Positions 1 through 64,000 of a stretch of DNA of 64,000 nt are shown here, in pieces. The notes beneath the pieces are model-generated. The model searched no databases. It was not told the DNA's origin and saw only the letters and a program-made list of their open reading frames with translations. Source of the DNA: Rhodovarius sp. (lineage in GTDB: Bacteria > Pseudomonadota > Alphaproteobacteria > Acetobacterales > Acetobacteraceae). The position numbers and the translations under genes were made by a program. The stretch lies in the NCBI GenBank assembly GCA_025057055.1, contig JANWYF010000134.1, forward strand, positions 2,410 through 66,409, written 5' to 3'. How positions within the stretch are numbered: the stretch's first letter is position 1; each line of letters starts with the position of its first letter.

Positions 1-434
1 AGGCCGGTGCCGAGGCTGACCTGCGCGCCCACGATGCCATGCCCGCCATAGAAGCCCTTCTCCGGGCTGAACATGTGCATCGACCCGCCCTTGCCCTTGG
101 AATAGCCGCCGATGCGCCCGGTCAGTTCGGCCATCACACCGCGCGGATCCATGCCGCAGGCCAGCATATGGCCATGGTCGCGATAGGAGGTGATGACCTG
201 ATCGCCGGGGCGAAGCTGGGTCATCACCCCGACCACCACCGCCTCCTGCCCGATATAGAGGTGGCAGAAGCCGCCGATCAGCCCCATCCCGTAGAGCTGG
301 CCCGCCTTCTCCTCGAAGCGGCGGATCAGCAGCATGTCGCGATAACAGCGTATGAGCTGTTCGAGGCTGAGAACGGAGGCCGGCGCCTCGCTCTTGCCCG
401 GCTTGCGGCGGTTCGCGGTGGCGGCTTTGGCCAT
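1..434 (-). CDS. pdhA: Pyruvate dehydrogenase E1 alpha subunit, N-terminal part (runs off window)
   Basis: Manual minus-strand translation from ATG 434: MAKAATANRRK...YRDMLLIRRFEEKAGQLYGMGLIGGFCHLYIGQEA...SYRDHGHMLA...GKGGSMHMF...GGHGIVGAQV; follows eno-ftsB as is usual in alphaproteobacteria. Confidence 0.95.
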   Translation of the reverse strand, partial: MAKAATANRRKPGKSEAPASVLSLEQLIRCYRDMLLIRRFEEKAGQLYGMGLIGGFCHLYIGQEAVVVGVMTQLRPGDQVITSYRDHGHMLACGMDPRGVMAELTGRIGGYSKGKGGSMHMFSPEKGFYGGHGIVGAQVSLGTG

Positions 435-536
435 GGGCAGCTCCCCTCGTCTGCCCAGCATCTACGCCCGCCGGCAGCGCCCCACAAGGGCACCTCACGC
501 CCGGAAAGCCTTATGCTGCAACGCGAAAATGTCGAT

Positions 537-553
537 TAACCGAAATCCGGTTA
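537..553. promoter_or_regulatory. Inverted repeat TAACCG-N5-CGGTTA upstream of pdhA, candidate transcription-factor site
   Basis: Perfect 6-bp palindromic arms in a locally AT-rich stretch about 100 nt upstream of the pdhA start. Confidence 0.4.
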
Positions 554-589
554 CGGGTCAGGAACGCTGCCGCAACGGGCGAGCCCAGC

Positions 590-919
590 TCAGAACAAGC
601 GCCGCCCGGCCTCGTAGGGGATCACGATCTCGTTGGGCGCCGTCAGGTTGAGGAGCGCCCGCACGCGCTCCTCAAGCTGGTCGCGATCGAGCCCCTCGCT
701 GCGCAGCGCCTCCACCCGGCGCCGCTCCGCCGCGCGCAGCCGCTGCGCCTCCTCGAGCTGCCGTTCGGCCGCGCGGATGTCCTCAAGCCGGGCCTGCCGG
801 GCCTCGGTCCCGCGCTCGCCATGGATGGCATGCCAGGCGAAATAGGCGGCCATGCCGGCAAAGAGCAGCGGCGGCACCGCTGCCTTCACCCGTCTCTTGA
901 GCGCGCGCCAAAACGCCAT
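590..919 (-). CDS. ftsB: Septum formation initiator (FtsB/DivIC family)
   Basis: 109 aa; single N-terminal TM (LLFAGMAAYFAWHAIHGERG), coiled coil, D.LEE.VR..L motif; directly downstream of eno. Confidence 0.85.
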   Translation of the reverse strand: MAFWRALKRRVKAAVPPLLFAGMAAYFAWHAIHGERGTEARQARLEDIRAAERQLEEAQRLRAAERRRVEALRSEGLDRDQLEERVRALLNLTAPNEIVIPYEAGRRLF

Positions 920-998
920 CCCTCGCCTCTCGGCCCCTGCCGGCTAGCGAATCAGCAAGGGCCGCGTTGCGCAAGGGCCTTCCGCAGATGGCGCTGCC

Positions 999-2363
<1,365 letters not shown>

Positions 2364-3587
2364 CTATTCGGCCGCCAGCGGCTGGCGCGCCGGCAGCGCG
2401 AGGCTGACCAGCCAGCAGATGCCGAGCATCGCCGCCGCACCCACGAGGCAGGCCACCAGCCCCCCCGCCATGTAGAGCAGGCCGGAGGCCAGCGTGCCCA
2501 GGAAGCGGCCCAGCGCATTGGCCGCATAGTAGAAGCCGACATCCTCGGCCGCCTTCTCGCTCCCCGCATAGGCGAGCACGAGGTAGGAATGGACCGAGGA
2601 GTTGACGGCGAAGAGCACGCCGAAGACACAGAGCCCGATCGGGACGAAAAGGTCCGGCCGCGGCAGCCCGCCCGCCATCATGACGGCGAGCAGCGCGGGC
2701 ACCAGGGCAAGGGCCGCCGACCATTGCCGCGCCGCCGGCACCTCCGCGCTCAGCCCATCGGGGCTGCGCCGCACCAGGGCCGGGGCCGCGGCCTGGATCG
2801 CGCCGTAGCCGATCGTCCAGAGCGCGAGGAAGGCGCCGACCATGGTGAAGGTCCAGCCGCTCGCATAGAGGAACACCGGCAGGCCGACCACGAACCAGAC
2901 ATCCCGCGCCCCGAAGAGGAAGACGCGCGCCGCCGCCAGCAGATTGATGCCCTGGTTCTTGGCGAAGAGCTCGCGCGCCGTGCGCGAGGCGCGCGCCTTG
3001 CCCATCAGCGGCGGGAGGGAGAGCACCACAGCTGCCAGCACGGCCAGCAAGGCCAGGGCCATCGCCCAGAGCGCGCCGCGAAAGCCCAGCACCTCGAGCA
3101 GCAGCCCGCCCAGGAAAAAGCCCGCGCCCTTCATCGCGTTCTTCGAGCCGGTGAAGAAGGCCACCCAGCGGAACAGGCGGCCGCTGACATCGCCCGCCGT
3201 GAGCTTGATGGCGGATTTGCTCGCCGTCTTGGTCAGGTCCTTCGCCACGCCGCACACGCCCTGCGCGACGACGACCCAGACGACCGAGAGTGCCGCGCTC
3301 CAGTCGGGCGAGACCGCCGAGAGCAGCACAAAGCCCAGGATCTGCGCCGAGAGCCCGACCGCCAGCATGCGCGCGATGCCAAAGCGCGTGGCCAGCCAGC
3401 CGCCGATCAGATTGGCCGCGATCCCCGCCGCCTCATAGAGAAGGAAGAGGAGGGCGAGGCTGAAGGGCGAATAGCCGAGCTTGTAGAAATGCAGCAGCAC
3501 CAGCATCCGCAGCGCGCCATCGGTCAGCGTGAAGCCCCAATAGGCGGCGGTGACGATGGCGTAGTTGCGAAGGCCGGCGGCACTCAC
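2364..3587 (-). CDS. arsJ: Organoarsenical (1-arseno-3-phosphoglycerate) efflux MFS permease
   Basis: N-terminus [27 protein letters not shown] and [27 protein letters not shown] typical of ArsJ; GTG start overlaps stop of upstream GAPDH. Confidence 0.9.
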
Positions 3588-4639
3588 AGCCCGACCCTCT
3601 CCATATGGCAGGCGAGATCAACCATGCGGCAAGCATAGCCCATCTCGTTGTCGTACCATGCATAGACCTTGAGCATGGTGCCGTCGGTGACCATGGTCGA
3701 GGGTGCATCGACGATCGAACTGCGCGTATCGCGCGCATAATCGGCCGAGACGAGAGGCCGCGTCTCATAGCCCAGGATGCCGGCGAGCGGCCCGGCGGCG
3801 GCGGCGGCGAAAAGGGCGTTGACCTCCGCCTCGGTGGTGGCGCGCTGCAGTTCGAAGACGCAGTCCGTCAGGCTGGCATTGAGCACCGGCGCGCGCACCG
3901 CATGACCGTTCAGCTTGCCCTTGAGCTCCGGGTAGATCAGCCCGATCGCGGTCGCGCTGCCGGTGGTGGTGGGGGCGAGCGAGAGCATGGCGCTGCGCGC
4001 ACGCCTCAGGTCCTTGTGCGGCGCATCCACCACCACATTGGTGTTGGTCGGGTCATGGATGGTGGTGATCTGCCCGTGGCGGATGCCGATCGCCTCATGC
4101 ACGACCTTGACCACCGGCGCGAGGCAATTGGTGGTGCAGGAGGCGGCGGTGACGATCGGATGCCGCGCCGGGTCGTAGAGGTGCTCGTTCACCCCCACCA
4201 CCACATTGAGCACCGAATCGTATTTGACCGGTGCTGCCACGATCACGCGCTTGGCGCCGCGGTCGAGATGGCCCTGCAGCGTCTCGGGCGAGAGGAACTT
4301 GCCGGTGCATTCCAGCACCACATCGACGCCGAGATCACCCCAAGGGATCAGCTCCGGCTTCGGGTATTCGCTGAAGGTCAGGCGGCGGTTGCCGATGCGG
4401 ATCGCGCTGTTATCCTCGGCCACGATGCTGGTGCGCCAGCGCCCCTGCACGCTGTCGAACTCGAGCAGATGCGCGGTGGCGGCGGCACCGCCCTTGACCT
4501 CGTTGAGGTGGACGACCTCGAGCCGGTTGCCGGCGCGCGGATCATCGGCCGGCCGTTCCGCCGCCCCCATGGCCGCGCGCAAGGCCAGCCGTCCGATCCG
4601 ACCCATGCCGTTGATGCCCACCCGCATGCGAACCCCCAT
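3584..4639 (-). CDS. ArsJ-associated glyceraldehyde-3-phosphate dehydrogenase (start at 4639 or 4627)
   Basis: [10 protein letters not shown] Rossmann motif, [10 protein letters not shown] catalytic Cys, WYDNE; stop overlaps arsJ start and gene follows arsR-arsC. Confidence 0.9.
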
Positions 4640-4666
4640 CTCCCGGTGCACGGACGCCAAAGCCCC

Positions 4667-5536
4667 TCACGCCCGCGCGGCGGCGGGGTGCGCCAGCTCG
4701 TCGAGCCGCGCCTTGAGCGCGATGCGATCGAGCGAGGCGAAGGGCAAGGCGACGAAGATCTCGATCCTCCGGCGCAGGCCGGCATAGAGCTCGTTGAGCA
4801 GGCTTGCCCGCTCGGCGGCATTGCCGGTGAACTTGGCCGGATCGGGCAGCGGCCAGGCGGCGGTGATGGTGGTCTCGCCGAAGTCGGGGCAGCGCTGGCC
4901 GGCCCGCGGGTCGCACAGCGCGATCACGAAATCCATCCGGGGCGCGTTCGGCTCCATGAACAGTTCCCAGGATTTGCTCGACAAGCCGGAGACGTCATGG
5001 CCCAGCGCCGAGAGCTGGGCGATCACCTCCGGCATCGGCCCCTCGGGCGCCGGGGCGGAGCCGGCCGAATAGGCCCGGAACCGGCCCGCACCCACCTTGT
5101 TGAGGATCGCCTCCGCCATGATCGAGCGGGCGGAATTGCGGGTGCAGAGGAACAGCACGTTGAACGGCGCATCGGCCATGGAAGCCTCCCTCGGATGATG
5201 TTCTGCTCTGGCGCGCGGCAGCAGGGAGGCGAGGTCGCCGCAGCGCCCCGCATCACCTGCGCAGCAGGCCTCGGCGAGGAAGGCGAAGAGGTCGCGCAGC
5301 GCGGCGATGGCGGCGGCGTAGATCAGCTGCCGCCCCTGCCGCCGTGCCGCGATCAGCCCAGCCCCCTCCAGCGCGCGGAGATGAAAGGAGAGGGTGGAGG
5401 GCGCCACGCCGAGGCGCTGCGCGATCTCCCCTGCCGGCAGGCCGTTCGGGCCCTCGGCCAGCAGCAGCCTGAGCAGCTCGAGCCGCGTCGGCTGGCCCAG
5501 GGCGGTGAAGCCCGCCGCTGCCTGATCCCTGTCCAT
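4667..5536 (-). CDS. ArsR repressor-ArsC arsenate reductase fusion
   Basis: N-terminal ArsR HTH (LGQPTRLELLRLL...PSTLSFHL...L..AGL) ending in CCAGDAGRC; C-terminal LMW-PTP fold CTRNSARS (CX5R) plus ALCD....CP redox cysteines. Confidence 0.9.
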   Translation of the reverse strand: MDRDQAAAGFTALGQPTRLELLRLLLAEGPNGLPAGEIAQRLGVAPSTLSFHLRALEGAGLIAARRQGRQLIYAAAIAALRDLFAFLAEACCAGDAGRCGDLASLLPRARAEHHPREASMADAPFNVLFLCTRNSARSIMAEAILNKVGAGRFRAYSAGSAPAPEGPMPEVIAQLSALGHDVSGLSSKSWELFMEPNAPRMDFVIALCDPRAGQRCPDFGETTITAAWPLPDPAKFTGNAAERASLLNELYAGLRRRIEIFVALPFASLDRIALKARLDELAHPAAARA

Positions 5537-5537
5537 G

Positions 5538-5593
5538 GTTCCATCCTACCGGAAGCCTCAGCTTTCGGTGTGATGCTTCCATGACAATCGAAG
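5538..5593 (-). promoter_or_regulatory. Two tandem imperfect palindromes (candidate ArsR operators) next to a TTGACT -35 element
   Basis: Minus strand CTTCGATTGTCATGGAAG (5576-5593) and CTTCCGGTAGGATGGAAC (5538-5555); TTGACT at 5592-5597. Confidence 0.55.
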
Positions 5594-5917
5594 TCAATCC
5601 GAGGGCGGCACCGGCCCGCGGGTGATGGCCGTCAGCGGCCCGTTGACGAAGCGATAGGTCGCCTCGATCGGGCCGATCCCCTGGGCCGACAGCCGCGCGG
5701 CATGCATGGCGTGATAGGCCTGCGCGGCCGGCAGGCTCTCGAACAGATAGATCCCGCCCGACCGGCCTTCGGCCTCGTGGCGGGTCCAGATCTTCCAGAT
5801 CAGCCCGGGCTCCTGGGCGATGCTCTCGGCCAGCGCGCGCAGCGCCCGCGCCTGCTCCTCCCCGCCTGGAGGGCGGGCGGGGAAATCCATGATCAGCAGG
5901 ACCGGCTCAGCCGCCAT
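5594..5917 (-). CDS. YdhR-family putative monooxygenase (dimeric alpha+beta barrel)
   Basis: 107 aa; LAESIAQEPGLIWKIW...GGIYLFE...A.AY..MH..RL...N.PLTAITRGP resembles E. coli YdhR. Confidence 0.8.
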   Translation of the reverse strand: MAAEPVLLIMDFPARPPGGEEQARALRALAESIAQEPGLIWKIWTRHEAEGRSGGIYLFESLPAAQAYHAMHAARLSAQGIGPIEATYRFVNGPLTAITRGPVPPSD

Positions 5918-6758
5918 AAGCCACCACGCGCTGGCGCTGTTCGCCCAGGCCCTGGATGCCGAGCCGCATGGTCTGTCCGGGCTTGAGGAAGATCGGCTCC
6001 GGCTTCTTGCCGAGCCCCACCCCGGGTGGCGTGCCGGTGAAGATGATATCCCCCGGATGCAGCGTGATGAAATGCGAGACGTAGGAGACGAGCTGGCGGA
6101 CGCTGAAGATCATGGTCCGTGTGTTGCCGGTCTGCATACGCACCCCGTCCACCTCGCAGAACATGTCGAGGTTCTGGGGGTCAGGCACCTCATCCTTGGT
6201 CACCAGCCAGGGGCCGACGGGGCCGAAGGTGTCGGCGCCCTTGCCCTTGTCCCAGGCGCCACCCCGTTCGATCTGCCATTCGCGCTCGCTGACGTCGTTG
6301 CCCACCGCATAGCCCGCGACGTGATCGAGCGCCTCCTCTTCGCTGACGTATCGGGCGGTGGTGCCGATGATGACGCAGAGCTCCACCTCCCAGTCCGTCT
6401 TGCGCGAGTTCTTGGGAATGATCACGTCGTCATAGGGACCGCTGATCGCGCCATTGGCCTTGAGGAAGACGATCGGCTCCTTGGGGATGGGCGAGCCGGT
6501 CTCGGCCGCGTGGTCGGCGTAGTTGAGGCCGATGCAAATGAGCTGGGTGAAGCCCGCCACCGGGCAGCCCAGCCGCGGATGGCCCGGCACCGCCGGCAGC
6601 CCGGCCGGATCGAGGGCGGCGAGCCGCGCCAAACCGGCCGGCGAGAGCACCTCCCCCGCGATGTCGGGCACGATGCCCGAGAGGTCGCGGATCACCCCGG
6701 ACGCATCGAGCATCCCGGGCTTCTCCTGGCCTTTGGGTCCGTAGCGCAGCAGCTTCAT
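5907..6758 (-). CDS. Fumarylacetoacetate hydrolase family protein
   Basis: ICIGLNYADH, EPIVFLK, DWEVEL, NDVSER, W.KGK..DTFGP.GP, TGTPPGVG. Confidence 0.92.
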   Translation of the reverse strand: MKLLRYGPKGQEKPGMLDASGVIRDLSGIVPDIAGEVLSPAGLARLAALDPAGLPAVPGHPRLGCPVAGFTQLICIGLNYADHAAETGSPIPKEPIVFLKANGAISGPYDDVIIPKNSRKTDWEVELCVIIGTTARYVSEEEALDHVAGYAVGNDVSEREWQIERGGAWDKGKGADTFGPVGPWLVTKDEVPDPQNLDMFCEVDGVRMQTGNTRTMIFSVRQLVSYVSHFITLHPGDIIFTGTPPGVGLGKKPEPIFLKPGQTMRLGIQGLGEQRQRVVAYGG

Positions 6759-6871
6759 GCCACTTCCTCCTCATCCTGGCTGGACGGGCGCGCAGCCTGC
6801 CAGCGAAGCCTGCCGCTGCGAAGCCAGGCGGCTTGACCGACAAGCAGGGCGGGCGCACCTGCCGCTGCGGG

Positions 6872-7612
6872 ATGCTGATCGCGCTCTTGGCCGACATCCA
6901 CGCCAATCTCGAGGCGCTCGAGGCCTGCCTCGCCGATGCCGCGGCGCGGGGGGCGGAGCGGCTGGTGCTGCTCGGCGATCTTGTGGGCTACGGCGCCGAC
7001 CCCCTGCCGGTGCTCGCACGCATCCGCGCCCTGGCCGAGGCTGGGGCGGTGGTGCTGCTCGGCAACCATGACGAGGCGGCGCTCAAGGGAGCGGTCGGCT
7101 TCAACCCGGTGGCGGCGCAGGCGATCCGCTGGACCGCAGCCCAGCTCGATGCCTCGGCGCGCGCCTTCCTCTCCGGCCTGCCGCTGACGCATCGGGAGGA
7201 TGGTCTGCTCTTCGTCCATGCCGATGCCTCGGACCCGGCGGGCTGGCGCTATGTCCGCAGCCTGCGCGATGCCGCCGCCTGCCTGGCCGGGACCGATGCG
7301 CGCTTCGTCTTCTGCGGCCATACCCATCTGCCACTGCTCGCCTGCGCCAGCGGCTCGGGCCGCCTCTGCGCGCGTGAGCCGCAGCCGGGTGCGGTCATTC
7401 CGCTCGCGCCGCTGCGCCGGGCGGTGGCGGTGATCGGCGCGGTGGGCCAGCCGCGCGATGGCAACCCCGCCGCCTGCTACGGCCTGCTCGATACCCTGAG
7501 CCTGGACTGCCGCTGGCTGCGCGTGCCCTATGACATCGCCGCGGCGGCGGCCAAGATCCGCGCCGCCGGCCTGCCGGAGAGCCTGGCCGCACGGCTCTTC
7601 CGGGGGCTCTGA
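6872..7612 (+). CDS. Calcineurin-like metallophosphoesterase
   Basis: ADIHAN, GDLVGYG, GNHD, VHA, GHTH, GAVGQPRD motifs; ATG 6872 chosen over upstream TTG. Confidence 0.9.
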   Translation: MLIALLADIHANLEALEACLADAAARGAERLVLLGDLVGYGADPLPVLARIRALAEAGAVVLLGNHDEAALKGAVGFNPVAAQAIRWTAAQLDASARAFLSGLPLTHREDGLLFVHADASDPAGWRYVRSLRDAAACLAGTDARFVFCGHTHLPLLACASGSGRLCAREPQPGAVIPLAPLRRAVAVIGAVGQPRDGNPAACYGLLDTLSLDCRWLRVPYDIAAAAAKIRAAGLPESLAARLFRGL

Positions 7613-7614
7613 AC

Positions 7615-9000
7615 ATGGCGCGGTCGGATCGGGTCATCGGCGGCTTTCCGGTCGGGCGCAAGATCCACACCGGCGGCATGGCCCATCTCTACGAAACCAG
7701 CCATCCGGACTACCCGTTTCCGCTGCTGCTCAAGGTCCCGCGCCTGGCGGAGGGCGAGGATCCGGCCGCCATCGTCGGCTTCGAGATGGAGCAGCTGATC
7801 CTGCCCCGCCTGTCGGGGCCGCATGTGCCCCGTTTCGTCGCTCTCGGCCATGAGCCGATCCCCTTCATCGTGATGGAGCGGATCGCCGGCGCCTCCCTGC
7901 TCGGGCGCCTGCGCGACCTGCCTCTGCCGCCCGAGGAGGTGGCGGCGATCGGCGCCAAGGTCGCCGATGCGCTGGATTCGCTGCACCGGCAGGGCTGCGT
8001 GCATCTCGACATCAAGCCCTCCAACATCCTGATCGCCGATTCCGACGGGCGCGCCGTGCTCGTTGATTTCGGCCTTGCCCATCACGCGCGCCTGCCCGAC
8101 CTGATGAGCGAGGAGTTCCGCCTGCCCTACGGCACCGCCCCCTATATGGCGCCGGAACAGGTGCTCGGCGTACGCGGCGATCCGGCCTCGGACATCTTTG
8201 CCCTCGGCGCGCTGCTCTATTTCTTTGCCACCCATGTCCGGCCCTTCGGCGACCCGGCCTCGCTGAAGGGGCTCAAGGCCCGCATCTGGTCGGACCCGCT
8301 GCCCCCGCGGGCGCGCGAAGCGGCGATCCCGCCCTGGCTGCAGGAGGTGATCCTGCGCTGCCTCGAGGTTGACCCGGCACGCCGTTTTCCGACCGCCGCG
8401 CAGCTTGCCTGGGCGCTGCGCCACCCGGACCAGCTCGTGCTGACCGAACGCGCCCGACGTCTGCGCCGCAGCCCCTGGACCGAGCGCCTGCGCCGCCGCC
8501 TGCGGCTGCACGAGACGGCGGCGAAGCTGCGCCGGCCCATCCCGCAGGGGCCCGAGGCGGAAGCGCCGATCGTCGCAGTGGCGCTCGATCTCGACGAACT
8601 GCCGGAGGCGCTCTCGGAGGCGTTGCAGCGGACGGTGCGCCATGTCATGTCCGCGCTGCCCGGGGCGCGGCTTGCCTGCATTCATGTGCTCAAGCAGCAT
8701 CTGGTACGCGCCGATACCACGCTCGACGAGGAAGGACGGAACAAGCATCTGCAGCGCCTGATCGGGCTGCGGCACTGGGCTCGGCCGCTCGGCCTGCCCG
8801 AGGAGCGGCTGACCCACCATGTGCTGGAAGCGGTCAGCCCCGCCGCGGCCCTGATCGAGTTCGCCCAGCAGAACCGGGTCGATCACATCGTCATGGGCGC
8901 GCGCAGCGTGAGCTTCACTCGCCGCATGCTGGGCAGCGTGGCGGCCGAGGTGGCGCGCGATGCGCCCTGCACCGTCACGGTCGTGCGCGCCCGCCCCTGA
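7615..9000 (+). CDS. Ser/Thr protein kinase (Hanks type) fused to C-terminal universal stress protein (USP) domain
   Basis: TGGMAHLY, LLKVP, HLDIKPSN, DFG, GTAPYMAPEQ, DIFALG; C-terminal IVAVALD...IVMGAR...LGSVAAEV...PCTVTVVR USP pattern; 2 nt after phosphoesterase stop. Confidence 0.9.
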   Translation: MARSDRVIGGFPVGRKIHTGGMAHLYETSHPDYPFPLLLKVPRLAEGEDPAAIVGFEMEQLILPRLSGPHVPRFVALGHEPIPFIVMERIAGASLLGRLRDLPLPPEEVAAIGAKVADALDSLHRQGCVHLDIKPSNILIADSDGRAVLVDFGLAHHARLPDLMSEEFRLPYGTAPYMAPEQVLGVRGDPASDIFALGALLYFFATHVRPFGDPASLKGLKARIWSDPLPPRAREAAIPPWLQEVILRCLEVDPARRFPTAAQLAWALRHPDQLVLTERARRLRRSPWTERLRRRLRLHETAAKLRRPIPQGPEAEAPIVAVALDLDELPEALSEALQRTVRHVMSALPGARLACIHVLKQHLVRADTTLDEEGRNKHLQRLIGLRHWARPLGLPEERLTHHVLEAVSPAAALIEFAQQNRVDHIVMGARSVSFTRRMLGSVAAEVARDAPCTVTVVRARP

Positions 9001-9014
9001 TGCGCGCCGTGCCG

Positions 9015-9041
9015 CCCCGGCCGCCGCGGGGGCGGCCGGGG
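9015..9041 (+). terminator. GC hairpin after kinase-USP gene
   Basis: Perfect 11-bp stem CCCCGGCCGCC/GGCGGCCGGGG with 5-nt loop, 14 nt after stop; no U tract. Confidence 0.4.
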
Positions 9042-9180
9042 GTGCTGGTCGGCCGGGGGGCGATCGATGGCTTGCCGCGCCCCGCCAGCCCCGGCGCCGA
9101 GCGCGGCAGGGGCCGGAGCCGGTGAGGGTGATATCCGAGAGCAGGGCGCGGAGGGGGCCGCCCGTCCGGGAGGTGGACCG

Positions 9181-9227
9181 GCTCGCCGCGGGCGTGCCTG
9201 CCGCCTGCACGGCATGCCCGGGCGAGC
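9181..9227 (-). terminator. Long GC hairpin downstream of tRNA-Leu
   Basis: GCTCGCC/GGCGAGC plus CGGGCGTGCC/GGCATGCCCG stem, about 17 bp with one bulge and one mismatch, 11 nt past the tRNA 3' end. Confidence 0.4.
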
Positions 9228-9238
9228 GGCGGCCGTTC

Positions 9239-9320
9239 TAGGGGCGGCCGGACTTGAACCGGCATGGCCTGCGGCCGGGGGATTTTGAGTCCCCTGCGTC
9301 TACCATTCCGCCACGCCCCC
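9239..9320 (-). tRNA. tRNA-Leu (CAA), CCA not encoded
   Basis: GGGGGCG acceptor pairs with CGCCCCT; D loop GGCGGAATGGTAGACGC; anticodon arm GGGGA-CTCAAAA-TCCCC; long variable arm; GGTTCAAGTCC T loop. Confidence 0.95.
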
Positions 9321-9350
9321 GAAGCCGGCGGAGCACCGGGTCTGTGCCCC

Positions 9351-10517
9351 TTACCACGCCGCGCCAGCCCAGGCGAGGCGCCCCGGCAGTTCGCGGATGC
9401 GCGCCTCCTCGACATTGGCGAAGGCGAGGCGCAGGTGCCGTTCCTGCCCCGGGCCGAAGAAGGGGCCGGGCAGGCAGAGCAGCCCGTGCTCCACCGCCAG
9501 GCGTTCGGCCATGGCCAGGGCGTCGGGCGCCTCTCGCGGCAGGCGGACATAGGCGAAATAAGCGCCGATGGAGTCGAGCCGCCAACCGGGAAGCTGGCCC
9601 AGGGCCTCCCGCGCTGCCTGGGCGCGGCCGGCCATGATGGCGCGGTTGGCGGCGCGCCATTCGGCCAGCGCGGGCACCGCCCAGGCGAGGGCGGCCTGAC
9701 CCGGCCGGGCGGGGCAGATCTGGAAACTGTCGAGCGCCTTCATCAGCGCCTCCCGCACCGCCCCGCCCGCCACCACCGCGCCCAGGCGTTGGCCGGGAAT
9801 GCAATAGGCCTTGGAGAAGCTGTAGAGCTGCACCAGACGCTCCGGCCAGCCGGCCTCGCCGAACAGGGTATGGGGCGGTGCGTCATCGGCCAGGAAATCG
9901 CGGTAGGTCTCATCCAGCACGAGCCAGACGCCCGCCGCCGCGGCGGCGGCGGCGATGCGCGCCAGCACCTCGGCCGGATAGACCGCCCCGGTCGGATTGT
10001 TCGGCGTGACCAGCACGAGCGCCGAGAGGCCGGGCAGCAGCGCCGCCACTCGGTCGGGGTCGGGGATGAAACCCTCCTCCGGCAGGCAGGGGATGGGCAC
10101 CGGCACCGCGCCCTGCATCAGCAGCGTCATCTGGTGGTTGAAATACCATGGCGTGGGCAGGCCGACCCGCGCGCCGGGGCCGGCCAGGGCCGCCATCACC
10201 ATCGCGAAGGCGAGGTTGCAGCCGGCCGTGATCGCCACCTGGTCGGGCGCGATGGCGGCGCCGTAGCGGGCCGACAGATCGGCCGCGACGGCTTCGCGCA
10301 GCGCGGCATCACCCTCGATCGGGCCATAGGATGCCAGTGCCGGATCGGCCGCCGCCGCGCCGAGGCGCGCAAGCAGTGCCGGATGCGGCGGATAGCCCGG
10401 CACGGCCTGGGTCATGTCGAGGAGCGGCGCGGTGCCGCGATAGCGCGCAGCCCAATGCCGGACGGCGGGAATCGGCGGTTCGGGCGTGGCCAGGATGGAG
10501 GCGGGCAGGGCGGGCAT
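9351..10517 (-). CDS. Class I/II PLP-dependent aminotransferase
   Basis: TAGCNLAF, VTPNNPTG, LDETYRDF, YSFSKAYCIPGQRLG, LCLPGPFFG...RLAFA. Confidence 0.92.
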   Translation of the reverse strand: MPALPASILATPEPPIPAVRHWAARYRGTAPLLDMTQAVPGYPPHPALLARLGAAAADPALASYGPIEGDAALREAVAADLSARYGAAIAPDQVAITAGCNLAFAMVMAALAGPGARVGLPTPWYFNHQMTLLMQGAVPVPIPCLPEEGFIPDPDRVAALLPGLSALVLVTPNNPTGAVYPAEVLARIAAAAAAAGVWLVLDETYRDFLADDAPPHTLFGEAGWPERLVQLYSFSKAYCIPGQRLGAVVAGGAVREALMKALDSFQICPARPGQAALAWAVPALAEWRAANRAIMAGRAQAAREALGQLPGWRLDSIGAYFAYVRLPREAPDALAMAERLAVEHGLLCLPGPFFGPGQERHLRLAFANVEEARIRELPGRLAWAGAAW

Positions 10518-10574
10518 GGGCGGAGTAGCCGGCCCCCGCCGCGCCTGGTCAAGCCCGCCCCCCGTGCCTGCTGC

Positions 10575-12119
10575 TCAGAAGGCGGTGCGCAGCCGCAGGG
10601 CGAAGAGGTGCACCGGCCCGCGATCGGCGTTGTAGCCGGGATTGACCGCGAGCTGATAGTTGAGAGCCATGTTGAGCCCGGCGGCGAGGCGGATGTCGTA
10701 ATAGGCCTCGGTCACCCATTCCGGCCGGTAGCGCAGCTTGCCATCGCCGGTGATGAAGCCGATCCCCCCCTGGGCGAGGTAGCGCCGGCGCCCTTCGCTG
10801 GCAAAGCCCACATTGAAGCCGAGGCCGAGCGTATCCTCCGGCCGGCCCCAGCGCTGGCCCTGGATCGCAACGCCGCCGCTGAAGGCCAGGTCCATCTCGG
10901 TGAACATCCAGTTCTGGGTGCGCCCGTCATTCCACGAGAAGCGGCCGAAGACGCCCCAGTCGGGCCCCATCTCCTGATCGAAGCTGACCGCGATGTTGTG
11001 CTTGAGGCGCCGGCGTGTCGGGTTGGCCTCGAAGGAGCCGCCGGCCAGCAGCTCTCCCCAGCTCGACTGCCGGGTGCGAGAGGCGCCATAGATCAGCCGC
11101 ACGGCCCCCTCTCGCCCGTTGATCTGCCAGAAGCGCTCCAGGCTGCCGAGGATCTGCCAGGCCGCGAAGGGGGAGGGATCGAGCGGCAGGGAGTTCACCT
11201 CGCGCGCCACTTGGAAGGCGCCGACCCGGACCGCCCAGCGGCCGTTCTCCCACTCGAAGGTCGCACCATTGGTGAAGCCGCGCGCATCGGCCGCATAGTC
11301 GAAGGCGGCACCACCCACCAAGGCCCAGTTCAGGAACTGGGTGCGCGCATCATGGGCGTAGCGGTTGTCATCGAAGATGTCCCAGACCGAGAAACGGCCG
11401 AGGGTGATCGTGATCCGCTCGGTGGGCAGCGGCCGGGTGAAGCGCAGAGGGTCGTTGTCCGGCGGGCTGGTTTCGGCCGACAGCGCAATGGTCTGGCGCA
11501 GGAACAGGCGCGGAATCCAGGCGACGGGCGGCGTGCTGCCCAGGCGGAAGGCCTCATTGTTCGGAAAGGCCGCGATGCCGACCGAGTTGGACAGGCCGAA
11601 GCCGCGCGTGACCGAGGGGTTGAAGATGATCTCCGCCCCCTCCCACAAGGCGCGGCCGAGGATCAGGTCGGCCGAGAAGGTGTTGCGCGCATTGGGTGCG
11701 GGGTGCAGCGACCCCCCCGCCTGATAGGGCGAGCGGAAACGCGGGTGCCCCTGCAGGATGAAGGTGGCCTGGCCGCGGATGATCCAGCCCTGTTCCTCCA
11801 GCCTATCCTGCAGCGCCGCGAGATCGGGAAACAGCGCGGCCTCGGGCGGGCCGATATTGGGCACGCCCGGAGAGCCGAAGCGGCCAGTCTGCGCGGCGGC
11901 TGGGGCGGCCAGCGAGCCGCCTCCGGCCAGGGCGAGGAGGACCAGCGCAGCACGCACCCCGCGCCGCCCCGCCCGCCGCATCCCGCCACCCTCGCCGGCC
12001 GCAGCGCCGCGGCGGGGAAGGAGCACGCGATTCCCCTCGGCCAGCCCAGCCCGTGGTGCGGTGCGTGGAGTTGCGGCTTGTCCGGCCGCCAGGGCGGTGG
12101 TGGTCCTGCCGAAGCTCAT
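10575..12119 (-). CDS. Outer-membrane carbohydrate-selective (OprB family) / MnoP-like porin
   Basis: Signal-like LVLLALAGGGSLAAPAAAQ, GQATFILQGHP, FPNNEAFR, FDDNRYAHD.RTQFLNW, DYAADARG, EAYYD, NPGYNADRGP, terminal Phe; strong SD before ATG 12119, alternative start near MRRAGRR. Confidence 0.8.
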   Translation of the reverse strand: MSFGRTTTALAAGQAATPRTAPRAGLAEGNRVLLPRRGAAAGEGGGMRRAGRRGVRAALVLLALAGGGSLAAPAAAQTGRFGSPGVPNIGPPEAALFPDLAALQDRLEEQGWIIRGQATFILQGHPRFRSPYQAGGSLHPAPNARNTFSADLILGRALWEGAEIIFNPSVTRGFGLSNSVGIAAFPNNEAFRLGSTPPVAWIPRLFLRQTIALSAETSPPDNDPLRFTRPLPTERITITLGRFSVWDIFDDNRYAHDARTQFLNWALVGGAAFDYAADARGFTNGATFEWENGRWAVRVGAFQVAREVNSLPLDPSPFAAWQILGSLERFWQINGREGAVRLIYGASRTRQSSWGELLAGGSFEANPTRRRLKHNIAVSFDQEMGPDWGVFGRFSWNDGRTQNWMFTEMDLAFSGGVAIQGQRWGRPEDTLGLGFNVGFASEGRRRYLAQGGIGFITGDGKLRYRPEWVTEAYYDIRLAAGLNMALNYQLAVNPGYNADRGPVHLFALRLRTAF

Positions 12120-12188
12120 CTGTCCGCCTCTCCTCTGCTTCCCGGACGCAGTCGCGTGCCGGGCGAGGCGGTGGCAGGCGCTTCAGCC

Positions 12189-12378
12189 GCCCATGCTCTC
12201 CGCCCGGACCAACACGCAGCGCGTCCGATCGGGGTATCTGCCGACGGTGCTGGACCGCGCTGCGCTGTCGGCTGCGCATCCGCCGCCGGGCTGTCGACGA
12301 CTGCCCATGCTCTCCCGGGCCTTGGCCCTTGCCGCTTTGTAATGCGGGCCGGTTAGGCGGGGCGAGGGCGGCTGTCAA
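12189..12378 (-). promoter_or_regulatory. Porin promoter (TTGACA -35) and long structured 5' leader
   Basis: TTGACA at 12373-12378, TAACCG 17 nt downstream; 13-nt direct repeat and multi-stem pairing in the leader. Confidence 0.45.
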
Positions 12379-12497
12379 CGCAGCTTCCGTGGCAGTCGGA
12401 TGACAAGGTGCGGGGGCTGCCCCGAAGGCGCCGCTGGTCCACCCGTCTTGTCGCCCTCTTCAGCGGCCGCGACACTGCAGGGGATGGAGGAACGCGC

Positions 12498-13202
12498 ATG
12501 CCAGACTACCCTTTCACCGCTGCCGATCTCGCCGCGCTCAAGGCCTGGGACACGCCCACGATCTGCAACGCGATCGAGCTGCTGCAGCCTGCCCGCCGCG
12601 GCCATGGCTTCACCTTGCGCCCCTTCCAGGTCGCGCGGCCGGAGATGGGGCCGATCTGCGGCCTGGCGCGCGTCGGGCGGATCCGCGCCGCCTTTCCCTC
12701 AGGCCGGTCGAAGGCGGAGGATCGGGCCTCCCGCATCGGCTGGTATTCCTATGTGGCGGATGCCGCGATGCCGACGGTCGTGGTGCTGCAGGATCTGGAC
12801 GAGGTGCCGGGCACCGGCGCCTTCTGGGGTGAGGTCAACAGCGCGATCCACAAGGGGCTGGGGGCCGAGGGCTGCGTCACCAACGGCAGCTTCCGCGACA
12901 TCGAGGCGCTGGCGCCGGGCTTTCAGATCCTGGGCATCGTCAACCCCTCCCACGCCTATGTCCATGTCGTCGACTGGGCACAGCCGGTGACGGTGCACGG
13001 CATGGCGGTGGCGCATGATGAGGTCGTGCACGCCGACCGCCACGGCGCGGTGGTGATCCCGCACGAGTGCGTGACGAAGCTGCCCGCCGCGATCGACCTG
13101 CTCGCCCGGCGGGAGGCGGTGATCCTCAGCATGGCGCGGGCGCCGGGCTTTGACATCGAGAAGCTGAAGGCCGCCCTCGCACAGGCGGATGAGATCCATT
13201 GA
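12498..13202 (+). CDS. RraA family protein (HMG/CHA aldolase-like)
   Basis: WDTPTICNAIE, GAFWGEVNS, VTNGSFRDI, VHADRHGAVVIP; SD GGAGG before ATG 12498. Confidence 0.85.
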   Translation: MPDYPFTAADLAALKAWDTPTICNAIELLQPARRGHGFTLRPFQVARPEMGPICGLARVGRIRAAFPSGRSKAEDRASRIGWYSYVADAAMPTVVVLQDLDEVPGTGAFWGEVNSAIHKGLGAEGCVTNGSFRDIEALAPGFQILGIVNPSHAYVHVVDWAQPVTVHGMAVAHDEVVHADRHGAVVIPHECVTKLPAAIDLLARREAVILSMARAPGFDIEKLKAALAQADEIH

Positions 13203-13206
13203 GCCC

Positions 13207-13701
13207 ATGCCTGCCTCCGACCAGGGCGAGGCGCCGCGCCTCGAGGAGGGGTGGTTCCGCTGGCCGGGCGAGCTGGCGCGCGTCAAGCCGGAATGGTGCG
13301 ACAGCAACGAACACCTCAACATGGGCTACTACCTGGTGGTGTTCGATTTCCAGACCGACCGGCTCTGGCCCCATCTCGGCCTGGGCAGGGCGCTGCGGGC
13401 GCGGGGGCTGACCACCTTCGCGGTGGAGGCGTGGCTCGACTACCGGCGGGAGATGCTGGAAGGCCAGCCGATCGGCGCGGAGAGCCGGGTGCTCGTCTTC
13501 GACGAGAAGCGGCTGATGGTGGAACACCGGATGTTCCACCATGCCGAAGGCTGGATCAGCTCCTCGCACGAGGTGCTCTACCTCTGCGTGGATGTGGCCA
13601 GCCGCAAAGTGGCGCGCTGGCCTGAGGATGTGCTGGCGCGCTTTGCCGAGGTCGCAACCGGCCACTCCCCCCGGCGCTTAAGCCTGCGCCGGCGCGACTG
13701 A
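13207..13701 (+). CDS. Thioesterase family (hotdog fold, 4HBT-like)
   Basis: VKPEWCDSNEHLNMGYY..VFD, L.Y.RE. Confidence 0.8.
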   Translation: MPASDQGEAPRLEEGWFRWPGELARVKPEWCDSNEHLNMGYYLVVFDFQTDRLWPHLGLGRALRARGLTTFAVEAWLDYRREMLEGQPIGAESRVLVFDEKRLMVEHRMFHHAEGWISSSHEVLYLCVDVASRKVARWPEDVLARFAEVATGHSPRRLSLRRRD

Positions 13702-13810
13702 GCGTCCCGGGGGCACTCTTGCCCCGCCTCCGTGCGCTGGCCTGGTCTTGCGGCCTTCGCCTCGGCAACGGATGGCCGCTTGCGGCCCCTGTTGACCTGT
13801 GCGCTCTGCC

Positions 13811-15304
13811 TCAGCGCGGCGGACCGGCCCGCCGCAGCGCCAGGAAAGGCCAGAGGATGGCCGCCGCGGTCAGGAACCAGAGCACGACCGAGACCGGCGA
13901 GGCGAAGAGCGCCGCCGGATCCCCATCGGAGAGCGAGAGGGCACGGCGCAGATTGTCCTCGAGCAGGCGGCCGAGCACGAAGCCCAGCACGATCGGCACC
14001 AGCGGCACCTGCAGCTTGCGGAAGATCCAGCCCATGACGCCGAAGCCGATGGCCAGCAGCAGATCGAAGGCGGAGTTGGAGACGGCATAGACCCCGGCGA
14101 AGGAGAGGGCGAGCACACCCGGATAGAGCACCCAGGGCGGCACCATCAGCAGCCGCGCGAAGATGCCGACCAGCGGCAGGTTGAGCAGAAGCAGCATCAG
14201 GTTGCCGATATACATCGAGGCGATCAGGCCCCAGGCCACTTCGGGGCGTTGTTCGAACAGCAAAGGCCCGGGCGTGATGTTGAACATCAGCAGCGCGCCA
14301 AGCAGCACCGCGGTGGTGCCCGACCCCGGGATGCCGAGCGAGAGCATGGGCACGAGGCTGCCGATCTGGGCCGCGTTGTCCGCCGTCTCGGGTGCTGCGA
14401 CGCCGCGCAGATCGCCCCGGCCGAAGCTGCCGTTGCGCTCGTTGAGGCGCTTCTCGGCCGTATAGGAGAGGGCGGCGGCGACCGAGGCGCCGGCACCGGG
14501 CAGCACGCCGACCGTGAAGCCGATGCCGGTCGCGCGCAGCATGGTCGGGAGGCAGAAGAGCACCTCCCGCAGCGTCAGCCGCTGGCCGCCATGCATGGCT
14601 TCGACCGCGGCGCGCACCCGCGTCTCGATCAGCAGCAGGATCTCCCCGATCGCGAACAGGCCGATCGCGAGCACGGTGAAATCGATACCGCCGAGCAGCT
14701 CGAAGCTGCCCAGGGTGAAGCGCTCCACCCCCGTGCCGGAGTCGATCCCGACGAGGGAGAGGGCGATGCCCAGGCAGCCTGCCGCCCAGGCCTTCGGCGC
14801 GGAAGGGCCGCCGATCGCCCCCAGCAGGGATAGGGCGAAGGCGATCAGCGCCACGTAATCGGCCGGGGAGAAGGCAACCGCCACCTGCGCGAGCGGCACC
14901 GAGAGGAAGGTCAGCGCGATCACTGAGAGGGTGGCGCCCAGGAAGCTGCCGATGCCGGTCAACATCAGCGCCGCCCCGCCGCGGCCGGCCTTGGCCAGCG
15001 GATAGCCATCCAAGGTGGTCAGCACGGCCGCGGGCTCGCCGGGCATATTGAGCAGGATGGCGGTGATGCGCCCGCCATAGCCCGCCCCGTAGTAGACGGC
15101 GGCCAGCATGATCAGCGCCGATTCAGGCGGCAGCCGCAGCGCCAGGCAGAAGGGCAGCAGCAGCGCGATGGCATTGAGCGGCCCGAGGCCGGGCAGAACC
15201 CCGACCGCGGTGCCGAGCACGCTGCCGATGAAGGCAAGCAGCAGGTTCTGCGGCTGCAGCGCGACCGCAAAGCCGCCGCCCAGGGCGCTCAGTGTCTCGA
15301 TCAC
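13811..15304 (-). CDS. tctA: Tripartite tricarboxylate transporter large permease
   Basis: GVLPGLGP, YYGAGYGGRITAILLNMPG, GVAAPETADNA, LSLGIPGSGTTA. Confidence 0.93.
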   Translation of the reverse strand: MIETLSALGGGFAVALQPQNLLLAFIGSVLGTAVGVLPGLGPLNAIALLLPFCLALRLPPESALIMLAAVYYGAGYGGRITAILLNMPGEPAAVLTTLDGYPLAKAGRGGAALMLTGIGSFLGATLSVIALTFLSVPLAQVAVAFSPADYVALIAFALSLLGAIGGPSAPKAWAAGCLGIALSLVGIDSGTGVERFTLGSFELLGGIDFTVLAIGLFAIGEILLLIETRVRAAVEAMHGGQRLTLREVLFCLPTMLRATGIGFTVGVLPGAGASVAAALSYTAEKRLNERNGSFGRGDLRGVAAPETADNAAQIGSLVPMLSLGIPGSGTTAVLLGALLMFNITPGPLLFEQRPEVAWGLIASMYIGNLMLLLLNLPLVGIFARLLMVPPWVLYPGVLALSFAGVYAVSNSAFDLLLAIGFGVMGWIFRKLQVPLVPIVLGFVLGRLLEDNLRRALSLSDGDPAALFASPVSVVLWFLTAAAILWPFLALRRAGPPR

Positions 15305-15729
15305 AGCGGCAGGATCCCCTTGGGCAGCGGCAGATCAAGCAGCCGGTCGAAGAGCGCCCACAGCAGCACGGCGGTGACCAGGCCGGTGGCCGCGGCCTGC
15401 AGCAGCCGGGCACCGAACAGCAGGGCGACCGCCGCCGCGGTGATGGCCGTGGCCGGCATGAAACCCGCCGGCACCATCAGCATCGCATAGACGAGCAGCG
15501 CCGCCACCAGCAGCGGCGGCCCGGCCCAGCGCTCGGGCGGGTCGAAGCGATGCACCGGCCGCCAGAGCAGCAGCAGGCCGCACAGCCCCATGATAAGCGC
15601 GATGGTCAGCGGAAAGGGCCGCGGCCCGAGCGGATCGGCCGCGAAGGGTACGACCAGGTTCCAGACCGACAGCCCTGCCGCCAGCGCAACGGCCAGGAAG
15701 ACGAGGCCCAGCAGCCGATCGGCGATCAC
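15301..15729 (-). CDS. tctB: Tripartite tricarboxylate transporter small subunit
   Basis: GTG start overlapping tctC stop; four TM segments, DPLGPRPFP and LDLPLPKG motifs; not called separately in ORF track. Confidence 0.88.
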   Translation of the reverse strand: MIADRLLGLVFLAVALAAGLSVWNLVVPFAADPLGPRPFPLTIALIMGLCGLLLLWRPVHRFDPPERWAGPPLLVAALLVYAMLMVPAGFMPATAITAAAVALLFGARLLQAAATGLVTAVLLWALFDRLLDLPLPKGILPL

Positions 15730-16724
15730 TGCGCCACCTGGATGAGCCCGACCTCGCGCGCGAGCTGCCGGTATTCGGCGACGCGGCGGCGGGCCAGGGC
15801 GGCGAACTCCTCGCCGACCATGTTGAACTCGAACAGCCCCTGCGCATCGCGCTGTTCGGGCCAAGCGGGGTGGGCGTGCAGGCGGCGCAGCACATCCACC
15901 CAGTAGTTGTAGGCGGCATCGGGCATCTGCGGCGGGCCGTAGAAGCCGCGCACGATCGGCCATTCCACCTCCACCCCCTGTTCGCGGGCGGTCGGGATGG
16001 AGGCGAAGCGCCCGGGCAGGCGCTGGGCGGAGAGGACCGCGAGCAGGCGGATCTGCCCGGCATCGAGCTGCCCGCCCACCTCGGAGGCATCGCCGGGGAA
16101 GACCTGGACATGCCCGCCCAGCAGATTGGCCATCGCCTGGCCGCCGCCCTCGAAGGGGACATAGCGCATCCGCCGCGGATCCTGTCCGGCAGCCCGCACC
16201 AGCAGCGCGATCTTGGTCCAGTCCTGGCTGCCCACCGCGCCCGAGCCGCCGATCGCCACGGCGTGGATGTTCTGGCGGAAGGCCTCCATGAGGTCGGAGA
16301 GGGTGCGGAAGGGGCTGTCGGCCCGCACCGCGATCACCCCATAGTCGGCGCCGATCGAGCCGATCCAGCGCACGTCGTTTTCGGCAAACCGGCCAAATCG
16401 CCCCTGCGCCATGTTGAGCCAGGAGCCGGTGGAGAAGGCGACGATCACGTTCGGATCGCGCGGGCGCTGGGCATTGATGTGGTTGATCGCCACCGCCCCG
16501 ATGCCGCCCGGCATGTTCTGGGTGCGGATCGGCACCGGGACGATGTTCGTCTCCTGCAGCATGCGCGCGGTCAAGCGGCAGGTGAGGTCGAAGCCGCCGC
16601 CGGGCGCGGCGGGGGCAATGCACTCCGGGTTCTGCGGCGTGAAGCCCTGCGACAGCGCGGGGCGCGACAGCACCGTGGGGGCGGCCAGCAGGGCCGGGGT
16701 GGCAAGCAGCGTGCGACGGAGCAT
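15726..16724 (-). CDS. tctC: Tripartite tricarboxylate transporter substrate-binding protein
   Basis: PECIAPAAPGGGFDLTCR, NMPGGIGA, GGSGAVGSQD, FEGGG; SD GGAGG before MLRR start. Confidence 0.9.
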   Translation of the reverse strand: MLRRTLLATPALLAAPTVLSRPALSQGFTPQNPECIAPAAPGGGFDLTCRLTARMLQETNIVPVPIRTQNMPGGIGAVAINHINAQRPRDPNVIVAFSTGSWLNMAQGRFGRFAENDVRWIGSIGADYGVIAVRADSPFRTLSDLMEAFRQNIHAVAIGGSGAVGSQDWTKIALLVRAAGQDPRRMRYVPFEGGGQAMANLLGGHVQVFPGDASEVGGQLDAGQIRLLAVLSAQRLPGRFASIPTAREQGVEVEWPIVRGFYGPPQMPDAAYNYWVDVLRRLHAHPAWPEQRDAQGLFEFNMVGEEFAALARRRVAEYRQLAREVGLIQVAQ

Positions 16725-16792
16725 GGATGCCTCCCGTATGTTCTGCCCGGCACCCTTGCCCAAATCGCGCCCCCGCGGCAAGCGGGCGCCCC

Positions 16793-18112
16793 TTACGCCA
16801 CGGCGCGGTCGATGCGGTCGCACAGCCGGTACCAGTTCCCGACCAGCGGGAGGAACCAGGGGTTGCCGTTGTAGAAGGGGCGGGTGGGGAAGGGCAGGTC
16901 ATCCAGGGCGAAGGGCGCATTGGCCGCCCCCGCCATCTTGAGCGCCACCTGATGGCCAAGCCAGGTTGCCATGGCCACGCCGCTGCCTTGGCAGCCGGCG
17001 GCGTAGAAGATCCCATCCTTCAGGCCGATATGCGGCAGCTGGTCGAAGGTGAAGGCGACCTGGCCGCACCAGGCGTGGGTGATGCGCACGCCCGCCAGTT
17101 CCGGGAAGACATCGCACATCATCCGATAGAGGCGGGGTGCGGCGGCCTCGGGCGATTCCTGGGCGAAGCTCGCGCGGCCGCCCCAGAGCACCCGCCGCCC
17201 ATCCGGCGAGGGGCGGAAGTAGTTCAGGACGCGCTTGGTGTCGCTGATCATGCGATGGCCGGGAAAGAGGCGCGCCACCAGCGCGGGGTCGCACTCCTCG
17301 GTCGCGATGATGTAGGAGGCAAGCGGTATCAGCCGCCGCGCGAGCCACGGGTTGGGGGTGCCGGCGGCATCGCGCGTATATCCGTTGGTGGTGGTCAGAA
17401 CCTGCCCGGCCAGCACCGCACCGCGGCTGGTCTCCAGCCGAAAGCCGCCCGAGGGCAGGGGGGTGATACGCTCCACCCGCACGCCGTCGACCAGCCGCGC
17501 CCCCGCCCGTTCCGCCGCCGCGGCAAGGCCGCGGGCGTATTTGCCGGGATGCAGGCTGCCTGTCGCTGCGGCATACATGCCGCCGTGGTAGTGGTCGCTG
17601 CCCAGAAACTCCCGCTGGCGGGAGGGCGGGATCATCGCCGTGGGCAGGCCCGACATCTCCGCGATGCGGGGCGCGGTGGCCTCCAGCTGGCGGTAATGCC
17701 TGGGGGTCCAGGCGGCGACGAAACGGCCGCAGCGCACATAGTCGCAGGCGATCCCCTCGCGCGCGATGGTCTCCTCGATGAAGGGAAAGCTCGCCCCGCA
17801 GGCGGCCATGATGGCGCGCGCGCGCTCCTCGCCGAAGCGGGCCACCAGCGGGCCCCGCGCCACCTTGAGCCCGCCTGAGACCATGCCGCCGTTGCGTGAG
17901 GAGGCACCCCAGCCGATCCGTTCGGCATCGAGCACGGTGACCTCTCGGCCAAGCCGCCGCAAGGTGAGCGCGGCCGACAGCCCGGCATAGCCGCCGCCGA
18001 TGATCGCCACCTCGGTCTGTCCGGGCGGATGCCCCTCGCGCTGCGGGGGTTCGGCCTCCTCCCACCAATAGGGGCGCGCTGCGAAGTCGGGGTGGAAGAT
18101 GGGCGCGGGCAT
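16793..18112 (-). CDS. FAD-dependent oxidoreductase (DAO / PuuB-like amine oxidase family)
   Basis: PYWW, IIGGGYAGLSAA, IGWGASSRNGG, LHPGKY, NYFRPSPD, CQGSGVA; SD before ATG 18112. Confidence 0.88.
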   Translation of the reverse strand: MPAPIFHPDFAARPYWWEEAEPPQREGHPPGQTEVAIIGGGYAGLSAALTLRRLGREVTVLDAERIGWGASSRNGGMVSGGLKVARGPLVARFGEERARAIMAACGASFPFIEETIAREGIACDYVRCGRFVAAWTPRHYRQLEATAPRIAEMSGLPTAMIPPSRQREFLGSDHYHGGMYAAATGSLHPGKYARGLAAAAERAGARLVDGVRVERITPLPSGGFRLETSRGAVLAGQVLTTTNGYTRDAAGTPNPWLARRLIPLASYIIATEECDPALVARLFPGHRMISDTKRVLNYFRPSPDGRRVLWGGRASFAQESPEAAAPRLYRMMCDVFPELAGVRITHAWCGQVAFTFDQLPHIGLKDGIFYAAGCQGSGVAMATWLGHQVALKMAGAANAPFALDDLPFPTRPFYNGNPWFLPLVGNWYRLCDRIDRAVA

Positions 18113-18205
18113 GGTCGCTTCCTCCTGGCCTTCGGTCGTGGAAGTCTGACCCGACGGCGGCGGTCGGGCCAAGCCTGCGGGCCGCCGGCGGCGTGGCGGG
18201 ATGGC

Positions 18206-19141
18206 ATGGCGAAGCTGATCATCAAATCGGGCGGGGCAGAGGGGTTTGCGGAGTGGCGGCGGCATTTCGCCGCCTGCGCGCCGGGGCTCGAGACCATCTT
18301 CTGGGAGGCGCCGCATGATCCGGCCAGCATCGACTATGCCCTGGTGTGGGATCCGGAGCCGGGCCGGCTCGCCGCCATGCCGCGGCTGCGCTGCATCTTC
18401 TCCTCCGGCGCAGGGGTGGATGGGATCATTCGCGATCCCTCCTGGCCCGTGCATGTGCCGCTGGTGCGCATGACCCCGCCCGGAGCAGCGCAGCGCATGG
18501 CCGAATATGTCGCCTGGGCGGCGCTGCACCTGATCCGGGGCGGGCGGCGGATGGCGCTGAACCAAGCGTGCGGCCGCTGGGAAGATTTCGACCACCCGAT
18601 CGCGCCCGAGACGCGAGTCGGCCTGATGGGCCTTGGCGTGATGGGAGCAGCGGCGGCGCGGGCGCTGCTCGCCTTAGGCTTTCCGGTGGCGGGGTGGACG
18701 CGCCGGTCCAAGGGCCTGCCGGGGGTGGAGGAGTTCCTGGGCGATCAGGCCCTGCCTGCTTTCCTGGCGAGGACCGATCTGCTCGTCTGTCTTCTGCCCG
18801 CCACGCCAGAGACGCGGCATATCCTCTCCGCACCGCTGCTCTCTGCCCTGCCGCGCGGGGCGATGCTGGTCAATGCGGCGCGCGGCTGGCACCAGAAGAT
18901 CGAGGACATCCTGGCCGCGCTCGATGAGGGGCAGCTTTCGGGCGCGGTGCTCGACGTCTTCGAGCCGGAACCTCTCCCGCCCGACCACCCGGCCTGGTCG
19001 CATCCGCGCCTGACCGTCACGCCGCATGTAGCAAGCCTGCCCTCACGCGCCGAGCGGGCCCGCTTCGTGGCCGAGCAGATCGCCCTGCTCGAGGCTGGCG
19101 GCACGCCCGGGCCGCTGTTCGATCCGGCGCGCGGCTATTGA
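18206..19141 (+). CDS. ghrA: Glyoxylate/hydroxypyruvate reductase A-like 2-hydroxyacid dehydrogenase
   Basis: SSGAGVDG, GLMGLGVMG, LLPATPET, VNAARG, LDVFEPEPL, TPHVAS. Confidence 0.82.
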   Translation: MAKLIIKSGGAEGFAEWRRHFAACAPGLETIFWEAPHDPASIDYALVWDPEPGRLAAMPRLRCIFSSGAGVDGIIRDPSWPVHVPLVRMTPPGAAQRMAEYVAWAALHLIRGGRRMALNQACGRWEDFDHPIAPETRVGLMGLGVMGAAAARALLALGFPVAGWTRRSKGLPGVEEFLGDQALPAFLARTDLLVCLLPATPETRHILSAPLLSALPRGAMLVNAARGWHQKIEDILAALDEGQLSGAVLDVFEPEPLPPDHPAWSHPRLTVTPHVASLPSRAERARFVAEQIALLEAGGTPGPLFDPARGY

Positions 19142-19194
19142 AACGATCGCGCCGAGGCTTGACCCGTGCCCGCGGCGGGCCTGACCATGCCGCC

Positions 19195-20814
19195 ATGCAG
19201 GCGGAGGTGATCGCGACCGGGGGGCGGATCTTTCGCGGCCTGGCCGGCGGTCTGGCCGAGGCGCTGGCCCTGGCGCGCGGCCGTGTGCTGGCGGTCGGGA
19301 GGCGGGCCGAGATCGAGGGGCTGGCCGGCCCGGGCACGCGGCGGCTCGACCTGGCCGGGCGGGTGGCGATCCCGGCTTTCCACGAGGCGCATATGCACCT
19401 CCTGCCCCTCGGCCTGGTGCTGTCGCAGGTCTCTCTGCGCGCGCCGGCGGTGCGCCGTCTGGAGGACATCCTTGACCGTCTGCGCGAGGCCGCAGCGCGC
19501 AGCGCGCCCGGCGAATGGGTGCTGGGCGCTGGCTACGACCACGCCGCGCTGGCCGAGGCGCGGCATCCGACGGCGGCCGAACTCGATCTGGCGGTGCCGG
19601 ACCGCCCGGCCTTCATCATGCGGGCCTGCGGCCATATGGGGGTGGCCAACAGCATGGCCTTGCGCGCGGCCGGGATCGGGCCGCAGACGCCCGATCCCCC
19701 CGGCGGCGTGATCGACCGCCGGGACGGATCGCCCACGGGTCTGCTGCAGGAGCGTGCTCTGCATCTCATCCAGCGCGCCATGCCCGCCCCCTCTCGCGCG
19801 CGGCTGATCGAGGCGATCGCGGCGGCCGGACGGCATCTGGCGGAGCAGGGCTTCGCTTCGGCAAGCGACATGAATGTCGGCATGACCGCAGGCCTTGCCG
19901 AGATCGCGGCCTATCGCGAGGCGGCGGAGAGCGGCTGCCTCCTGCAGCGGATGTGGCTCGTGCTGGCGGGCAATCCGGAAGGGATCGCGGCCGATGCCGT
20001 GGCGGCAGGGCTGCGCCCGTGGCGGCGGGGCGATGACCCGGCGGCGCTGCTGCGCTGCGGTGCGGTCAAGGTCTTTGCCGATGGCAGCGCGGGCGGGCTG
20101 ACCGCGGCCTTCTTCGACCCCTATCTGGCGGCCGACACCCGCGGCGTCCTCACCTTCCCGGCCGAGGAGATGCACGCGCTGCTGGCCCGCTACCACGCCG
20201 AGGGTTGGCAGCTCGCCATCCACGCCATCGGGGATGCCGCGATCGAGCAGGTGCTGTCCGGCATGGAGGCGCTGGGCACCACGCCGGATCGGCGCCATCG
20301 CATCGAGCATTGCGGCTTCGCCACGCCGGATCAGCGCCGGCGCATGCGCGCGCGCGGCATCCTGCCGGTGCCGCAGCCGGTCTTCATGTACGAGTTCGGC
20401 GATCTCTACCTGCGCAACCTGGGGCGGGAGCGGGCGGAGCGTGCCTATCCGATGCGCAGTTGGCTCCGCGAAGGTCAGCACCCGAGCGCTTCCTCGGATG
20501 CGCCGGTCTGCCCGACCGATCCTTTCCTCAACCTCTTCGCCATGGTCACCCGGCAGACGAGCCAGGGCAGCCTGCTCGGGCCGGAGGAGCGGCTCACGCT
20601 GCCCGAGGCCCTGCACTGCGCCACCTGGTGCGGGGCCTATGCGAGCTTCGTCGAGGACCGGCGCGGGGCGCTGGAGCCGGGGATGGATGCCGACATCGCC
20701 GTGCTCTCGCAGGACATCTTCGCCTCCTCGGTCGAGGCGCTGCCCAGCACCCGCTGCGACATCACCCTGCGCGGCGGGGTTGTGATCTACGACCGCCATC
20801 GGGAGCTGTCCTGA
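19195..20814 (+). CDS. YtcJ-like amidohydrolase (Amidohydro_3; NfdA/LaaA-like)
   Basis: FHEAHMHL, CGHMGVANS.AL, VKVFADGS, IHAIGD, IEHC, SSDAP, G.LEPG.DAD. Confidence 0.9.
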   Translation: MQAEVIATGGRIFRGLAGGLAEALALARGRVLAVGRRAEIEGLAGPGTRRLDLAGRVAIPAFHEAHMHLLPLGLVLSQVSLRAPAVRRLEDILDRLREAAARSAPGEWVLGAGYDHAALAEARHPTAAELDLAVPDRPAFIMRACGHMGVANSMALRAAGIGPQTPDPPGGVIDRRDGSPTGLLQERALHLIQRAMPAPSRARLIEAIAAAGRHLAEQGFASASDMNVGMTAGLAEIAAYREAAESGCLLQRMWLVLAGNPEGIAADAVAAGLRPWRRGDDPAALLRCGAVKVFADGSAGGLTAAFFDPYLAADTRGVLTFPAEEMHALLARYHAEGWQLAIHAIGDAAIEQVLSGMEALGTTPDRRHRIEHCGFATPDQRRRMRARGILPVPQPVFMYEFGDLYLRNLGRERAERAYPMRSWLREGQHPSASSDAPVCPTDPFLNLFAMVTRQTSQGSLLGPEERLTLPEALHCATWCGAYASFVEDRRGALEPGMDADIAVLSQDIFASSVEALPSTRCDITLRGGVVIYDRHRELS

Positions 20815-21756
20815 ATGCTGCGCTATGCCGCCCAGCGTATTGCGCTTGCGCTGCCCGTCCTGTTCGGCGTTCTGCTGATCGGCTTCCTGCTGATGCAGGT
20901 GGTGCCGACCGATCCCGCCACGGTCCGCGCCGGGCCGCAGGCAACCCAGGAGGTGATCGCCGCGATCCGGGCCGAACTCGGCCTCGACCGCCCGCTGTGG
21001 GAGCAGTTCGTGCTCTATCTCGGCCGGCTGGCCCAGGGGGATCTCGGCGTATCGATCATCAACAATGTTCCGGTGGCGCAGGAGCTGGCCAACACCATCG
21101 GCCCGACCCTGGAGCTGATGGTGGCCGCGCTCTTCTGGTCGATCCCGCTCGGGATCCTTCTTGGCACCGTGGCGGCCTACTGGCGCGGGTCGCTGCTCGA
21201 TCGCGCGATCATGGCGGTCTCGGTGGCCGGGGTGTCGATACCGGTCTTCTTCCTCGGCCTGGTGTTGATCTGGGTCGTGGGCTTTCACTGGCAGCTGCTG
21301 CCCTTCACCGGCCGCGCCGGGCCGCTGTGGACGCTCGAGGGGATCCGGGCCATCATCCTGCCCGCGCTCACCCTGGGCGGCGTCTTCGTCGGGCCGGTTG
21401 CGCGCATGACCCGCACGGCGGTGCTCGATACGCTCTCGGCCGATCACGTGCGCACGGCGCGGGCCAAGGGGCTGGCCGAGCAGCTGGTGGTGCTGCGCCA
21501 TGCGCTGCGCAACGCGCTCATTCCGGTGGTGACGCTGATCGGCCTGCAGATCGGCTTCCTGTTGGGCGGGGCGGTGGTGACGGAGACGATCTTCTCCTGG
21601 CCCGGGGTGGGGCGTCTGGCGGTGGGGGCGATCACCTCGGCCGATTTTCCCGTCGCGCAGGGGACCATCATCGTGCTCTCGGCCGGCTTCATCCTGATCA
21701 ACCTCGCCGTCGATCTGCTCTATGCCGTGCTCGACCCGCGGGTGAGGCTGTCATGA
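20815..21756 (+). CDS. Peptide/nickel ABC transporter permease (DppB/OppB-like)
   Basis: LGLDRPLWEQF..YL, GDLGVS, HVRTARAKGL...V..RHALRNALIP, YAVLDPR. Confidence 0.93.
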   Translation: MLRYAAQRIALALPVLFGVLLIGFLLMQVVPTDPATVRAGPQATQEVIAAIRAELGLDRPLWEQFVLYLGRLAQGDLGVSIINNVPVAQELANTIGPTLELMVAALFWSIPLGILLGTVAAYWRGSLLDRAIMAVSVAGVSIPVFFLGLVLIWVVGFHWQLLPFTGRAGPLWTLEGIRAIILPALTLGGVFVGPVARMTRTAVLDTLSADHVRTARAKGLAEQLVVLRHALRNALIPVVTLIGLQIGFLLGGAVVTETIFSWPGVGRLAVGAITSADFPVAQGTIIVLSAGFILINLAVDLLYAVLDPRVRLS

Positions 21757-22607
21757 GCGCCACCGCCGCCGCCCCCGGGCGGCCCTCGGCGCTGGCGATG
21801 CTGCTGCGCGATGCCGCGGCCACGGTGGCGCTCGTCTTCGTCGTGCTGGTTGTGCTGGCGGCGCTGCTCGCACCCTGGATTGCCCCGCGCGATCCCTACG
21901 CGACGGATCTGCTGGCCATCATGCAGCCGCCCTCGGCGCAATACTGGTTCGGCACAGACGGGCAGGGGCGCGATATCTTCTCCCGCTGCCTCTACGGATT
22001 GCGGGTCACCCTGTTCATGGGCTTGGCCTCCCTGCTGGCGGGCGGGGCGCTGGGCGCCCTGGTCGGCTTCACCGCCGCCTTCTACCGTCGTCTCGACGGG
22101 GTGCTGATGCGGCTGATGGACATGCTGCTCTCCTTCCCCGCCATCCTGTTCGGCCTTGCCCTGGCGGCGATCTTCGGGCCCGGGCTCACCTCGGTGATCA
22201 TCGCGCTGTCGATCGCCACCGTGCCGCTGATGGCGCGCATCGTGCGCGGGGCGGCGCTGGTCGTCATGGGCCTCGACTACATCGAGGCTGCGCGCGCGAT
22301 CGGCATGGGCGACGGCCGGCTGATCCTGCGCCATGTCGCGCCCAACTGCCTCTCGCCCATCTTCGTCTTCGCGACCTTGCGGCTCGGGCAGGTGATCCTG
22401 CTCGGCTCGGCGCTGTCCTTTCTCGGCCTCGGCGCGCAGCCGCCCACCGCCGAACTCGGCGCCATGGCGGCGCAGGGGCGCAACTTCCTCTTCATCGCGC
22501 CGCATATCAGCGTCATCCCTTCGCTGGTGATCTTCGCCGTCGTCCTGGCCTGCAATGTGCTGGGCGATGCGCTGCGGGATGCGCTGGACCCGCGGCTGCG
22601 CATCTGA
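21753..22607 (+). CDS. Peptide/nickel ABC transporter permease (DppC/OppC-like)
   Basis: WFGTDGQGRDIFSR, YIEAARAIG, RHVAPN, LSFLGLG, GDALRDALDPR; ATGA overlap. Confidence 0.93.
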   Translation: MSATAAAPGRPSALAMLLRDAAATVALVFVVLVVLAALLAPWIAPRDPYATDLLAIMQPPSAQYWFGTDGQGRDIFSRCLYGLRVTLFMGLASLLAGGALGALVGFTAAFYRRLDGVLMRLMDMLLSFPAILFGLALAAIFGPGLTSVIIALSIATVPLMARIVRGAALVVMGLDYIEAARAIGMGDGRLILRHVAPNCLSPIFVFATLRLGQVILLGSALSFLGLGAQPPTAELGAMAAQGRNFLFIAPHISVIPSLVIFAVVLACNVLGDALRDALDPRLRI

Positions 22608-22638
22608 CAAGCATGGAAACATGATCAGGGAGAGGCAG

Positions 22639-24237
22639 ATGAAGCGATTTTGGAAGACCCTGGCGGCGGTGGGGCTTGGGGCGATCATCGCCTGGCCCGC
22701 TCTGGCCCAGCCCGCGCGCAACACGATCACCATCATGCGCGAGATCGACGCCGACCGCTACGACCCGCACCGGTCGACGGCGCTCGCCGCCGGGGAGGTG
22801 CTGACCATGCTCTCCGACACGCTGGTCAGCCTGGATTTCGACATGCGCACGATCCGCCCCGGCCTTGCCGAGCGCTGGGAGGTCACGCCCGACGGCCTGA
22901 CCTATACCTTCCATCTGCGCCAGGACGTGACCTTCTGCGACGGCCGGCCCTTCACGGCCGAGGACATGGCCTACAGCCTCAACCGCTGGATCGGGCGGAC
23001 CACGCCGCGGGTGACCAGCCCGGTCGCCTGGCGCGCGGGCGATGTCAAGGAGATCCGGGCCACCGGCCCCTACACGCTGGTCTATGAGCTCAACCGCCCG
23101 CATTCGGAGCTTCTGCCCAACCTCGCGCTGTTCTTCGGCTCGGCCGTCGACCGTGCGACGGTCGAGCGCCTGGGCGACAATTTCGGCGTGCAGGGCTTCA
23201 ACGGCACCGGTCCCTTCTGCTGGGTGAGCTGGACGCCGCGCAACGAACTGGTGCTGCAGCGCCACCCCACCTACCGCTGGGGGCCGCCGGTGCTGGAAAA
23301 TCGCGGTCCGGCGCATGTCGAGCGCATCGTCTGGCGCGTCATCCCTGAGGCGGCAGCCAGGGTCGCCGCGATCCAGGCGGGCCAGGCCGACATTACCCAA
23401 TACATCCCGGAGGCCTTCTGGGATGCGCTGCGGCGGGTGCCGACGATCCAGATCTCCAACCAGCCCGAGTATCTCTGGGACCATTATCTGGGCTTCAAGG
23501 TCGACCGGCCGGTCGCCAATGACATCGCGATCCGCCGCGCCTTCCACATGGCGGTCGACCGGCCGGCGCTGGTGCGCGCGGTCTGGTCCGGGCATGCCAC
23601 GCCGGCGCGCGGCATCATCAATCCGCGCGCGCTCGATCACAGCCCGGAGGCGGACCAGCTCGTGCCCCCCTATGATCCGGCGGCGGCGCGGCGCATGCTG
23701 GATGAGGCGGGCTGGCGGGTCGGGCCCGATGGTATCCGCGTCAAGGACGGGCAGCGCGCCTCGCTGCTGCTCTATGCCATCAACACCCTGACCAACCAGC
23801 GCATGGGGGAGATCATCCAGCAGGCGGTACGGCAGGTCGGCATCGAACTGCGCGTGCAGCTGTTCGATGCCACGGTGGCCTGGGGGCGGCTGGCGACGCA
23901 GGAGTTCGACGCGCTGTTCCTGAGCTATCCCTACATCTCCGCCTCCGATGCGCTGAACCTCTACTGGCACAGCCGCTCCCGGCCCACTCCCAACCGGATG
24001 AACTGGGCCGATCCCCAGACCGACGCTTGGCTCGAGGAAGCCCGTTCGGCGGTCGATCCGGCGGTGCGGGCGCGCGCCACGGCCAACCTGCAGCGCCAGC
24101 TCAATGAAGCCTCGGCCTGGATGAATATCGCCCATACCCAGCTCAATGTGTTCAGCCATCAGCGGGTGCAGGGGGCCCGGGCGCATGGGCTCTACGGCAT
24201 CGGCATCTACAAGGGCCTTGATCTGAGGCTGCGCTGA
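22639..24237 (+). CDS. ABC transporter substrate-binding protein, family 5
   Basis: Signal peptide MKRFWKTLAAVGLGAIIAWPALA; PGLAERWEV..DG.TYTFHLR.DV.F.DG, GTGPF, IRRA...A.DR. Confidence 0.92.
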   Translation: MKRFWKTLAAVGLGAIIAWPALAQPARNTITIMREIDADRYDPHRSTALAAGEVLTMLSDTLVSLDFDMRTIRPGLAERWEVTPDGLTYTFHLRQDVTFCDGRPFTAEDMAYSLNRWIGRTTPRVTSPVAWRAGDVKEIRATGPYTLVYELNRPHSELLPNLALFFGSAVDRATVERLGDNFGVQGFNGTGPFCWVSWTPRNELVLQRHPTYRWGPPVLENRGPAHVERIVWRVIPEAAARVAAIQAGQADITQYIPEAFWDALRRVPTIQISNQPEYLWDHYLGFKVDRPVANDIAIRRAFHMAVDRPALVRAVWSGHATPARGIINPRALDHSPEADQLVPPYDPAAARRMLDEAGWRVGPDGIRVKDGQRASLLLYAINTLTNQRMGEIIQQAVRQVGIELRVQLFDATVAWGRLATQEFDALFLSYPYISASDALNLYWHSRSRPTPNRMNWADPQTDAWLEEARSAVDPAVRARATANLQRQLNEASAWMNIAHTQLNVFSHQRVQGARAHGLYGIGIYKGLDLRLR

Positions 24238-24240
24238 ACC

Positions 24241-25674
24241 ATGGCCGTCACGCTGATCCGCAACGCCGATCTCGTCATCGCCTGGGATCAGGGCGAGAAG
24301 CGCCACACCTATCTGCCCGGTGCCGATGTGGCGTGGCGCGACGGCGTGTTGACCTTCGTCGGCCGCGGCTATGACGGCCCGGCCGATACCATCCTCAACG
24401 GGCGCGGCCTGATGGTCATGCCCGGCCTTGTCAACATCCACGCCCACCCGACCAGCGAGCCCATGAACAAGGGCCTGCTGGATGAGATCGGCAGCCCGGG
24501 GCTCTACAAGTCCTCGCTCTACGAGTTCATGCCCATCTTCCGCGCCGATGCGGAGGCGATCCCGGACTGCGTGCGTGTTGCGCTGGCAGAGCTGCTGCTT
24601 TCGGGCGTGACCACGCTTGCCGATCTGTCGATGGCGCATCCCGGCTGGCTCGACCTGCTGGCCGAAGCGGGCATGCGCGTCTGCATCGCCCCGATGTTCC
24701 GTTCGGCCCGCTGGTATACGAAGAACGGGCACCTCGTCGAATACGAGTGGGACGAGAAGGCCGGCGTGAAGGCGATGGAGGAAGCCTTCGCGCTGATCGA
24801 GAGGGCCGAACAGCACCCCTCCGGCCTGCTCTTCGGCATGGCCTGCCCGGCGCAGATCGACACCTGCACGCCGGAGCTGTTGCGCGACTCGCGGGCGGAG
24901 GCACGCCGGCGTGGCATCTCCTGGCAGATCCACGCCGCCCAGTCGGTGGTCGAGTTCCACGAGATCACCCGCCGCCACGGCCTGACGCCGATCCAGTGGC
25001 TGCATGAGCAGGGGCTGCTCGATGAGCGTGCGATCATCGGGCATGCGATCTTCCTCGACGATCACCCCTCCACGCGCTGGCACACCGATCGCGACCTCGC
25101 CATCCTGGCCGAGACCGGGGCGACGGTTGCCCATTGCCCGACGGTGTTTGCCCGCCGCGGAATCACGCTCAAGGATTTCGGGCGCTATCGCCGGCGCGGG
25201 GTGAATCTCGGCATCGGCACCGATACCTATCCGCACAACATGCTCGACGAGCTGCGGCTCGTCGCCTATCTGGCGCGCACCCAAGCGGGCAACCCGCGCA
25301 CCATGAGCACGACCGACCTCTTCGATGCCGCGACCGTCGGCGGGGCGCGCGCGCTCGGGCGGGAGGACATCGGGCGCCTCGCTCCCGGCTGCCGGGCCGA
25401 TATCGTGGTGATCGATGCGACCCACCCGCGCATGCAGCCGGCCTATGACCCGTTGCGCAGCCTGATCTACGCCGCGGGGGATCGGGCGGTGAAGGATGTC
25501 TATGTCGACGGGCGCAAGGTGGTGGCCGATGGCGAGGTGCTGACCATCGATTTCCGCCAGGCCGCGCAGCATGTGGCGGAGGCGCAGAAGCGCGTGATCG
25601 CCCGCGCGCCGGCCCAGGACTGGGCGCACCGCCCGGTCGAGCGCATCGCCCCGCCGACCTTTCCGTGGCGGTGA
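24241..25674 (+). CDS. Amidohydrolase, deaminase/chlorohydrolase (SsnA/AtzA-like) subfamily
   Basis: [42 protein letters not shown]. Confidence 0.88.
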
Positions 25675-26282
25675 TGGCAGGCGCAGCCCCCGCCGCGCCG
25701 GATCCGGCACTGCGCCGCACCGTGCTTGCGGTCGCGCTGCTCAACCTCGGCTATTTCGGCGTCGAGTTCGCGGCAGCGCTGCGCGTCGGGTCGGTTTCGC
25801 TGTTCGCCGACAGCATCGACTTCCTCGAAGATGCCTCGGTCAATCTGCTGATCCTGCTTGCCCTCGGCTGGAGCGCCGCGGCGCGGGCGCGCGTCGGCAT
25901 GGGGCTTGCGCTGCTGCTGCTGATGCCGACGCTGACCGGGCTGTGGACCGCGGTGGAGAAACTCCTCGAGCCGATACCGCCGGATCCGTTCACCCTCTCG
26001 CTGGTGGGCCTGGGGGCGCTCGCGGTCAATGTCGGCTGCGCGCTGATGCTCGCGCGCTTTCGCCGGCGCGAGGGCAGCCTGACCCGTGCCGCCTTCCTCT
26101 CCGCCCGCAACGACGCGCTGGCCAATCTCGGCATCATCCTGGCCGGTGTGGTCACCGCCTACCTGTGGAGATCGATCTGGCCGGACCTGGTGGTCGGTCT
26201 GGTGATCGCTGCGATCAACGCCGATGCGGCGCGCGAGGTCTGGCAGGCCGCGCGGGCCGAGGCGGCCGAGAGTCGCGCATGA
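25674..26282 (+). CDS. CDF-like cation transporter (membrane domain only)
   Basis: [41 protein letters not shown]; TGATG and ATGA overlaps with neighbours. Confidence 0.8.
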
Positions 26283-27250
26283 GCGAGCCGCTTCTGCGCG
26301 TCGAAAACCTGGTCACGAGCTTCCGCACCGCCGCCGGAGAGCTGCGGGCGGTCGATGGCGTGACGCTCTCGGTCGAACGCGGCCGCACGCTGGGCATCGT
26401 CGGGGAGTCGGGCTGCGGCAAATCGGTGCTCTCGCTCTCGATCATGCGGCTACTCGCCTGGCCTGGGCGCATCCTCTCCGGCCGGGTTCTCCTGGAGGGG
26501 CGCGATCTGACCGGGCTTTCCGCGGCCGAGATGCGCGCGGTGCGAGGGCGGGAGATCGCGATGATCTTCCAGGAGCCGATGACGAGCCTCAATCCCGTCC
26601 ACACCGTGGGGTTTCAGATCATGGAGGCGATGCGCGCCCACGACCGGCAGGCGGGGGCGGCAGAGCTGCGCCGCCGTGCCATCGCCGCGCTGGAGCGCGT
26701 GCGCATCCCCGCCGCCGCCCGCCGCTTCGGGGAATATCCGCACCAGCTCTCGGGCGGGATGCGCCAGCGGGTGATGATCGCCATGGCGCTGGCCTGCCGG
26801 CCCAAGCTGCTCATCGCCGATGAGCCGACCACCGCGCTCGACGTCACGGTGCAGGCGCAGATCCTCGATCTGCTGCGCGAACTGCAGCGGCAGGAGGGGA
26901 TGGGCATCATCCTGATCACCCATGACCTCGGTGTGATCGCCGAGATGGCCGATGAAGTGGCGGTGATGTATGCCGGCCGCGTGGTGGAGCAGGGGCCGGC
27001 GCGGGCGATCTTCGAGGATCCGCAGCATCCCTATACCCTCGGCCTGCTCGGCAGCATCCCGCGGCTGGATCAGGACCGCGCGCGGCTGACCGCGATCGAA
27101 GGCACCGTGCCGCCGCCCTTCGCCTGGCCGCCGGGCTGCCGCTTCGCGCCCCGCTGCCCCTTTGCCGAGGGCAGCTGCGAGGCCGCCCCGCCGCCGCTGC
27201 GCATGGTCACGCCGGGCCATGCCGCGGCCTGCCTGAAGGCACCGCTATGA
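26279..27250 (+). CDS. Peptide ABC transporter ATP-binding protein (DppD/OppD-like)
   Basis: [49 protein letters not shown]. Confidence 0.95.
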
Positions 27251-28281
27251 CAGCGCTGCTGGAAGCCTGGGACCTGGCCAAGCACTATCCGGCCCGGCAG
27301 GGCCTGGTGCGCGCAGTCGACGGCGTCTCCCTTCAGGTTGCGCGGGGCGAAACCCTCGCGCTGGTGGGCGAATCGGGCTGCGGGAAGTCCACCACGGCGC
27401 GGCTGGTGCTGAGGCTGATCGAGCCCACGCGCGGCCGGCTGCGCTTCGACGGGGAAGAGCTGACCGGCCTGCCGCCGGCCCAGCTGCGGCGGTTCCGCCG
27501 GCGGGCGCAGATCATCTTCCAGGACCCCTATGCCAGCCTCAATCCCCGGCTGCGGGTCGGTCAGACCATCATGGAACCGATGGAGGTGCATGGCCTGGGC
27601 AGCCCGGCCGAACGCCGTGCCAGGATGGAGGAGCTGCTCCGCCTCGTCGGCCTCGCCCCCTATCACGCCCAGCGCTACCCGCACGAGTTCTCGGGCGGGC
27701 AGCGCCAGCGCATCGGCATCGCGCGCGCGCTCGCCGTCCAGCCAGAGCTCGTGGTCTGCGACGAGCCGGTCTCGGCCCTCGATGTCTCGATCCAGGCGCA
27801 GGTGGTCAATCTGCTCAAGGATCTGCAGGCGCGCTTCGGCCTCTCTTACCTGTTCATCGCGCATGATCTGGCGGTGGTGCGGCACATGGCGGATCGGGTG
27901 GCGGTCATGTATCTCGGCCGCATCGTCGAGCTGGCGGAGAAGCGCGCCCTCTTCGCCGCGCCGCGCCATCCCTATACGCGGGCGCTGCTCGCTGCGATCC
28001 CGCATCCCGACCCGGCGCGGCGCGGCCGCGTCACACCCCTGGGCGGCGATCCGCCGAGCCCGATCAACCCCCCTTCCGGCTGCCGCTTCCATCCGCGCTG
28101 CCCCTTCGCGACCGAAATCTGCCGGCGGGAGGAGCCGCCACTCTCCGAGGGCGCGCATCAGGTGGCCTGCCACCATGCCGATACGCTGCCGCCGGCCGAT
28201 TTGGACTTCACCGGCGGCTTGAGCGAGACTGCGGCGCGCCGGCTCGCCCGCTATGCCGAGGCGGCCGCGGCCAAAGGGTAG
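27247..28281 (+). CDS. Peptide ABC transporter ATP-binding protein (DppF/OppF-like)
   Basis: [48 protein letters not shown]. Confidence 0.95.
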
Positions 28282-28289
28282 GAGGCGCC

Positions 28290-29453
28290 ATGGACTCCAT
28301 CACCGCCCCGCGCCGGATGCTGATCGGCGGCGGCAGCATCGCGCGCCTGGCCGAGCTGCTGGCAGGTTTCGGCCTCTCCCGGCCCTTCATCGTGACCGAC
28401 CGCTGGCTCGTCTCCTCGGGCATGATCGACCGCTGCCTCGCCCCGCTGACCGCGGCGGGCATGCCCTATCGGCTGTTCGATGAGACGGTGCCCGACCCAA
28501 CCGATGTGGTGGTGGCAGCCGGGCTCGATGCCTTTCGCGCCGGGGACCATGACTGCATCCTGGGCTTCGGCGGCGGCTCCCCGATGGATACCGCGAAGGC
28601 GATCGCGATCCTGGCTGCCACGGGCGGCCATATCCGGGAACAGAAGGTGCCGCGGGCGGCCGATCGCGCCGCCGTGCCCGTCGTCTGCGTGCCCACCACC
28701 GCCGGCACCGGTAGCGAGGTGACGCGCTTTACCGTCATCACCGACACTGAACGGGGCGAGAAGATGCTCATCGCCGGGCTCGGCGCCCTGCCGGTCGCTG
28801 CGGTGGTCGATTACGAACTCACGCTCAGCCTGCCGCCGCGCACCACGGCCGATACCGGCATCGACAGCCTGACCCATGCGCTCGAGGCCTATGTCTCGCG
28901 CCGCGCCAATCCGGTCGCGGATATGTATGCCGAACGGGCGATGCGCCTGATCGGCCCCCACCTGCGCCGCGTCTACCGCGACCCCGAAGATCGCCCGGCG
29001 CGGGAGGCGATGATGCTAGGCGCGACGCTGGCCGGGCTTGCCTTCAGCAATGCTTCGGTTGCCCTGGTGCATGGCATGTCGCGGCCGATCGGGGCGCATT
29101 TTCATGTGCCCCATGGCCTGTCCAACGCCATGCTGCTGCCGGTGGTCACGCGCTATTCCCTGCCCGCGGCCCTGCCGCGTTATGCCGCCGCGGCGCGTTG
29201 GATCGGCTGTGCCGAGGCCGGCGATGCCGATCAGCTGGCAGGGGTCAAGCTGCTCGAGGAGCTTGCGGCGCTCAATGCCGAACTCGCGGTGCCAAGCCCG
29301 GCCGCCTATGGCATTCCGGCAGACCGGTGGGAGGCGCTGCTGCCTCTGATGGCCGACCAAGCCCTGGCCAGCGGCAGCCCGGCCAACAACCCCCGAGTGC
29401 CGGATGCGGCGGAGATCGTCGCACTCTACCGGCAGGCCTACGGCAGCACCTGA
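28290..29453 (+). CDS. Iron-containing alcohol dehydrogenase
   Basis: GGGSPMDTAK, PTTAGTGSE, DSLTHALEAY, HGMSR...H..HG..NA. Confidence 0.92.
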   Translation: MDSITAPRRMLIGGGSIARLAELLAGFGLSRPFIVTDRWLVSSGMIDRCLAPLTAAGMPYRLFDETVPDPTDVVVAAGLDAFRAGDHDCILGFGGGSPMDTAKAIAILAATGGHIREQKVPRAADRAAVPVVCVPTTAGTGSEVTRFTVITDTERGEKMLIAGLGALPVAAVVDYELTLSLPPRTTADTGIDSLTHALEAYVSRRANPVADMYAERAMRLIGPHLRRVYRDPEDRPAREAMMLGATLAGLAFSNASVALVHGMSRPIGAHFHVPHGLSNAMLLPVVTRYSLPAALPRYAAAARWIGCAEAGDADQLAGVKLLEELAALNAELAVPSPAAYGIPADRWEALLPLMADQALASGSPANNPRVPDAAEIVALYRQAYGST

Positions 29454-29462
29454 TATGACAAG

Positions 29463-29487
29463 GCCCGTGGCCGGGGCGGCCACGGGC
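29463..29487. terminator. Hairpin between convergent Fe-ADH and YeeE genes
   Basis: Perfect 10-bp stem GCCCGTGGCC/GGCCACGGGC, 5-nt loop, no U tract. Confidence 0.45.
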
Positions 29488-29519
29488 ATCACCGGCGGAC
29501 CGGCAAGGGGGCGGGGGAC

Positions 29520-30065
29520 TCAGCGCCCGCTCCGCTCCGCCCAGGCAAAGAGGCTGATCGCGATCACCACCAGCCCGGCGAAGATCCAGGCTGCCGGGAT
29601 GCCGGTCACATCCATCAGCGTCACCTTGCCCAGCGCGCCCACCGGCAGGATATGCGTCCGCACCCAATCGAAGCTCAGCGCATAGAGCACGGCGCCGACC
29701 AGCATGCCGACCACCCCGACCCCGGCATGGAGCGAGCCGGTGGCGGTGGCGGCCAGCCCGGTGCCCGGGCAATAGCCGTAGAGCACCATGCCCACGCCGA
29801 AGATCGCAGCACCGAGGGAGACCGCAAGCAGGTTGGCATCGCGCAGCGCAAAGCGCGCCGCGCCCGCATCGACCAGGATGAAGACGCCGATGCCGCCGAC
29901 GATGATCGCGGTCAGCATCACCTTGAGCACCGTGAAGTCGCGCAGCCGGAGCTGGTTGACGATCACATTGTAGTCGAGCACGCGGCCGCGGTGCAGCAGC
30001 GCGCCGAAGATCGCGCCGAAGACAACCGCCAGCACCAGCGCGCCATCGCCACGGATGGGGAACAT
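29520..30065 (-). CDS. YeeE/YedE family sulfur-transport membrane protein (second half-transporter)
   Basis: FG..L.RG, L.DFTV.K.M, GYCPGT motif; ATG 30065. Confidence 0.85.
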   Translation of the reverse strand: MFPIRGDGALVLAVVFGAIFGALLHRGRVLDYNVIVNQLRLRDFTVLKVMLTAIIVGGIGVFILVDAGAARFALRDANLLAVSLGAAIFGVGMVLYGYCPGTGLAATATGSLHAGVGVVGMLVGAVLYALSFDWVRTHILPVGALGKVTLMDVTGIPAAWIFAGLVVIAISLFAWAERSGR

Positions 30066-30067
30066 GA

Positions 30068-30628
30068 TCAGGCCCTCCTGCCGCCGAAGATCAGCCATGC
30101 GGTGATCACGCCCGAGACGAACATCACCGCGAGAAACACCCAGCCCACCAGCGCCAGCTGCAGGCCCTGGGAGATGCCATTGCCGCTGGTGCAGCCATTG
30201 GCCAGCCGTGCGCCGTACATGGTGAGCACCCCGCCCAGGAAGGCGCTCACGAAGCGCCGGGCAGGGCTCGGGCCGAAGCGTTCGGCCCAGACTCTGGGCA
30301 CCGCCTCGAAGCGGAAGCGGCGCGAGAGCAGGGCCGAGGCGAGGGCACCGAGGAAGGTGCCGACCAGGAACAGCGTCCCGTAGTCGAGCCGCAGTGGATG
30401 GCGCGCCCAGTAGCTGTTCTGGGCCACCAGCTCCGGCCCGGTGAAGAGCGCGGTTGCCCCGCCGGCCACCGCGGAGAGGGAGGTGGTGATGCCGATTGGG
30501 GTGGCGACCACGACGAAGACGATCCAGCTCAGGACGCCGATGCCCGCCCCGGCCAGATAGGGGGCGAGATCGATGCCCTGGCGCGCCGCGCGCGCCGGGC
30601 TGTCAGCGAGGCTTGCCGACATGTTCAT
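30068..30628 (-). CDS. YeeE/YedE family sulfur-transport membrane protein (first half-transporter)
   Basis: P.GITT, LVG..LGAL.S.LLS..F, GARLANGCTSGNGISQG. Confidence 0.85.
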   Translation of the reverse strand: MNMSASLADSPARAARQGIDLAPYLAGAGIGVLSWIVFVVVATPIGITTSLSAVAGGATALFTGPELVAQNSYWARHPLRLDYGTLFLVGTFLGALASALLSRRFRFEAVPRVWAERFGPSPARRFVSAFLGGVLTMYGARLANGCTSGNGISQGLQLALVGWVFLAVMFVSGVITAWLIFGGRRA

Positions 30629-30671
30629 TTGACCTCCGGAAGGTGATCATGATGGATGTCTCTTCCGCCCC

Positions 30672-30878
30672 TCAGGCGCTGCCGCCCTGGCGGGGGCAGG
30701 TGTTGATGCCGACCAGGCCATAGGCCGGGCACCAGCGCAGAAAGGCGGTGGCGAGGGGCAGCAGGCCGATCAGCCCGGCCCAGCGCCAGGGCCCCTCGAG
30801 CAGCAGCAGCAGCGACAGCAGCAGAAGACCGGCGACGATGCGGATCGCTCGATCCGCGGGGCCGACATTGGGGGTCAT
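30672..30878 (-). CDS. DUF2892 (YgaP-like) small membrane protein
   Basis: MTPNVGPADRAIRIVAG...GLLPLATA...WCPAY...GINTC; SD GGAGA before ATG 30878. Confidence 0.85.
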   Translation of the reverse strand: MTPNVGPADRAIRIVAGLLLLSLLLLLEGPWRWAGLIGLLPLATAFLRWCPAYGLVGINTCPRQGGSA

Positions 30879-30945
30879 GCGTGTCTCTCCTTGCCCAAGC
30901 ATCCGGAATCCGGGATGTTCTACCCGACGTTCCGCTGATGGAACC

Positions 30946-30971
30946 CTTATATCAGGGTTTGCGAACATAAG
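30946..30971. promoter_or_regulatory. Candidate ArsR/BigR operator between divergent genes
   Basis: CTTAT-N16-ATAAG inverted repeat in AT-rich 105-nt intergenic region. Confidence 0.45.
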
Positions 30972-30983
30972 CAAGGACTAAAA

Positions 30984-31322
30984 ATGAGCGTCACCGCCCC
31001 CGGGCTCGATGCCGATCCCACCGCCCCGGAATCCGCCTCGCTCGAGGCGAAGGCCGCCGAAGTCGCCCAGGTGCTGCGCGCCCTGGCCAATGAGCGGCGG
31101 CTGCTCCTGCTCTGCAAGCTGGCCCAGGATGGGGAGGCCAATGTCGGCACGCTGGCGGCCTTCATGGGCCTCTCTCAGCCGGCGGCGAGCCAGCACTTGG
31201 CCCGCATGCGCGAGGAGGGGCTGGTCACCTTCCGGCGCGAGGCCCAGACGCTCTACTACCGGATTGCTGACCCAAGGGTGCGGGCGCTGCTCGAGACGCT
31301 CCAGAACCTCTACTGTTCGTAA
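30984..31322 (+). CDS. ArsR/SmtB family regulator, BigR/SqrR-like persulfide sensor
   Basis: LRALANERRLLLLCKL, SQ...SQHLARMREEGLV..RR..QT.YY.I, LYC; two cysteines at BigR/SqrR-equivalent positions. Confidence 0.85.
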   Translation: MSVTAPGLDADPTAPESASLEAKAAEVAQVLRALANERRLLLLCKLAQDGEANVGTLAAFMGLSQPAASQHLARMREEGLVTFRREAQTLYYRIADPRVRALLETLQNLYCS

Positions 31323-31330
31323 ACTGGGCT

Positions 31331-33532
31331 CTAGGCCGCCCCCTGGCGGGAGCGCGGCACCATGGCCGCGATCAGGTCCAGCAGCATCTCTCTGGAATAG
31401 GGCTTGGGCAGCAGCTCGAACTCCGGCGCCTCCTGCCCCAGGGCCTGCATGGCATAGCCGGAGGCGAGCAGCACCCCGATGCCGGGGCGGATCCGACGTG
31501 CCGCCCGCGCCAGCTCCAGGCCCGACACGCCCCCCGGCATCACCACGTCGGTGAACAGCACATCGACCACCTCGCCGCGCTCGAGCAAATCGAGCGCCTG
31601 GCGCCCATCCGCCGCGGCCAGCACGCGGTAGCCGGCATCGCGCAAAAGTTCCGCGGCCACTTCGCGCACTTCCGGGTCGTCCTCGGCGATCAGGACGGTG
31701 GCCGATGCGACGGCCACCACCACCCCGCTGCGTGCCGCGGCTTCGGCGGGGGCCGGCGTCGCGCTGCTCACCGGAAGGAAGAGGCTGACGGTGGTCCCCC
31801 GGCCGGGGGCACTCGCGAGCACCACATGCCCGCCAAGCTGGCGCATCACCCCGAAGACCTGCGACAGGCCAAGCCCGGTGCCCTTGCCTTGCGGCTTGGT
31901 GGTGAAGAAGGGCTCGAAGGCGCGGTCGCGCACCTCGGCCGGCATGCCCGTGCCGGTGTCGATCACCCTGATCTCGGTGAAGCTGCCGGGGCGCGCATCG
32001 GCATTGCCTTGCAGCTCGGCCTCCCCCAGCCAGACATTGCGGGTGGCGATCCGGACCTCTCCACCCTGCGGCATCGCATCGCGCGCATTGAGTGCGAGGT
32101 TGAGCAGCGCCGCCTCGAGCTGCGCCGCATCGGCCTCGCAGACCGCGCGATCGGCAGCGAGCTCGAGCCGGAGCGTCACCGCATCGCCCATCGCCCGCTG
32201 CAGCAGCGGCTCGAAGCCGCGCAGCAGGGCATGGACGTCGAGCGGTTCGCGCTTGAGCGGCTGGCGCCGCGCGAAGGCGAGCAGGCTGGCATTGAGCCGC
32301 GCTCCCCTCCCGACCGCATCCCGCGCCGCACCGATCAGGCGGCGTGTGCGGTCATCGGCATGGGGGCCGAGATGCCGGTCGAGCAGATTGACCGTACCCA
32401 GGATGGCGGTCAGCAGGTTGTTGAAGTCATGCGCGATGCCGCCCGTCAGCCGCCCCATCGCCTCCAGCCGCTGCGCCTGGGCAAGCCGCTCCTCGGCCGC
32501 CTCGCGCCGGCTGATGTGTTCGCGCAGCGCGGCATGGGTGGCCGTCAATTCGCGCAACGCCCGCTGCTCCGAGGCCCAGCGCCGCCACGCGATGGCGATC
32601 ACCGACATCATCGCCGCCGTCATCAGGGCCGCGATGGTGCCGAGCGAGAGGACATGCGTCGTCCAGGCCGAGGTTAGCGCGCTGCGCGGCGTCGCGTAGG
32701 CGACCAGGAGTTCGCCCCCCCAGACGGGCCGGATGGTGGCCAGCCACTGCCCGCCGTCGCCATCGAAGAGGGTGGTGTGCAATGCCGGCTCGCCCGGTGC
32801 GGGCAGGATGGGCACCCGTCCCGCCGGCAGCCGTTCGGCCGACCATTGCGCCAGGATCCGCCCATCCGGCCGGAACAGCGCAAAATAGCCCTTCGGGCCC
32901 GCCATCGCCGCCCAGTGCAGGTCGAAATAGCCCGGCGGGATGGAGCCCATGACCAGACCGTCGAAGCCGCCATCCGGATCCAGCCGCGCCCGACTGACGG
33001 TAAAGGAGAGCAGGCCGCTGCTGCGTCCGATGATCGGCTCACCGATGAAGGTGCCACGATAGCCGGCGGCGTGGGCGCGGAAATATTCCCGCCCGCTCAC
33101 CTCGACATCCGGCGTGGGCCAAGTGGCGCTGGTGATGACCAGCCTGCCCTGCGGGTCAACGATATGCACGGCCCGCAGATGATCCAAGCGTTCATCGATG
33201 CTGCGCAGCCAGCGCACCAAGCCCTCGCCCTCGGCGGCGATCGCGGACCAGCTTCGCCCCTGCAGCCGGTCGAGCACCCTCTCGAGCACGAGGTTCGCCG
33301 TCTCGAACACCTTCTGGGCATGTTCCTGGGCCAGGGCCCCTGCCCGCTCGAGCTCGAGCGCCGCGCCTTCCTCGATGCTGCGCCATTCCTTGGCGGCCAG
33401 CATCGCCGCACCCAGCATCGGCAGCAGGATGGCCGCGACCATGAGCAGCCGGATCGCCCAGGGCAGGGGTGCCGGACGGTCAGGGGGCGGCGACGGGCCG
33501 GCGGCGGCTGTGCCCTCGGTCGGCAGCGGCAT
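31331..33532 (-). CDS. Hybrid sensor histidine kinase (Cache-like sensor, HisKA, HATPase, receiver)
   Basis: Two TM segments flanking sensor; GGIAHDFNNLL, NLALNARDAM, DTGTG, FFTTK, GTGLGL; receiver LFTDVVMPG...KP; start uncertain (33532 or 33595). Confidence 0.9.
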   Translation of the reverse strand: MPLPTEGTAAAGPSPPPDRPAPLPWAIRLLMVAAILLPMLGAAMLAAKEWRSIEEGAALELERAGALAQEHAQKVFETANLVLERVLDRLQGRSWSAIAAEGEGLVRWLRSIDERLDHLRAVHIVDPQGRLVITSATWPTPDVEVSGREYFRAHAAGYRGTFIGEPIIGRSSGLLSFTVSRARLDPDGGFDGLVMGSIPPGYFDLHWAAMAGPKGYFALFRPDGRILAQWSAERLPAGRVPILPAPGEPALHTTLFDGDGGQWLATIRPVWGGELLVAYATPRSALTSAWTTHVLSLGTIAALMTAAMMSVIAIAWRRWASEQRALRELTATHAALREHISRREAAEERLAQAQRLEAMGRLTGGIAHDFNNLLTAILGTVNLLDRHLGPHADDRTRRLIGAARDAVGRGARLNASLLAFARRQPLKREPLDVHALLRGFEPLLQRAMGDAVTLRLELAADRAVCEADAAQLEAALLNLALNARDAMPQGGEVRIATRNVWLGEAELQGNADARPGSFTEIRVIDTGTGMPAEVRDRAFEPFFTTKPQGKGTGLGLSQVFGVMRQLGGHVVLASAPGRGTTVSLFLPVSSATPAPAEAAARSGVVVAVASATVLIAEDDPEVREVAAELLRDAGYRVLAAADGRQALDLLERGEVVDVLFTDVVMPGGVSGLELARAARRIRPGIGVLLASGYAMQALGQEAPEFELLPKPYSREMLLDLIAAMVPRSRQGAA

Positions 33533-33607
33533 GAGGATAGCGCGTCCCAGATATGCTGCTTGCGCGAATCTGCCTGCGCAGACCCCTCCCGGCAAGGACC
33601 AAGGCGG

Positions 33608-34396
33608 CTAGCCGAGCAGGCCGATCCGTCCTGCCCCGGGCAGAGGATCGCGGATGCCGAGCGCGCGCAGCCCGTGCCAATAGGTGACAGGATTGGCGGC
33701 GAGGACCGGCCGGCCCAGCCAGCGTTCGGCCTCGGGCGCCAGGGCGGCGAAGGGCATATTGGTGCCGGCCTGCAGGATCGCATCCGGCTCGGTGGCCGCG
33801 AGCGCGCGCAGCGCCTCGATCTGCCGTTCCGGGCTGATGCGCGCGATATCGCAGGCCGAGGGCGCACGCAGGCCGATGATGCCACTCACCACATAGCCCG
33901 CCCCTTCGAGGAAGCGCCGCACCCCTTGATCGCCCACCGGCATGAACGGGGTCAGCACCGCGACCCGCCCGCCGGGCGCGATGCCGAGCGCTGCCAGCGC
34001 GGCCAGCATGGCCGAGGACCAGTCCGACACCCCGACCCCGCTGCGCGCGCGCAGGCCTTGCAGCAAGGCCTCTCCGGCTGCGCCGCCGCCGGCAAACTGT
34101 TCGGCCATCACGCCGAGGACCAGGTGGTCAGGACGGCAGGGCAGCAGGCTGTCGACCGCGGCCTGAAGGCCGGCGAGCATCGCCTCGCGCACCGCGAGCG
34201 TGTCGCGATCGGACATGATCGCCTGTTCCGGATTGGCGATGCGGGCATGCTGGTTGCACACGCCTGGGGGGCGCAGCGCCTCCATCTCCGGCTGGACGGT
34301 GATGTTGGTGGCCGGGGCGATGATGCCGATCAGCGCGCGCGGGGCGAGCGGCGGCCGGGGCGAGAGCAGGGGGGTGGCGAAGGCAATCCCTTCCAT
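33608..34396 (-). CDS. Maleate cis-trans isomerase / arylmalonate decarboxylase (Asp/Glu racemase superfamily)
   Basis: IGIIAPATNITVQPEM, VAVLTPF, QAGTNM, PVLAAN..TYW. Confidence 0.8.
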   Translation of the reverse strand: MEGIAFATPLLSPRPPLAPRALIGIIAPATNITVQPEMEALRPPGVCNQHARIANPEQAIMSDRDTLAVREAMLAGLQAAVDSLLPCRPDHLVLGVMAEQFAGGGAAGEALLQGLRARSGVGVSDWSSAMLAALAALGIAPGGRVAVLTPFMPVGDQGVRRFLEGAGYVVSGIIGLRAPSACDIARISPERQIEALRALAATEPDAILQAGTNMPFAALAPEAERWLGRPVLAANPVTYWHGLRALGIRDPLPGAGRIGLLG

Positions 34397-34513
34397 CTGG
34401 GCAGCATCGGCGAGCGGGCCCCGCCCGGCAAGGCGGCAGAGAGCGCCGGGTTGCGGTGCGGGCGCGCTTGGGGCATATGCCGGCCGGCCCGCGGGTGGAA
34501 CAGCGCGCGGGCA

Positions 34514-34603
34514 ATCCGCACGCGGCGCCCCTTCCGGCCGCAAGGCCCAAGGGTCCGGTCCCGGGGTCATTGCCGGGTTCTGCGCCGCGGAGGCCCAACC
34601 GGA
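34514..34603 (+). ncRNA. rpsB leader (t44-like S2 autoregulatory structure)
   Basis: CACGCGGCG...CGCCGCGG long-range stem followed by GAGGCCCAACC, matching the layout of the E. coli t44/rpsB leader; upstream TTGCGG-N17-CATATG promoter. Confidence 0.65.
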
Positions 34604-34627
34604 TCGTGACACGGAAGGAGGGATCCG

Positions 34628-35461
34628 ATGGCATTGCCGCAAGTGACATTGCGCACCCTGCTCGAGGCGGGGGTGCATTTCGGCCACCATACGCGGCGCT
34701 GGAACCCGAAGATGGCGCCCTACATCTTCGGCGTGCGCAACCAGGTCCACATCCTGGACCTGCAACAGACGGTGCCGCTTCTCGAGCGTGCCCTGCGCGC
34801 GATCCGCGACGTGGTGGCCCAGGGCGGGCGGGTGCTGTTCGTCGGCACCAAGAAGAGCGCCCAGGAATATATCGCCGCGGCCGCGACGCGATGCGGGCAG
34901 TACTACGTCAACCACCGCTGGCTGGGCGGAACCTTGACCAACTGGAAGACCATCACCGCCTCGGTCGCCAGGCTGAAGGAGCTCGAGCAGCGTCTGGCGA
35001 CCGATGTCTCCGGCCTGACCAAGAAGGAGGTGCTGATGCTGACGCGCGCGCGGGACAAGCTCGAGCGCGCGCTGGGCGGCATCAAGGATATGGGCGGGCT
35101 GCCGGACATCCTCTTCGTCATCGACACCGTCAAGGAAAAGCTCGCGATCCAGGAGGCGAACAAGCTCGGCATCCCGGTCGTGGCGGTGGTGGACAGCAAC
35201 TCCGACCCCTCCGGCATCGCCTATCCGATCCCGGGCAATGACGATGCGATCCGGGCGATCAGCCTCTACTGCGATCTCGTGGCGGCGGCGGTGCTCGACG
35301 GCCTCTCGGAGGAGCTCGGCGAGAGCGGCGATCTCGGTGCGCTGGCCGAGCCGCCGGTCGAAGCGCTGTCCGAGCCGCCGGCCGGAGACTTGCCCGAGGC
35401 CTTGCCGGAGGCCCTGCCCGAGGCGCTGCCCGAGGCCGAGGCCGCGGGCAGGCAGGCCTGA
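34628..35461 (+). CDS. rpsB: 30S ribosomal protein S2
   Basis: [39 protein letters not shown]. Confidence 0.98.
35390..35437 (+). repeat. Four tandem 12-nt repeats encoding (LPEA)4 in the RpsB tail
   Basis: ttgcccgaggcc ttgccggaggcc ctgcccgaggcg ctgcccgaggcc. Confidence 0.85.
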
Positions 35462-35487
35462 GTTCCTTCCGGAGCGGAGAGACGAAG

Positions 35488-36408
35488 ATGGCCGAGATCA
35501 CCGCCGCCCTGGTGCGGGAGCTGCGCGAACGCACCGGCGCGGGCATGATGGACTGCAAGAAGGCGCTGACCGAGACGGGCGGCGATATGGATGCCGCCAT
35601 CGACTGGCTGCGCAAGAAGGGCCTTTCGGCCGCGGCGAAGAAAGCGACCCGCGTGGCGGCCGAAGGGCTGATCGGGGTGGCGACCGGCCCGAAGATCGGC
35701 GCCATGGTCGAGGTCAACGCCGAGACCGATTTCGTCGCCCGCAACGAAAGCTTCCAGAACTTCGTGGCCGAGGTCGCGGGGCTCGCCCTGTCGGTGGGAG
35801 AGGATCTGGAGGCGCTCAAGGCCGCGACTTATCCCGGCACCCTGCATTCGGTGCAGGAGGAGCTGACGCGCCTGATCGCCACGATCGGGGAGAACATGAC
35901 GATCCGCCGCGTGCGGGTGCTCTCGGTGCCCTCGGGGACGGTGGCGAGCTATGTGCACAACGCCATCCGCCCGGGGCTTGGCCGGATCGGCGTGCTGGTG
36001 GCGCTGGAGGCCGAGAGCGAGCTCGAGGCGATGGAGCTGCTGGGCCGGCAGATCGGGATGCATATCGCGGCCACCCGGCCGGAGGCGCTGGACATCGCCT
36101 CGGTCGAACCCTCGGCCCTGGCGCGCGAGCGGGCGGTGCTCGAGGAGCAGGCCCGCGCCTCCGGCAAGCCGCCGGCGGTGATCGAGAAGATGATCGAGGG
36201 GCGCATCCGCAAATACTACGAGGAGGTGGTCCTGCTCGAGCAGATCTGGGTGCATGACGGGGAGAGCCGGGTGAAGGCGGTGGTCGAGAAGTCCGGCGGC
36301 AAGCTGGTCGGCTTCGCCCGCTTCCAGCTCGGCGAGGGCATCCAGAAGGAGGTCAGCGATTTCGCGGCCGAGGTGGCGGCCCAGGCCGGCCTTGCGCCGC
36401 AGCGCTGA
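35488..36408 (+). CDS. tsf: Elongation factor Ts
   Basis: [38 protein letters not shown]. Confidence 0.98.
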
Positions 36409-36517
36409 GCCGCCGGCGGCGGCGACCGGGGCGCCTGCGCCGGCAGCGGGCGCCCCGTCCTTGTGAAGACCCTGCCCCCTCCGGTATGTCGCAGGCGCTG
36501 CCCGGGAACCCGCCCGC

Positions 36518-37240
36518 ATGTCCGATTCGCCACTTTACCGACGTGTGCTGCTCAAAGTCTCGGGCGAGGCCCTGATGGGCAGCCGAGATTATGGCCTGGA
36601 CAACGCGACGGTGCGCGCCATCGCCGAGGATGTGCGCGATACCGTGGCGCTGGGCGTGCAGGTCTGCCTCGTCATCGGCGGGGGCAATATCTTCCGCGGC
36701 GTGGCCGGTGCAGCGGCCGGGATGGACCGGGCCCAGGCCGACTACATGGGCATGCTGGCCACGGTGATGAACGCCCTGGCCATGCAATCGGCCCTGGAGC
36801 GGCTCGGGGTGCACACCCGGGTGCAGAGCGCGATCGACATGTCCGCGATCTGCGAGCCCTATATCCGCCGCCGGGCGATGCGCCATATGGAGAAGGGGCG
36901 GGTGGTGATCTTCGCCGCCGGCACCGGCAATCCCTTCTTCACCACCGATACCGCGGCTGCGCTCCGCGCGGCCGAGATGGGCTGCGATGCGCTGCTCAAG
37001 GGCACGCAGGTCGATGGCATCTACTCGGCCGATCCGCGCAAGAACCCGGATGCCACGCGCTATCAGCGCGTCACCTACCTCGAGGTTCTGGCGCGCGATC
37101 TGCAGGTGATGGACGCTGCCGCGATCTCGGTGGCGCGGGAGAACCGCCTGCCGATCATTGTCTTCAACATCCATGAGCCCGGGGCCTTCCGGGCGGTGAT
37201 GCTGGGGCACGGCCATTTCACGCTGGTGCAGGACGAATAG
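36518..37240 (+). CDS. pyrH: Uridylate kinase
   Basis: [37 protein letters not shown]. Confidence 0.98.
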
Positions 37241-37252
37241 GGGAGCAGGACC

Positions 37253-37825
37253 ATGGCAGCTGCCGCCGATCCCAAGGCGCTGAAGGAGGACATGAAGCGC
37301 CGGATGGAGAGCACCATGGAGACCCTGAAGCGCGAGTTCCAGGGCCTGCGCACCGGGCGCGCCACGCCCGCCCTGCTCGAGCCGATCCGGGTCGAGGCCT
37401 ACGGGGCGATCACCCCGCTCAACCAGCTCGCCAACATTTCGGTGGGCGGGCCCGGGCTGCTGCTGGTGCAGGTCTATGACCGCAGCCAGGTCAAGGCGGT
37501 GGAGATCGCGATCCGCGAATCCGGGCTCGGCCTCAACCCCCAGGCGGAGGGGCAGACCATCCGGGTGCCGCTGCCGCCGCTCACCCAGGAACGGCGCAAC
37601 GAGCTCTCGCGCCAGGCGGCCAAATACGCCGAAGGGGCGAAGGTTGCCCTGCGCGCCGTCCGCCGCGACGGGATGGAGCAGGTGGCGGCCTGGAAGAAGA
37701 AATCCCTGATCAGCGAGGACGAGGCCCGGCGGATCGAGAAGGACCTGCAGGCGCTGACCGACGATTACGTGCGCAAGGTGGACCTCGCCCTGGCCGAGAA
37801 GGAAAAGGACATCAAGTCGGTCTGA
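37253..37825 (+). CDS. frr: Ribosome recycling factor
   Basis: LRTGRA.P.LL, LGLNP, IRVPLPPLTQERR, KEKDI. Confidence 0.97.
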   Translation: MAAAADPKALKEDMKRRMESTMETLKREFQGLRTGRATPALLEPIRVEAYGAITPLNQLANISVGGPGLLLVQVYDRSQVKAVEIAIRESGLGLNPQAEGQTIRVPLPPLTQERRNELSRQAAKYAEGAKVALRAVRRDGMEQVAAWKKKSLISEDEARRIEKDLQALTDDYVRKVDLALAEKEKDIKSV

Positions 37826-38571
37826 TGCCCGACGGCAGCCGCGCCCCGTCCGATCCGCCCCCGCCGCCGGCCCGGGTGCCGGTGCATGTGGCCATCATCA
37901 TGGACGGCAACCGCCGCTGGGCGGAGGCGCGTGGCCTGCCGGTCGCCCTTGGCCACCGGGCCGGGGCGGAGGCGGCCCGCCGCGCCATCGAGGCCGCCGG
38001 CCGGGCCGGCGTGCGCTGGCTGACCCTCTTCGCCTTCTCGAGCGAGAACTGGCAACGCCCGGCCGAGGAGGTACAGGAGCTGACCTCCCTGCTGCGCCTC
38101 TATCTGACGCGGGAGGTGGAGGCCTTCGCCCGCAGCGGCGTCAGGCTGCGCGTCATCGGCGACCGCGCCCGCTTCGGGGAGGAGCTGCGCACACTCATCG
38201 ACCGCGCCGAGGAGGCGACGGCCCACAACACCGCGCTCAACCTCAATGTCGCGCTCTCCTATGGTGCCCGGGCCGAGATCCTGGCCGCCGCCCGCGCCCT
38301 GGTCGCCGCCGCCGCGCGCGGGGAGATTTCGGCCGCCGAGGTGACCGAGGATGCCTTCGCCCGCCACCTGGCCACCGCGGGCATGCCCGACCCTGACCTG
38401 ATCATCCGCACGAGCGGCGAACAGCGCCTGTCCAACTTCCTGCTCTGGCAGGCGGCCTATGCCGAGTTCGCCTTCCTGCCCGTGCTCTGGCCCGATTTCG
38501 ACGCCGGGCATTTCGCCGCGGCCTTGGAAAGCTTCGCGCTGCGCGAGCGCCGCTACGGCGCGCGGGTGTGA
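37825..38571 (+). CDS. uppS: Undecaprenyl diphosphate synthase
   Basis: HVAIIMDGNRRWA, FAFSSENW.RP, IRTSGEQRLSNFLLWQ. Confidence 0.97.
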   Translation: MPDGSRAPSDPPPPPARVPVHVAIIMDGNRRWAEARGLPVALGHRAGAEAARRAIEAAGRAGVRWLTLFAFSSENWQRPAEEVQELTSLLRLYLTREVEAFARSGVRLRVIGDRARFGEELRTLIDRAEEATAHNTALNLNVALSYGARAEILAAARALVAAAARGEISAAEVTEDAFARHLATAGMPDPDLIIRTSGEQRLSNFLLWQAAYAEFAFLPVLWPDFDAGHFAAALESFALRERRYGARV

Positions 38572-39392
38572 TGGGCGGCGCCGCCCCCCCCGGGCGCTGG
38601 CGCGATCTTCGCCTGCGGCTGGCGACGACGGCGGTGCTGCTGCCGGCGGCTGTCCTCTGCATCTGGTGGGGGGGGTGGTGGTTTGCGGGGCTGTTGCTGC
38701 TCTGCCTCGCCGGGCTTGGCTGGGAATGGGCGCGGCTGTGCGGGGCTGGTCCCGTCTCCGCCCCCGGGCTTTTGCTGCCGGCGGCGGCGGTGGGGGCCGG
38801 CGCGCTGGCCTCGCTCGGCTTCATCGGCGCGGCGCTGCTGTTGCTGCCGCCGGCTGCGGCGCTGGCCTGGCGGTCGGGTCGCGCCCTGCCGCGGGGATTT
38901 CTGGCGGCTGGCGTGCTGTATCTCGGTCTGGCCGGGGTCGCGCTGGCGGCGCTGCGCGCCGACCCCGAGGCGGGGCAGGCGAATGTCCTGTTCCTCTTCG
39001 CCGTGGTCTGGGCCAGCGACAGCGCGGCCTATCTGACCGGGCGGCGGGTGGGCGGGCCGCGCCTGTGGCCGGCAATCTCGCCCGGCAAGACCTGGTCGGG
39101 GGCGGCGGGCGGGCTTCTGGGCGCGGCGGCGGTCGGGGCGGTGGCGGCGGTCCTCTCCCCCGGTATCGGGTGGATGCAGGCGGTGCTGGTCGCCGCCCTG
39201 CTCGGGGTGGTATCCCAGGCCGGAGATCTGCTGGAAAGCGGCCTCAAGCGCCGGTTCGGCGCCAAGGACTCCTCCGCCCTCATCCCGGGCCATGGCGGCC
39301 TGTTGGACCGGCTGGACGGGGTGCTGGCAGCCGCCCCGGTGGCGGCCGTGCTGGCGTGGTGGGCAGGGCAGGGGGAGCTGTTGTGGCGGTAA
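38568..39392 (+). CDS. cdsA: Phosphatidate cytidylyltransferase
   Basis: WASDSAAY, ISPGKTWSG, GDLLESGLKR...KDS..LIPGHGGLLDRLD. Confidence 0.95.
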   Translation: MMGGAAPPGRWRDLRLRLATTAVLLPAAVLCIWWGGWWFAGLLLLCLAGLGWEWARLCGAGPVSAPGLLLPAAAVGAGALASLGFIGAALLLLPPAAALAWRSGRALPRGFLAAGVLYLGLAGVALAALRADPEAGQANVLFLFAVVWASDSAAYLTGRRVGGPRLWPAISPGKTWSGAAGGLLGAAAVGAVAAVLSPGIGWMQAVLVAALLGVVSQAGDLLESGLKRRFGAKDSSALIPGHGGLLDRLDGVLAAAPVAAVLAWWAGQGELLWR

Positions 39393-40552
39393 GGCGCATC
39401 ACGGTGCTGGGTGCGACGGGCAGCATCGGCCGAAGCACGGCTGCCCTGCTGGAGGCCGCGCCCGAGGGCAGCTTCGAGGTGGAGGCGCTGGTCGCCGGGC
39501 GCGATGCCCCGGCCTTGGCCGCCATGGCCCGGCGCCTGCGCGCCCGCATCGCGGTCGTGGCCGACGAATCCGCCCTGCCCACCCTGCGTGAGGCGCTGGC
39601 CGGATCGGGGATCGAGGCCGCCGGGGGCCAATCCGCGGTGCTCGAGGCTGCCTCCCGCCCGGCCGACTGGACCATGGCCGCGATCGTGGGGGCGGCGGGG
39701 CTTGCCTCCACCCTCGCGGCCTTGCGCCGCGGCGGGACGCTGGCGCTGGCCAACAAGGAATCCCTGGTCTGTGCCGGCCCGCTGGTGCTGGCCGCAGCCC
39801 AGGCCGCGGGGGCAACACTGCTGCCGGTCGATTCCGAGCACAACGCCATCTTCCAGGCGCTGGCCGGCGCGCAGCCGGAGGCGATCGAGAAGATCATCCT
39901 CACCGCCTCGGGCGGGCCGTTCCGTACCGCCAGCCTGGCCGAGATGCGCGCCGCCACGCCGGAGCAGGCCATCCGCCACCCGGTCTGGTCGATGGGGGCC
40001 AAGATCTCGGTCGACTCGGCCACCATGTTCAACAAGGGTCTCGAGATGATCGAGGCGGCGCGACTGTTTCCGGTCACGCCGGCGCAGATCGAGGTGCTGG
40101 TGCACCCGCAATCGGCGGTGCATGGCCTCGTGCAGTACCGGGACGGTTCGATCCTGGCCCAGCTCGGCACGCCCGACATGCGCACCCCGATCGCCCATAC
40201 CCTGGCCTGGCCGGAGCGCATGCAGGTCACGCTGCCGCGGCTTGATCTGGCGCAGCTTGGCCGGCTCGAGTTCTACGCCCCCGATCCCGAGCGTTTTCCC
40301 GCGCTGCGCCTCTGCCGGGCGGCGCTGGAGGCGGATGGCACGGCGCCTGCGGTGCTCAACGCCGCCAATGAGGTGGCGGTGGCGCTGTTCCTGGCCCGGC
40401 GGCTCGGCTTCCTCGATATTGCCGCCGTCGTCGAGGAGACGCTGAACGAGCTCGGCCACCGGCAGCTCTCCGATCTCGAGTCGGTGCTGGCCGCCGATGC
40501 CGAGGCGCGGGCGGCCGCGCACCGCATCGCGGCCCGTCGCGCCGCGGCCTGA
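39383..40552 (+). CDS. dxr: 1-deoxy-D-xylulose-5-phosphate reductoisomerase
   Basis: LGATGSIG, LANKES, PVDSEH, HP.WSMGAKIS.DSATM.NKGLE, NAANE; GTG start 39383. Confidence 0.97.
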   Translation: MAVRRITVLGATGSIGRSTAALLEAAPEGSFEVEALVAGRDAPALAAMARRLRARIAVVADESALPTLREALAGSGIEAAGGQSAVLEAASRPADWTMAAIVGAAGLASTLAALRRGGTLALANKESLVCAGPLVLAAAQAAGATLLPVDSEHNAIFQALAGAQPEAIEKIILTASGGPFRTASLAEMRAATPEQAIRHPVWSMGAKISVDSATMFNKGLEMIEAARLFPVTPAQIEVLVHPQSAVHGLVQYRDGSILAQLGTPDMRTPIAHTLAWPERMQVTLPRLDLAQLGRLEFYAPDPERFPALRLCRAALEADGTAPAVLNAANEVAVALFLARRLGFLDIAAVVEETLNELGHRQLSDLESVLAADAEARAAAHRIAARRAAA

Positions 40553-40628
40553 GGGCGGGGGGCTTTCCCATCCGCAACGCTCGCCTTGCCCCGTTTCCAG
40601 CCGGGGTCGAACCGCTGTAGGTCAGGCC

Positions 40629-41744
40629 ATGATCGACGTCCTGCCGGAAGTCCTTCGCACCGTCCTCGCCTTCCTTGTGGTGCTGGGCGTGCTCGTCTTC
40701 GTCCATGAGCTCGGCCACTATCTGGCGGCGCGCTGGCGCGGCGTGCATGTCGATGCCTTCTCGATCGGCTTCGGCCGGCCGATCGCCCGCTGGACCGACC
40801 GGCGGGGTACGGAGTGGCGCCTCTCCTGGATTCCGCTCGGCGGCTATGTGAAGCTGCACGGCTGGGCGGATATCGCCTCCATCCCGCCGGAGGAGGCGGC
40901 CCGCCTGCGCGAGGGGCAGACCTTCCACGACAAGCCGGTGCGCGACCGCGCCATTGTCGTCGCCGCCGGGCCGATCGCCAATTTCCTGCTGGCTGCCCTG
41001 CTCTTCGCCGCGCTGTATGCGACGCAGGGGCGGCCGGTGGCCACCACCGCGATCGCGGCGGTCAGCCCCGGTTCGGTGGCCGAGGCGGCAGGCATTCGCC
41101 CGGGCGATGAGGTGGTGGCGCTGGATGGCCGGCGCGTCACCCGCTTCGAGGAGGTGCAGCGCCACATCCAGCCCCGCGCCGGTGTTCCGGTGGCCATCAC
41201 CCTGCGCCGCGAGGGGGCGGAGTTCACGATCACCGTCGTGCCCGCCATCCGCCCGGGCAGCGAGGCCGCACCGGTCGGCATCCTCGGGGTGCAGGCCGGT
41301 GGTGCGCGCTTCGAGCGGCTGGACCCGCTGAGCGCGCTCTGGGCGGGCAGCCTGCGCATGCTCGCGGTCAGCGGCCAGACCCTGGCCGCGGTCGGGGAGA
41401 TGATCCTGGGCCAGCGCAGCGCCCAGGATCTGGGCGGGCCGCTGCGCATCGCCGAGATCTCGGGCCAGGCGGCAGGGCTTGGCCTTGTCGCGCTCGTCAA
41501 CCTGATGGCGCTGCTCTCCGTCTCGCTCGCGCTGATCAACCTCTTTCCCATTCCGCTGCTCGATGGCGGGCATCTGGTCTTCTACGCGATCGAGGCGTTG
41601 CGCGGCCGGCCGCTGCCGCCGCGGGCGATGGAGATCGGCTTCCGCCTCGGCTTTGCGCTGCTGATTGCGCTGTTCCTCTTTGCCACTTGGAACGACCTGA
41701 GCCACGGCGGGGTCGGCCGCTGGCTGGCCGGGCTGCTGGGCTGA
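40629..41744 (+). CDS. rseP: Site-2 intramembrane zinc metalloprotease with PDZ domain
   Basis: VHELGH (HExxH), PLGGYVK, AGPIAN, NLFPIPLLDGG. Confidence 0.95.
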   Translation: MIDVLPEVLRTVLAFLVVLGVLVFVHELGHYLAARWRGVHVDAFSIGFGRPIARWTDRRGTEWRLSWIPLGGYVKLHGWADIASIPPEEAARLREGQTFHDKPVRDRAIVVAAGPIANFLLAALLFAALYATQGRPVATTAIAAVSPGSVAEAAGIRPGDEVVALDGRRVTRFEEVQRHIQPRAGVPVAITLRREGAEFTITVVPAIRPGSEAAPVGILGVQAGGARFERLDPLSALWAGSLRMLAVSGQTLAAVGEMILGQRSAQDLGGPLRIAEISGQAAGLGLVALVNLMALLSVSLALINLFPIPLLDGGHLVFYAIEALRGRPLPPRAMEIGFRLGFALLIALFLFATWNDLSHGGVGRWLAGLLG

Positions 41745-41987
41745 GGCGCGGCAGCGCCCACCCCCGCCCCCCATCGGCGCAGCGCGGCCAGGACGGGGGC
41801 GAGAACGGCGCGCGGGGCGCAGGAAAGGCGCCGTGCCGGCCCGTCCCGCCGCTGGCATGGCGGTCGGAGCCAGGCTGGCCGGGGCAGCGCGGTAGCGCTC
41901 ACCGCCGGTCCGGCTTGCCCCTGGCGGGCGGGGCGTGTAGCCCCTTCCCGGCCGCGCCGCTATGGTGCGGCGCCCGAGACGAGAGAG

Positions 41988-44333
41988 ATGCCCCCCCTGC
42001 GACCGACGCTCAGGATCCTGCTGCTGGCCAGCGCCTGCTGGATGCTCCTCGCCGCCCCGTCGGCCGAGGCCCAGCAGCGCCGCGCCCCGGCCGCGGCGGC
42101 CCAGCCGGCGGGGGTGATCTCGGCGGTGGAGGTGCGCGGCAACCAGCGCATCGAGGCCGATACGGTGCGCAGCTACATGCTGCTGCAGCCCGGCGATGCC
42201 TACGACCCCGACCGGGCCGACCGCAGCCTTCGCGCGCTCTTCGCCACCGGCCTGTTTCGGGATGTGCAGATCGCCCGCGACGGGTCGCGCCTGATCGTCC
42301 AGGTGCAGGAGAATCCGATCGTCAACCGTGTGGCCTTCGAGGGCAACCGGCGCATCTCCGACGACAATATCCGCCCCGAGGTGCAGCTGCGCCCGCGCGG
42401 CGTCTTCACCGAGCAGCTGGCCCAGGCCGATCGGCAGCGCATCCTCGACCTCTACGCCAGGCGGGGGCGGTTTGCCGCCAGCGTCGAGCCGCGCGTCATC
42501 GAGCTCGATCAGAACCGCGTCGATGTCGTCTTCGAGATCACGGAGGGCGAGCAGGCCCGCATCGCGCGGATCAACTTCGTGGGCAATCGCGGCTTTTCGG
42601 ATTCGCGGCTGCGCGATGTGATCTCCTCGCGCGAGAGCGCCTTCTACCGCTTCTTCTCCTCGGCCGATCTGTATGACCCCGACCGGCTCGCCTTCGACCG
42701 CGAACTGCTGCGCCGCTTCTACCTGCGGCAGGGCTACGCCGATGTCGAGGTGGGCGCGGCCACCGCCGAACTCTCGCCCGACCGCACCGCCTTCTTCATC
42801 ACCTTCCAGGTCAATGAGGGGACGCGCTACCGCATCGGCCGGCTGGAGGTGACCACCGACTTCGCCGGCCTGGATACGGCGCTGCTGCGCCGCCGGCTCG
42901 AGATCAGCGAGGGCGACTGGTATGACGGCGATGCGGTGGAGCGCGCCACCCAGGCCCTGGCCGATGCCGCGAACCTCCGCGGCTTTCCATTTGTGGATGT
43001 TCAACCGCGCATCACCCGCAACACCGAGGCCGGGACGATCGACATCGTCTTCCACGTCGCCCAGGGGCCGCGCATCTTCGTCGAGCGCATCGAGATCACC
43101 GGCAATACCCGCACTCAGGACCGGGTGATCCGGCGGGAGTTCCGCCTCGCCGAGGGGGATGCCTTCAACGCCGCCCAGATCCGGCGCTCCCGCGAGCGCA
43201 TCCGCAACCTCGGCTATTTCGCTGACGTCAGCATCGAGGCCCAGCCCGGCAGCGCGCCGGACCGGGCGGTGATCAACACCACCGTGCAGGAGCGCGCGAC
43301 CGGTGAGGTCAGCCTGGGCGGCGGCTATTCGACCGATGCCGGTTTCCTGGTCGATGTCGGCCTGCGCGAGCGCAATCTGGTCGGCACCGGCATCGATGCG
43401 CGGCTGGGCGGGACGCTGGCGCAGCGGCGCAGCCAGGTCGACATCTCGATCACCGATCCCGCCTTCCTGGATCGCAACCTGGGGGCGGGTTTCGACATCT
43501 TCCTGATCCAGCGCAACCTGCTGCGAATCGCGAGCTACGAGGAACGCCGGGTCGGCTTCGCGCTGCGCATCGGCTACGAGTTCAACGAGCGGCTGCGCCA
43601 GGGCTGGTCCTACACCCTGGTTGACCGCAACGTCTACAATGTGCAGCCCTTCGCCTCGACCTTCGTGCGTGACCAGGCGGGGCGGACGCTGCTCAGCCAG
43701 GTCTCGCAGACCATCGCCTTCGACACCCGCGACAGCCTGATCGAACCACGCAGCGGCTACGTCATCCGCTATGGCATCGATGTCGCCGGCGCGGGAGGGG
43801 ATGTGTTCTACCTGCGCAACCGGGTCGATGGCATGCTGCTGCTGCCGCTCGAGCGGCTGTTCGGCCATCAAGACTATGTGCTCGCGCTGATGGCGAGCTG
43901 GGGCCATCTGATGCCCTATGGCAGCCGCCGCTTCCCGAATGGCGAACGGGACCGCATCGTCGACCGCTTCTTCCTGGGCGGAGAGAATCTGCGCGGCTTC
44001 GCCATCGCGGGCGTGGGGCCGCGCGATGCGACCACGCTCGACAGCCTGGGCGGGCGGCTGATCTGGACCGCCTCGGCCGAGATGCGCTACCCCCTGCCGC
44101 TGCCGAGCGAACTCGGCCTGCTTGGCCGGGCCTTCGTCGATGCCGGGGCGCTCACCCAGGGGCCGCGCGGTCCGGGCGTGCTGAGCAGCGCCCATCCGCG
44201 GGTCTCGGTCGGGGTCGGGGTGTCCTGGCGCAGCCCCTTTGGCCTCATCAACATCGACCTTGCACGGGCGGTGGTGAAAGAGCCGTTCGACCAAACCCAG
44301 GTGTTCCGCTTCGGCTTCGGCACCCGCTTCTGA
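41988..44333 (+). CDS. bamA: Outer membrane protein assembly factor
   Basis: Signal peptide, POTRA repeats (GN.RI), G.GYS, LRGF, SPFG.I, F.FGFGTRF terminus. Confidence 0.96.
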   Translation: MPPLRPTLRILLLASACWMLLAAPSAEAQQRRAPAAAAQPAGVISAVEVRGNQRIEADTVRSYMLLQPGDAYDPDRADRSLRALFATGLFRDVQIARDGSRLIVQVQENPIVNRVAFEGNRRISDDNIRPEVQLRPRGVFTEQLAQADRQRILDLYARRGRFAASVEPRVIELDQNRVDVVFEITEGEQARIARINFVGNRGFSDSRLRDVISSRESAFYRFFSSADLYDPDRLAFDRELLRRFYLRQGYADVEVGAATAELSPDRTAFFITFQVNEGTRYRIGRLEVTTDFAGLDTALLRRRLEISEGDWYDGDAVERATQALADAANLRGFPFVDVQPRITRNTEAGTIDIVFHVAQGPRIFVERIEITGNTRTQDRVIRREFRLAEGDAFNAAQIRRSRERIRNLGYFADVSIEAQPGSAPDRAVINTTVQERATGEVSLGGGYSTDAGFLVDVGLRERNLVGTGIDARLGGTLAQRRSQVDISITDPAFLDRNLGAGFDIFLIQRNLLRIASYEERRVGFALRIGYEFNERLRQGWSYTLVDRNVYNVQPFASTFVRDQAGRTLLSQVSQTIAFDTRDSLIEPRSGYVIRYGIDVAGAGGDVFYLRNRVDGMLLLPLERLFGHQDYVLALMASWGHLMPYGSRRFPNGERDRIVDRFFLGGENLRGFAIAGVGPRDATTLDSLGGRLIWTASAEMRYPLPLPSELGLLGRAFVDAGALTQGPRGPGVLSSAHPRVSVGVGVSWRSPFGLINIDLARAVVKEPFDQTQVFRFGFGTRF

Positions 44334-44354
44334 CCTGATCTGGAAGGCTGTCTC

Positions 44355-45167
44355 ATGAGGATGATCGCGTTGCGCCGGGCTGGCTTGGGCTTGCGGGGGC
44401 TGCTGCTCTCTCTGATTGCGCTGGGGCCCGCGGTGGTGGCGGGGCTGGCCGCACCGGCCGGGGCGCAGCAGCAGGACCCGGGCTTTTTCGTGCCCGGGCA
44501 GCAACGGCCGGCGCAGCAGGGGCAAAGGCCGACCCAGGGGCAGGCGCAGCAGCGCCCCCCGGCCCGGCCCGATGCCCCGCCGCCCCTGCCGCCCGGCCAG
44601 CGCCCGCCCGAGGCTGTGATCGGCATCGTCGACATCGGCGAGGTCCAGCGGGTATCGACCGCCGTCAACCAGCTGCGCGAGGAGCTGGAGCGTCGCCGCG
44701 CCCGCCTCAATGAGGATCTGCAGCGCGAGCAGAACGCCTGGCGCGAGGCGCAGCAGCAGCTGGCCGCCGAACGGGCGAGCCTGCCGCCTGATGTGCTGCG
44801 CCAGCGCGAACGCGACCTGCAGGAGCGCATCAGCGAAAGCCAGCGCATCTTCCGCAACCGCGGCCAGGCGATCGAACAGGCGGTGCAGCAGGCCGGCGCC
44901 GAGATCGAGGAGCGCATGGCCGACGTCATCCGCCAGGTCGCGCAGTCGCGGGGGATCAACATCGTGCTGCCGCGGCCGATGGTGTTGATGAACGAAGCGC
45001 CCTTCGACCTGACGGCGGAGGTGGCGCAGCAGCTCAACCGCGTGATGCCGCGCGTCACCGTGCCGCCCGAGACCGACGGCCGCACCGCCGCCACTCCGCC
45101 CGGTGCGCCGGCCACGCCGCGCGCGCAGCCGGCGCCGCAGCCGCGCGTGCCGCAGCCCCAGCGGTGA
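44355..45167 (+). CDS. skp: OmpH/Skp periplasmic chaperone with Pro/Gln-rich extensions
   Basis: IGIVDI..V, coiled coil, ..VA..RG..IVL, DLTAEV...LN; position between bamA and lpxD. Confidence 0.85.
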   Translation: MRMIALRRAGLGLRGLLLSLIALGPAVVAGLAAPAGAQQQDPGFFVPGQQRPAQQGQRPTQGQAQQRPPARPDAPPPLPPGQRPPEAVIGIVDIGEVQRVSTAVNQLREELERRRARLNEDLQREQNAWREAQQQLAAERASLPPDVLRQRERDLQERISESQRIFRNRGQAIEQAVQQAGAEIEERMADVIRQVAQSRGINIVLPRPMVLMNEAPFDLTAEVAQQLNRVMPRVTVPPETDGRTAATPPGAPATPRAQPAPQPRVPQPQR

Positions 45168-45177
45168 TCAGGGTCCG

Positions 45178-46221
45178 ATGGCAGCCGACCCCCGCTTCCA
45201 TCCGGCCGCCGGGCCGCAGAGCCTCGCTGCCATCCTGGCGGCGGCGGGAGCCACTGCCGATGCCCCGGCCGATGTGACCTTCGAGGGTGTCGCCTCGCTC
45301 TCCGAGGCGGGCCCGCGGGAGGTAAGCTTCTTCGACCGCGACCGCATGGCCGCCGCCTTGGCCGCGACCCGGGCCGGCGCGGTCATCCTGCGCCCCGAGG
45401 CAGCCGGACGGCTGCCGCCGGGCTGCATCGCCATCCGCGCCGCCCATCCCGCCCTCGCTTTCGCGCGGGTGGCGGCGCTCTTCCACCCCGCCCCCCCGCC
45501 GAACGGCATCAGGCACCCGACCGCGGTGATTGCCGCGACCGCCCGGCTCGCCCCCGATGTGTCGGTCGGCCCCTTCGCCGTCATCGGGGAAGGGGCGGAG
45601 ATCGGCGCGGGATCGGTGATTCACGCCCACGCCGTGATCGGGCCGGGCGTGGTGCTGGGCCCGGGGTCGGTCGTGCACGCCCATGCCAGCATCAGCCACG
45701 CCATCTGCGGGGCGCGGGTGGTGCTGCATCCCGGCGCCCGGGTCGGGCAGGAGGGCTTCGGCTTCGTCCCCGACGAGAAGGGGCGCTACGTCACCATGCC
45801 GCAGCTCGGCCGCGTCATCCTGGGCGATGATGTGCAGGTGGGGGCCAATGCCTGCATCGACCGCGGCACGCTCGAGGATACGGTGATCGGCCCCGGCACC
45901 CGCATCGACAATCTGGTGCAAATCGGACACAACTGCCGTCTGGGCGAGGGCTGCATCCTGGCCGGCCAGGCCGGGCTTTCGGGCTCCGTGATCGCCGAGG
46001 ACAGGGTCGTGCTGGCCGGGCAGGCGGGGATTGCCGACCATGTGCGGCTGGGCCGCGGCGCCCGCATCGGCGCCCAGGCCGGCATCATGTCCGATGTGCC
46101 GCCGGGCACCGACGTGATCGGCACGCCCGGGCGGCCGGTGCGCAGCTTCATGCGCGAGGTGGCGACCCTGCGGCGCCTGGCCGCCGCCGGACGCCCGAAG
46201 AACGAACAGGACCGAACATGA
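45178..46221 (+). CDS. lpxD: UDP-3-O-(3-hydroxyacyl)glucosamine N-acyltransferase
   Basis: Hexapeptide repeats, GQEGFGF, MPQLGRV, CIDRG, DNLVQIGHN. Confidence 0.96.
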   Translation: MAADPRFHPAAGPQSLAAILAAAGATADAPADVTFEGVASLSEAGPREVSFFDRDRMAAALAATRAGAVILRPEAAGRLPPGCIAIRAAHPALAFARVAALFHPAPPPNGIRHPTAVIAATARLAPDVSVGPFAVIGEGAEIGAGSVIHAHAVIGPGVVLGPGSVVHAHASISHAICGARVVLHPGARVGQEGFGFVPDEKGRYVTMPQLGRVILGDDVQVGANACIDRGTLEDTVIGPGTRIDNLVQIGHNCRLGEGCILAGQAGLSGSVIAEDRVVLAGQAGIADHVRLGRGARIGAQAGIMSDVPPGTDVIGTPGRPVRSFMREVATLRRLAAAGRPKNEQDRT

Positions 46222-46664
46222 GCCTCGATACCCTGACCATCCAGGCGATCATGGGCGCGATTCCGCATCGCTACCCGATGCTGCTGGTCGATCGCATACA
46301 GGATCTGCGCCTGGATGAGGGCTGCACCGGGATCAAGAACGTCAGCATCAACGAACCCTTCTTCCAGGGCCATTTCCCCGGCGAGCCGGTGATGCCCGGC
46401 GTGCTCATCGTGGAGGCGATGGCGCAGACCGCTGCGGTCCTGGTCGTCGAGACGCTGGGCGAGGCCTTCCGCGGCAAGCTCGTCTACTTCATGTCGATCG
46501 AGGGCGCGAAGTTCCGCCGCCCCGTCGTGCCGGGGGACAGGCTCGAGCTGCGCGTGCGCAAGCTGCAGAAGCGACTGATGGTCTGGAAATTCGCGGGCGA
46601 GGCGATGGTGGATGGCCAGCTCTCCGCCGAGGCCACCTTCACCGCCATGATCCGCGACCGATGA
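46218..46664 (+). CDS. fabZ: 3-hydroxyacyl-ACP dehydratase
   Basis: [33 protein letters not shown]. Confidence 0.97.
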
Positions 46665-47488
46665 GCCTGATCCACGCCACCGCCATCATCGCCCCTGGCG
46701 CCCGCATCGCCGAGGACGCGCGGATCGGCCCCTTCTGCATCATCGGCCCGGAGGTCGAGATCGGGCCGGGGGCGGAGCTCGTCTCCCACGTCGTGGTGGA
46801 GGGGCGCACCACGATCGGGGCGGGGGCGCGGCTGATGCCCTATGCCTCGGTCGGGCTGCCGCCGCAGGACCTCAAATACGACAACCGGCCGACCGGCGTC
46901 ATGATCGGGCCGCGCAGCCTGCTGCGCGAGCATGTGACGGTGCATCGCGGCTCGGTCGGCGGGGATGGGATGACGCGGGTCGGCGCCGATTGCCTGCTGA
47001 TGGCCTGCGCCCATGTCGGCCACGACTGCCAGGTGGCCGACCGTGTCATCCTGGCCAACAACGTCATGCTGGGCGGGCATGTGCGGCTGGGCGAACAGGT
47101 CTTCGTCGGCGGCGGCGCGGCCATCCACCAGACCGTGCGGGTCGGGCGCCATGCCATGATCTCGGGCCTGGCGGGCGTGACCAACGATGTGCCGCCCTTC
47201 GGCACCGTCTTCGGGCTGCCGGCGCGGCTCGTCGGGCTCAACGTCATCGGGCTGCGCCGCCGCGGCTTCAGCAAGGAGAGTCTGGCCCAGCTGCGCCTTG
47301 CCTACCGCCTGCTGTTCCGCGAGGAAGGCACCTTCGCCGAGAAGCTGCGCATCGCCGCCGAACGCCACGCCGGCGATGCGCTGGTTGAGGAACTCATCGC
47401 CTTCATCACCTCCCCGGACCGGCGGCGGGAACTGGTCCGCCCGGGCCGCATGGCCGACAACAACGCGGCCGAGGAGGAGGAGGGCTGA
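46661..47488 (+). CDS. lpxA: UDP-N-acetylglucosamine acyltransferase
   Basis: IHATAII, PQDLKY, REHVTVHRG, HVGHDC, LGGHV, IHQ. Confidence 0.96.
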   Translation: MSLIHATAIIAPGARIAEDARIGPFCIIGPEVEIGPGAELVSHVVVEGRTTIGAGARLMPYASVGLPPQDLKYDNRPTGVMIGPRSLLREHVTVHRGSVGGDGMTRVGADCLLMACAHVGHDCQVADRVILANNVMLGGHVRLGEQVFVGGGAAIHQTVRVGRHAMISGLAGVTNDVPPFGTVFGLPARLVGLNVIGLRRRGFSKESLAQLRLAYRLLFREEGTFAEKLRIAAERHAGDALVEELIAFITSPDRRRELVRPGRMADNNAAEEEEG

Positions 47489-48333
47489 TGCCCGCCCCCG
47501 TCGGCATCATCGCCGGCGGCGGTGATTTCCCGCGCCGGCTGGCCGAGGCGGTGCAGGCCTCGGGCCGGCCGGTCTTTGTCGTGGTCGTCAAGGAATTCGC
47601 CGACCCCGCCGAATATGCCCATATCCCGCATGAGGCGGTGCGGCTCGGTGCCGGCGGGCAGATCATCGCTGCCCTCAAGTCGGCCGGGGTGCGTCAGCTC
47701 GCCTTGTGTGGCCGGGCGCGCCGGCCCTCGCTGCTGAGCCTCGTGCCCGATGCCTGGACCGCCCGCGCCCTGGCCCGGATCGGCCGCGCCGCCCTGGCCG
47801 GTGATGACACGACACTGCGGGCGGTGGCGACAGTGCTCGAGGAGGAGGGCTTCGAGGTCGTCGCTCCCTCTGTGCTGCATGCCCAGGCCATGCCCGGCCC
47901 CGGGCTGCTGGCCGGGCCCGTGCCGGATGCGCTCGCCCGCCACGACATCTGCCGCGCCATTGCGATCCTGCGCGCGCTTGCCCCGCACGATGTCGGACAG
48001 GCCTGCGTGGTGCAGCAGGGCCTGGTCCTCGGCATCGAGGCGATCGAGGGCACCGATGCGCTGATCGCCCGCTGCGGAGCGGAACGGCGCGAGGGGCCGG
48101 GCGGGGTGCTGGTCAAGCTCGCCAAGCCCCAGCAGGATAGCCGGCTTGATCTGCCCACGATCGGCCCGGCCACCATCGCCGCCTGCATCCAGGCCGGGCT
48201 CCGCGGGATCGCGATCGAGGCCGGGCGCACCGTGGTGGCCGAGGCCGAGGCGACCCGCAGCGCCGCCGAGGCCGCGGGCCTGTTCCTCCTCAGCCTCGAT
48301 CCCGAGGCCTTCCTCAAGGAGAGCGCGTCATGA
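47488..48333 (+). CDS. lpxI: UDP-2,3-diacylglucosamine pyrophosphatase
   Basis: [41 protein letters not shown]. Confidence 0.92.
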
Positions 48334-48725
48334 CCCCTTCGCCCCGCCTGCTGCACACCATGATCCGCGTCGGCAACCTGGAACGCAGCGTCGATTTCTA
48401 CACCCGGCTGCTCGGCATGAAGGAGCTGCGCCGTCGCGACGTGCCGGAGGGCAAATACACCCTGGCCTTCGTGGGCTATGGCGATGAGGCGAGCCAGGCC
48501 GTGCTCGAACTGACCTACAACTACGGCGTCGACCGCTACGAGATGGGCACCGCCTTCGGCCACATCGCCATCGGCGTGCCGGATGTGCGCGCGACCTGCG
48601 AAAGGCTGCGCGCCGAAGGCGTGAAGATCACTCGCGAGCCGGGCCCGGTGAAGTTCGGCACGACCGTGATCGCCTTCATCGAGGATCCGGACGGCTACAA
48701 GATCGAGCTGATCGAGCGGCCCTGA
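48330..48725 (+). CDS. gloA: Lactoylglutathione lyase (glyoxalase I)
   Basis: [41 protein letters not shown]. Confidence 0.96.
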
Positions 48726-48765
48726 GCTGCGCCGGCCGGGCTGCCGCCCCGCGCGCCGGTGCAGC
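48726..48765. terminator. Hairpin between convergent gloA and ABC operon
   Basis: 11-bp stem GCTGCGCCGGC/GCCGGTGCAGC (one G-U) immediately after gloA stop. Confidence 0.35.
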
Positions 48766-48810
48766 GCCGCCGCCCCGCCGCATCCAGGCCGGTGCCGCTG
48801 CGGCGCCTCC

Positions 48811-49785
48811 TCAGCTGCGCAGATGGCAGGCCACCCAGTGGCCGGGCTCGACCTCACGCAGCTCGGGCTTCACATTCCGGCAGGTCTTGGCGTCCGCGAT
48901 CGGGCAGCGCGTGTGGAAATGGCAGCCCGAGGGCGGATCGATCGGGTTGGGGACATCGCCCTCGAGCCGGATGCGGCTGCGCTGGACCGTCGGATCCGGG
49001 ATCGGCACGGCCGAGAGCAGCGCCTCGGTATAGGGATGGCGCGGGCGCAGGTAGAGGTCCCGGGCCGGGGCGATCTCCACGATCCGGCCCAGATACATCA
49101 CCGCCACCCGATCGCTGATGTGCTCGACCACGCTCAGGTCGTGGGCGATGAAGAGGTAGGTGAGGCCGAAGCGCTCCTGCAGATCCTGCAGCAGATTGAT
49201 GACCTGGGCCTGGATCGACACATCCAGCGCCGAGACCGGCTCGTCGCAGACGATCAGCCGGGGCGAGACGGCGAGCGCCCGCGCGATGCCGATGCGCTGG
49301 CGCTGGCCGCCGGAAAACTCGTGGGGGTAGCGACGCATATGCTCGGCCCGCAGGCCGACCGTCTCCAGCAGCTCGACCACCCGCTCCTCGCGCTCGGCGG
49401 CGCTGCGGGCCAGGCGGTGGATGATCAGCGCCTCGGCGATGATGGCGCCCACCGTCATGCGCGGGTTGAGGCTCGCGAAGGGGTCCTGGAAGATGATCTG
49501 CATCTCCCGCCGCAGCGCGTTGAGCTCGGACTCCGGCAGGGTCGTCACCTCCCGCCCGGCGAAGCGGACGCTGCCCGAGGTCGGCTCGATCAGCCGCAGG
49601 ATCAGCCGCCCGGTGGTCGATTTCCCGCAGCCCGATTCGCCGACCAGCCCGAGCGTCTCCCCGGGCTGAAGCGTGAAGGAGACGCCGGAGACCGCATGCA
49701 CCCAGGCCACGGTGCGGCGCAGGATGCCGCCCTTGACCGGAAATCGCTTCACCAGATTCTCGACGCGGAGCAGCGGCTCGCTCAT
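48811..49785 (-). CDS. Peptide ABC transporter ATP-binding protein (OppF-like)
   Basis: [39 protein letters not shown]. Confidence 0.95.
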
Positions 49786-50768
49786 GCCGTGACCTCCTCG
49801 GCGCGCAGGCAGGCCACGCGGTGGCCGGGCGCCAGTTCGGTCAGCACCGGCTCGCGCTCGCGGCAGGCATCGACGGCGAAGCGGCAGCGTTCGGCGAAGC
49901 GGCAGCCGGGCGGGGGATCGAGCAGCGAGGGCACGCTGCCCGGGATGGCTTCCAGCCGCCGCCGCTTGCTGCCCGCCAGATCGAGGCGGGGGATCGAGCG
50001 GATCAGCCCACGCGTGTAGGGGTGGCGGGGGTTGGCGAAGAGGGCGCGGACCGGCGCCTCCTCCACCACTTTCCCGGCATACATGACGACGACGCGCTGC
50101 GCCGTCTCGGCCACCACGCCCATGGCATGGGTGATCAGCAGCACTGCCATGCCGAAGCGCTCCTTCATCTCGGCCAGCAGATCGAGGATCTGGGCCTGGA
50201 TGGTCACGTCGAGCGCGGTGGTGGGCTCGTCCGCGATCAGCAGCTTCGGGTTGCAGGCCAGCGCCATGGCGATCATCACCCGCTGGCGCATCCCGCCCGA
50301 GAACTGGTGCGGATAGTCGTGCACCCGCCGCTGCGGGAAGGGGATGTGCACGAGGTGCAGCAGCTCCGCCGCCCGGGCCAGGGCCGCCCGCCGCGACAGC
50401 CCCTCATGCTCGCGCAGCGCCTCGGCGATCTGCTCGCCCACCGTGTAGACGGGGTTGAGGCTGGTCATCGGCTCCTGGAAGACGAAGCCGATCTCCTTCG
50501 TGCGGATGCGCCGCATCTGCTCGGGCGGCAGCGGCACCAGGTCGCGCCCCTGCCAGAGGATATGCCCGCCCGCGATCCGGCCGGGCGGCATCGGGATCAG
50601 CTTGAGGATGGTCATGGCGGTCACGGTCTTGCCGCAGCCGCTCTCACCCACGACCGAGAGCGTCTCTCCGGCATCGAGGCCGAGATCGACGCCATCGACC
50701 GCGCGCACCCATCCGTCATCGGTGCGGAAATGGACCTTGAGGCCCGCGATCTCGAGCAGCCGGGCCAC
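49782..50768 (-). CDS. Peptide ABC transporter ATP-binding protein (OppD-like)
   Basis: [35 protein letters not shown]. Confidence 0.95.
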
Positions 50769-51704
50769 CTATCTCACCCGCCGCGGGTCGAGCGCATCGC
50801 GCAGCCCATCACCCACGAAGTTGATGGTCAGCACCGTCAGGAAGATGGCAAGCCCCGGGAACAGCGCCCAGTGCGGGGCGAAATCCAGATGGTCCTTGGC
50901 ATCGTAGAGCAGCCGCCCCCAGGTCGGGATATCCGGCGGGAAGCCGAGGCCGAGGAAGGAGAGGGTGCTTTCGGCGATGATCGCGGCGGCGATGTCGATA
51001 GTGGCGGCCACGATCACCGGGCCCAGGGCGTTGGGCAGGATGTGCCGCCAGACCAGCCGCAGGCGCGAGGCGCCGAGGGCACGCGCCGCCTCCACGAACT
51101 CCTTCTCGCGCAGCGACATGAACTGCGCGCGCACCAGCCGCGCCACCGGCATCCAGCGGAAGCCGCCGATCACCGCCACGATCAGGATGAAGACGCCCAT
51201 CTCCGGCCCCACCATGGCGGTCAGCGCATCGCGGAAGAGGTAGATGATCAGCAGCAGGATGGGCAGTTCGGGCAGCGAGAGGAAGAGGTCGGTCAGCCAC
51301 ATCAGCGCGGCGTCCACCTTGCCCCCCGCCATGCCCGCCACCGCCCCGACCAGCACGCCGAGCACGACGGCCACCAGCATCGCGGCGAAGCCGACGGCGA
51401 GCGAGATCTGACCGCCATAGAGGATGCGCGCTAGCAGATCCTGGCCGAGATCATCGGTGCCCAGCGGATGCGCCCAGGAGGGGCCCTGCAGCCGGGCCGA
51501 GAAGTCGATCTCATCGATCGGCACGCGCCAGAGGAAGGGGCCGATCAGCACGGCGAGGATCAGGACGGCGAGGATGGCGGCACTGACCACCGCCAGCCGG
51601 TGCTTGCGGAAACGCCGCCATGCCTCCCGCCAGGGCCCGATGCGCGGCCGTGTCGCGCCCGCCCGGCCGCTAGCGGTAGCTGATACGGGGGTCGAGGAAG
51701 CCAT
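50769..51704 (-). CDS. Peptide ABC transporter permease (OppC-like)
   Basis: W.RF.KH.LA, HPLGTDDLGQD, EFVEAARALG, GDGLRDALDPR; start overlaps oppB end. Confidence 0.92.
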   Translation of the reverse strand: MASSTPVSATASGRAGATRPRIGPWREAWRRFRKHRLAVVSAAILAVLILAVLIGPFLWRVPIDEIDFSARLQGPSWAHPLGTDDLGQDLLARILYGGQISLAVGFAAMLVAVVLGVLVGAVAGMAGGKVDAALMWLTDLFLSLPELPILLLIIYLFRDALTAMVGPEMGVFILIVAVIGGFRWMPVARLVRAQFMSLREKEFVEAARALGASRLRLVWRHILPNALGPVIVAATIDIAAAIIAESTLSFLGLGFPPDIPTWGRLLYDAKDHLDFAPHWALFPGLAIFLTVLTINFVGDGLRDALDPRRVR

Positions 51705-52629
51705 AGAGGATATCGGCCAGCAGATTGAAGAACACGACGAGGCAGGCGAAGACGAAAGTCACCGCCATGATCACCGGCGTATCGTTGGCCAGGATCGCGC
51801 TGATCAGCAGGCTGCCGATGCCGGGCACGCGGAAGATCTGCTCGGTCACGATCGCGCCGCCGAAGACGATCGGCATCTGCAGCGCAACCAGGGTGACCAC
51901 CGGGATCAGCGCATTGCGCACCACATGGCGGGTGATGATGCGCCGCTCCGGCAGGCCCTTGGCCCGGGCGGTGGTGACGTGATCGAGCCGGATCACGTCG
52001 AGCACGGCCGAACGGACGAAGCGCGTCCAGCTTGCTCCCTGGAACAGGCCGAGCACCATCACCGGCATGATCGCCTGCCGGATGTGCTCCCACCACCAGC
52101 GCCAGCCGGTCGCTTCGATGTTGGTGCGATAGACGAAGGGCAGCCAGTCCAGCGTGATCGAAAAGAGCAGAATGAACAGCAGACCGGTGAAGAAGGTGGG
52201 GAGAGAGAAGCCGACGAAGGCGAAGAGATTGGCGAGCTGGTCGAACAGCGAATAGGGGCGGGCGGCCGCCAGCACGCCGACCGGCAGCGCGATGGCCAGC
52301 GCCAGGATCTGCGAGGCGCCGATGACCACGACCGTGGTCGGCAGGCGCTGCAGGATCAGGTCATCGACCGGGATGCGCGAGACGAAGGAATATCCCCATT
52401 CGCCCCTCAGCATGGCGAAGAGCCAGGCGAAGTAGCGCTGGTGAATCGGATCGTCGAGCCCGAGGCTCGCGCGCAGGTTCGCGCGCACCTCGGGCGGGAT
52501 GGCGGGGTTGGTCGCCAGCTCCTCGAACGGATCGCCGGGGGCGAGCGCCAGCACGGTGAACAGCACCACGCTGATCCCGAGTAGGCTCGGGATCGCGATC
52601 AGCAGCCGGCGGATCAGATACTGCAGCAC
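51670..52629 (-). CDS. Peptide ABC transporter permease (OppB-like)
   Basis: LGLDDPI..RY..WL, TTARAKGL, RHVVRNALIP, YG.LDPRI. Confidence 0.93.
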   Translation of the reverse strand: MLQYLIRRLLIAIPSLLGISVVLFTVLALAPGDPFEELATNPAIPPEVRANLRASLGLDDPIHQRYFAWLFAMLRGEWGYSFVSRIPVDDLILQRLPTTVVVIGASQILALAIALPVGVLAAARPYSLFDQLANLFAFVGFSLPTFFTGLLFILLFSITLDWLPFVYRTNIEATGWRWWWEHIRQAIMPVMVLGLFQGASWTRFVRSAVLDVIRLDHVTTARAKGLPERRIITRHVVRNALIPVVTLVALQMPIVFGGAIVTEQIFRVPGIGSLLISAILANDTPVIMAVTFVFACLVVFFNLLADILYGFLDPRISYR

Positions 52630-52639
52630 GCCGGGTGCA

Positions 52640-54436
52640 TCACGTCTCCCGGTACCAGTCGGCGAGCAGCCAGTGGGTGTTGTCCCAGGCGCTCAGCACC
52701 GGGCGGAGGTTGTTGAGGCTGGCCGAGACCAGCGGGCGGCGCACCAGCGGGATGACATGGTGGCTGCCCACGATCAGGTCGTTCATGCGGATGAACAGCG
52801 CCGCGCGCTTGATCGGGTCGAGTTCGGATTCGGCGGCGCGGTAGGCTGCATCATATTCGGCGTTGCGCCAGCGCACCACATTGCGCCCCTGCCAGGAGTT
52901 GGCGCGGCTGGCAATCTCCCACGACACGAACTGGTTCATGAACCGCTGCGGATCCGCCTGCGGCATGGTCGTGGTGTACATCTGCATATCGGCGTAGAAC
53001 TTCGTGAAGGTGTCCGGGTTCGCCACGTCCGAGGAGAAGAACACCGACGCCGCGATCGACTTGAGTTCGAGGTCGATGCCGGCGCGCATCGCCGCCTGCT
53101 TGTAGATCGCCTGGGTCCGCTGCCGCGGCGCGTTGACCGAAGTCTGGAAGACGAAGCGCAGCCGCACCCCGTCCTTGACGCGCACGCCGTCGCGCCCGCG
53201 CACCCAGCCGGCCCGGTCCAGGATCTCGTTGGCGCGGGCGATGTTGAACTCCCAGCGGGTGTTGGGAGAGCGGAAGCGCGGCGGGTTGTTGAGGAAGTTG
53301 GAGGTGGCCGGCCCGCCGCGGCCGTAGATGAAGCGCTCGAGCGCCGCGCGGTCGATCAGCAGCGCCATCGCCTCGCGCACCGCCGGGTCGCGGAAGGCGG
53401 GGTGCTGGGTGCTGATGTGCGACCGCTCCCCGTCCACCTCGATATTGGGGTCGGTGGCGTTGAGCTGCACGAACTCGACATTGCCGCCTTCGACGATGTT
53501 GACGCGCCCGCGCCCGGCGGCCTCCAGCCGCTGCAGGATCTCATCCTCCACCTGCAGGTTCCAGGCATAGTCGAAATCGCCAGTCTGCAGCACCGCCCGC
53601 GCGGCCGAGACCGCATCGCCGCCGCCCTTGACCTCGATCGTGTCGAAGAAGGGGCGGTTCTCCCGATGGTAGTGGGGGTTGATCTCTCCGCGCAGCAGAT
53701 CGCCCGGGGCGAAGCTGACGAACCGGTAGGGGCCGGTGCCGACGGGGCGCAGATTGGCGGGTGCATCGCGCGCATGGGCGCCGACGAAGTTCTGGAACTG
53801 GTGCTTGGGGATGATCATCCCCGTGCTGGCCACGAAGGCATCGGCCCAGAAGGGGGTGGGGCGTTCGAACTCCACCCGCACCGTGAAGTCGTCCACCTTG
53901 ACGACGTTGACATCGCGATAGGAGCCGCTGGTCGTCGCCCCCACCGCCGGGTGGCGGGAATATTCCCAGTTGAAGATGACATCATCGGCGCTGAAGGGCG
54001 TGCCGTCGTGCCAGCGCACATTGCGCTTGAGCTTCCAGGTCACGCTCCGCCCATCGGGCGAAAGACCCCCATTCTCGATCGAGGGGATCTCGGCCGCCAG
54101 GATCGGAAAGAGCGTCCCCTCAGAGGTCCAGCCCGCCAGCGGTTCGTAGAAGACGCGCGCTGCCTCCTGGTTCGTGGTGCCGACGGCGAAATGCGGATTG
54201 AGCAGGGTGGCGGCCTGCCAATAGAGGATCTTGAGCGCGCCGCCGCCGCCCCGCCGGGTCGGCCGATAGGGCGGAACGGCCTGTGCCGCTGCCGGTGCGG
54301 CACCGCTGATCGCGAGCAGCTGGGTCGCCATCGGCGCGGTGAAGCCAAAGGCCGCCAGCCGGCGCACGAAGCCGCGCCGCGTCAGGCTGCCGCGCTTCAC
54401 GCGGCCGATCAGTTCGCGCAATTGGTCCTCGGTCAT
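52640..54436 (-). CDS. Peptide ABC transporter substrate-binding protein (family 5), Tat-type signal
   Basis: SLTRRGFV twin-arginine motif; WQA.T.LNPH, W.LK..V.WHDG.PF, GTGPY; ATG 54436. Confidence 0.9.
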   Translation of the reverse strand: MTEDQLRELIGRVKRGSLTRRGFVRRLAAFGFTAPMATQLLAISGAAPAAAQAVPPYRPTRRGGGGALKILYWQAATLLNPHFAVGTTNQEAARVFYEPLAGWTSEGTLFPILAAEIPSIENGGLSPDGRSVTWKLKRNVRWHDGTPFSADDVIFNWEYSRHPAVGATTSGSYRDVNVVKVDDFTVRVEFERPTPFWADAFVASTGMIIPKHQFQNFVGAHARDAPANLRPVGTGPYRFVSFAPGDLLRGEINPHYHRENRPFFDTIEVKGGGDAVSAARAVLQTGDFDYAWNLQVEDEILQRLEAAGRGRVNIVEGGNVEFVQLNATDPNIEVDGERSHISTQHPAFRDPAVREAMALLIDRAALERFIYGRGGPATSNFLNNPPRFRSPNTRWEFNIARANEILDRAGWVRGRDGVRVKDGVRLRFVFQTSVNAPRQRTQAIYKQAAMRAGIDLELKSIAASVFFSSDVANPDTFTKFYADMQMYTTTMPQADPQRFMNQFVSWEIASRANSWQGRNVVRWRNAEYDAAYRAAESELDPIKRAALFIRMNDLIVGSHHVIPLVRRPLVSASLNNLRPVLSAWDNTHWLLADWYRET

Positions 54437-54613
54437 CGCCCTCTGCTCCCCCGATGGCCTCTCCCGCCTGTGCATGCTGCGCTGCCTCGGCCCGCGGTGC
54501 AACAACGGCGAGAAGGCGGAGGTGGGCAGAGGGGCGAGGGGGGCGGCCTCTGCCGGCGCCATTGCACACCCGGCCTGCCGAAGGAGAGGGCAGGCCCAGC
54601 AGCAGGGGGGAGG

Positions 54614-54642
54614 TTGCCATGCCGCCCGCTCTGACCTATGTC
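54614..54642 (+). promoter_or_regulatory. sigma70-type promoter of tRNA-Glu
   Basis: TTGCCA-N17-TATGTC ending 10 nt before the mature tRNA 5' end. Confidence 0.55.
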
Positions 54643-54652
54643 CCTGCCCGGC

Positions 54653-54728
54653 GGCCCCTTCGTCTAGCGGTCTAGGACGCGGCCCTCTCACGGCTGAAAC
54701 ACGGGTTCGAGTCCCGTAGGGGTCACCA
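54653..54728 (+). tRNA. tRNA-Glu (CTC), CCA encoded
   Basis: GGCCCCT/AGGGGTC acceptor, CGTCTAGCGGTCTAGGACG D arm, CGGCC-CTCTCAC-GGCTG anticodon arm, GGTTCGAGTCC, ACCA end; 76 nt. Confidence 0.96.
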
Positions 54729-55048
54729 ACTCCGATCCGGGGCGGGGTTCGCCCGGCCCGGCCTCTCCTGGCTCCCCCCGCCCTCCCTGGCAGCCTCCGA
54801 TGGCCTGATGGCAGCCGAAAGCCTGTGTTGCCGCACGGCGTCCGGCGATGCAGCGGCCCGGGCTGACCGAGGCGCCGGGCTCAATCGGGCCAGGCCTGCC
54901 GAAAGCTTGCGCATCCCTCGCCCGGCGGCTCGGCGCTCACCTCTTCGCATCCGCGGCAGCGCCCTTGCCCGCGGGGCCCCAAGGGGCGGGGGCAGGGGCA
55001 GGGGCTTGGCCGCGCCGCCGGATCCGACGCTGCGGCAGGGGCGGCCGA

Positions 55049-55918
55049 TCAGCCCCGCATCGCCAGCGCCACCCCAGCCAGGATGCAGAGGAGGGCAGCC
55101 CCCTCCCGCCAGCCGAAGGCTTCGCCCAGAAACATCGCCGCCCCGGCCACCCCGACCATGGGCGCGAGCATGGTGCCGATGCCGGCCAGGGTGGCGCTGA
55201 CGCGCTTCAGCGCCTCAAACCACATGAGATAGGCGAGCCCGAGCGGCACCACCGCCATCCAGACCAGGAAGAACCAGCCGGCGGCGGAGAGGTCGCGCCA
55301 GGGCTGCGGCTCGCTGAGCAGGCCGAAGACCAGCAGCGGCGCGCAGCCCAGCCCGACCTGCCAGGCGGCGGCCGCGAGCGGCGGCAGGGGCAGCGGGCGG
55401 CGCTTGGCCAGGACGGTGCCGAGCGCAAACAGGAAGCCGGCCGCGAGCAGCAGCCCCATGCCCGGCAGCTTCTCGAGCCCCAGGGCGATGCCGCGCCCGC
55501 CGAAGAGCACCAGGACGCCCGCCAGCGCGAGCACGAGCGCCGCTGCGCGGCGGGGGGTGGGTACTTCCCCCAGGACGGGCCAGGCGAGGAGCGCGGTCCA
55601 GACCGGGGCGGTATAGGCGAGGATCGCCGCCTCCGCCGCGCCAAGCCAGAGCAAGCCGATGGTCGCAAAGCCCATCCAGGCCATGACGTTGAGCAGGGCG
55701 GCCAGCGCCAGGCGCGGCCAGAGCGCCCAGGCCACCGCCAGGCGCTGCCCCGCCGGCCAGGCGAGGGCGGCGAGCATCACCCCCGCCGCCACCCCGGCGA
55801 CACCGCGGGCGGTCATAGGCGGCAGCTCCTCGAGCAGGAGCTTGAGCATCGGCCAGTTGCTGCCCCAGGACAGCGCAGTGCCGAAGACCAGCACCGCGCC
55901 GAGGGCCTGCCCCGTCAC
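55049..55918 (-). CDS. DMT/EamA family transporter
   Basis: Ten TM segments, W.SNWP, A.ILAYT.P.W...LAW..LGE duplication, P.VGV..A..FLGE. Confidence 0.88.
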   Translation of the reverse strand: MTGQALGAVLVFGTALSWGSNWPMLKLLLEELPPMTARGVAGVAAGVMLAALAWPAGQRLAVAWALWPRLALAALLNVMAWMGFATIGLLWLGAAEAAILAYTAPVWTALLAWPVLGEVPTPRRAAALVLALAGVLVLFGGRGIALGLEKLPGMGLLLAAGFLFALGTVLAKRRPLPLPPLAAAAWQVGLGCAPLLVFGLLSEPQPWRDLSAAGWFFLVWMAVVPLGLAYLMWFEALKRVSATLAGIGTMLAPMVGVAGAAMFLGEAFGWREGAALLCILAGVALAMRG

Positions 55919-57155
55919 CGCGTGGGACTTCGAGGAAGCGGATCAGCGCGGCCATATCCTCGGGGTTGCCCACGGTCTGCACGGGCATCCGGGTGCCAGG
56001 GGTGACCACGTCGGGGCCGCGGGTGAACAGATCCGCCACTGTCTCCGGGGTCCAGATGATGTCACCGCGCGCCAGCCGCTCGGAATAGGCATAGCCCGGC
56101 ACGCTTCCCATCCGCCGGCCGAAGAGGCGGTGCAAATGCGGCCCGGCCATGGGCGGGGCGTCGGGCGTGAGCGCATGGCAGGCCTGGCAGGCGCGCCAGA
56201 CCCGGGCGCCGTGCGGGTCCACGCCCTCCGGCAGGGCGGTGGTCAGCACGGGGCTTTCCGACAGCGGCCGCCCGGTTTGCGCATCCCAGCGCCGCACTTG
56301 GCGATCCGCCCCGCCGGTCCAGAGCGTGCCGTCGGGCGCGAAGGCTGCGGACCAGACCGGCAGGCCCGGCCCCTGCAGCGTGCGCAGCAGCCGCCCGGCT
56401 CGCCAATCCCAGATGCCGACATCGCCATCGATGCTCGCCGCGGCCAGCAGGTCGAGATGGGCGGTCAGCGCCACGATCGGCCGCGGCCCGGTCGAGAAGG
56501 CGCGCAGCTGCCCGCCCTCCAGCACCCGGATCGTGCCATCCACCGTGCCGATCGCCAGCGCTTCCCCGCCGAGCGGCGCCAGGGCCGCGATCGGCAGGCC
56601 GAACTCCGCCTTCACCGTCCCCTCGGGCCAGAGGCGCAGCGTCCCGTCTTGCCCTCCGCTCACCAGCCCCTCCGAGGTGAAGGCCAGGGCGGTGATGGCG
56701 CCGCGATGGCCCTCGAAGATGCGCACGCCGCCCTGCCCGTCCCACAGCCGCACGGTGGCGTCAAAACCGCCCGAGGCCAGCCGCTGCCCATCGCTCGCCA
56801 GCGCGGTGACCGGCCCCTGATGCCCCTCCAGCACCAGATCCGGTTCATGGGCCCCGGCCGGGGGCCAGATCGCGATCCGCCCATCCTCTCCGCCCGAGGC
56901 CCAGCCCCCGCCCGGGATCTGGGTCAGGGCCTCGACCGCGCTGCGATGCCAGCGCGAGACGGCCAGCGGCCTGCCCTGGGGCGTCCAGACGATGACCGCC
57001 TGGTCGAGCCCGCCGGAGGCTGCACCGGCCGTGCCGGCCGCCAGCGCGCGCACCGGCCCGCCATGGGCGATCAGCCCGGCCGGCCGTTCCGGTTCAGGCA
57101 GCTGGGCAGCCGCGGGAATGGCAAGCAGCAGGAGGAGGGAGAGCAGTCGCCGCAT
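55915..57155 (-). CDS. Periplasmic seven-repeat WD40 protein fused to class I cytochrome c (apparent 1-nt frameshift just before natural stop)
   Basis: Signal peptide MRRLLSLLLLLAIPAAA; seven GH..V...SGG.D.....W repeats; CQACH, GPHL, PGTRM; as sequenced the frame reads on to 55215, whereas a TGA at 55915-55917 overlapping the EamA GTG is one base out of frame. Confidence 0.82.
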
Positions 57156-58282
57156 CAGAGAGTCCGCATCAATTCGGCCAGAGTAGCACCGCGCGGGGCC
57201 AGCTGGCGCCAGAGGATATGCTCATCCGGCGCATGGGCGCCGTGGCCCGGGCAGCCCAGCCCGTCGAGCGTGGGAATGCCGAGGGCGGCGGTGAAGTTCC
57301 CATCCGACCCCCCGCCGCGATGCTGCTTGGGCAGGTCATAGCCGAAGCGGGCCGCGATCTCTCGCGCCCGGGCATAGAGGGCGAGGCCCTCGGGCGTTTC
57401 GGCCATGGGCGGGCGGTTGAGGCCGCCTTCGACCGTGATGCTGATGCCATCCTCCTCCCCGGCCAGGGCGCGGATGGCGGCCTCCACCTCCGGCGCCTGG
57501 GCGGGGTCGGCGATGCGGAAATCGACCTTGCAGCCGGCCTCATCGGCGATGACGTTGGGCCTCGTCCCGCCCCAGACCGGTGCGACATTGGTCGTAATCC
57601 CGCGGTCGAGGTCGGTCAGCCCGTGCACAGCCAGGATGACGCGGGCCAGGGCGACGGTGGCGCTGCGCCCCTCGCTCCAGTTGCCCCCGGCATGGGCGGC
57701 GCGGCCGCGGATGGTGATGGTGAAATCCCCCGTCCCTTTGCGGGCGGTGACGCAGGCGCCCTGCGGCCCCCCGGCCGGTTCCGGGATCAACACCGCCGCC
57801 GCCCGGGCCGCCTCGGCCTCGATCGGGGCGCGGCTGGTCGGGCTGCCCACCTCCTCATCCGGGGTCAGCAGCAAGACGATTGGCCGGTTGGTTGGCACGC
57901 CCTGGCGAAGGATCTCGCGCAGGGCGTGGAAGGCGAGGAAGCTGCCGGCCTTCATGTCATAGATGCCGGGGCCATAGGCGCGGTCGCCCTCGATGCGGAA
58001 GGGCATGTCGGAGGTGAGCCGGCCATGATCCCAGACCGTGTCGACATGGCCTGCCACCACCACCGCCGGCTTGTCGGCCCGGGCGGTGCTGCGGGCGATC
58101 AGCGTATCGCCATAGCCGTCCCGCCCGGGCAGCCGCTCGATGACGGCCCCCACCCGGCGGAGTTCGGCCTCCGCGTGGTCGAGCAGACGGTTGACGGCGG
58201 CGGCATCGGTGCTCGGGGTTTCCATCTCGACCCAGCCGCGCAGTTCCTCGAGCAGCCTTTCGGAGCTGCCGATCTCGATCAT
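57155..58282 (-). CDS. M20 family metallopeptidase (carboxypeptidase G2-like)
   Basis: GHVDTVW, GPGIYDMKAG, DEEVGS, EP, AHAG, GGGSDGN, GAHA. Confidence 0.9.
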   Translation of the reverse strand: MIEIGSSERLLEELRGWVEMETPSTDAAAVNRLLDHAEAELRRVGAVIERLPGRDGYGDTLIARSTARADKPAVVVAGHVDTVWDHGRLTSDMPFRIEGDRAYGPGIYDMKAGSFLAFHALREILRQGVPTNRPIVLLLTPDEEVGSPTSRAPIEAEAARAAAVLIPEPAGGPQGACVTARKGTGDFTITIRGRAAHAGGNWSEGRSATVALARVILAVHGLTDLDRGITTNVAPVWGGTRPNVIADEAGCKVDFRIADPAQAPEVEAAIRALAGEEDGISITVEGGLNRPPMAETPEGLALYARAREIAARFGYDLPKQHRGGGSDGNFTAALGIPTLDGLGCPGHGAHAPDEHILWRQLAPRGATLAELMRTL

Positions 58283-58347
58283 GGGGCGGTTTTCCCTTTC
58301 CGGCCTGCCGCTGCTAGATGGGGTCATCCATCCTCAGGGCGAGACGC

Positions 58348-58758
58348 ATGTTCTTCGAAGACCTGTCCATCGGCCAGAGCGCGAGTTTCGGCAAGACCAT
58401 CACCGAGGCCGATGTCCTTATGTATGCCGCCGTTTCGGGCGACACCAACCCGGTGCACATCAACAAGGAGGTCGCCGAGGCCTCGATGTTCAAGGAGCGG
58501 ATCGCCCACGGGATGCTCTCGGCCGGGCTGATCTCGGCCGTGCTGGGCACGCGCCTGCCGGGGGAGGGGACGATCTACCTCGGCCAGACCCTGCGCTTCC
58601 GCGCCCCGGTGCGGATCGGCGATACGGTGGTGGCAACCGTCACCGTCACCGCCCTGGATCCGGCCCGCAAGCGCGCCACGCTGGAGACGGTCTGCACCGT
58701 CGGCGGCAGGCCGGTGATCGAGGGTGAGGCGACCGTGATGGTCCCCTCCCGCGGATGA
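58348..58758 (+). CDS. MaoC family (R)-specific enoyl-CoA hydratase (PhaJ-like)
   Basis: AVSGDTNPVH, IAHGML, PG.GTIYLGQ.L.F.APV. Confidence 0.88.
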   Translation: MFFEDLSIGQSASFGKTITEADVLMYAAVSGDTNPVHINKEVAEASMFKERIAHGMLSAGLISAVLGTRLPGEGTIYLGQTLRFRAPVRIGDTVVATVTVTALDPARKRATLETVCTVGGRPVIEGEATVMVPSRG

Positions 58759-59351
58759 GCGGGCCCAGGCTCAGGCGCGTCTGCGTCTTCTGCGGCGCCT
58801 CCTTGGGGCGGGATCCGGCCCATGCCGAACTGGCCCGCGCCCTCGGCCAGACGATTGGCCGGCGCGGGCTGTCGCTCGTCTATGGCGGGGGCAGGGCCGG
58901 GCTGATGGGCGTCGTGGCCGATGCCGCGCTCGAGGCGGGGGCGGAGGTCTGGGGCATCATCCCCGTCGCCCTGCAGGAGCGCGAACTGCAGCACACCGGC
59001 ATCCAGCACCTCGAGGTCGTACCGGATATGCACACCCGCAAGGCGCGGATGAACGCCCTCTCCGACGGTTTCGTCGTGCTGCCGGGGGGAATCGGCACGC
59101 TGGAGGAGGCGGTCGAGATCCAGTCCTGGAGCCAGCTCGGCTTCCATCGCAAGGGCATCGTCTATCTCGACCGCGATGGCTACTGGGACGATTTCTTCAC
59201 CCTCACCCAGCGCATGGTCGATGCCGGCTATCTCCGCCCCGACCATCGCGCGATCGCCATCCGCGCCCACAGTCCGGAGGAGGCGCTCGATGCCCTGGAA
59301 CGCTGGGAGCCCACCGCCGAACACCGCTGGGCCCAAGGTGCCCGGGCATGA
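58755..59351 (+). CDS. LOG family phosphoribohydrolase (TIGR00730)
   Basis: VCVFCGAS.G, YGGG..GLMG, MH.RK, PGGIGTLEE. Confidence 0.92.
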   Translation: MSGPRLRRVCVFCGASLGRDPAHAELARALGQTIGRRGLSLVYGGGRAGLMGVVADAALEAGAEVWGIIPVALQERELQHTGIQHLEVVPDMHTRKARMNALSDGFVVLPGGIGTLEEAVEIQSWSQLGFHRKGIVYLDRDGYWDDFFTLTQRMVDAGYLRPDHRAIAIRAHSPEEALDALERWEPTAEHRWAQGARA

Positions 59352-60271
59352 TCGTCCATTCCGGCTGGCAGGGCCTGCCCGCCGAGGCGCGCGGGGCGAC
59401 CGTGGCGCTCGGCAACATGGATGGTGTTCACCTGGGCCACCGCGCGGTGCTGGCGGCGGCGCACCAGGCCCGGCCTGACCTGCCGCTTGCGGCCCTGACC
59501 TTCGAGCCGCATCCGCGCGAGTTCTTCCGGCCCGAGGATCCGCCTTTCCGCCTGACCCTGCTGCCGGCCAAGGCGGCGGCGCTGGCCGCGGCCGGGGCGC
59601 GGCTGTGCTATGCGCTGCCCTTCGATGCCGAACTGGCCGCGATGTCGGCCGAGGCCTTCTTCCGCGAGGTGCTGATCGCGGGGCTCGGCGTCCGGCACCT
59701 CGCCTGCGGTCCGGATTTCGCCTTCGGCTACCGCCGCGGCGGCAACCTCGCCTTCCTGCGCGCCGCTGCCGAGGCTGCCGGCATCGGCCTGTCCGTCGTG
59801 CCGCATCTCACGGACGCCGAGGGGATCGTCAGCTCCACCCGCATCCGGCGGGAGCTGCAAGGCGGCTATCCGGAGCGCGCCGCCGCCCTGCTCGGCCGCC
59901 CCTGGACGGTGCCCGGCATCGTCGAGGCCGGCGACCGCCGCGGGCGCAGCCTCGGCTTTCCCACCGCCAATATCCCGCTCGGCAGGCATCTCGAGCCGGC
60001 CCGGGGGGTCTATGCCGTCACGGTCACCCTCCCCGACGGGCGGGAGTTCCCGGGCGTGGCGAATATCGGGCGCCGCCCCACGCTGGGGGGGGATCCGGTC
60101 TCGCGCATCGAGGCCCACCTCTTTGGCTTTGGCGGCGACCTCTACGGGCAGGAGCTGCAGGTGGCGCTGCGCCATTTCCTGCGGCCGGAGCGCCGCTTTC
60201 CGGATCTGGCGGCGCTCGCGGCCCAGATCCGCGCCGATGCCGAAGAGGCGCGGCGGCTGCTCGGCGCCTGA
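59348..60271 (+). CDS. ribF: Bifunctional riboflavin kinase / FAD synthetase
   Basis: LGNMDGVHLGH, TFEPHP, VSSTRIR, GR.LGFPTAN, GVYAV, G.RPT, EAHLF, FLRPERRF. Confidence 0.95.
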   Translation: MIVHSGWQGLPAEARGATVALGNMDGVHLGHRAVLAAAHQARPDLPLAALTFEPHPREFFRPEDPPFRLTLLPAKAAALAAAGARLCYALPFDAELAAMSAEAFFREVLIAGLGVRHLACGPDFAFGYRRGGNLAFLRAAAEAAGIGLSVVPHLTDAEGIVSSTRIRRELQGGYPERAAALLGRPWTVPGIVEAGDRRGRSLGFPTANIPLGRHLEPARGVYAVTVTLPDGREFPGVANIGRRPTLGGDPVSRIEAHLFGFGGDLYGQELQVALRHFLRPERRFPDLAALAAQIRADAEEARRLLGA

Positions 60272-60339
60272 GGAGGCGCCTCAGCCCCGGCAGGCTTGCC
60301 CGCCCCCCGAAGCGCCCCATCTGGGGAAGCGGGGGCGTG

Positions 60340-61149
60340 ATGCTCTGCTACCTCATCAACCTCGACCGCGCGGCGGACCGGCTGGCCGCCTTCGACCGCC
60401 AAGCCCGCGCGCTCGGCATCGCGCTGCGGCGCATCCGCGCCGTCGATGCGCGCGACCTCTCCGCCGGCGTGGGCCGGCTGACGCGGGCGGAACTCGCCTG
60501 TTTCCTGAGCCACCGCCTGGCCTGGCGCGCCGTGCTGGAGGGGCAGGAGGAATGGGCCTTCATCGCCGAGGATGACCTCTGCTTCTCCGCGGCGGCCGCC
60601 CGTTTCCTGGCCGATGCCGCCTGGATCCCGCCCATGGCGCAGCTGATCAAGGCCGAGACCACCTTCAGCCCGCTGCTGCGCGGCTTCAGCCCCATCGCCC
60701 GGGCCCATGGCCACCGGCTGGAGGAGCTGTGGTCCTGGCACTGGGGCTGCGCGGGCTATTTCCTCTCCCGCCGCGGCGCGGAGAGGCTGCTCGCGCTGGG
60801 CGAGGTGCCGGCCGCCCCGGTGGACCAGCTGGTCTTCCAGCCGGGGCCAGAGCGCTATCACGACATGCCGCTGCTGCAGCTCGTGCCGGCCATTTGCGCG
60901 CAGGAGATGGTGCTGGCCGCCCGCCGCGGCCGCGCGCCCAGCCTGCCCAGCCTGATCGACCAGGACGAGCCGCGGGAGGTTCCGGGCCTCGCCGCGGCAA
61001 CCCCGCCGGCCATCACACCGGCCAGGCTGTGGCAAGAGCTGCGCGGAAGGCTGCATCGCGCCCGGCTCTATCTGCGCAGGGAGGCGATCCTGGGCCCCGT
61101 CCCGCTCGCCCCGCTGCTTCGCCTGCCGGAGGCCGAGGCGGCGGCTTGA
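60340..61149 (+). CDS. Glycosyltransferase family 25 (LPS/LOS biosynthesis type)
   Basis: YLINLDR..DR, AVDA, ACFLSH..AW, IAEDD, GY..S..GA..LL, PVDQ. Confidence 0.85.
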   Translation: MLCYLINLDRAADRLAAFDRQARALGIALRRIRAVDARDLSAGVGRLTRAELACFLSHRLAWRAVLEGQEEWAFIAEDDLCFSAAAARFLADAAWIPPMAQLIKAETTFSPLLRGFSPIARAHGHRLEELWSWHWGCAGYFLSRRGAERLLALGEVPAAPVDQLVFQPGPERYHDMPLLQLVPAICAQEMVLAARRGRAPSLPSLIDQDEPREVPGLAAATPPAITPARLWQELRGRLHRARLYLRREAILGPVPLAPLLRLPEAEAAA

Positions 61150-61239
61150 CCCGCCCCCCGCCCCGCCAGCATATGCTCCCTCCAATGCTTGCGCCCTGCC
61201 GCCGCCGAATTCGCTGCCCGGTCCCCTGAGGGGGGCCGG
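61146..61239 (+). promoter_or_regulatory. ileS promoter and leader with short uORF and hairpin
   Basis: TTGACC-N17-GCATAT at 61146-61174; uORF 61185-61229; hairpin 61217-61239. Confidence 0.45.
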
Positions 61240-61288
61240 GTCGGCCCGCGCGCGCCATCCTGCCGGGGTTCAGCCCCACGGACATCCC

Positions 61289-64000
61289 ATGAACGACGCC
61301 CCGCCCCGCCGCGACTATCGCCATACGGTCTTCCTGCCGACGACAAGCTTCCCGATGCGGGGCGAGCTGCCCCGGAGGGAGCCCGAGCTGCTCGCGCGTT
61401 GGCAGCGGATCGGCCTCTATCGCCGCCTGCGCGAGGCATCGCGCGGCCGTCCGCCCTTCGTGCTGCATGACGGCCCGCCCTATGCCAACGGCCCGCTGCA
61501 CATCGGCCATGCGCTGAACAAGATCCTCAAGGACGTGATCAACCGCGCGGCCCAGATGTCCGGCCGCGATGCCGATTTCATCCCCGGCTGGGACTGCCAC
61601 GGCCTGCCGATCGAATGGAAGGTCGAGGAAGAATACCGCGCCCGCCGGCAGGACAAGGACGCGGTGCCGGTGCTGGAGTTCCGGGCGGAATGTCGCGCCT
61701 ATGCCCAGAAATGGCTGGAGCATCAGCGCGAGGAGTTCAAGCGCCTGGGCGTGATCGGGGACTGGGAGAGGCCCTATACCACCATGGCACCGCGGTCCGA
61801 GGCGCTGATCATGGCCGAGATCGGGCGCTTCCTGATGAACGGGAGCCTCTATCGCGGCCTGCGCCCGGTGATGTGGAGCCCGGTCGAGAAGACCGCCCTC
61901 GCCGAGGCCGAGATCGAATACCACGACCACCGCTCGGCCATCCTCTATGCCCTCTTTCCGCTGCTGCGCGCCCCTGCCGCGCATGATCTGGTCGGTGCGC
62001 ATGCGGTGATCTGGACGACGACGCCCTGGACGCTGCCGGCCAATCGCGCCCTGGCCTATGGGGAAGAGATCGAATACGCCCTGCTCCATGTCGAGGGCGT
62101 GGCGGAAGGCTCCTGCCTGCGGCCGGGGCTGCGGCTGATCGTCGCGCTGCGGCTGCTGCCGGATGTCGCGGCAGCCTGCGGGATCGGCGCGCATACCCTG
62201 ATTCGCGTCTTTCCCGGGCGGGAACTGGCGGGGGCGGTCGCGGCCTCGGCCCTGCGCGGCCATGCCGGCGCCTACGGCCATGAGGTGCCGCTGCTGCCCG
62301 GCGATTTCGTCACCGAGGAGGCGGGCACGGGCATCGTCCATATCGCCCCCTCTCATGGCGAGGACGATTTCCAGCTCGGCCGCGCCCATGGCCTGCCGGT
62401 GCCGGAGACGGTGGCCGCCGACGGCACCTACACCGCCGAGGCGCCGGGATTTGTCGGCTTGCACGTCTTCCGCGCCCATGAGGCGGTGTGGGCCGCCCTC
62501 GCCGCGCTCGGCACCCTGGCCGGCAAGGGCTTCATCACCCACAGCTATCCCCATTCCTGGCGGTCCAAGCAGCCGGTCATCTTCCGCGCCACGCCGCAAT
62601 GGTTCATCGCGATGGATGATGCCAACGCGATCCGGCAGAAGGCGCTGGCGGCGATTGCGGCCACCCGCTTCATCCCGGAGGCCGGGCGCAATCGCCTGGC
62701 CGGCATGGTGGCGGCGCGGCCAGATTGGTGCATCAGCCGCCAGCGCGCCTGGGGCGTGCCGATCGCCGTCTTCGTCGACCGCCGGACGGGAGAGCCGCTG
62801 CGCGACCAGGCGGTGGTGGACCGCATCGTCGCCGCCTTCATGGAGGAGGGGGCGGATGCCTGGTACAAGCCCGATGCCGCCAGCCGCTTCCTCGGGCCCG
62901 GGCGCGATCCGGCCGACTACGAACAAGTGATGGACATCGTCGATGTCTGGTTCGAGAGCGGCTCGACCCACGCCTTCGTGCTGCCCGAGCGCAACCTGCC
63001 CTTCCCGGCCGATCTCTACCTCGAGGGGTCGGACCAGCATCGCGGCTGGTTCCACTCCTCCCTGCTCGAGAGCGTGGGCACGCGCGGCATCGCCCCCTTC
63101 AAGGCGGTGCTGACGCACGGCTTCGTCCTCGACGAGCAGGGGCGGAAGATGTCGAAGTCGCTCGGCAACGTCACCGCCCCGCAGGAGGTGCTCAAGGAAT
63201 ACGGCGCCGATATCCTGCGGCTGTGGGTGATGAACAGCGACACCGCCCAGGATCTGCGCATCGGCCCCGGCATCCTGAAGCAGCAGGCCGAACTCTACCG
63301 GCGGATCCGCAACACGCTGCGCTGGATCCTGGGCGGGCTTGCGGGCTACTCCGAGGCCGAGGAGGCGCTGCCCTACAGCGCGCTGCCCGAGCTCGAACGC
63401 TGGGTGCTGCATCGCCTATCCGAGCTCGATCGGCTGATCCGGGCGGCGGTGGACAGCCACGACTGGACCGGGGTCATCCCCGAACTCCACGGCTTCTGCA
63501 ACAACGACCTCTCGGCCTTCTACTTCGACATCCGCAAGGACAGCCTCTACTGCGATGCCCCGGCCAGCCCGCGGCGGCGCGCGGTGCGCACCGTGCTCGA
63601 TCAGCTGCACCGCTGCCTGACCGCCTGGTTCGCGCCGGTCCTGGTCTTCACCGCCGAGGAGGCCTGGCTCGCCCGCTTCCCTGGTGACGAGGAGAGCGTG
63701 CATCTGCGCCAGTTCCCGGATCTGCCCGCCGCCTGGCGCGACGATGCGCTGGCCGCGCGCTGGGAGCGCATCCGCGCGATCCGGCGGGAGGTGACGGCGA
63801 CCCTCGAGCAGGCCCGCGCGCAGGGCGAGATCGGCGCCTTCCTGCAGGCCGCCCCGATCCTCGAGCTGCCGCCCGAAGATGCCGCCCTGCTGCCTGCCGA
63901 GGCCTGGGCCGAGCTCTGCATCACCTCGGCGGCCACCATCAGGCCCGCCGATCGCCTGGCGATCCGCTTCGCCAAGGCGCCGGGGGCGAAGTGCGAACGC
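61289..64000 (+). CDS. ileS: Isoleucyl-tRNA synthetase (runs off window)
   Basis: Manual translation: HDGPPYANG.LHIGHALNKILKD, PGWDCHGLP, DWCISRQRAWG, EGSDQHRGWF, KMSKS, KCER in frame at window end. Confidence 0.97.
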   Translation, partial: MNDAPPRRDYRHTVFLPTTSFPMRGELPRREPELLARWQRIGLYRRLREASRGRPPFVLHDGPPYANGPLHIGHALNKILKDVINRAAQMSGRDADFIPGWDCHGLPIEWKVEEEYRARRQDKDAVPVLEFRAECRAYAQKWLEHQREEFKRLGVIGDWERPYTTMAPRSEALIMAEIGRFLMNGSLYRGLRPVMWSPVEKTALAEAEIEYHDHRSAILYALFPLLRAPAAHDLVGAHAVIWTTTPWTLPANRALAYGEEIEYALLHVEGVAEGSCLRPGLRLIVALRLLPDVAAACGIGAHTLIRVFPGRELAGAVAASALRGHAGAYGHEVPLLPGDFVTEEAGTGIVHIAPSHGEDDFQLGRAHGLPVPETVAADGTYTAEAPGFVGLHVFRAHEAVWAALAALGTLAGKGFITHSYPHSWRSKQPVIFRATPQWFIAMDDANAIRQKALAAIAATRFIPEAGRNRLAGMVAARPDWCISRQRAWGVPIAVFVDRRTGEPLRDQAVVDRIVAAFMEEGADAWYKPDAASRFLGPGRDPADYEQVMDIVDVWFESGSTHAFVLPERNLPFPADLYLEGSDQHRGWFHSSLLESVGTRGIAPFKAVLTHGFVLDEQGRKMSKSLGNVTAPQEVLKEYGADILRLWVMNSDTAQDLRIGPGILKQQAELYRRIRNTLRWILGGLAGYSEAEEALPYSALPELERWVLHRLSELDRLIRAAVDSHDWTGVIPELHGFCNNDLSAFYFDIRKDSLYCDAPASPRRRAVRTVLDQLHRCLTAWFAPVLVFTAEEAWLARFPGDEESVHLRQFPDLPAAWRDDALAARWERIRAIRREVTATLEQARAQGEIGAFLQAAPILELPPEDAALLPAEAWAELCITSAATIRPADRLAIRFAKAPGAKCER

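Follow-up and report, generated by a model that had tools for sequence, protein, structure and literature searches.

In the 64,000-nucleotide stretch of DNA analysed here (the window), a gene encoding a calcineurin-like metallophosphoesterase (MPE) is followed on the same strand by a gene encoding a Hanks-type kinase with a C-terminal USP domain. The features of the locus are the following.

6759..6871, no strand assigned: intergenic region upstream of the MPE gene, between it and a divergent FAA-hydrolase gene (5907-6758, minus strand)
6872..7612, plus strand: MPE gene, 246 aa, calcineurin-like metallophosphoesterase of the 3RQZ/SapH (ApaH-like, COG0639-type) clade, assigned from Pfam, the match to 3RQZ, AlphaFold and Foldseek
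7613..7614, plus strand: MPE-kinase spacer, 2 nt separating the stop codon of the MPE gene from the start codon of the kinase gene
7615..9000, plus strand: kinase-USP gene, 461 aa, soluble Hanks-type kinase with a C-terminal USP domain, assigned from the open reading frame and Pfam
7636..8439, plus strand: Hanks-type Ser/Thr kinase domain, residues ~8-275, non-RD (HLD), assigned from Pfam, the PknB match, Foldseek and invariant residues
8440..8562, plus strand: Arg-rich helical linker, residues ~276-316, partly of low model confidence (AlphaFold)
8563..8988, plus strand: USP domain, residues ~317-458, with a degenerate ATP motif (GARS-8x-GS), assigned from Pfam Usp
9015..9041, plus strand: GC-only hairpin with a perfectly paired G/C stem of 11 bp and a loop of 5 nt, 15 nt past the kinase stop codon

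The MPE gene is contained in an open reading frame spanning 6833..7612 (+), for which the gene caller chose the upstream TTG at 6833 as start (P0271, 259 aa). The ATG at 6872 is most likely the true start, as Met1 lines up with the starts of homologues and the longest open reading frame begins exactly there in 45 of 80 loci. The last base of the MPE stop codon (TGA) is 7612 and the ATG of the kinase lies at 7615, which agrees with the 2-nt gap given in the preliminary description of this DNA, and a GGGGG stretch is found inside the 3' end of the MPE gene, 9-13 nt 5' of the kinase ATG. The promoter of the pair presumably lies within 6759..6871. Consensus scans found no sigma-70 promoter upstream of the MPE gene, nor a sigma-70 or terminator consensus anywhere in 6500-9400; within 6759..6871 there was neither an EcfG box nor a FixK/FNR box (best 6/10 matches), and no upstream motif was common to the window and other Acetobacteraceae loci. 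The hairpin after the kinase gene, earlier described as strong, does exist, but its folding energy is ordinary for its composition (z = -1.4, with folding equally good in 19 of 200 shuffles). It is a possible terminator, one without a U tract. An Rfam search of 5500-10600 returned only a tRNA-Leu, and the runs matching the window sequence were all DNA runs from hot-spring metagenomes, none of them RNA. According to Pfam, the genes flanking the pair encode an FAA hydrolase, YdhR, an ArsR-LMWPc fusion, an aminotransferase and an OprB porin.

The MPE matched the Pfam profiles Metallophos_2 (PF12850, 1.2e-13) and Metallophos (PF00149, 8e-11), both above the cut-off, and contains all five calcineurin-like motifs, making up a binuclear metal site (D8-I-H10, G35-D36, G64-N65-H66-D67, H116 and G149-H150-T-H152), placing it in the calcineurin-like metallophosphoesterase superfamily. 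The metal and catalytic residues D8, H10, D36, N65, H66, H116, H150 and H152 were invariant in 53 sequences, and the motifs are thus intact, as had been read from the sequence before. The AlphaFold model was globular with a pLDDT of 96. The closest solved relative was found to be 3RQZ, a structural-genomics entry from Sphaerobacter thermophilus that is itself uncharacterised (4.7e-39 over residues 2-245, 38% identity), with which the MPE shares the motifs GDxVGYG, GNHD, GHTH and GxVGQPRDGDPRA as well as the C-terminal GLPE helices. Foldseek gave TM scores of 0.89 to 3RQZ, 0.82 to 1NNW/2GJU and 0.77 to SapH (Spr1479) from Streptococcus pneumoniae. The similarity extends over the full length, including the C-terminal helical extension, and assigns the MPE to the 3RQZ/SapH/PF1291 sub-clade, which is without a defined biochemical function, SapH excepted. 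SapH shares the sub-fold of the MPE, but identity to it and to ApaH/PrpE-type enzymes is only 22-24%, and SapH has no known kinase or USP context.

Three better-known classes were considered for the MPE and rejected. The preliminary description had proposed, in one of its two models, a PPP-type phosphatase; this was not borne out by the motifs, which read ADIHAN, GDLVGYG and GNHD rather than the GDxHG, GDxVDRG and GNHE of the PPP family (PP1/PP2A/PP2B, PrpA/PrpB), and by TM scores of ~0.5 and identities of 14-16% to PP1, PP2A and PP5. The ApaH models scored far below their cut-offs (NF001204, 34.3 bits vs 176; TIGR00668, 19.3 vs 222.85) and the TM scores to ApaH structures were 0.47-0.49. With regard to class III cyclic-nucleotide phosphodiesterases (CpdA/Rv0805), the TM score to Rv0805 was 0.42-0.45 with 16% identity, and an NCBIfam profile search gave no match of the MPE to this class.

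The second gene product matched Pkinase (PF00069; 2.4e-27, residues 57-263, 96.4 bits vs a cut-off of 31.7) and Usp (PF00582; 6e-16, residues 322-458, 59.7 bits vs a cut-off of 24). No transmembrane segment was detected in it (maximum Kyte-Doolittle 19-residue mean 1.29; globular AlphaFold model), so that the soluble kinase with a C-terminal USP domain suggested earlier is indeed what is encoded. PknB was the best solved relative of the kinase domain (1.8e-28; Foldseek TM, normalised to target, 0.81-0.84), and the profile, the bilobal fold and the catalytic residues identify it as a Hanks-type kinase. The signature residues include the VAIK lysine K40, the alphaC glutamate E57/E59, D151-F-G153 and A-P180-E181, and K40, E57/E59, H130, D132, K134, N137, D151, G153 and P180-E181 were invariant in 66 sequences. 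Since the catalytic loop reads H-L-D in place of H-R-D, throughout the close family, the enzyme is a non-RD kinase. The Gly-rich loop is atypical (H-T-G-G-M-A) and the activation segment is family-specific (LPDL...RLPYGTAPYMAPEQ). Judged from their residues, both the MPE and the kinase look catalytically intact and are predicted to be active.

In the AlphaFold model, the linker between the two domains had pLDDT values of 58-76 in residues 291-320, and below 50 in residues 310-313, and is followed by alternating strands and helices (residues 319-457), as expected of a USP domain. Its nearest solved relatives are TTHA0895 (1WJG) and UspF. The domain does not belong to the ATP-binding subclass (MJ0577/UspFG type), as the motif G-2x-G-9x-G-(S/T) is replaced by G-A-R-S, 8 residues and G-S, and distant members of the family have R, H, K or D in place of the GS glycine but retain the Ser. 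The earlier view of the USP domain as a nucleotide-binding sensor therefore lost its footing in the sequence, and nucleotide sensing by the domain is an assumption.

A gene-neighbourhood survey for conserved pairing had been named in the preliminary description as a test of its proposal. All 80 genome loci examined had an MPE homologue beside the kinase-USP gene, 78 of them directly upstream and on the same strand, and so did all 76 metagenome loci with room upstream of the kinase-USP gene, down to a kinase identity of 38%, amounting to co-occurrence in 156 of 156 loci. The spacing between the genes fell within -4 to +30 nt in all but 2 of the 80 genome loci, and was most often 2-5 nt. The pair ranges over Alphaproteobacteria, Acidobacteriota, Desulfuromonadota-like genomes and one Phycisphaeraceae MAG, with a kinase identity across phyla of 56-77%, and the kinase-USP fusion is present in at least 564 species genomes from several phyla. 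Members of the family occur, for example, in Rhodobacter sp. CZR27, Shinella, Geothrix fermentans, Zavarzinia marina and Bradyrhizobium. The two proteins also co-diverge (distance matrices r = 0.83, a value reached by 0 of 500 permutations). At the level of domains, the mirror-tree comparison did not discriminate between the MPE's possible partners (MPE vs kinase 0.81, MPE vs USP 0.81; partial correlations 0.28 vs 0.26). One database protein (P0139) consists of an N-terminal MPE fragment fused to a kinase-USP.

The complete co-occurrence, the operon-like spacing and the co-divergence indicate that the MPE and the kinase-USP form a functional unit, and we regard a functionally coupled cassette as very probable. 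That two unrelated genes happen to lie side by side is effectively refuted by the same three observations, the gene order also being conserved across phyla and the flanking genes varying while the pair stays; chance adjacency has only the slightest probability. Among 160 loci, clustering of open reading frames revealed no near-universal third gene (an FHA protein, a PP2C or a substrate was sought), only the pair and antisense frames, and the pair thus appears sufficient in itself. The absence of an FHA protein near the pair, already remarked on before the survey, was borne out in the window, where Pfam searches of the flanks found neither an FHA nor a PP2C gene. PP2C was likewise missing from the annotated plasmid loci and from recurrent neighbour clusters, and the locus is therefore not an operon of the PknB/PstP type.

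The best-known systems of comparable layout are the PP2C-Hanks kinase operons (prpC-prkC, pstP-pknB, stp1-stk1), in which the phosphatase gene likewise comes immediately before the kinase gene, with hardly any gap. The kinase fold and, on the proposed reading, the logic of an antagonistic pair are shared with PknB-type operons. In contrast to these, the phosphoesterase here is a binuclear calcineurin-like MPE and not a PPM/PP2C enzyme, the family to which most characterised bacterial Ser/Thr phosphatases belong (PMC6213207), and the kinase is soluble and non-RD with a cytoplasmic USP domain, whereas the PP2C-associated kinases have a transmembrane segment and a PASTA or other extracellular sensor. 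Bacterial Hanks kinases have been studied mostly with such partners and sensors.

A non-PP2C partner has a precedent as a general idea in Anabaena PCC 7120, where a PPP-type phosphatase gene, prpA, reportedly adjoins the Hanks kinase gene pknE, an arrangement said to have been described by Zhang et al. in J Bacteriol in 1998. By description, this pair too combines a calcineurin-superfamily phosphatase gene with a neighbouring bacterial Hanks kinase gene, but PrpA is of the PP1/2A/2B type, PknE lacks a USP domain and the spacing is not operon-tight. The locus tag (alr3731) and function of prpA are given in PMC12282138. Few stress modules are as widespread as USP domains, or as poorly understood. 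In plant USP-kinases the USP is at the N terminus. KdpD-USP, TeaD, the plant USP-kinases and the Sulfolobus PP2A-UspA association all couple a USP to a signalling enzyme or transporter, by attachment or by association, but none has an MPE gene dedicated to a Hanks kinase-USP fusion. Proteins combining kinase and USP were catalogued in 2005 in M. loti and B. japonicum, without a function (PMC1262709). Full-text literature searches found no paper on the pair, in line with the earlier statement that no characterised example was known, and we conclude that it is a genuine variant, so far unstudied, of the kinase/phosphatase pair. A kinase-USP that always comes with one particular phosphoesterase offers a clean two-protein system for studying USP sensing and enzyme control.

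We give about an even chance to the explanation that, as a whole, the pair constitutes a self-contained two-gene phospho-signalling cassette of a USP-controlled kinase and an antagonist MPE. The two genes would be co-translated, with the MPE made in step with the kinase. The kinase would be a cytoplasmic, catalytically competent non-RD enzyme whose activity is set by the C-terminal USP domain and not by activation-loop phosphorylation; this control may be exerted via dimerisation, via an adenine-nucleotide-type ligand reporting the energy or stress state, or both. The MPE would antagonise the kinase, most likely by dephosphorylating the kinase itself, its USP domain or its substrates, and the USP domain is a possible docking partner of the MPE. 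The order of phosphoesterase before kinase with a gap of a few nucleotides would mirror prpC-prkC and pstP-pknB, with an ApaH-like MPE taking the place of PP2C and a USP domain that of the extracellular sensor.

The part of this proposal in which the MPE serves the kinase system as a phosphoprotein phosphatase is a little less probable than a coin toss. A Sulfolobus PPP-type Ser/Thr phosphatase strongly pulls down a USP under starvation, setting a precedent for phosphatase-USP contact (PMC7472852), and human CPPED1, a calcineurin-like MPE outside the PPP family, has been reported as a Ser/Thr protein phosphatase (PMC8366450). Should the MPE be a protein phosphatase, it would represent a new clade of bacterial Ser/Thr phosphatases and suggest a function for structural-genomics proteins of the 3RQZ type. 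That a phosphatase is less needed to switch off a non-RD kinase counts against the MPE as the kinase's phosphatase. Also against the phosphatase reading, SapH, the closest characterised structural relative of the MPE, hydrolyses nucleotides (Ap4A/ATP) and phosphodiesters.

The activity of SapH fits a different, rather unlikely explanation, at its core the second model of the preliminary description, in which the MPE acts as a phosphodiesterase or pyrophosphatase on e.g. Ap4A, ATP, cAMP or c-di-AMP and sets the level of a USP ligand, the kinase is the output, and MPE and USP are the ancestral pair to which the kinase domain was fused later. USP domains bind ATP, cAMP or c-di-AMP, which is consistent with this scheme, as are the weak N-terminal matches of the MPE to ApaH structures and, over its N-terminal third, to ApaH models. 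The AMP pocket of SapH is however reportedly specific to streptococci and may not transfer, the low similarity to Rv0805 speaks against a class III cyclic-nucleotide phosphodiesterase, and the degenerate ATP motif, with its Gly lost in distant members, is not what a nucleotide-reading domain would lead one to expect. Strict 1:1 translational coupling would furthermore be needless for a hydrolase of a diffusible ligand. If the MPE were nevertheless a nucleotide hydrolase, a new USP ligand circuit would emerge.

The outgroups sampled, one bacterial lineage and one archaeal plasmid, bear on both explanations. In the nearest outgroup MPE clade (3RQZ type, Thermomicrobiales, 38% identity), each of 6 loci looked up has the MPE gene immediately before a stand-alone USP gene, in some cases with a 4-nt overlap, followed by TrkA-type genes and with no kinase, unlike the kinase-USP fusion of the pair studied here. 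This arrangement suggests that the primary partner of the MPE is the USP rather than the kinase, in favour of the nucleotide-based explanation. All six look-ups fall in one syntenic lineage (mnmG-MPE-USP-TrkA), however, and therefore count as a single evolutionary observation. A special kinship of the Thermomicrobiales stand-alone USP with the USP domain of the kinase was rejected, as the two share 33% identity over 63 residues, no more than is shared with generic USPs. On a haloarchaeal plasmid, a USP-less Hanks kinase gene, an unknown gene and an MPE gene of the same clade form a tight co-directional row, showing the MPE clade tied to kinases independently of USP and arguing against a ligand circuit. 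With MPE and USP alone in one outgroup and MPE with a USP-less kinase in the other, the comparative evidence on the two models cuts both ways.

The haloarchaeal row also lends itself to a third explanation, a defence or toxin-antitoxin-like module with the kinase as a growth-arresting effector of the PD-T4-6/Stk2 type and the phosphoesterase as its antidote, and the PADLOC models for PD-T4-6 and the Mad6 kinase do match the kinase domain (best 5.5e-55). These matches cover only the generic kinase domain, though, and the MPE matches no defence model. The high conservation of the kinase across phyla and the location of the pair among ordinary metabolic genes rather than in defence islands make such a module highly improbable.

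Physiological regulation is also what is typically associated with the FixK/FNR box, found upstream of the pair in some lineages, and this further speaks against a defence role. A box agreeing with TTGAT-N4-ATCAA at 9 or more of the 10 positions was present in 20 of 140 upstream regions, compared to 0.45 expected, mostly at -56 to -65, and points to low oxygen as a condition; in lineages of the Hyphomicrobiales type the operon would apparently be switched on by a FixK/FNR-type regulator. The predicted FixK regulon of alphaproteobacteria includes the orthogroup of a putative kinase, RSP0470 (PMC2908626), a candidate for membership in this family. Upstream of the MPE gene, searches for the EcfG promoter (GGAAC-N16-17-CGTT) and the sigma-54 box gave 0 matches each, and the CRP box gave 2. 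An MHS-family transporter was encoded in the fetched flanks of 31 of 160 loci, in at least 5 arrangements and in several phyla, and acs was found near the pair in 14 of 160; both neighbours are facultative. In Rhodobacter sp. CZR27, MFS-adk-acs is divergent from the pair. The window itself lacks the FixK box, the MHS transporter and acs.

These neighbours point to acetate or another carboxylate. Returning to the cassette of kinase and antagonist phosphatase, the MHS-family carboxylate transporter (~1/5 of loci), and sometimes acetyl-CoA synthetase, would be candidate targets, and the comparative data thereby supply concrete conditions and candidate targets; carboxylate uptake or activation as its output is nonetheless a tentative and doubtful assignment. 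UspG makes an adenylyl or phosphoryl adduct on itself. A bolder variant, which we consider improbable, would see in MPE and USP an ancient switch in which the USP either binds an adenine-nucleotide alarmone non-covalently or carries such an adduct covalently, the MPE is the dedicated eraser (a phosphodiesterase or de-AMPylase) and the Hanks kinase is an output fused on, together forming a route from oxygen or energy limitation (FixK/FNR) to Ser/Thr phosphorylation of the MHS transporter and Acs. If true, this route from oxygen or energy limitation to Ser/Thr phosphorylation would be a previously unrecognised one. The MHS transporter encoded near the pair carries an insertion of ~120 aa.

The genes for the calcineurin-like metallophosphoesterase (MPE) and for the soluble Hanks-type kinase with a C-terminal USP domain (kinase-USP) form one unit, and the pair is real and strictly conserved. 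A search of GTDB genomes, one for each species, returned at least 564 relatives of kinase-USP; in the best 80 of these loci, with kinases 56–77% identical to that of the window, an MPE homologue (45–66% identity) was found in 80/80, and in 78/80 it lay directly upstream on the same strand; the stop-to-start distance, with start codons refined, was −4 to +30 nt in 78/80, most commonly 2–5 nt. By a tally of record titles, these 80 loci represent 20 Acetobacteraceae-type genomes, 25 Hyphomicrobiales, 7 Zavarzinia, Elstera and other Rhodospirillales, 7 unclassified Alpha- or Proteobacteria, 17 Acidobacteriota (Holophagae/Geothrix, Thermoanaerobaculia), 3 Geobacter or 'Deltaproteobacteria' and 1 Phycisphaeraceae MAG. 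A metagenome scan, seeded with aligned full-length members of the family, the most distant found in a 1.84-billion-protein representative library, provided 80 loci encoding kinases 38–58% identical to the window's, with an MPE present in 76/76 loci having room upstream; the co-occurrence test proposed in the preliminary description was thus borne out in both sets. The few exceptions to the standard gene order were all rearrangements and none losses, with the MPE separated from the kinase gene by an inserted transporter gene (L031), upstream but on the opposite strand (L122), 3 kb downstream (L135), or in two pairs on opposite strands of one contig (L108). The pairwise distance matrices of MPE and kinase-USP correlated with r = 0.83, a value reached by 0/500 permutations, and no near-universal third gene was found among the neighbours of the pair at the loci compared.

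Two copies of the pair are present in some genomes, namely that of L108 and a Holophagaceae MAG (JANYBM01), in which both copies (L017 and L032) adjoin an MFS transporter and acs. One library protein, P0139 (608 aa), joins an N-terminal MPE fragment (the first ~148 residues, with GNHG replacing GNHD and without GHxH) to a full kinase-USP; the apparent fusion may be genuine, may reflect decay of the MPE, or may have arisen as an artefact of assembly or gene calling.

Within the window, the pair lies in a region of ~70% G+C. The window DNA occurred in hot-spring metagenome runs only, and the best homologues of both proteins came from Acetobacteraceae (Roseococcus, Falsiroseomonas, Rubritepida). 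The locus comprises:

6833..7612 (+), open reading frame of the MPE
7615..9000 (+), open reading frame of kinase-USP, 461 aa
9015-9041, hairpin with a perfect 11-bp G/C stem
9239-9320 (−), tRNA-Leu(CAA), ~240 nt 3' of the kinase gene

The true start of the MPE is most likely the ATG at 6872, as in the preliminary description, giving a protein of 246 aa whose Met1 lines up with the starts of its homologues. The reading frames, the domains and the 2-nt gap between the upstream TGA and the kinase-USP ATG all stand as first described; the hairpin, then called strong, has no U tract and its folding is unexceptional for its base composition (z = −1.4). Pfam matches exceeded curated cut-offs for Metallophos_2 and Metallophos in the MPE and for Pkinase (residues 57-263) and Usp (residues 322-458) in kinase-USP, and no transmembrane segments were found in either protein. 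The AlphaFold models had a mean pLDDT of 96 for the MPE and 85 for kinase-USP, the low-confidence parts of the latter being the activation segment and the linker. The neighbours upstream (FAA-family hydrolase, YdhR and an ArsR-LMWPc fusion, minus strand) and downstream (the tRNA, an aminotransferase and an OprB porin) appear unrelated to the pair. An ORF at 9264-12356 (+) was rejected as spurious, being antisense to the aminotransferase and porin genes. The fusion gene (4667-5536, −), in which an ArsR-type HTH is joined to a low-molecular-weight phosphatase/ArsC-like domain, lies immediately 5' of a GAPDH-like gene (3584-4660, −), which looks like an arsenic-resistance arrangement.

The sole strong solved relative of the MPE by sequence was 3RQZ (4.7e-39), a structural-genomics MPE from Sphaerobacter without assigned function. 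Structural comparison gave the same protein (TM 0.89), Pyrococcus 1NNW/2GJU (TM 0.82) and SapH/Spr1479, a streptococcal Ap4A/ATP hydrolase and phosphodiesterase (TM 0.77), with lower scores for PP1, PP2A, PP5 and calcineurin (TM ~0.5), ApaH (TM ~0.48), YfcE (TM 0.45) and Rv0805 (TM 0.42). The ApaH equivalog models covered only the N-terminal third, far under cut-off, and the MPE reads GDLVGYG at the position of the PPP hallmark GDxVDRG. On these structure matches, sub-cut-off models and motif, the MPE is a calcineurin-superfamily enzyme of an ApaH-like clade without defined function; the motif and the TM of ~0.5 to PP1/PP2A/PP5 speak against its earlier designation as a PPP-type phosphatase.

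Five MPE motifs were invariant in 53 homologues (D8-x-H10, G35-D36, G64-N65-H66-D67, H116 and G149-H150-x-H152), as were the clade-specific G192-Q-P-R195-D196 and the C-terminal L234-P235 helices. In the kinase, K40, E57/E59, H130, D132, K134, N137, D151, G153 and P180-E181-Q182 were invariant in 66 homologues, and the activation segment carried a family-specific L-P-D-L ... R-L-P-Y-G-T-A-P-Y-M-A-P-E-Q signature. The catalytic loop reads H-L-D and the kinase is therefore non-RD, a type that usually does not require activation-loop phosphorylation. The USP domain retains the beta1 Asp (D325) and G428; at the site of the G-2x-G-9x-G(S/T) ATP-binding signature it has G-A-R-S, then 8 residues, then G-S. 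More distant relatives within the family have R, H, K or D instead of the Gly of this GS pair, with the Ser kept. With the signature degenerate, nucleotide binding is therefore not to be assumed.

Domain-level co-divergence of the MPE did not discriminate between the kinase and USP domains as its partner, and the genomic contexts of MPE relatives outside the pair family were inspected. The clade of 3RQZ (60–93% identity to 3RQZ, ~38% to the window MPE) showed the row mnmG, MPE, stand-alone USP (145–168 aa), TrkA_N, TrkA_N+C in 6/6 look-ups on Thermomicrobiales-type contigs (L161-L168), with MPE and USP genes 0–60 nt apart or overlapping by 4 nt and a kinase absent in all six. These look-ups represent one lineage and one evolutionary observation, which ties the MPE clade to USP independently of the kinase. 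In this row, the two genes adjoin K+-transport regulator genes of the TrkA type. On a Natribaculum breve plasmid (CP095393.1, L175:1914-4687, +), an unannotated stretch holds a tight co-directional trio. Its genes encode, in order, an RD-type Hanks kinase of 285 aa that lacks a USP, a protein of 400 aa that matched no Pfam family, and an MPE of 229 aa (33% identity to the window MPE, same clade motifs); the trio may represent either a separate kinase/phosphoesterase system of archaea or one that serves in defence. MPE homologues at 30–41% identity (cyanobacteria, Azospirillum) were in unrelated contexts.

The MPE clade thus has separate ties to USPs and Hanks kinases. This fits a phosphatase inside a kinase/USP circuit, and we tentatively suppose, at just short of an even chance, that the MPE resets the system by protein dephosphorylation. 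A pure small-molecule hydrolase fits less well, and it is less likely that the MPE hydrolyses a nucleotide bound or sensed by the USP; the remaining probability falls to other or mixed activities. PrpE-like enzymes do both, dephosphorylating proteins and hydrolysing nucleotides. Of the earlier interpretation, the conserved pairing holds and the PPP-type label is not supported, while both proposed models, a cognate phosphatase and a nucleotide-degrading enzyme, retain a share. Contact between phosphatase and USP has a published precedent in Sulfolobus acidocaldarius, where a USP was among the most enriched partners in a pull-down of the PPP-type PP2A under starvation (PMC7472852; see also bioRxiv 10.64898/2026.08.11.744115).

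Upstream of the MPE gene, an exact TTGA-N6-TCAA, mostly TTGAT-N4-ATCAA, was found in 21/138 loci against 0.1 expected, and a FixK/FNR box with at least 9/10 consensus positions in 20/140 against 0.45 expected (L041, L051, L053, L058-L061, L077, L080, L112, L121, L127, L132, L139, L142, L146-L148, L154, L160); the window itself has no such box. The boxes were mostly at −56 to −65 from the MPE start codon (−99 in L060), as would be expected for a class II FNR/FixK promoter, and occurred in Bradyrhizobium, Afipia, Xanthobacteraceae, Hyphomicrobiaceae, Aestuariivirga, Gellertiella and related metagenome contigs. Such boxes point to induction of the operon by low oxygen in the box-bearing (Hyphomicrobiales-type) lineages, in agreement with USP genes being known members of alphaproteobacterial FNR/FixK regulons (PMC2908626; PMC6515984). 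A table of regulons places the RSP0470 'putative kinase' orthogroup, which may or may not correspond to the kinase-USP family, in the predicted alphaproteobacterial FixK regulon (PMC2908626). A TTGATCC(N)GCGCAA-like element (8/10 to the FNR consensus) lies 73–127 nt upstream of the MPE in four Roseomonas-type and related loci (L034, L035, L070, L074) and, in Acetobacteraceae relatives, is a possible variant of the CRP/FNR-family site.

An MHS-family MFS transporter (TIGR00883-type; ~560 aa, including a ~120-aa insertion) was encoded within the fetched flanks of 31/160 loci, where a rough estimate of chance gives ~1 locus in 160, and acetyl-CoA synthetase (acs) within those of 14/160; both are absent from the window. 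At least five arrangements occurred across several phyla (upstream divergent or co-directional, downstream co-directional or convergent, and between the two genes), in Holophagae, Thermoanaerobaculia, Xanthobacteraceae, Aestuariivirga, Hyphomicrobiales and deltaproteobacterial MAGs. Examples of the transporter are:

L056:2747-4435 (−), MHS transporter
L031:3918-5756 (−), MHS transporter inserted between the MPE and kinase genes
L118:4699-6402 (−), MHS transporter

In Rhodobacter sp. CZR27 (L169, NZ_CP023549.1), genes for an MFS transporter, adenylate kinase (adk) and acs are divergent from the pair. Because transporter and acs recur beside the pair, carboxylate (probably acetate) uptake and activation is nominated as a frequent, non-obligatory functional neighbour. 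The defence-model search and the genomic contexts of the loci count against a defence or toxin-antitoxin module, which is unlikely.

The most fitting description of the pair is a kinase/phosphoesterase switch that includes a USP module. The 2-nt spacing suggests that the operon would yield both proteins in step; the kinase, non-RD with intact motifs, would be constitutively competent and gated by the USP domain via dimerisation, ligand binding or both. It would phosphorylate Ser/Thr; candidate targets are the kinase itself or the USP domain and, at loci that carry them nearby, the transporter or Acs. In gene order and logic the pair resembles the PP2C-kinase operons prpC-prkC and pstP-pknB, but, lacking a PP2C, it falls outside that type. 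Other cases of a Hanks kinase with a non-PP2C partner are known, such as Anabaena prpA/pknE. Compact and widespread, the pair now offers concrete conditions and candidate targets for experiment. Our literature search found no publication on an obligate MPE partnership or on the function of any member, and PPM enzymes make up the overwhelming majority of the bacterial Ser/Thr phosphatases characterised (PMC6213207). Proteins of kinase+USP architecture from M. loti and B. japonicum appear, without function, in a listing of 2005 (PMC1262709), and the NCBI product name is 'bifunctional serine/threonine-protein kinase/universal stress protein'.

Follow-up and report, generated by a model that had tools for sequence, protein, structure and literature searches.

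A WD40 propeller–cytochrome c fusion protein that travels with the FDH3-type formate dehydrogenase of Alphaproteobacteria

The window, meaning the whole stretch of 64,000 nucleotides that we analysed, carries on its minus strand a set of three genes joined by overlapping ends. The first gene (57155..58282, minus strand) encodes an M20/M25/M40 metallo-hydrolase of 375 aa from the ATG at 58282; a longer reading frame from 58327 is possible, and the gene calls of a near-identical assembly also give 375 aa. The middle gene (55915..57155, minus strand) encodes a fusion of a WD40 propeller and a cytochrome c with a true product of 413 aa, and the third (55049..55918, minus strand) an EamA/DMT-family transporter of 289 aa with two EamA repeats and a GTG start. 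The M20 peptidase matches PF01546 (E=1.2e-29, 104.1 bits, cut-off 24.6) and M20_dimer PF07687 (E=4.9e-16, 59 bits), is kin of CPG2 and PRK07473, and scores below the cut-off of NF005678 (E=1.5e-95). It carries no signal peptide and, judged from its sequence, is a cytoplasmic enzyme. The transporter matches PF00892 across its two repeats (E=4.6e-40, 137.5 bits).

The stop codon of M20 and the start codon of the fusion gene have one base in common (CTC TGATG CGG), confirming the TGATG-joined set that a sequence-only reading of the window had described, while the TGA of the fusion gene overlaps the GTG of EamA (GTGA) only once a missing base is restored. Since stops and starts overlap, the three genes are probably co-transcribed in the window. 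A consensus scan for promoters and terminators over 54400-58500 returned no match; at 74% GC such a scan carries no information. Among RNA runs, none was found to cover the stretch.

The fusion protein opens with a predicted Sec-type signal peptide (residues 1-18, MRRLLSLLLLLAIPAAAQ; 57102..57155, minus strand), read from the sequence, and a hydrophobic N-terminal leader is found in all of its family. A seven-blade canonical WD40 beta-propeller follows (residues ~31-300; 56256..57065, minus strand). This region matches PF00400 (E=3.9e-33, 112.9 bits, cut-off 27), and its AlphaFold2 model shows 28 strands, equal to seven blades between residues 35 and 300 (pLDDT 87, pTM 0.80), with a pLDDT above 90 across most of the domain. 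Foldseek places it at TM-scores of 0.83-0.88 (target-normalised) to seven-blade WD40 structures; together with the PDB profile search it returns PkwA (5yzv), 2ymu and the WRAP-T seven-blade designs, and the best structural matches are WD40 scaffolds throughout. The PDB matches of both searches are generic WD40 propellers only, with no two-domain relative among them. The single seven-blade propeller proposed earlier is borne out by PF00400 and the modelled strands, and the predicted periplasmic location of the protein holds.

The propeller residues that are invariant across the wider family are structural WD40 positions (the GH His, the turn Asp and the Trp), and family sequence conservation gives no evidence of an obvious conserved pocket in the propeller. 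No PQQ or cd1 Pfam family matches the fusion protein at E<=0.01, and the Pfam profiles and Foldseek agree with the earlier remark that a PQQ or haem d1 signature is absent.

The C-terminal part of the protein is a class I (mitochondrial/c2/c552-type) cytochrome c domain (residues ~314-413; 55915..56216, minus strand). Its single CxxCH, the haem motif CQACH (56175-56189, minus strand), lies near the N-terminus of the domain, and the axial Met390 in PGTRMPV (55986-55988, minus strand) follows ~60 residues further on. A profile search identifies a Cyt550 domain (E=3.6e-11), and in full-length alignments with cytochromes c and c2 of the PDB the E-values go down to 8e-16. Met390 falls on the axial Met of these solved cytochromes, an alignment which upholds the c2-like haem domain with CQACH and a distal Met that had been read from the letters. 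Both the CxxCH and the axial Met are invariant in the fusion family, and the haem domain is the best-conserved portion of the protein.

By sequence, the middle protein is a member of an uncharacterised family of WD40-cytochrome c fusions. The family is unnamed, its members being annotated as 'c-type cytochrome', 'WD40 domain-containing protein' or 'hypothetical', and it is present in roughly a tenth of Alphaproteobacteria. In all, 403 loci were detected. Its members have ~400-460 aa; they begin with a signal or anchor, continue with one seven-blade WD40 propeller and end in a mono-haem class I cytochrome c. The window protein has this architecture and aligns over its full length, at 33-75% identity, with members from many families. 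In a search of representative sequences giant multi-WD40 proteins dominate, and ~5 true family representatives are found among the best 150. Neither a fusion of WD40 with cytochrome c nor a fourth gene of FDH3 turned up in a literature search, the two original J. Bacteriol. FDH3 papers lying outside its scope.

The conserved partner of the fusion family is the FDH3-type periplasmic formate dehydrogenase, which has three kinds of subunit: alpha, which is Tat-exported and contains Mo-bisPGD; beta, a 4Fe-4S protein of 198 aa; and gamma, a cytochrome b. We compared 20 distant loci (31-44% identity) from alphaproteobacterial families other than Acetobacteraceae, and in 13 of them the genes for FDH3 alpha, beta and gamma lie directly upstream of the fusion gene. 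A gamma match is present in 12 distant loci, on the strand of the fusion gene in 11 of these, and the fusion gene mostly lies within roughly 100 nt 3' of gamma. The beta subunit at the distant loci matches NF038355 FDH3_beta above its cut-off (E=1.7e-105), and the alpha subunit is, at the level of sequence, a true formate dehydrogenase, with a full-length match of 1446 bits to FdhA of PDB 9VAP. At six other distant loci the fusion gene adjoins genes for a 700-aa polyferredoxin, a 245-aa protein and MoeA; FDH3 beta is found ~10 kb off in five genomes with this polyferredoxin-type context.

The association is also seen in the distribution of the genes. Across a class sample of 401 alphaproteobacterial genomes, the fusion occurs in 35, FDH3 beta in 59 and both in 33 (Fisher p=8.6e-30, without correction for shared ancestry). 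Of 34 carriers, 22 have the fusion gene less than 4 kb from FDH3 beta, mostly right behind gamma, and a further 5 have it at a distance of ~10 kb. Only 2 of the 342 genomes without FDH3 carry the fusion, both of them MAGs that are 80-82% complete. As 26 of the 59 FDH3 genomes have no fusion gene, the fusion is dispensable for the enzyme. A family sample of 151 Acetobacteraceae genomes, 34 of them with FDH3 beta, presents the same profile: all 23 fusion carriers have FDH3 beta and none of the 117 FDH3-less genomes has the fusion (p=3.3e-19, again without correction for shared ancestry).

Most fusion copies in the family sample reside on contigs other than that of fdh3, and they are often monocistronic. 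In the window genome, FDH3 alpha, beta and gamma are encoded with MobB and MoeA on one contig (C127), the polyferredoxin module on a second (C205) and the fusion gene on a third (C236), unlinked and not adjacent to fdh3. Adjacency to fdh3 is therefore typical of the fusion family, not universal. One FDH3-positive, fusion-negative locus (L118) has a stand-alone 168-aa cytochrome c after gamma, homologous to the haem domain of the fusion.

Based on these observations, we consider it reasonably probable that the fusion is an optional FDH3 component, a propeller-docked carrier of electrons to the cytochrome c chain. In this scheme the propeller would bind other proteins and so dock the haem domain to FDH3 or its membrane subunit; electrons from formate oxidation would enter the haem c and leave it for the high-potential cytochrome c segment of the respiratory chain. 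Enzymes of the FDH-N type normally reduce quinone via their gamma subunit, so the need for a further cytochrome c is not evident. In the window genome, the gene being unlinked to fdh3 and translationally coupled to unrelated genes counts against an FDH3 role.

A different role within the same partnership is that FDH3 needs the fusion as a periplasmic assembly, stability or anchoring factor or as a redox sensor, with a structural or signalling haem. The data on co-occurrence and adjacency fit this role equally, WD40 propellers are typically scaffolds, and the fusion is optional for FDH3. However, the haem domain is the part that is best conserved and is close to the mobile carriers c2, c552 and mitochondrial cytochrome c, and L118 has a cytochrome-only version at the same operon position, indicating that the haem and not the propeller is the core function. 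We regard this role as unlikely.

About equally unlikely, in our assessment, is that the fusion serves as a general periplasmic c2-like carrier for another respiratory or photosynthetic partner and has only lineage and gene islands in common with FDH3. The mostly unlinked, often monocistronic genes of the Acetobacteraceae would suit such a carrier, as would the resemblance of the haem domain to general carriers. Against it, co-occurrence is strict in the Acetobacteraceae even though the genes are unlinked, and in the class sample the FDH3-less carriers are just the two incomplete MAGs.

The length of the fusion protein itself depends on a single base. As written in the window, the middle reading frame has no stop at the expected place and runs for 646 aa to 55215, its tail being an alternative frame of EamA. 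This read-through arises because one coding-strand G is missing after GTC (55925..55926, minus strand; alignment to the closely related locus L001), three codons ahead of an in-frame TGA. A contig of GCA_033577735.1 that is 99.8% identical has the G and encodes 413 aa ending in ...FLEVATR*, with the fusion TGA overlapping the EamA GTG; across 18 kb between the two assemblies the missing G is the sole indel. Logan contigs from three independent hot-spring metagenome runs (X1, X2 and X3) all show an extra C behind 55925, so that none of the three supports the deletion. The GTGA overlap that had been 'restored' on sequence grounds is justified by the same evidence.

That the 646-aa reading is real, giving a cytochrome with a 234-residue C-terminal extension from the alternative EamA frame, is very improbable. 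The window and its assembly do read so, but the base is present in the sister assembly and in the three runs, and the C-terminal ATR followed by the stop is conserved throughout the fusion family. In addition, run X2 shows a bubble of tiny contigs at this position, a pattern that typically arises when strain variation misleads an assembler, and long spurious reading frames are expected at 74% GC. Either an error of one base in the assembly or a rare variant accounts for the missing stop, and the apparent gene fusion is thus traced to a single-base problem. We reject a genuine extension of the C-terminus, and equally a frameshift programmed to enter EamA, on the evidence of the sister assembly, the metagenome runs and the conserved ATR end.

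We also surveyed the neighbours of the fusion gene at 81 related Acetobacteraceae loci; the counts are approximate, since tblastn-anchored gene picking misses some small genes. An M20 gene lies next to the fusion gene, upstream and on the same strand, at 7 of 77 loci, and an EamA gene adjoins it downstream at 4 of 78; the loci flanked by either all belong to the closest sub-clade. The M20-fusion junction is retained in the closest relatives (L001-L009), and Rhodovarius retains the M20-fusion pair with a divergent LysR gene in place of EamA. Most other Acetobacteraceae copies are flanked by unrelated opposite-strand genes; the neighbours at other loci include an Amidohydro_3 gene, an opposite-strand creatininase, UbiA and others. 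A grouping of M20 with the downstream peptide ABC transporter was also considered and rejected, being inconsistent among relatives.

The sequence-only reading had seen in the propeller a redox enzyme or scaffold acting on an M20 product exported by EamA, and this is not supported, the survey having found homologs in contexts without M20 or EamA. A single pathway, running from a product released by M20 through export by EamA to oxidation or handling by the propeller-cytochrome in the periplasm, has in its favour the overlapping junctions (TGATG, and GTGA after the base is restored) and the M20-fusion junction kept among the closest relatives, but is brought close to refutation by these counts, the LysR exchange, the varied neighbours elsewhere and a propeller conserved only at structural WD40 positions, with no cofactor motif. 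The M20 and EamA genes beside the fusion gene are a local accident, and tight overlaps in this high-GC genome did not signal a common pathway. With the fusion as an FDH3 component, its gene would have moved away from fdh3 in the window genome and in most of the Acetobacteraceae, and in one small sub-clade would have landed between the M20 and EamA genes, with no pathway in common.

A more specific version of the FDH3 proposal is that a WD40 propeller was recruited to the periplasm as an adaptor that tethers a c2-type cytochrome to FDH3, making the enzyme a formate:cytochrome c oxidoreductase. We advance this tentatively, as a possibility somewhat short of even. If true, electrons from formate would reach the high-potential chain directly, with the quinone pool bypassed or used in parallel, and the fusion would depend on the FDH3 enzyme, in line with carriers always being FDH3-positive in the Acetobacteraceae sample. 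FDH3 is one formate dehydrogenase of methylotrophs and of many other Alphaproteobacteria. The literature calls Fdh3 of M. extorquens cytochrome-linked (PMC6520949), and FDH3 activity has never been assayed, for want of a known electron acceptor (PMC2991311). The propeller-docked cytochrome c is a concrete, testable candidate for that acceptor, and the adaptor reading, if true, would identify the long-missing physiological acceptor for the FDH3 assay. The WD40 fold in bacteria is mostly cytoplasmic. Few bacterial proteins of the canonical WD40 type in the periplasm have an assigned function, and an FDH3 role, if true, would add one.

Among known systems, the fusion family is associated with FDH3 (fdh3ABC of Methylorubrum (Methylobacterium) extorquens AM1; NF038355), to which the Shewanella-type FdhABC, the source of the 9VAP FdhA, is homologous. 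FDH3 as described has three subunits, and a WD40-cytochrome c component was not found in the FDH3 literature searched. Unlike the fdh3ABC genes, the fusion gene of the window lies outside the fdh3 cluster.

The haem domain has the CxxCH, the GPxLxGxxGR and the axial Met in PGTxM in common with cytochrome c2, Paracoccus c552 and mitochondrial cytochrome c, and this likeness suggests that it probably serves one-electron periplasmic shuttling, as in class I cytochromes. Those cytochromes are free or lipid-/helix-anchored single domains, whereas the haem domain of the fusion sits behind a 270-residue WD40 propeller. The residues after the axial Met also differ, with MPxQ in the fusion and M(I/S)F(A/x)G in class I cytochromes.

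NirS (cytochrome cd1) and the quinohaemoprotein alcohol dehydrogenases are, like the fusion, periplasmic proteins with a propeller and a c-type haem in one polypeptide. Their propellers have eight blades, are not of the WD40 type and hold a catalytic cofactor (haem d1 or PQQ), whereas that of the fusion has seven canonical WD40 blades with the structural tetrad residues intact and no significant PQQ or cd1 match. The fusion does not belong with the cofactor enzymes named in the earlier reading, which are marked by an eight-blade propeller with a haem d1 or PQQ signature.

By analogy only, Apaf-1, which is among the generic WD40 matches in the PDB, also pairs WD40 propellers with a mitochondrial-type cytochrome c. 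That pairing is non-covalent, cytosolic and apoptotic, and its likeness to the fusion is generic to WD40 proteins, with no evidence of descent. In concept, the proposed role is that of Desulfovibrio FdhABC3: although the cytochrome subunit there is of the multihaem c3 type, has no propeller and is unrelated in sequence to the fusion, FdhABC3 is likewise a periplasmic formate dehydrogenase that passes electrons to a c-type cytochrome of its own.

The interval 55049-58282 holds three minus-strand open reading frames, as the sequence-only reading had described: an M20/M25/M40 metallo-hydrolase (57155-58282; Pfam PF01546 and M20_dimer), whose top NCBIfam match, PRK07473 (E=1.5e-95), lies under the model's cut-off; the WD40-cytochrome c fusion gene, starting at 57155; and an EamA/DMT transporter (55049-55918; PF00892 twice, E=4.6e-40). 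The described TGATG overlap is present, one base being common to the M20 stop and the fusion ATG. Downstream of EamA, after a gap of ~600 nt, lies a peptide/nickel-type ABC importer, comprising a family-5 solute-binding protein (52640-54691, minus strand) and then two permeases and two ATPases to ~48000; taken at its longest ORF, the binding protein is much extended at the N-terminus and bears a Tat-like RRGFVRR motif there.

The proposed architecture of the fusion protein, a Sec signal followed by a seven-blade WD40 propeller and a c2-like haem domain with CQACH and a distal Met, proved correct by Pfam, AlphaFold2 and haem-domain alignments. The N-terminus reads as a typical Sec signal, MRRLLSLLLLLAIPAAAQ, the WD40 match is far over the Pfam cut-off, and the C-terminal class I cytochrome c contains the haem motif CQACH (56175-56189, minus strand) and the axial Met390 in PGTRMPV (55986-55988, minus strand). 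In an AlphaFold2 model built with 47 homologues (mean pLDDT 87, pTM 0.80), residues 35-300 form 28 strands arranged as seven four-stranded blades, and residues 314-411 a helical haem domain. A search with the haem domain alone retrieves mitochondrial cytochromes c, Blastochloris c2 and Paracoccus c552 (E 8e-16 to 1e-13), and its axial Met aligns with theirs.

In the window, the fusion ORF has no stop ahead of EamA and runs for 646 aa into another frame of that gene. The protein database version has 413 aa, ends in ...FLEVATR and is encoded on a contig of the near-identical assembly GCA_033577735.1. Over 18 kb this contig and the window share 99.8% identity, with a single indel: a G after GTC, three codons ahead of the stop, is absent from the window (55925-55926). 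The base is present in Logan contigs of all three independent hot-spring metagenome runs, the deletion in none, and the C-terminal ATR is conserved across the family. These observations make the 646-aa reading very unlikely and justify the earlier "restored" overlap, in which the fusion TGA meets the EamA GTG as GTGA. A G/C polymorphism at 55914 (EamA codon 2, Thr versus Arg) lies within 12 bp of the deletion at the same junction, and one run shows a bubble of several tiny contigs at 55914/55925-55926, which suggests strain heterogeneity that confused assembly. We attribute the missing base to an error of assembly or to a rare variant.

It had also been proposed that the M20 amidase releases a product which EamA exports to the propeller. 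This pathway is not supported by the relatives. A scan of species-representative genomes gave 403 loci with relatives of the fusion protein, the best 80 of which all belong to Acetobacteraceae, in its Roseomonas/Rubritepida part. Only nine loci, among L001-L009, where it adjoins the fusion gene, and L028, where it does not, contain a close M20 homologue (≥67% identity); four (L001-L004) contain EamA. When the neighbours in 81 loci were clustered systematically, M20 preceded the fusion gene on its strand in 7/77, and the commonest neighbours were opposite-strand genes for a UbiA prenyltransferase (19), an alpha/beta hydrolase (17) and a small membrane protein (13). Called-gene tables show a divergent LysR gene after M20 and the fusion in a Rhodovarius relative, an Amidohydro_3 gene ahead of the fusion and three TctC genes after it in Humitalea, and, in Falsiroseomonas bella, flanking genes for an opposite-strand creatininase and for a glycosyltransferase. 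The three-gene M20-fusion-EamA unit is thus not conserved across the 81 loci and three tables, and most homologues have neighbours other than M20 or EamA, a context that the sequence-only reading had itself named as counting against the pathway; the arrangement in the window is accordingly an accident of this lineage. The plus-strand MaoC dehydratase-LOG (lysine-decarboxylase-like)-RibF block (58318-60271) is a synteny anchor, which the fusion gene adjoins in several Acetobacteraceae genera, with or without M20.

The fusion gene is instead a relocated member of an uncharacterised family of WD40-cytochrome c proteins associated with FDH3, a periplasmic formate dehydrogenase with alpha, beta and gamma subunits. 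Among 401 genomes sampled across Alphaproteobacteria, 35 encode full-length relatives; this and the other carrier counts are lower bounds, as the first-look filter misses some fusion copies. We examined 20 distant loci from this set (31-44% identity). In 13 of them the FDH3 subunits are encoded directly upstream: alpha, a molybdopterin protein of 958 aa with a Tat signal; beta, an Fe-S protein of 198 aa; and gamma, a cytochrome b protein of 340-480 aa. Alpha matches PDB 9VAP FdhA over its full length, and NF038355 FDH3_beta (E=1.7e-105) and TIGR01583 formate-DH-gamma are over cut-off. Gamma and the fusion gene share a strand in 11 of 12 loci with a gamma match, and in most of these roughly 100 nt at most separate the gamma stop from the fusion start. 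L125 has a further WD40 copy after FDH3 gamma (L125:6094-7014), apparently truncated or frameshifted, which the genome search missed.

In six other distant loci the fusion gene stands beside genes for a 700-aa polyferredoxin, a 245-aa protein and MoeA-type proteins, and in five genomes of this type FDH3 beta is ~10 kb off. Among class-sample carriers other than the window's genome, the fusion gene lies <4 kb from FDH3 beta in 22/34 and ~10 kb in 5/34. The ~700-aa polyferredoxin and the divergently transcribed 245-aa protein are conserved as a pair close to FDH3 and the fusion gene (L097, L098, L100-L102, L116; C205:6186-8841 in the window's own genome), often alongside MoeA or MoeA-like genes. 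No family match was found for the 245-aa protein, and the pair looks like an undescribed accessory module.

The co-occurrence signal is very strong, although the counts take no account of phylogeny. FDH3 beta is present in 59 of the 401 genomes and in 33 of the 35 fusion carriers (Fisher p=8.6e-30, kinship ignored); both remaining carriers are MAGs of 80-82% completeness. In the Acetobacteraceae sample (151 genomes), all 23 genomes with a full-length fusion are among the 34 with FDH3 beta, and the fusion occurs in 0/117 FDH3-less genomes (p=3.3e-19, kinship ignored). Since the two loci in this family are mostly far apart or on different contigs, the association is independent of linkage. The window's genome conforms to this pattern, with FDH3 alpha, beta, gamma, MobB and MoeA on one contig (C127), the polyferredoxin module on another (C205) and the fusion gene on a third; the window thus represents the unlinked case, away from the fdh3 cluster. 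About 40% of FDH3 genomes are without the fusion, which is therefore optional for FDH3.

In the wider family, conservation is highest in the haem domain. The propeller residues that are invariant occupy structural WD40 positions (GH His, turn Asp, Trp) and mark no obvious cofactor site; structural neighbours are scaffolding WD40 proteins only. In an FDH3-positive genome without the fusion, gamma is followed by a stand-alone, anchored 168-aa c2-like cytochrome c (L118:3914-4420, minus strand), homologous to the fusion's haem domain and ending in ...AYLKVITR. Fdh3 of M. extorquens has been called cytochrome-linked (PMC6520949), and its activity has so far not been assayable (PMC2991311). Together, these data point to a haem domain that would form the core of the function, carrying electrons for FDH3, and a propeller that may act as a docking module. 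FDH3 gamma (e.g. L107:6458-7627) has an N-terminal extension of ~150 residues that E. coli FdnI/FdoI lack; the propeller could dock on this extension.

No curated family names the fusion protein (the NCBIfam match covers the Cyt550 domain only), its relatives are entered as 'c-type cytochrome', 'WD40 domain-containing protein' or 'hypothetical', and our literature search found nothing published on a WD40-cytochrome c fusion family. The protein does not belong to the cd1 and quinohaemoprotein enzymes, whose propellers are eight-bladed and carry a cofactor. Judged from sequence and context, it rather resembles a c2/c552-type carrier that would be dedicated to a single dehydrogenase.
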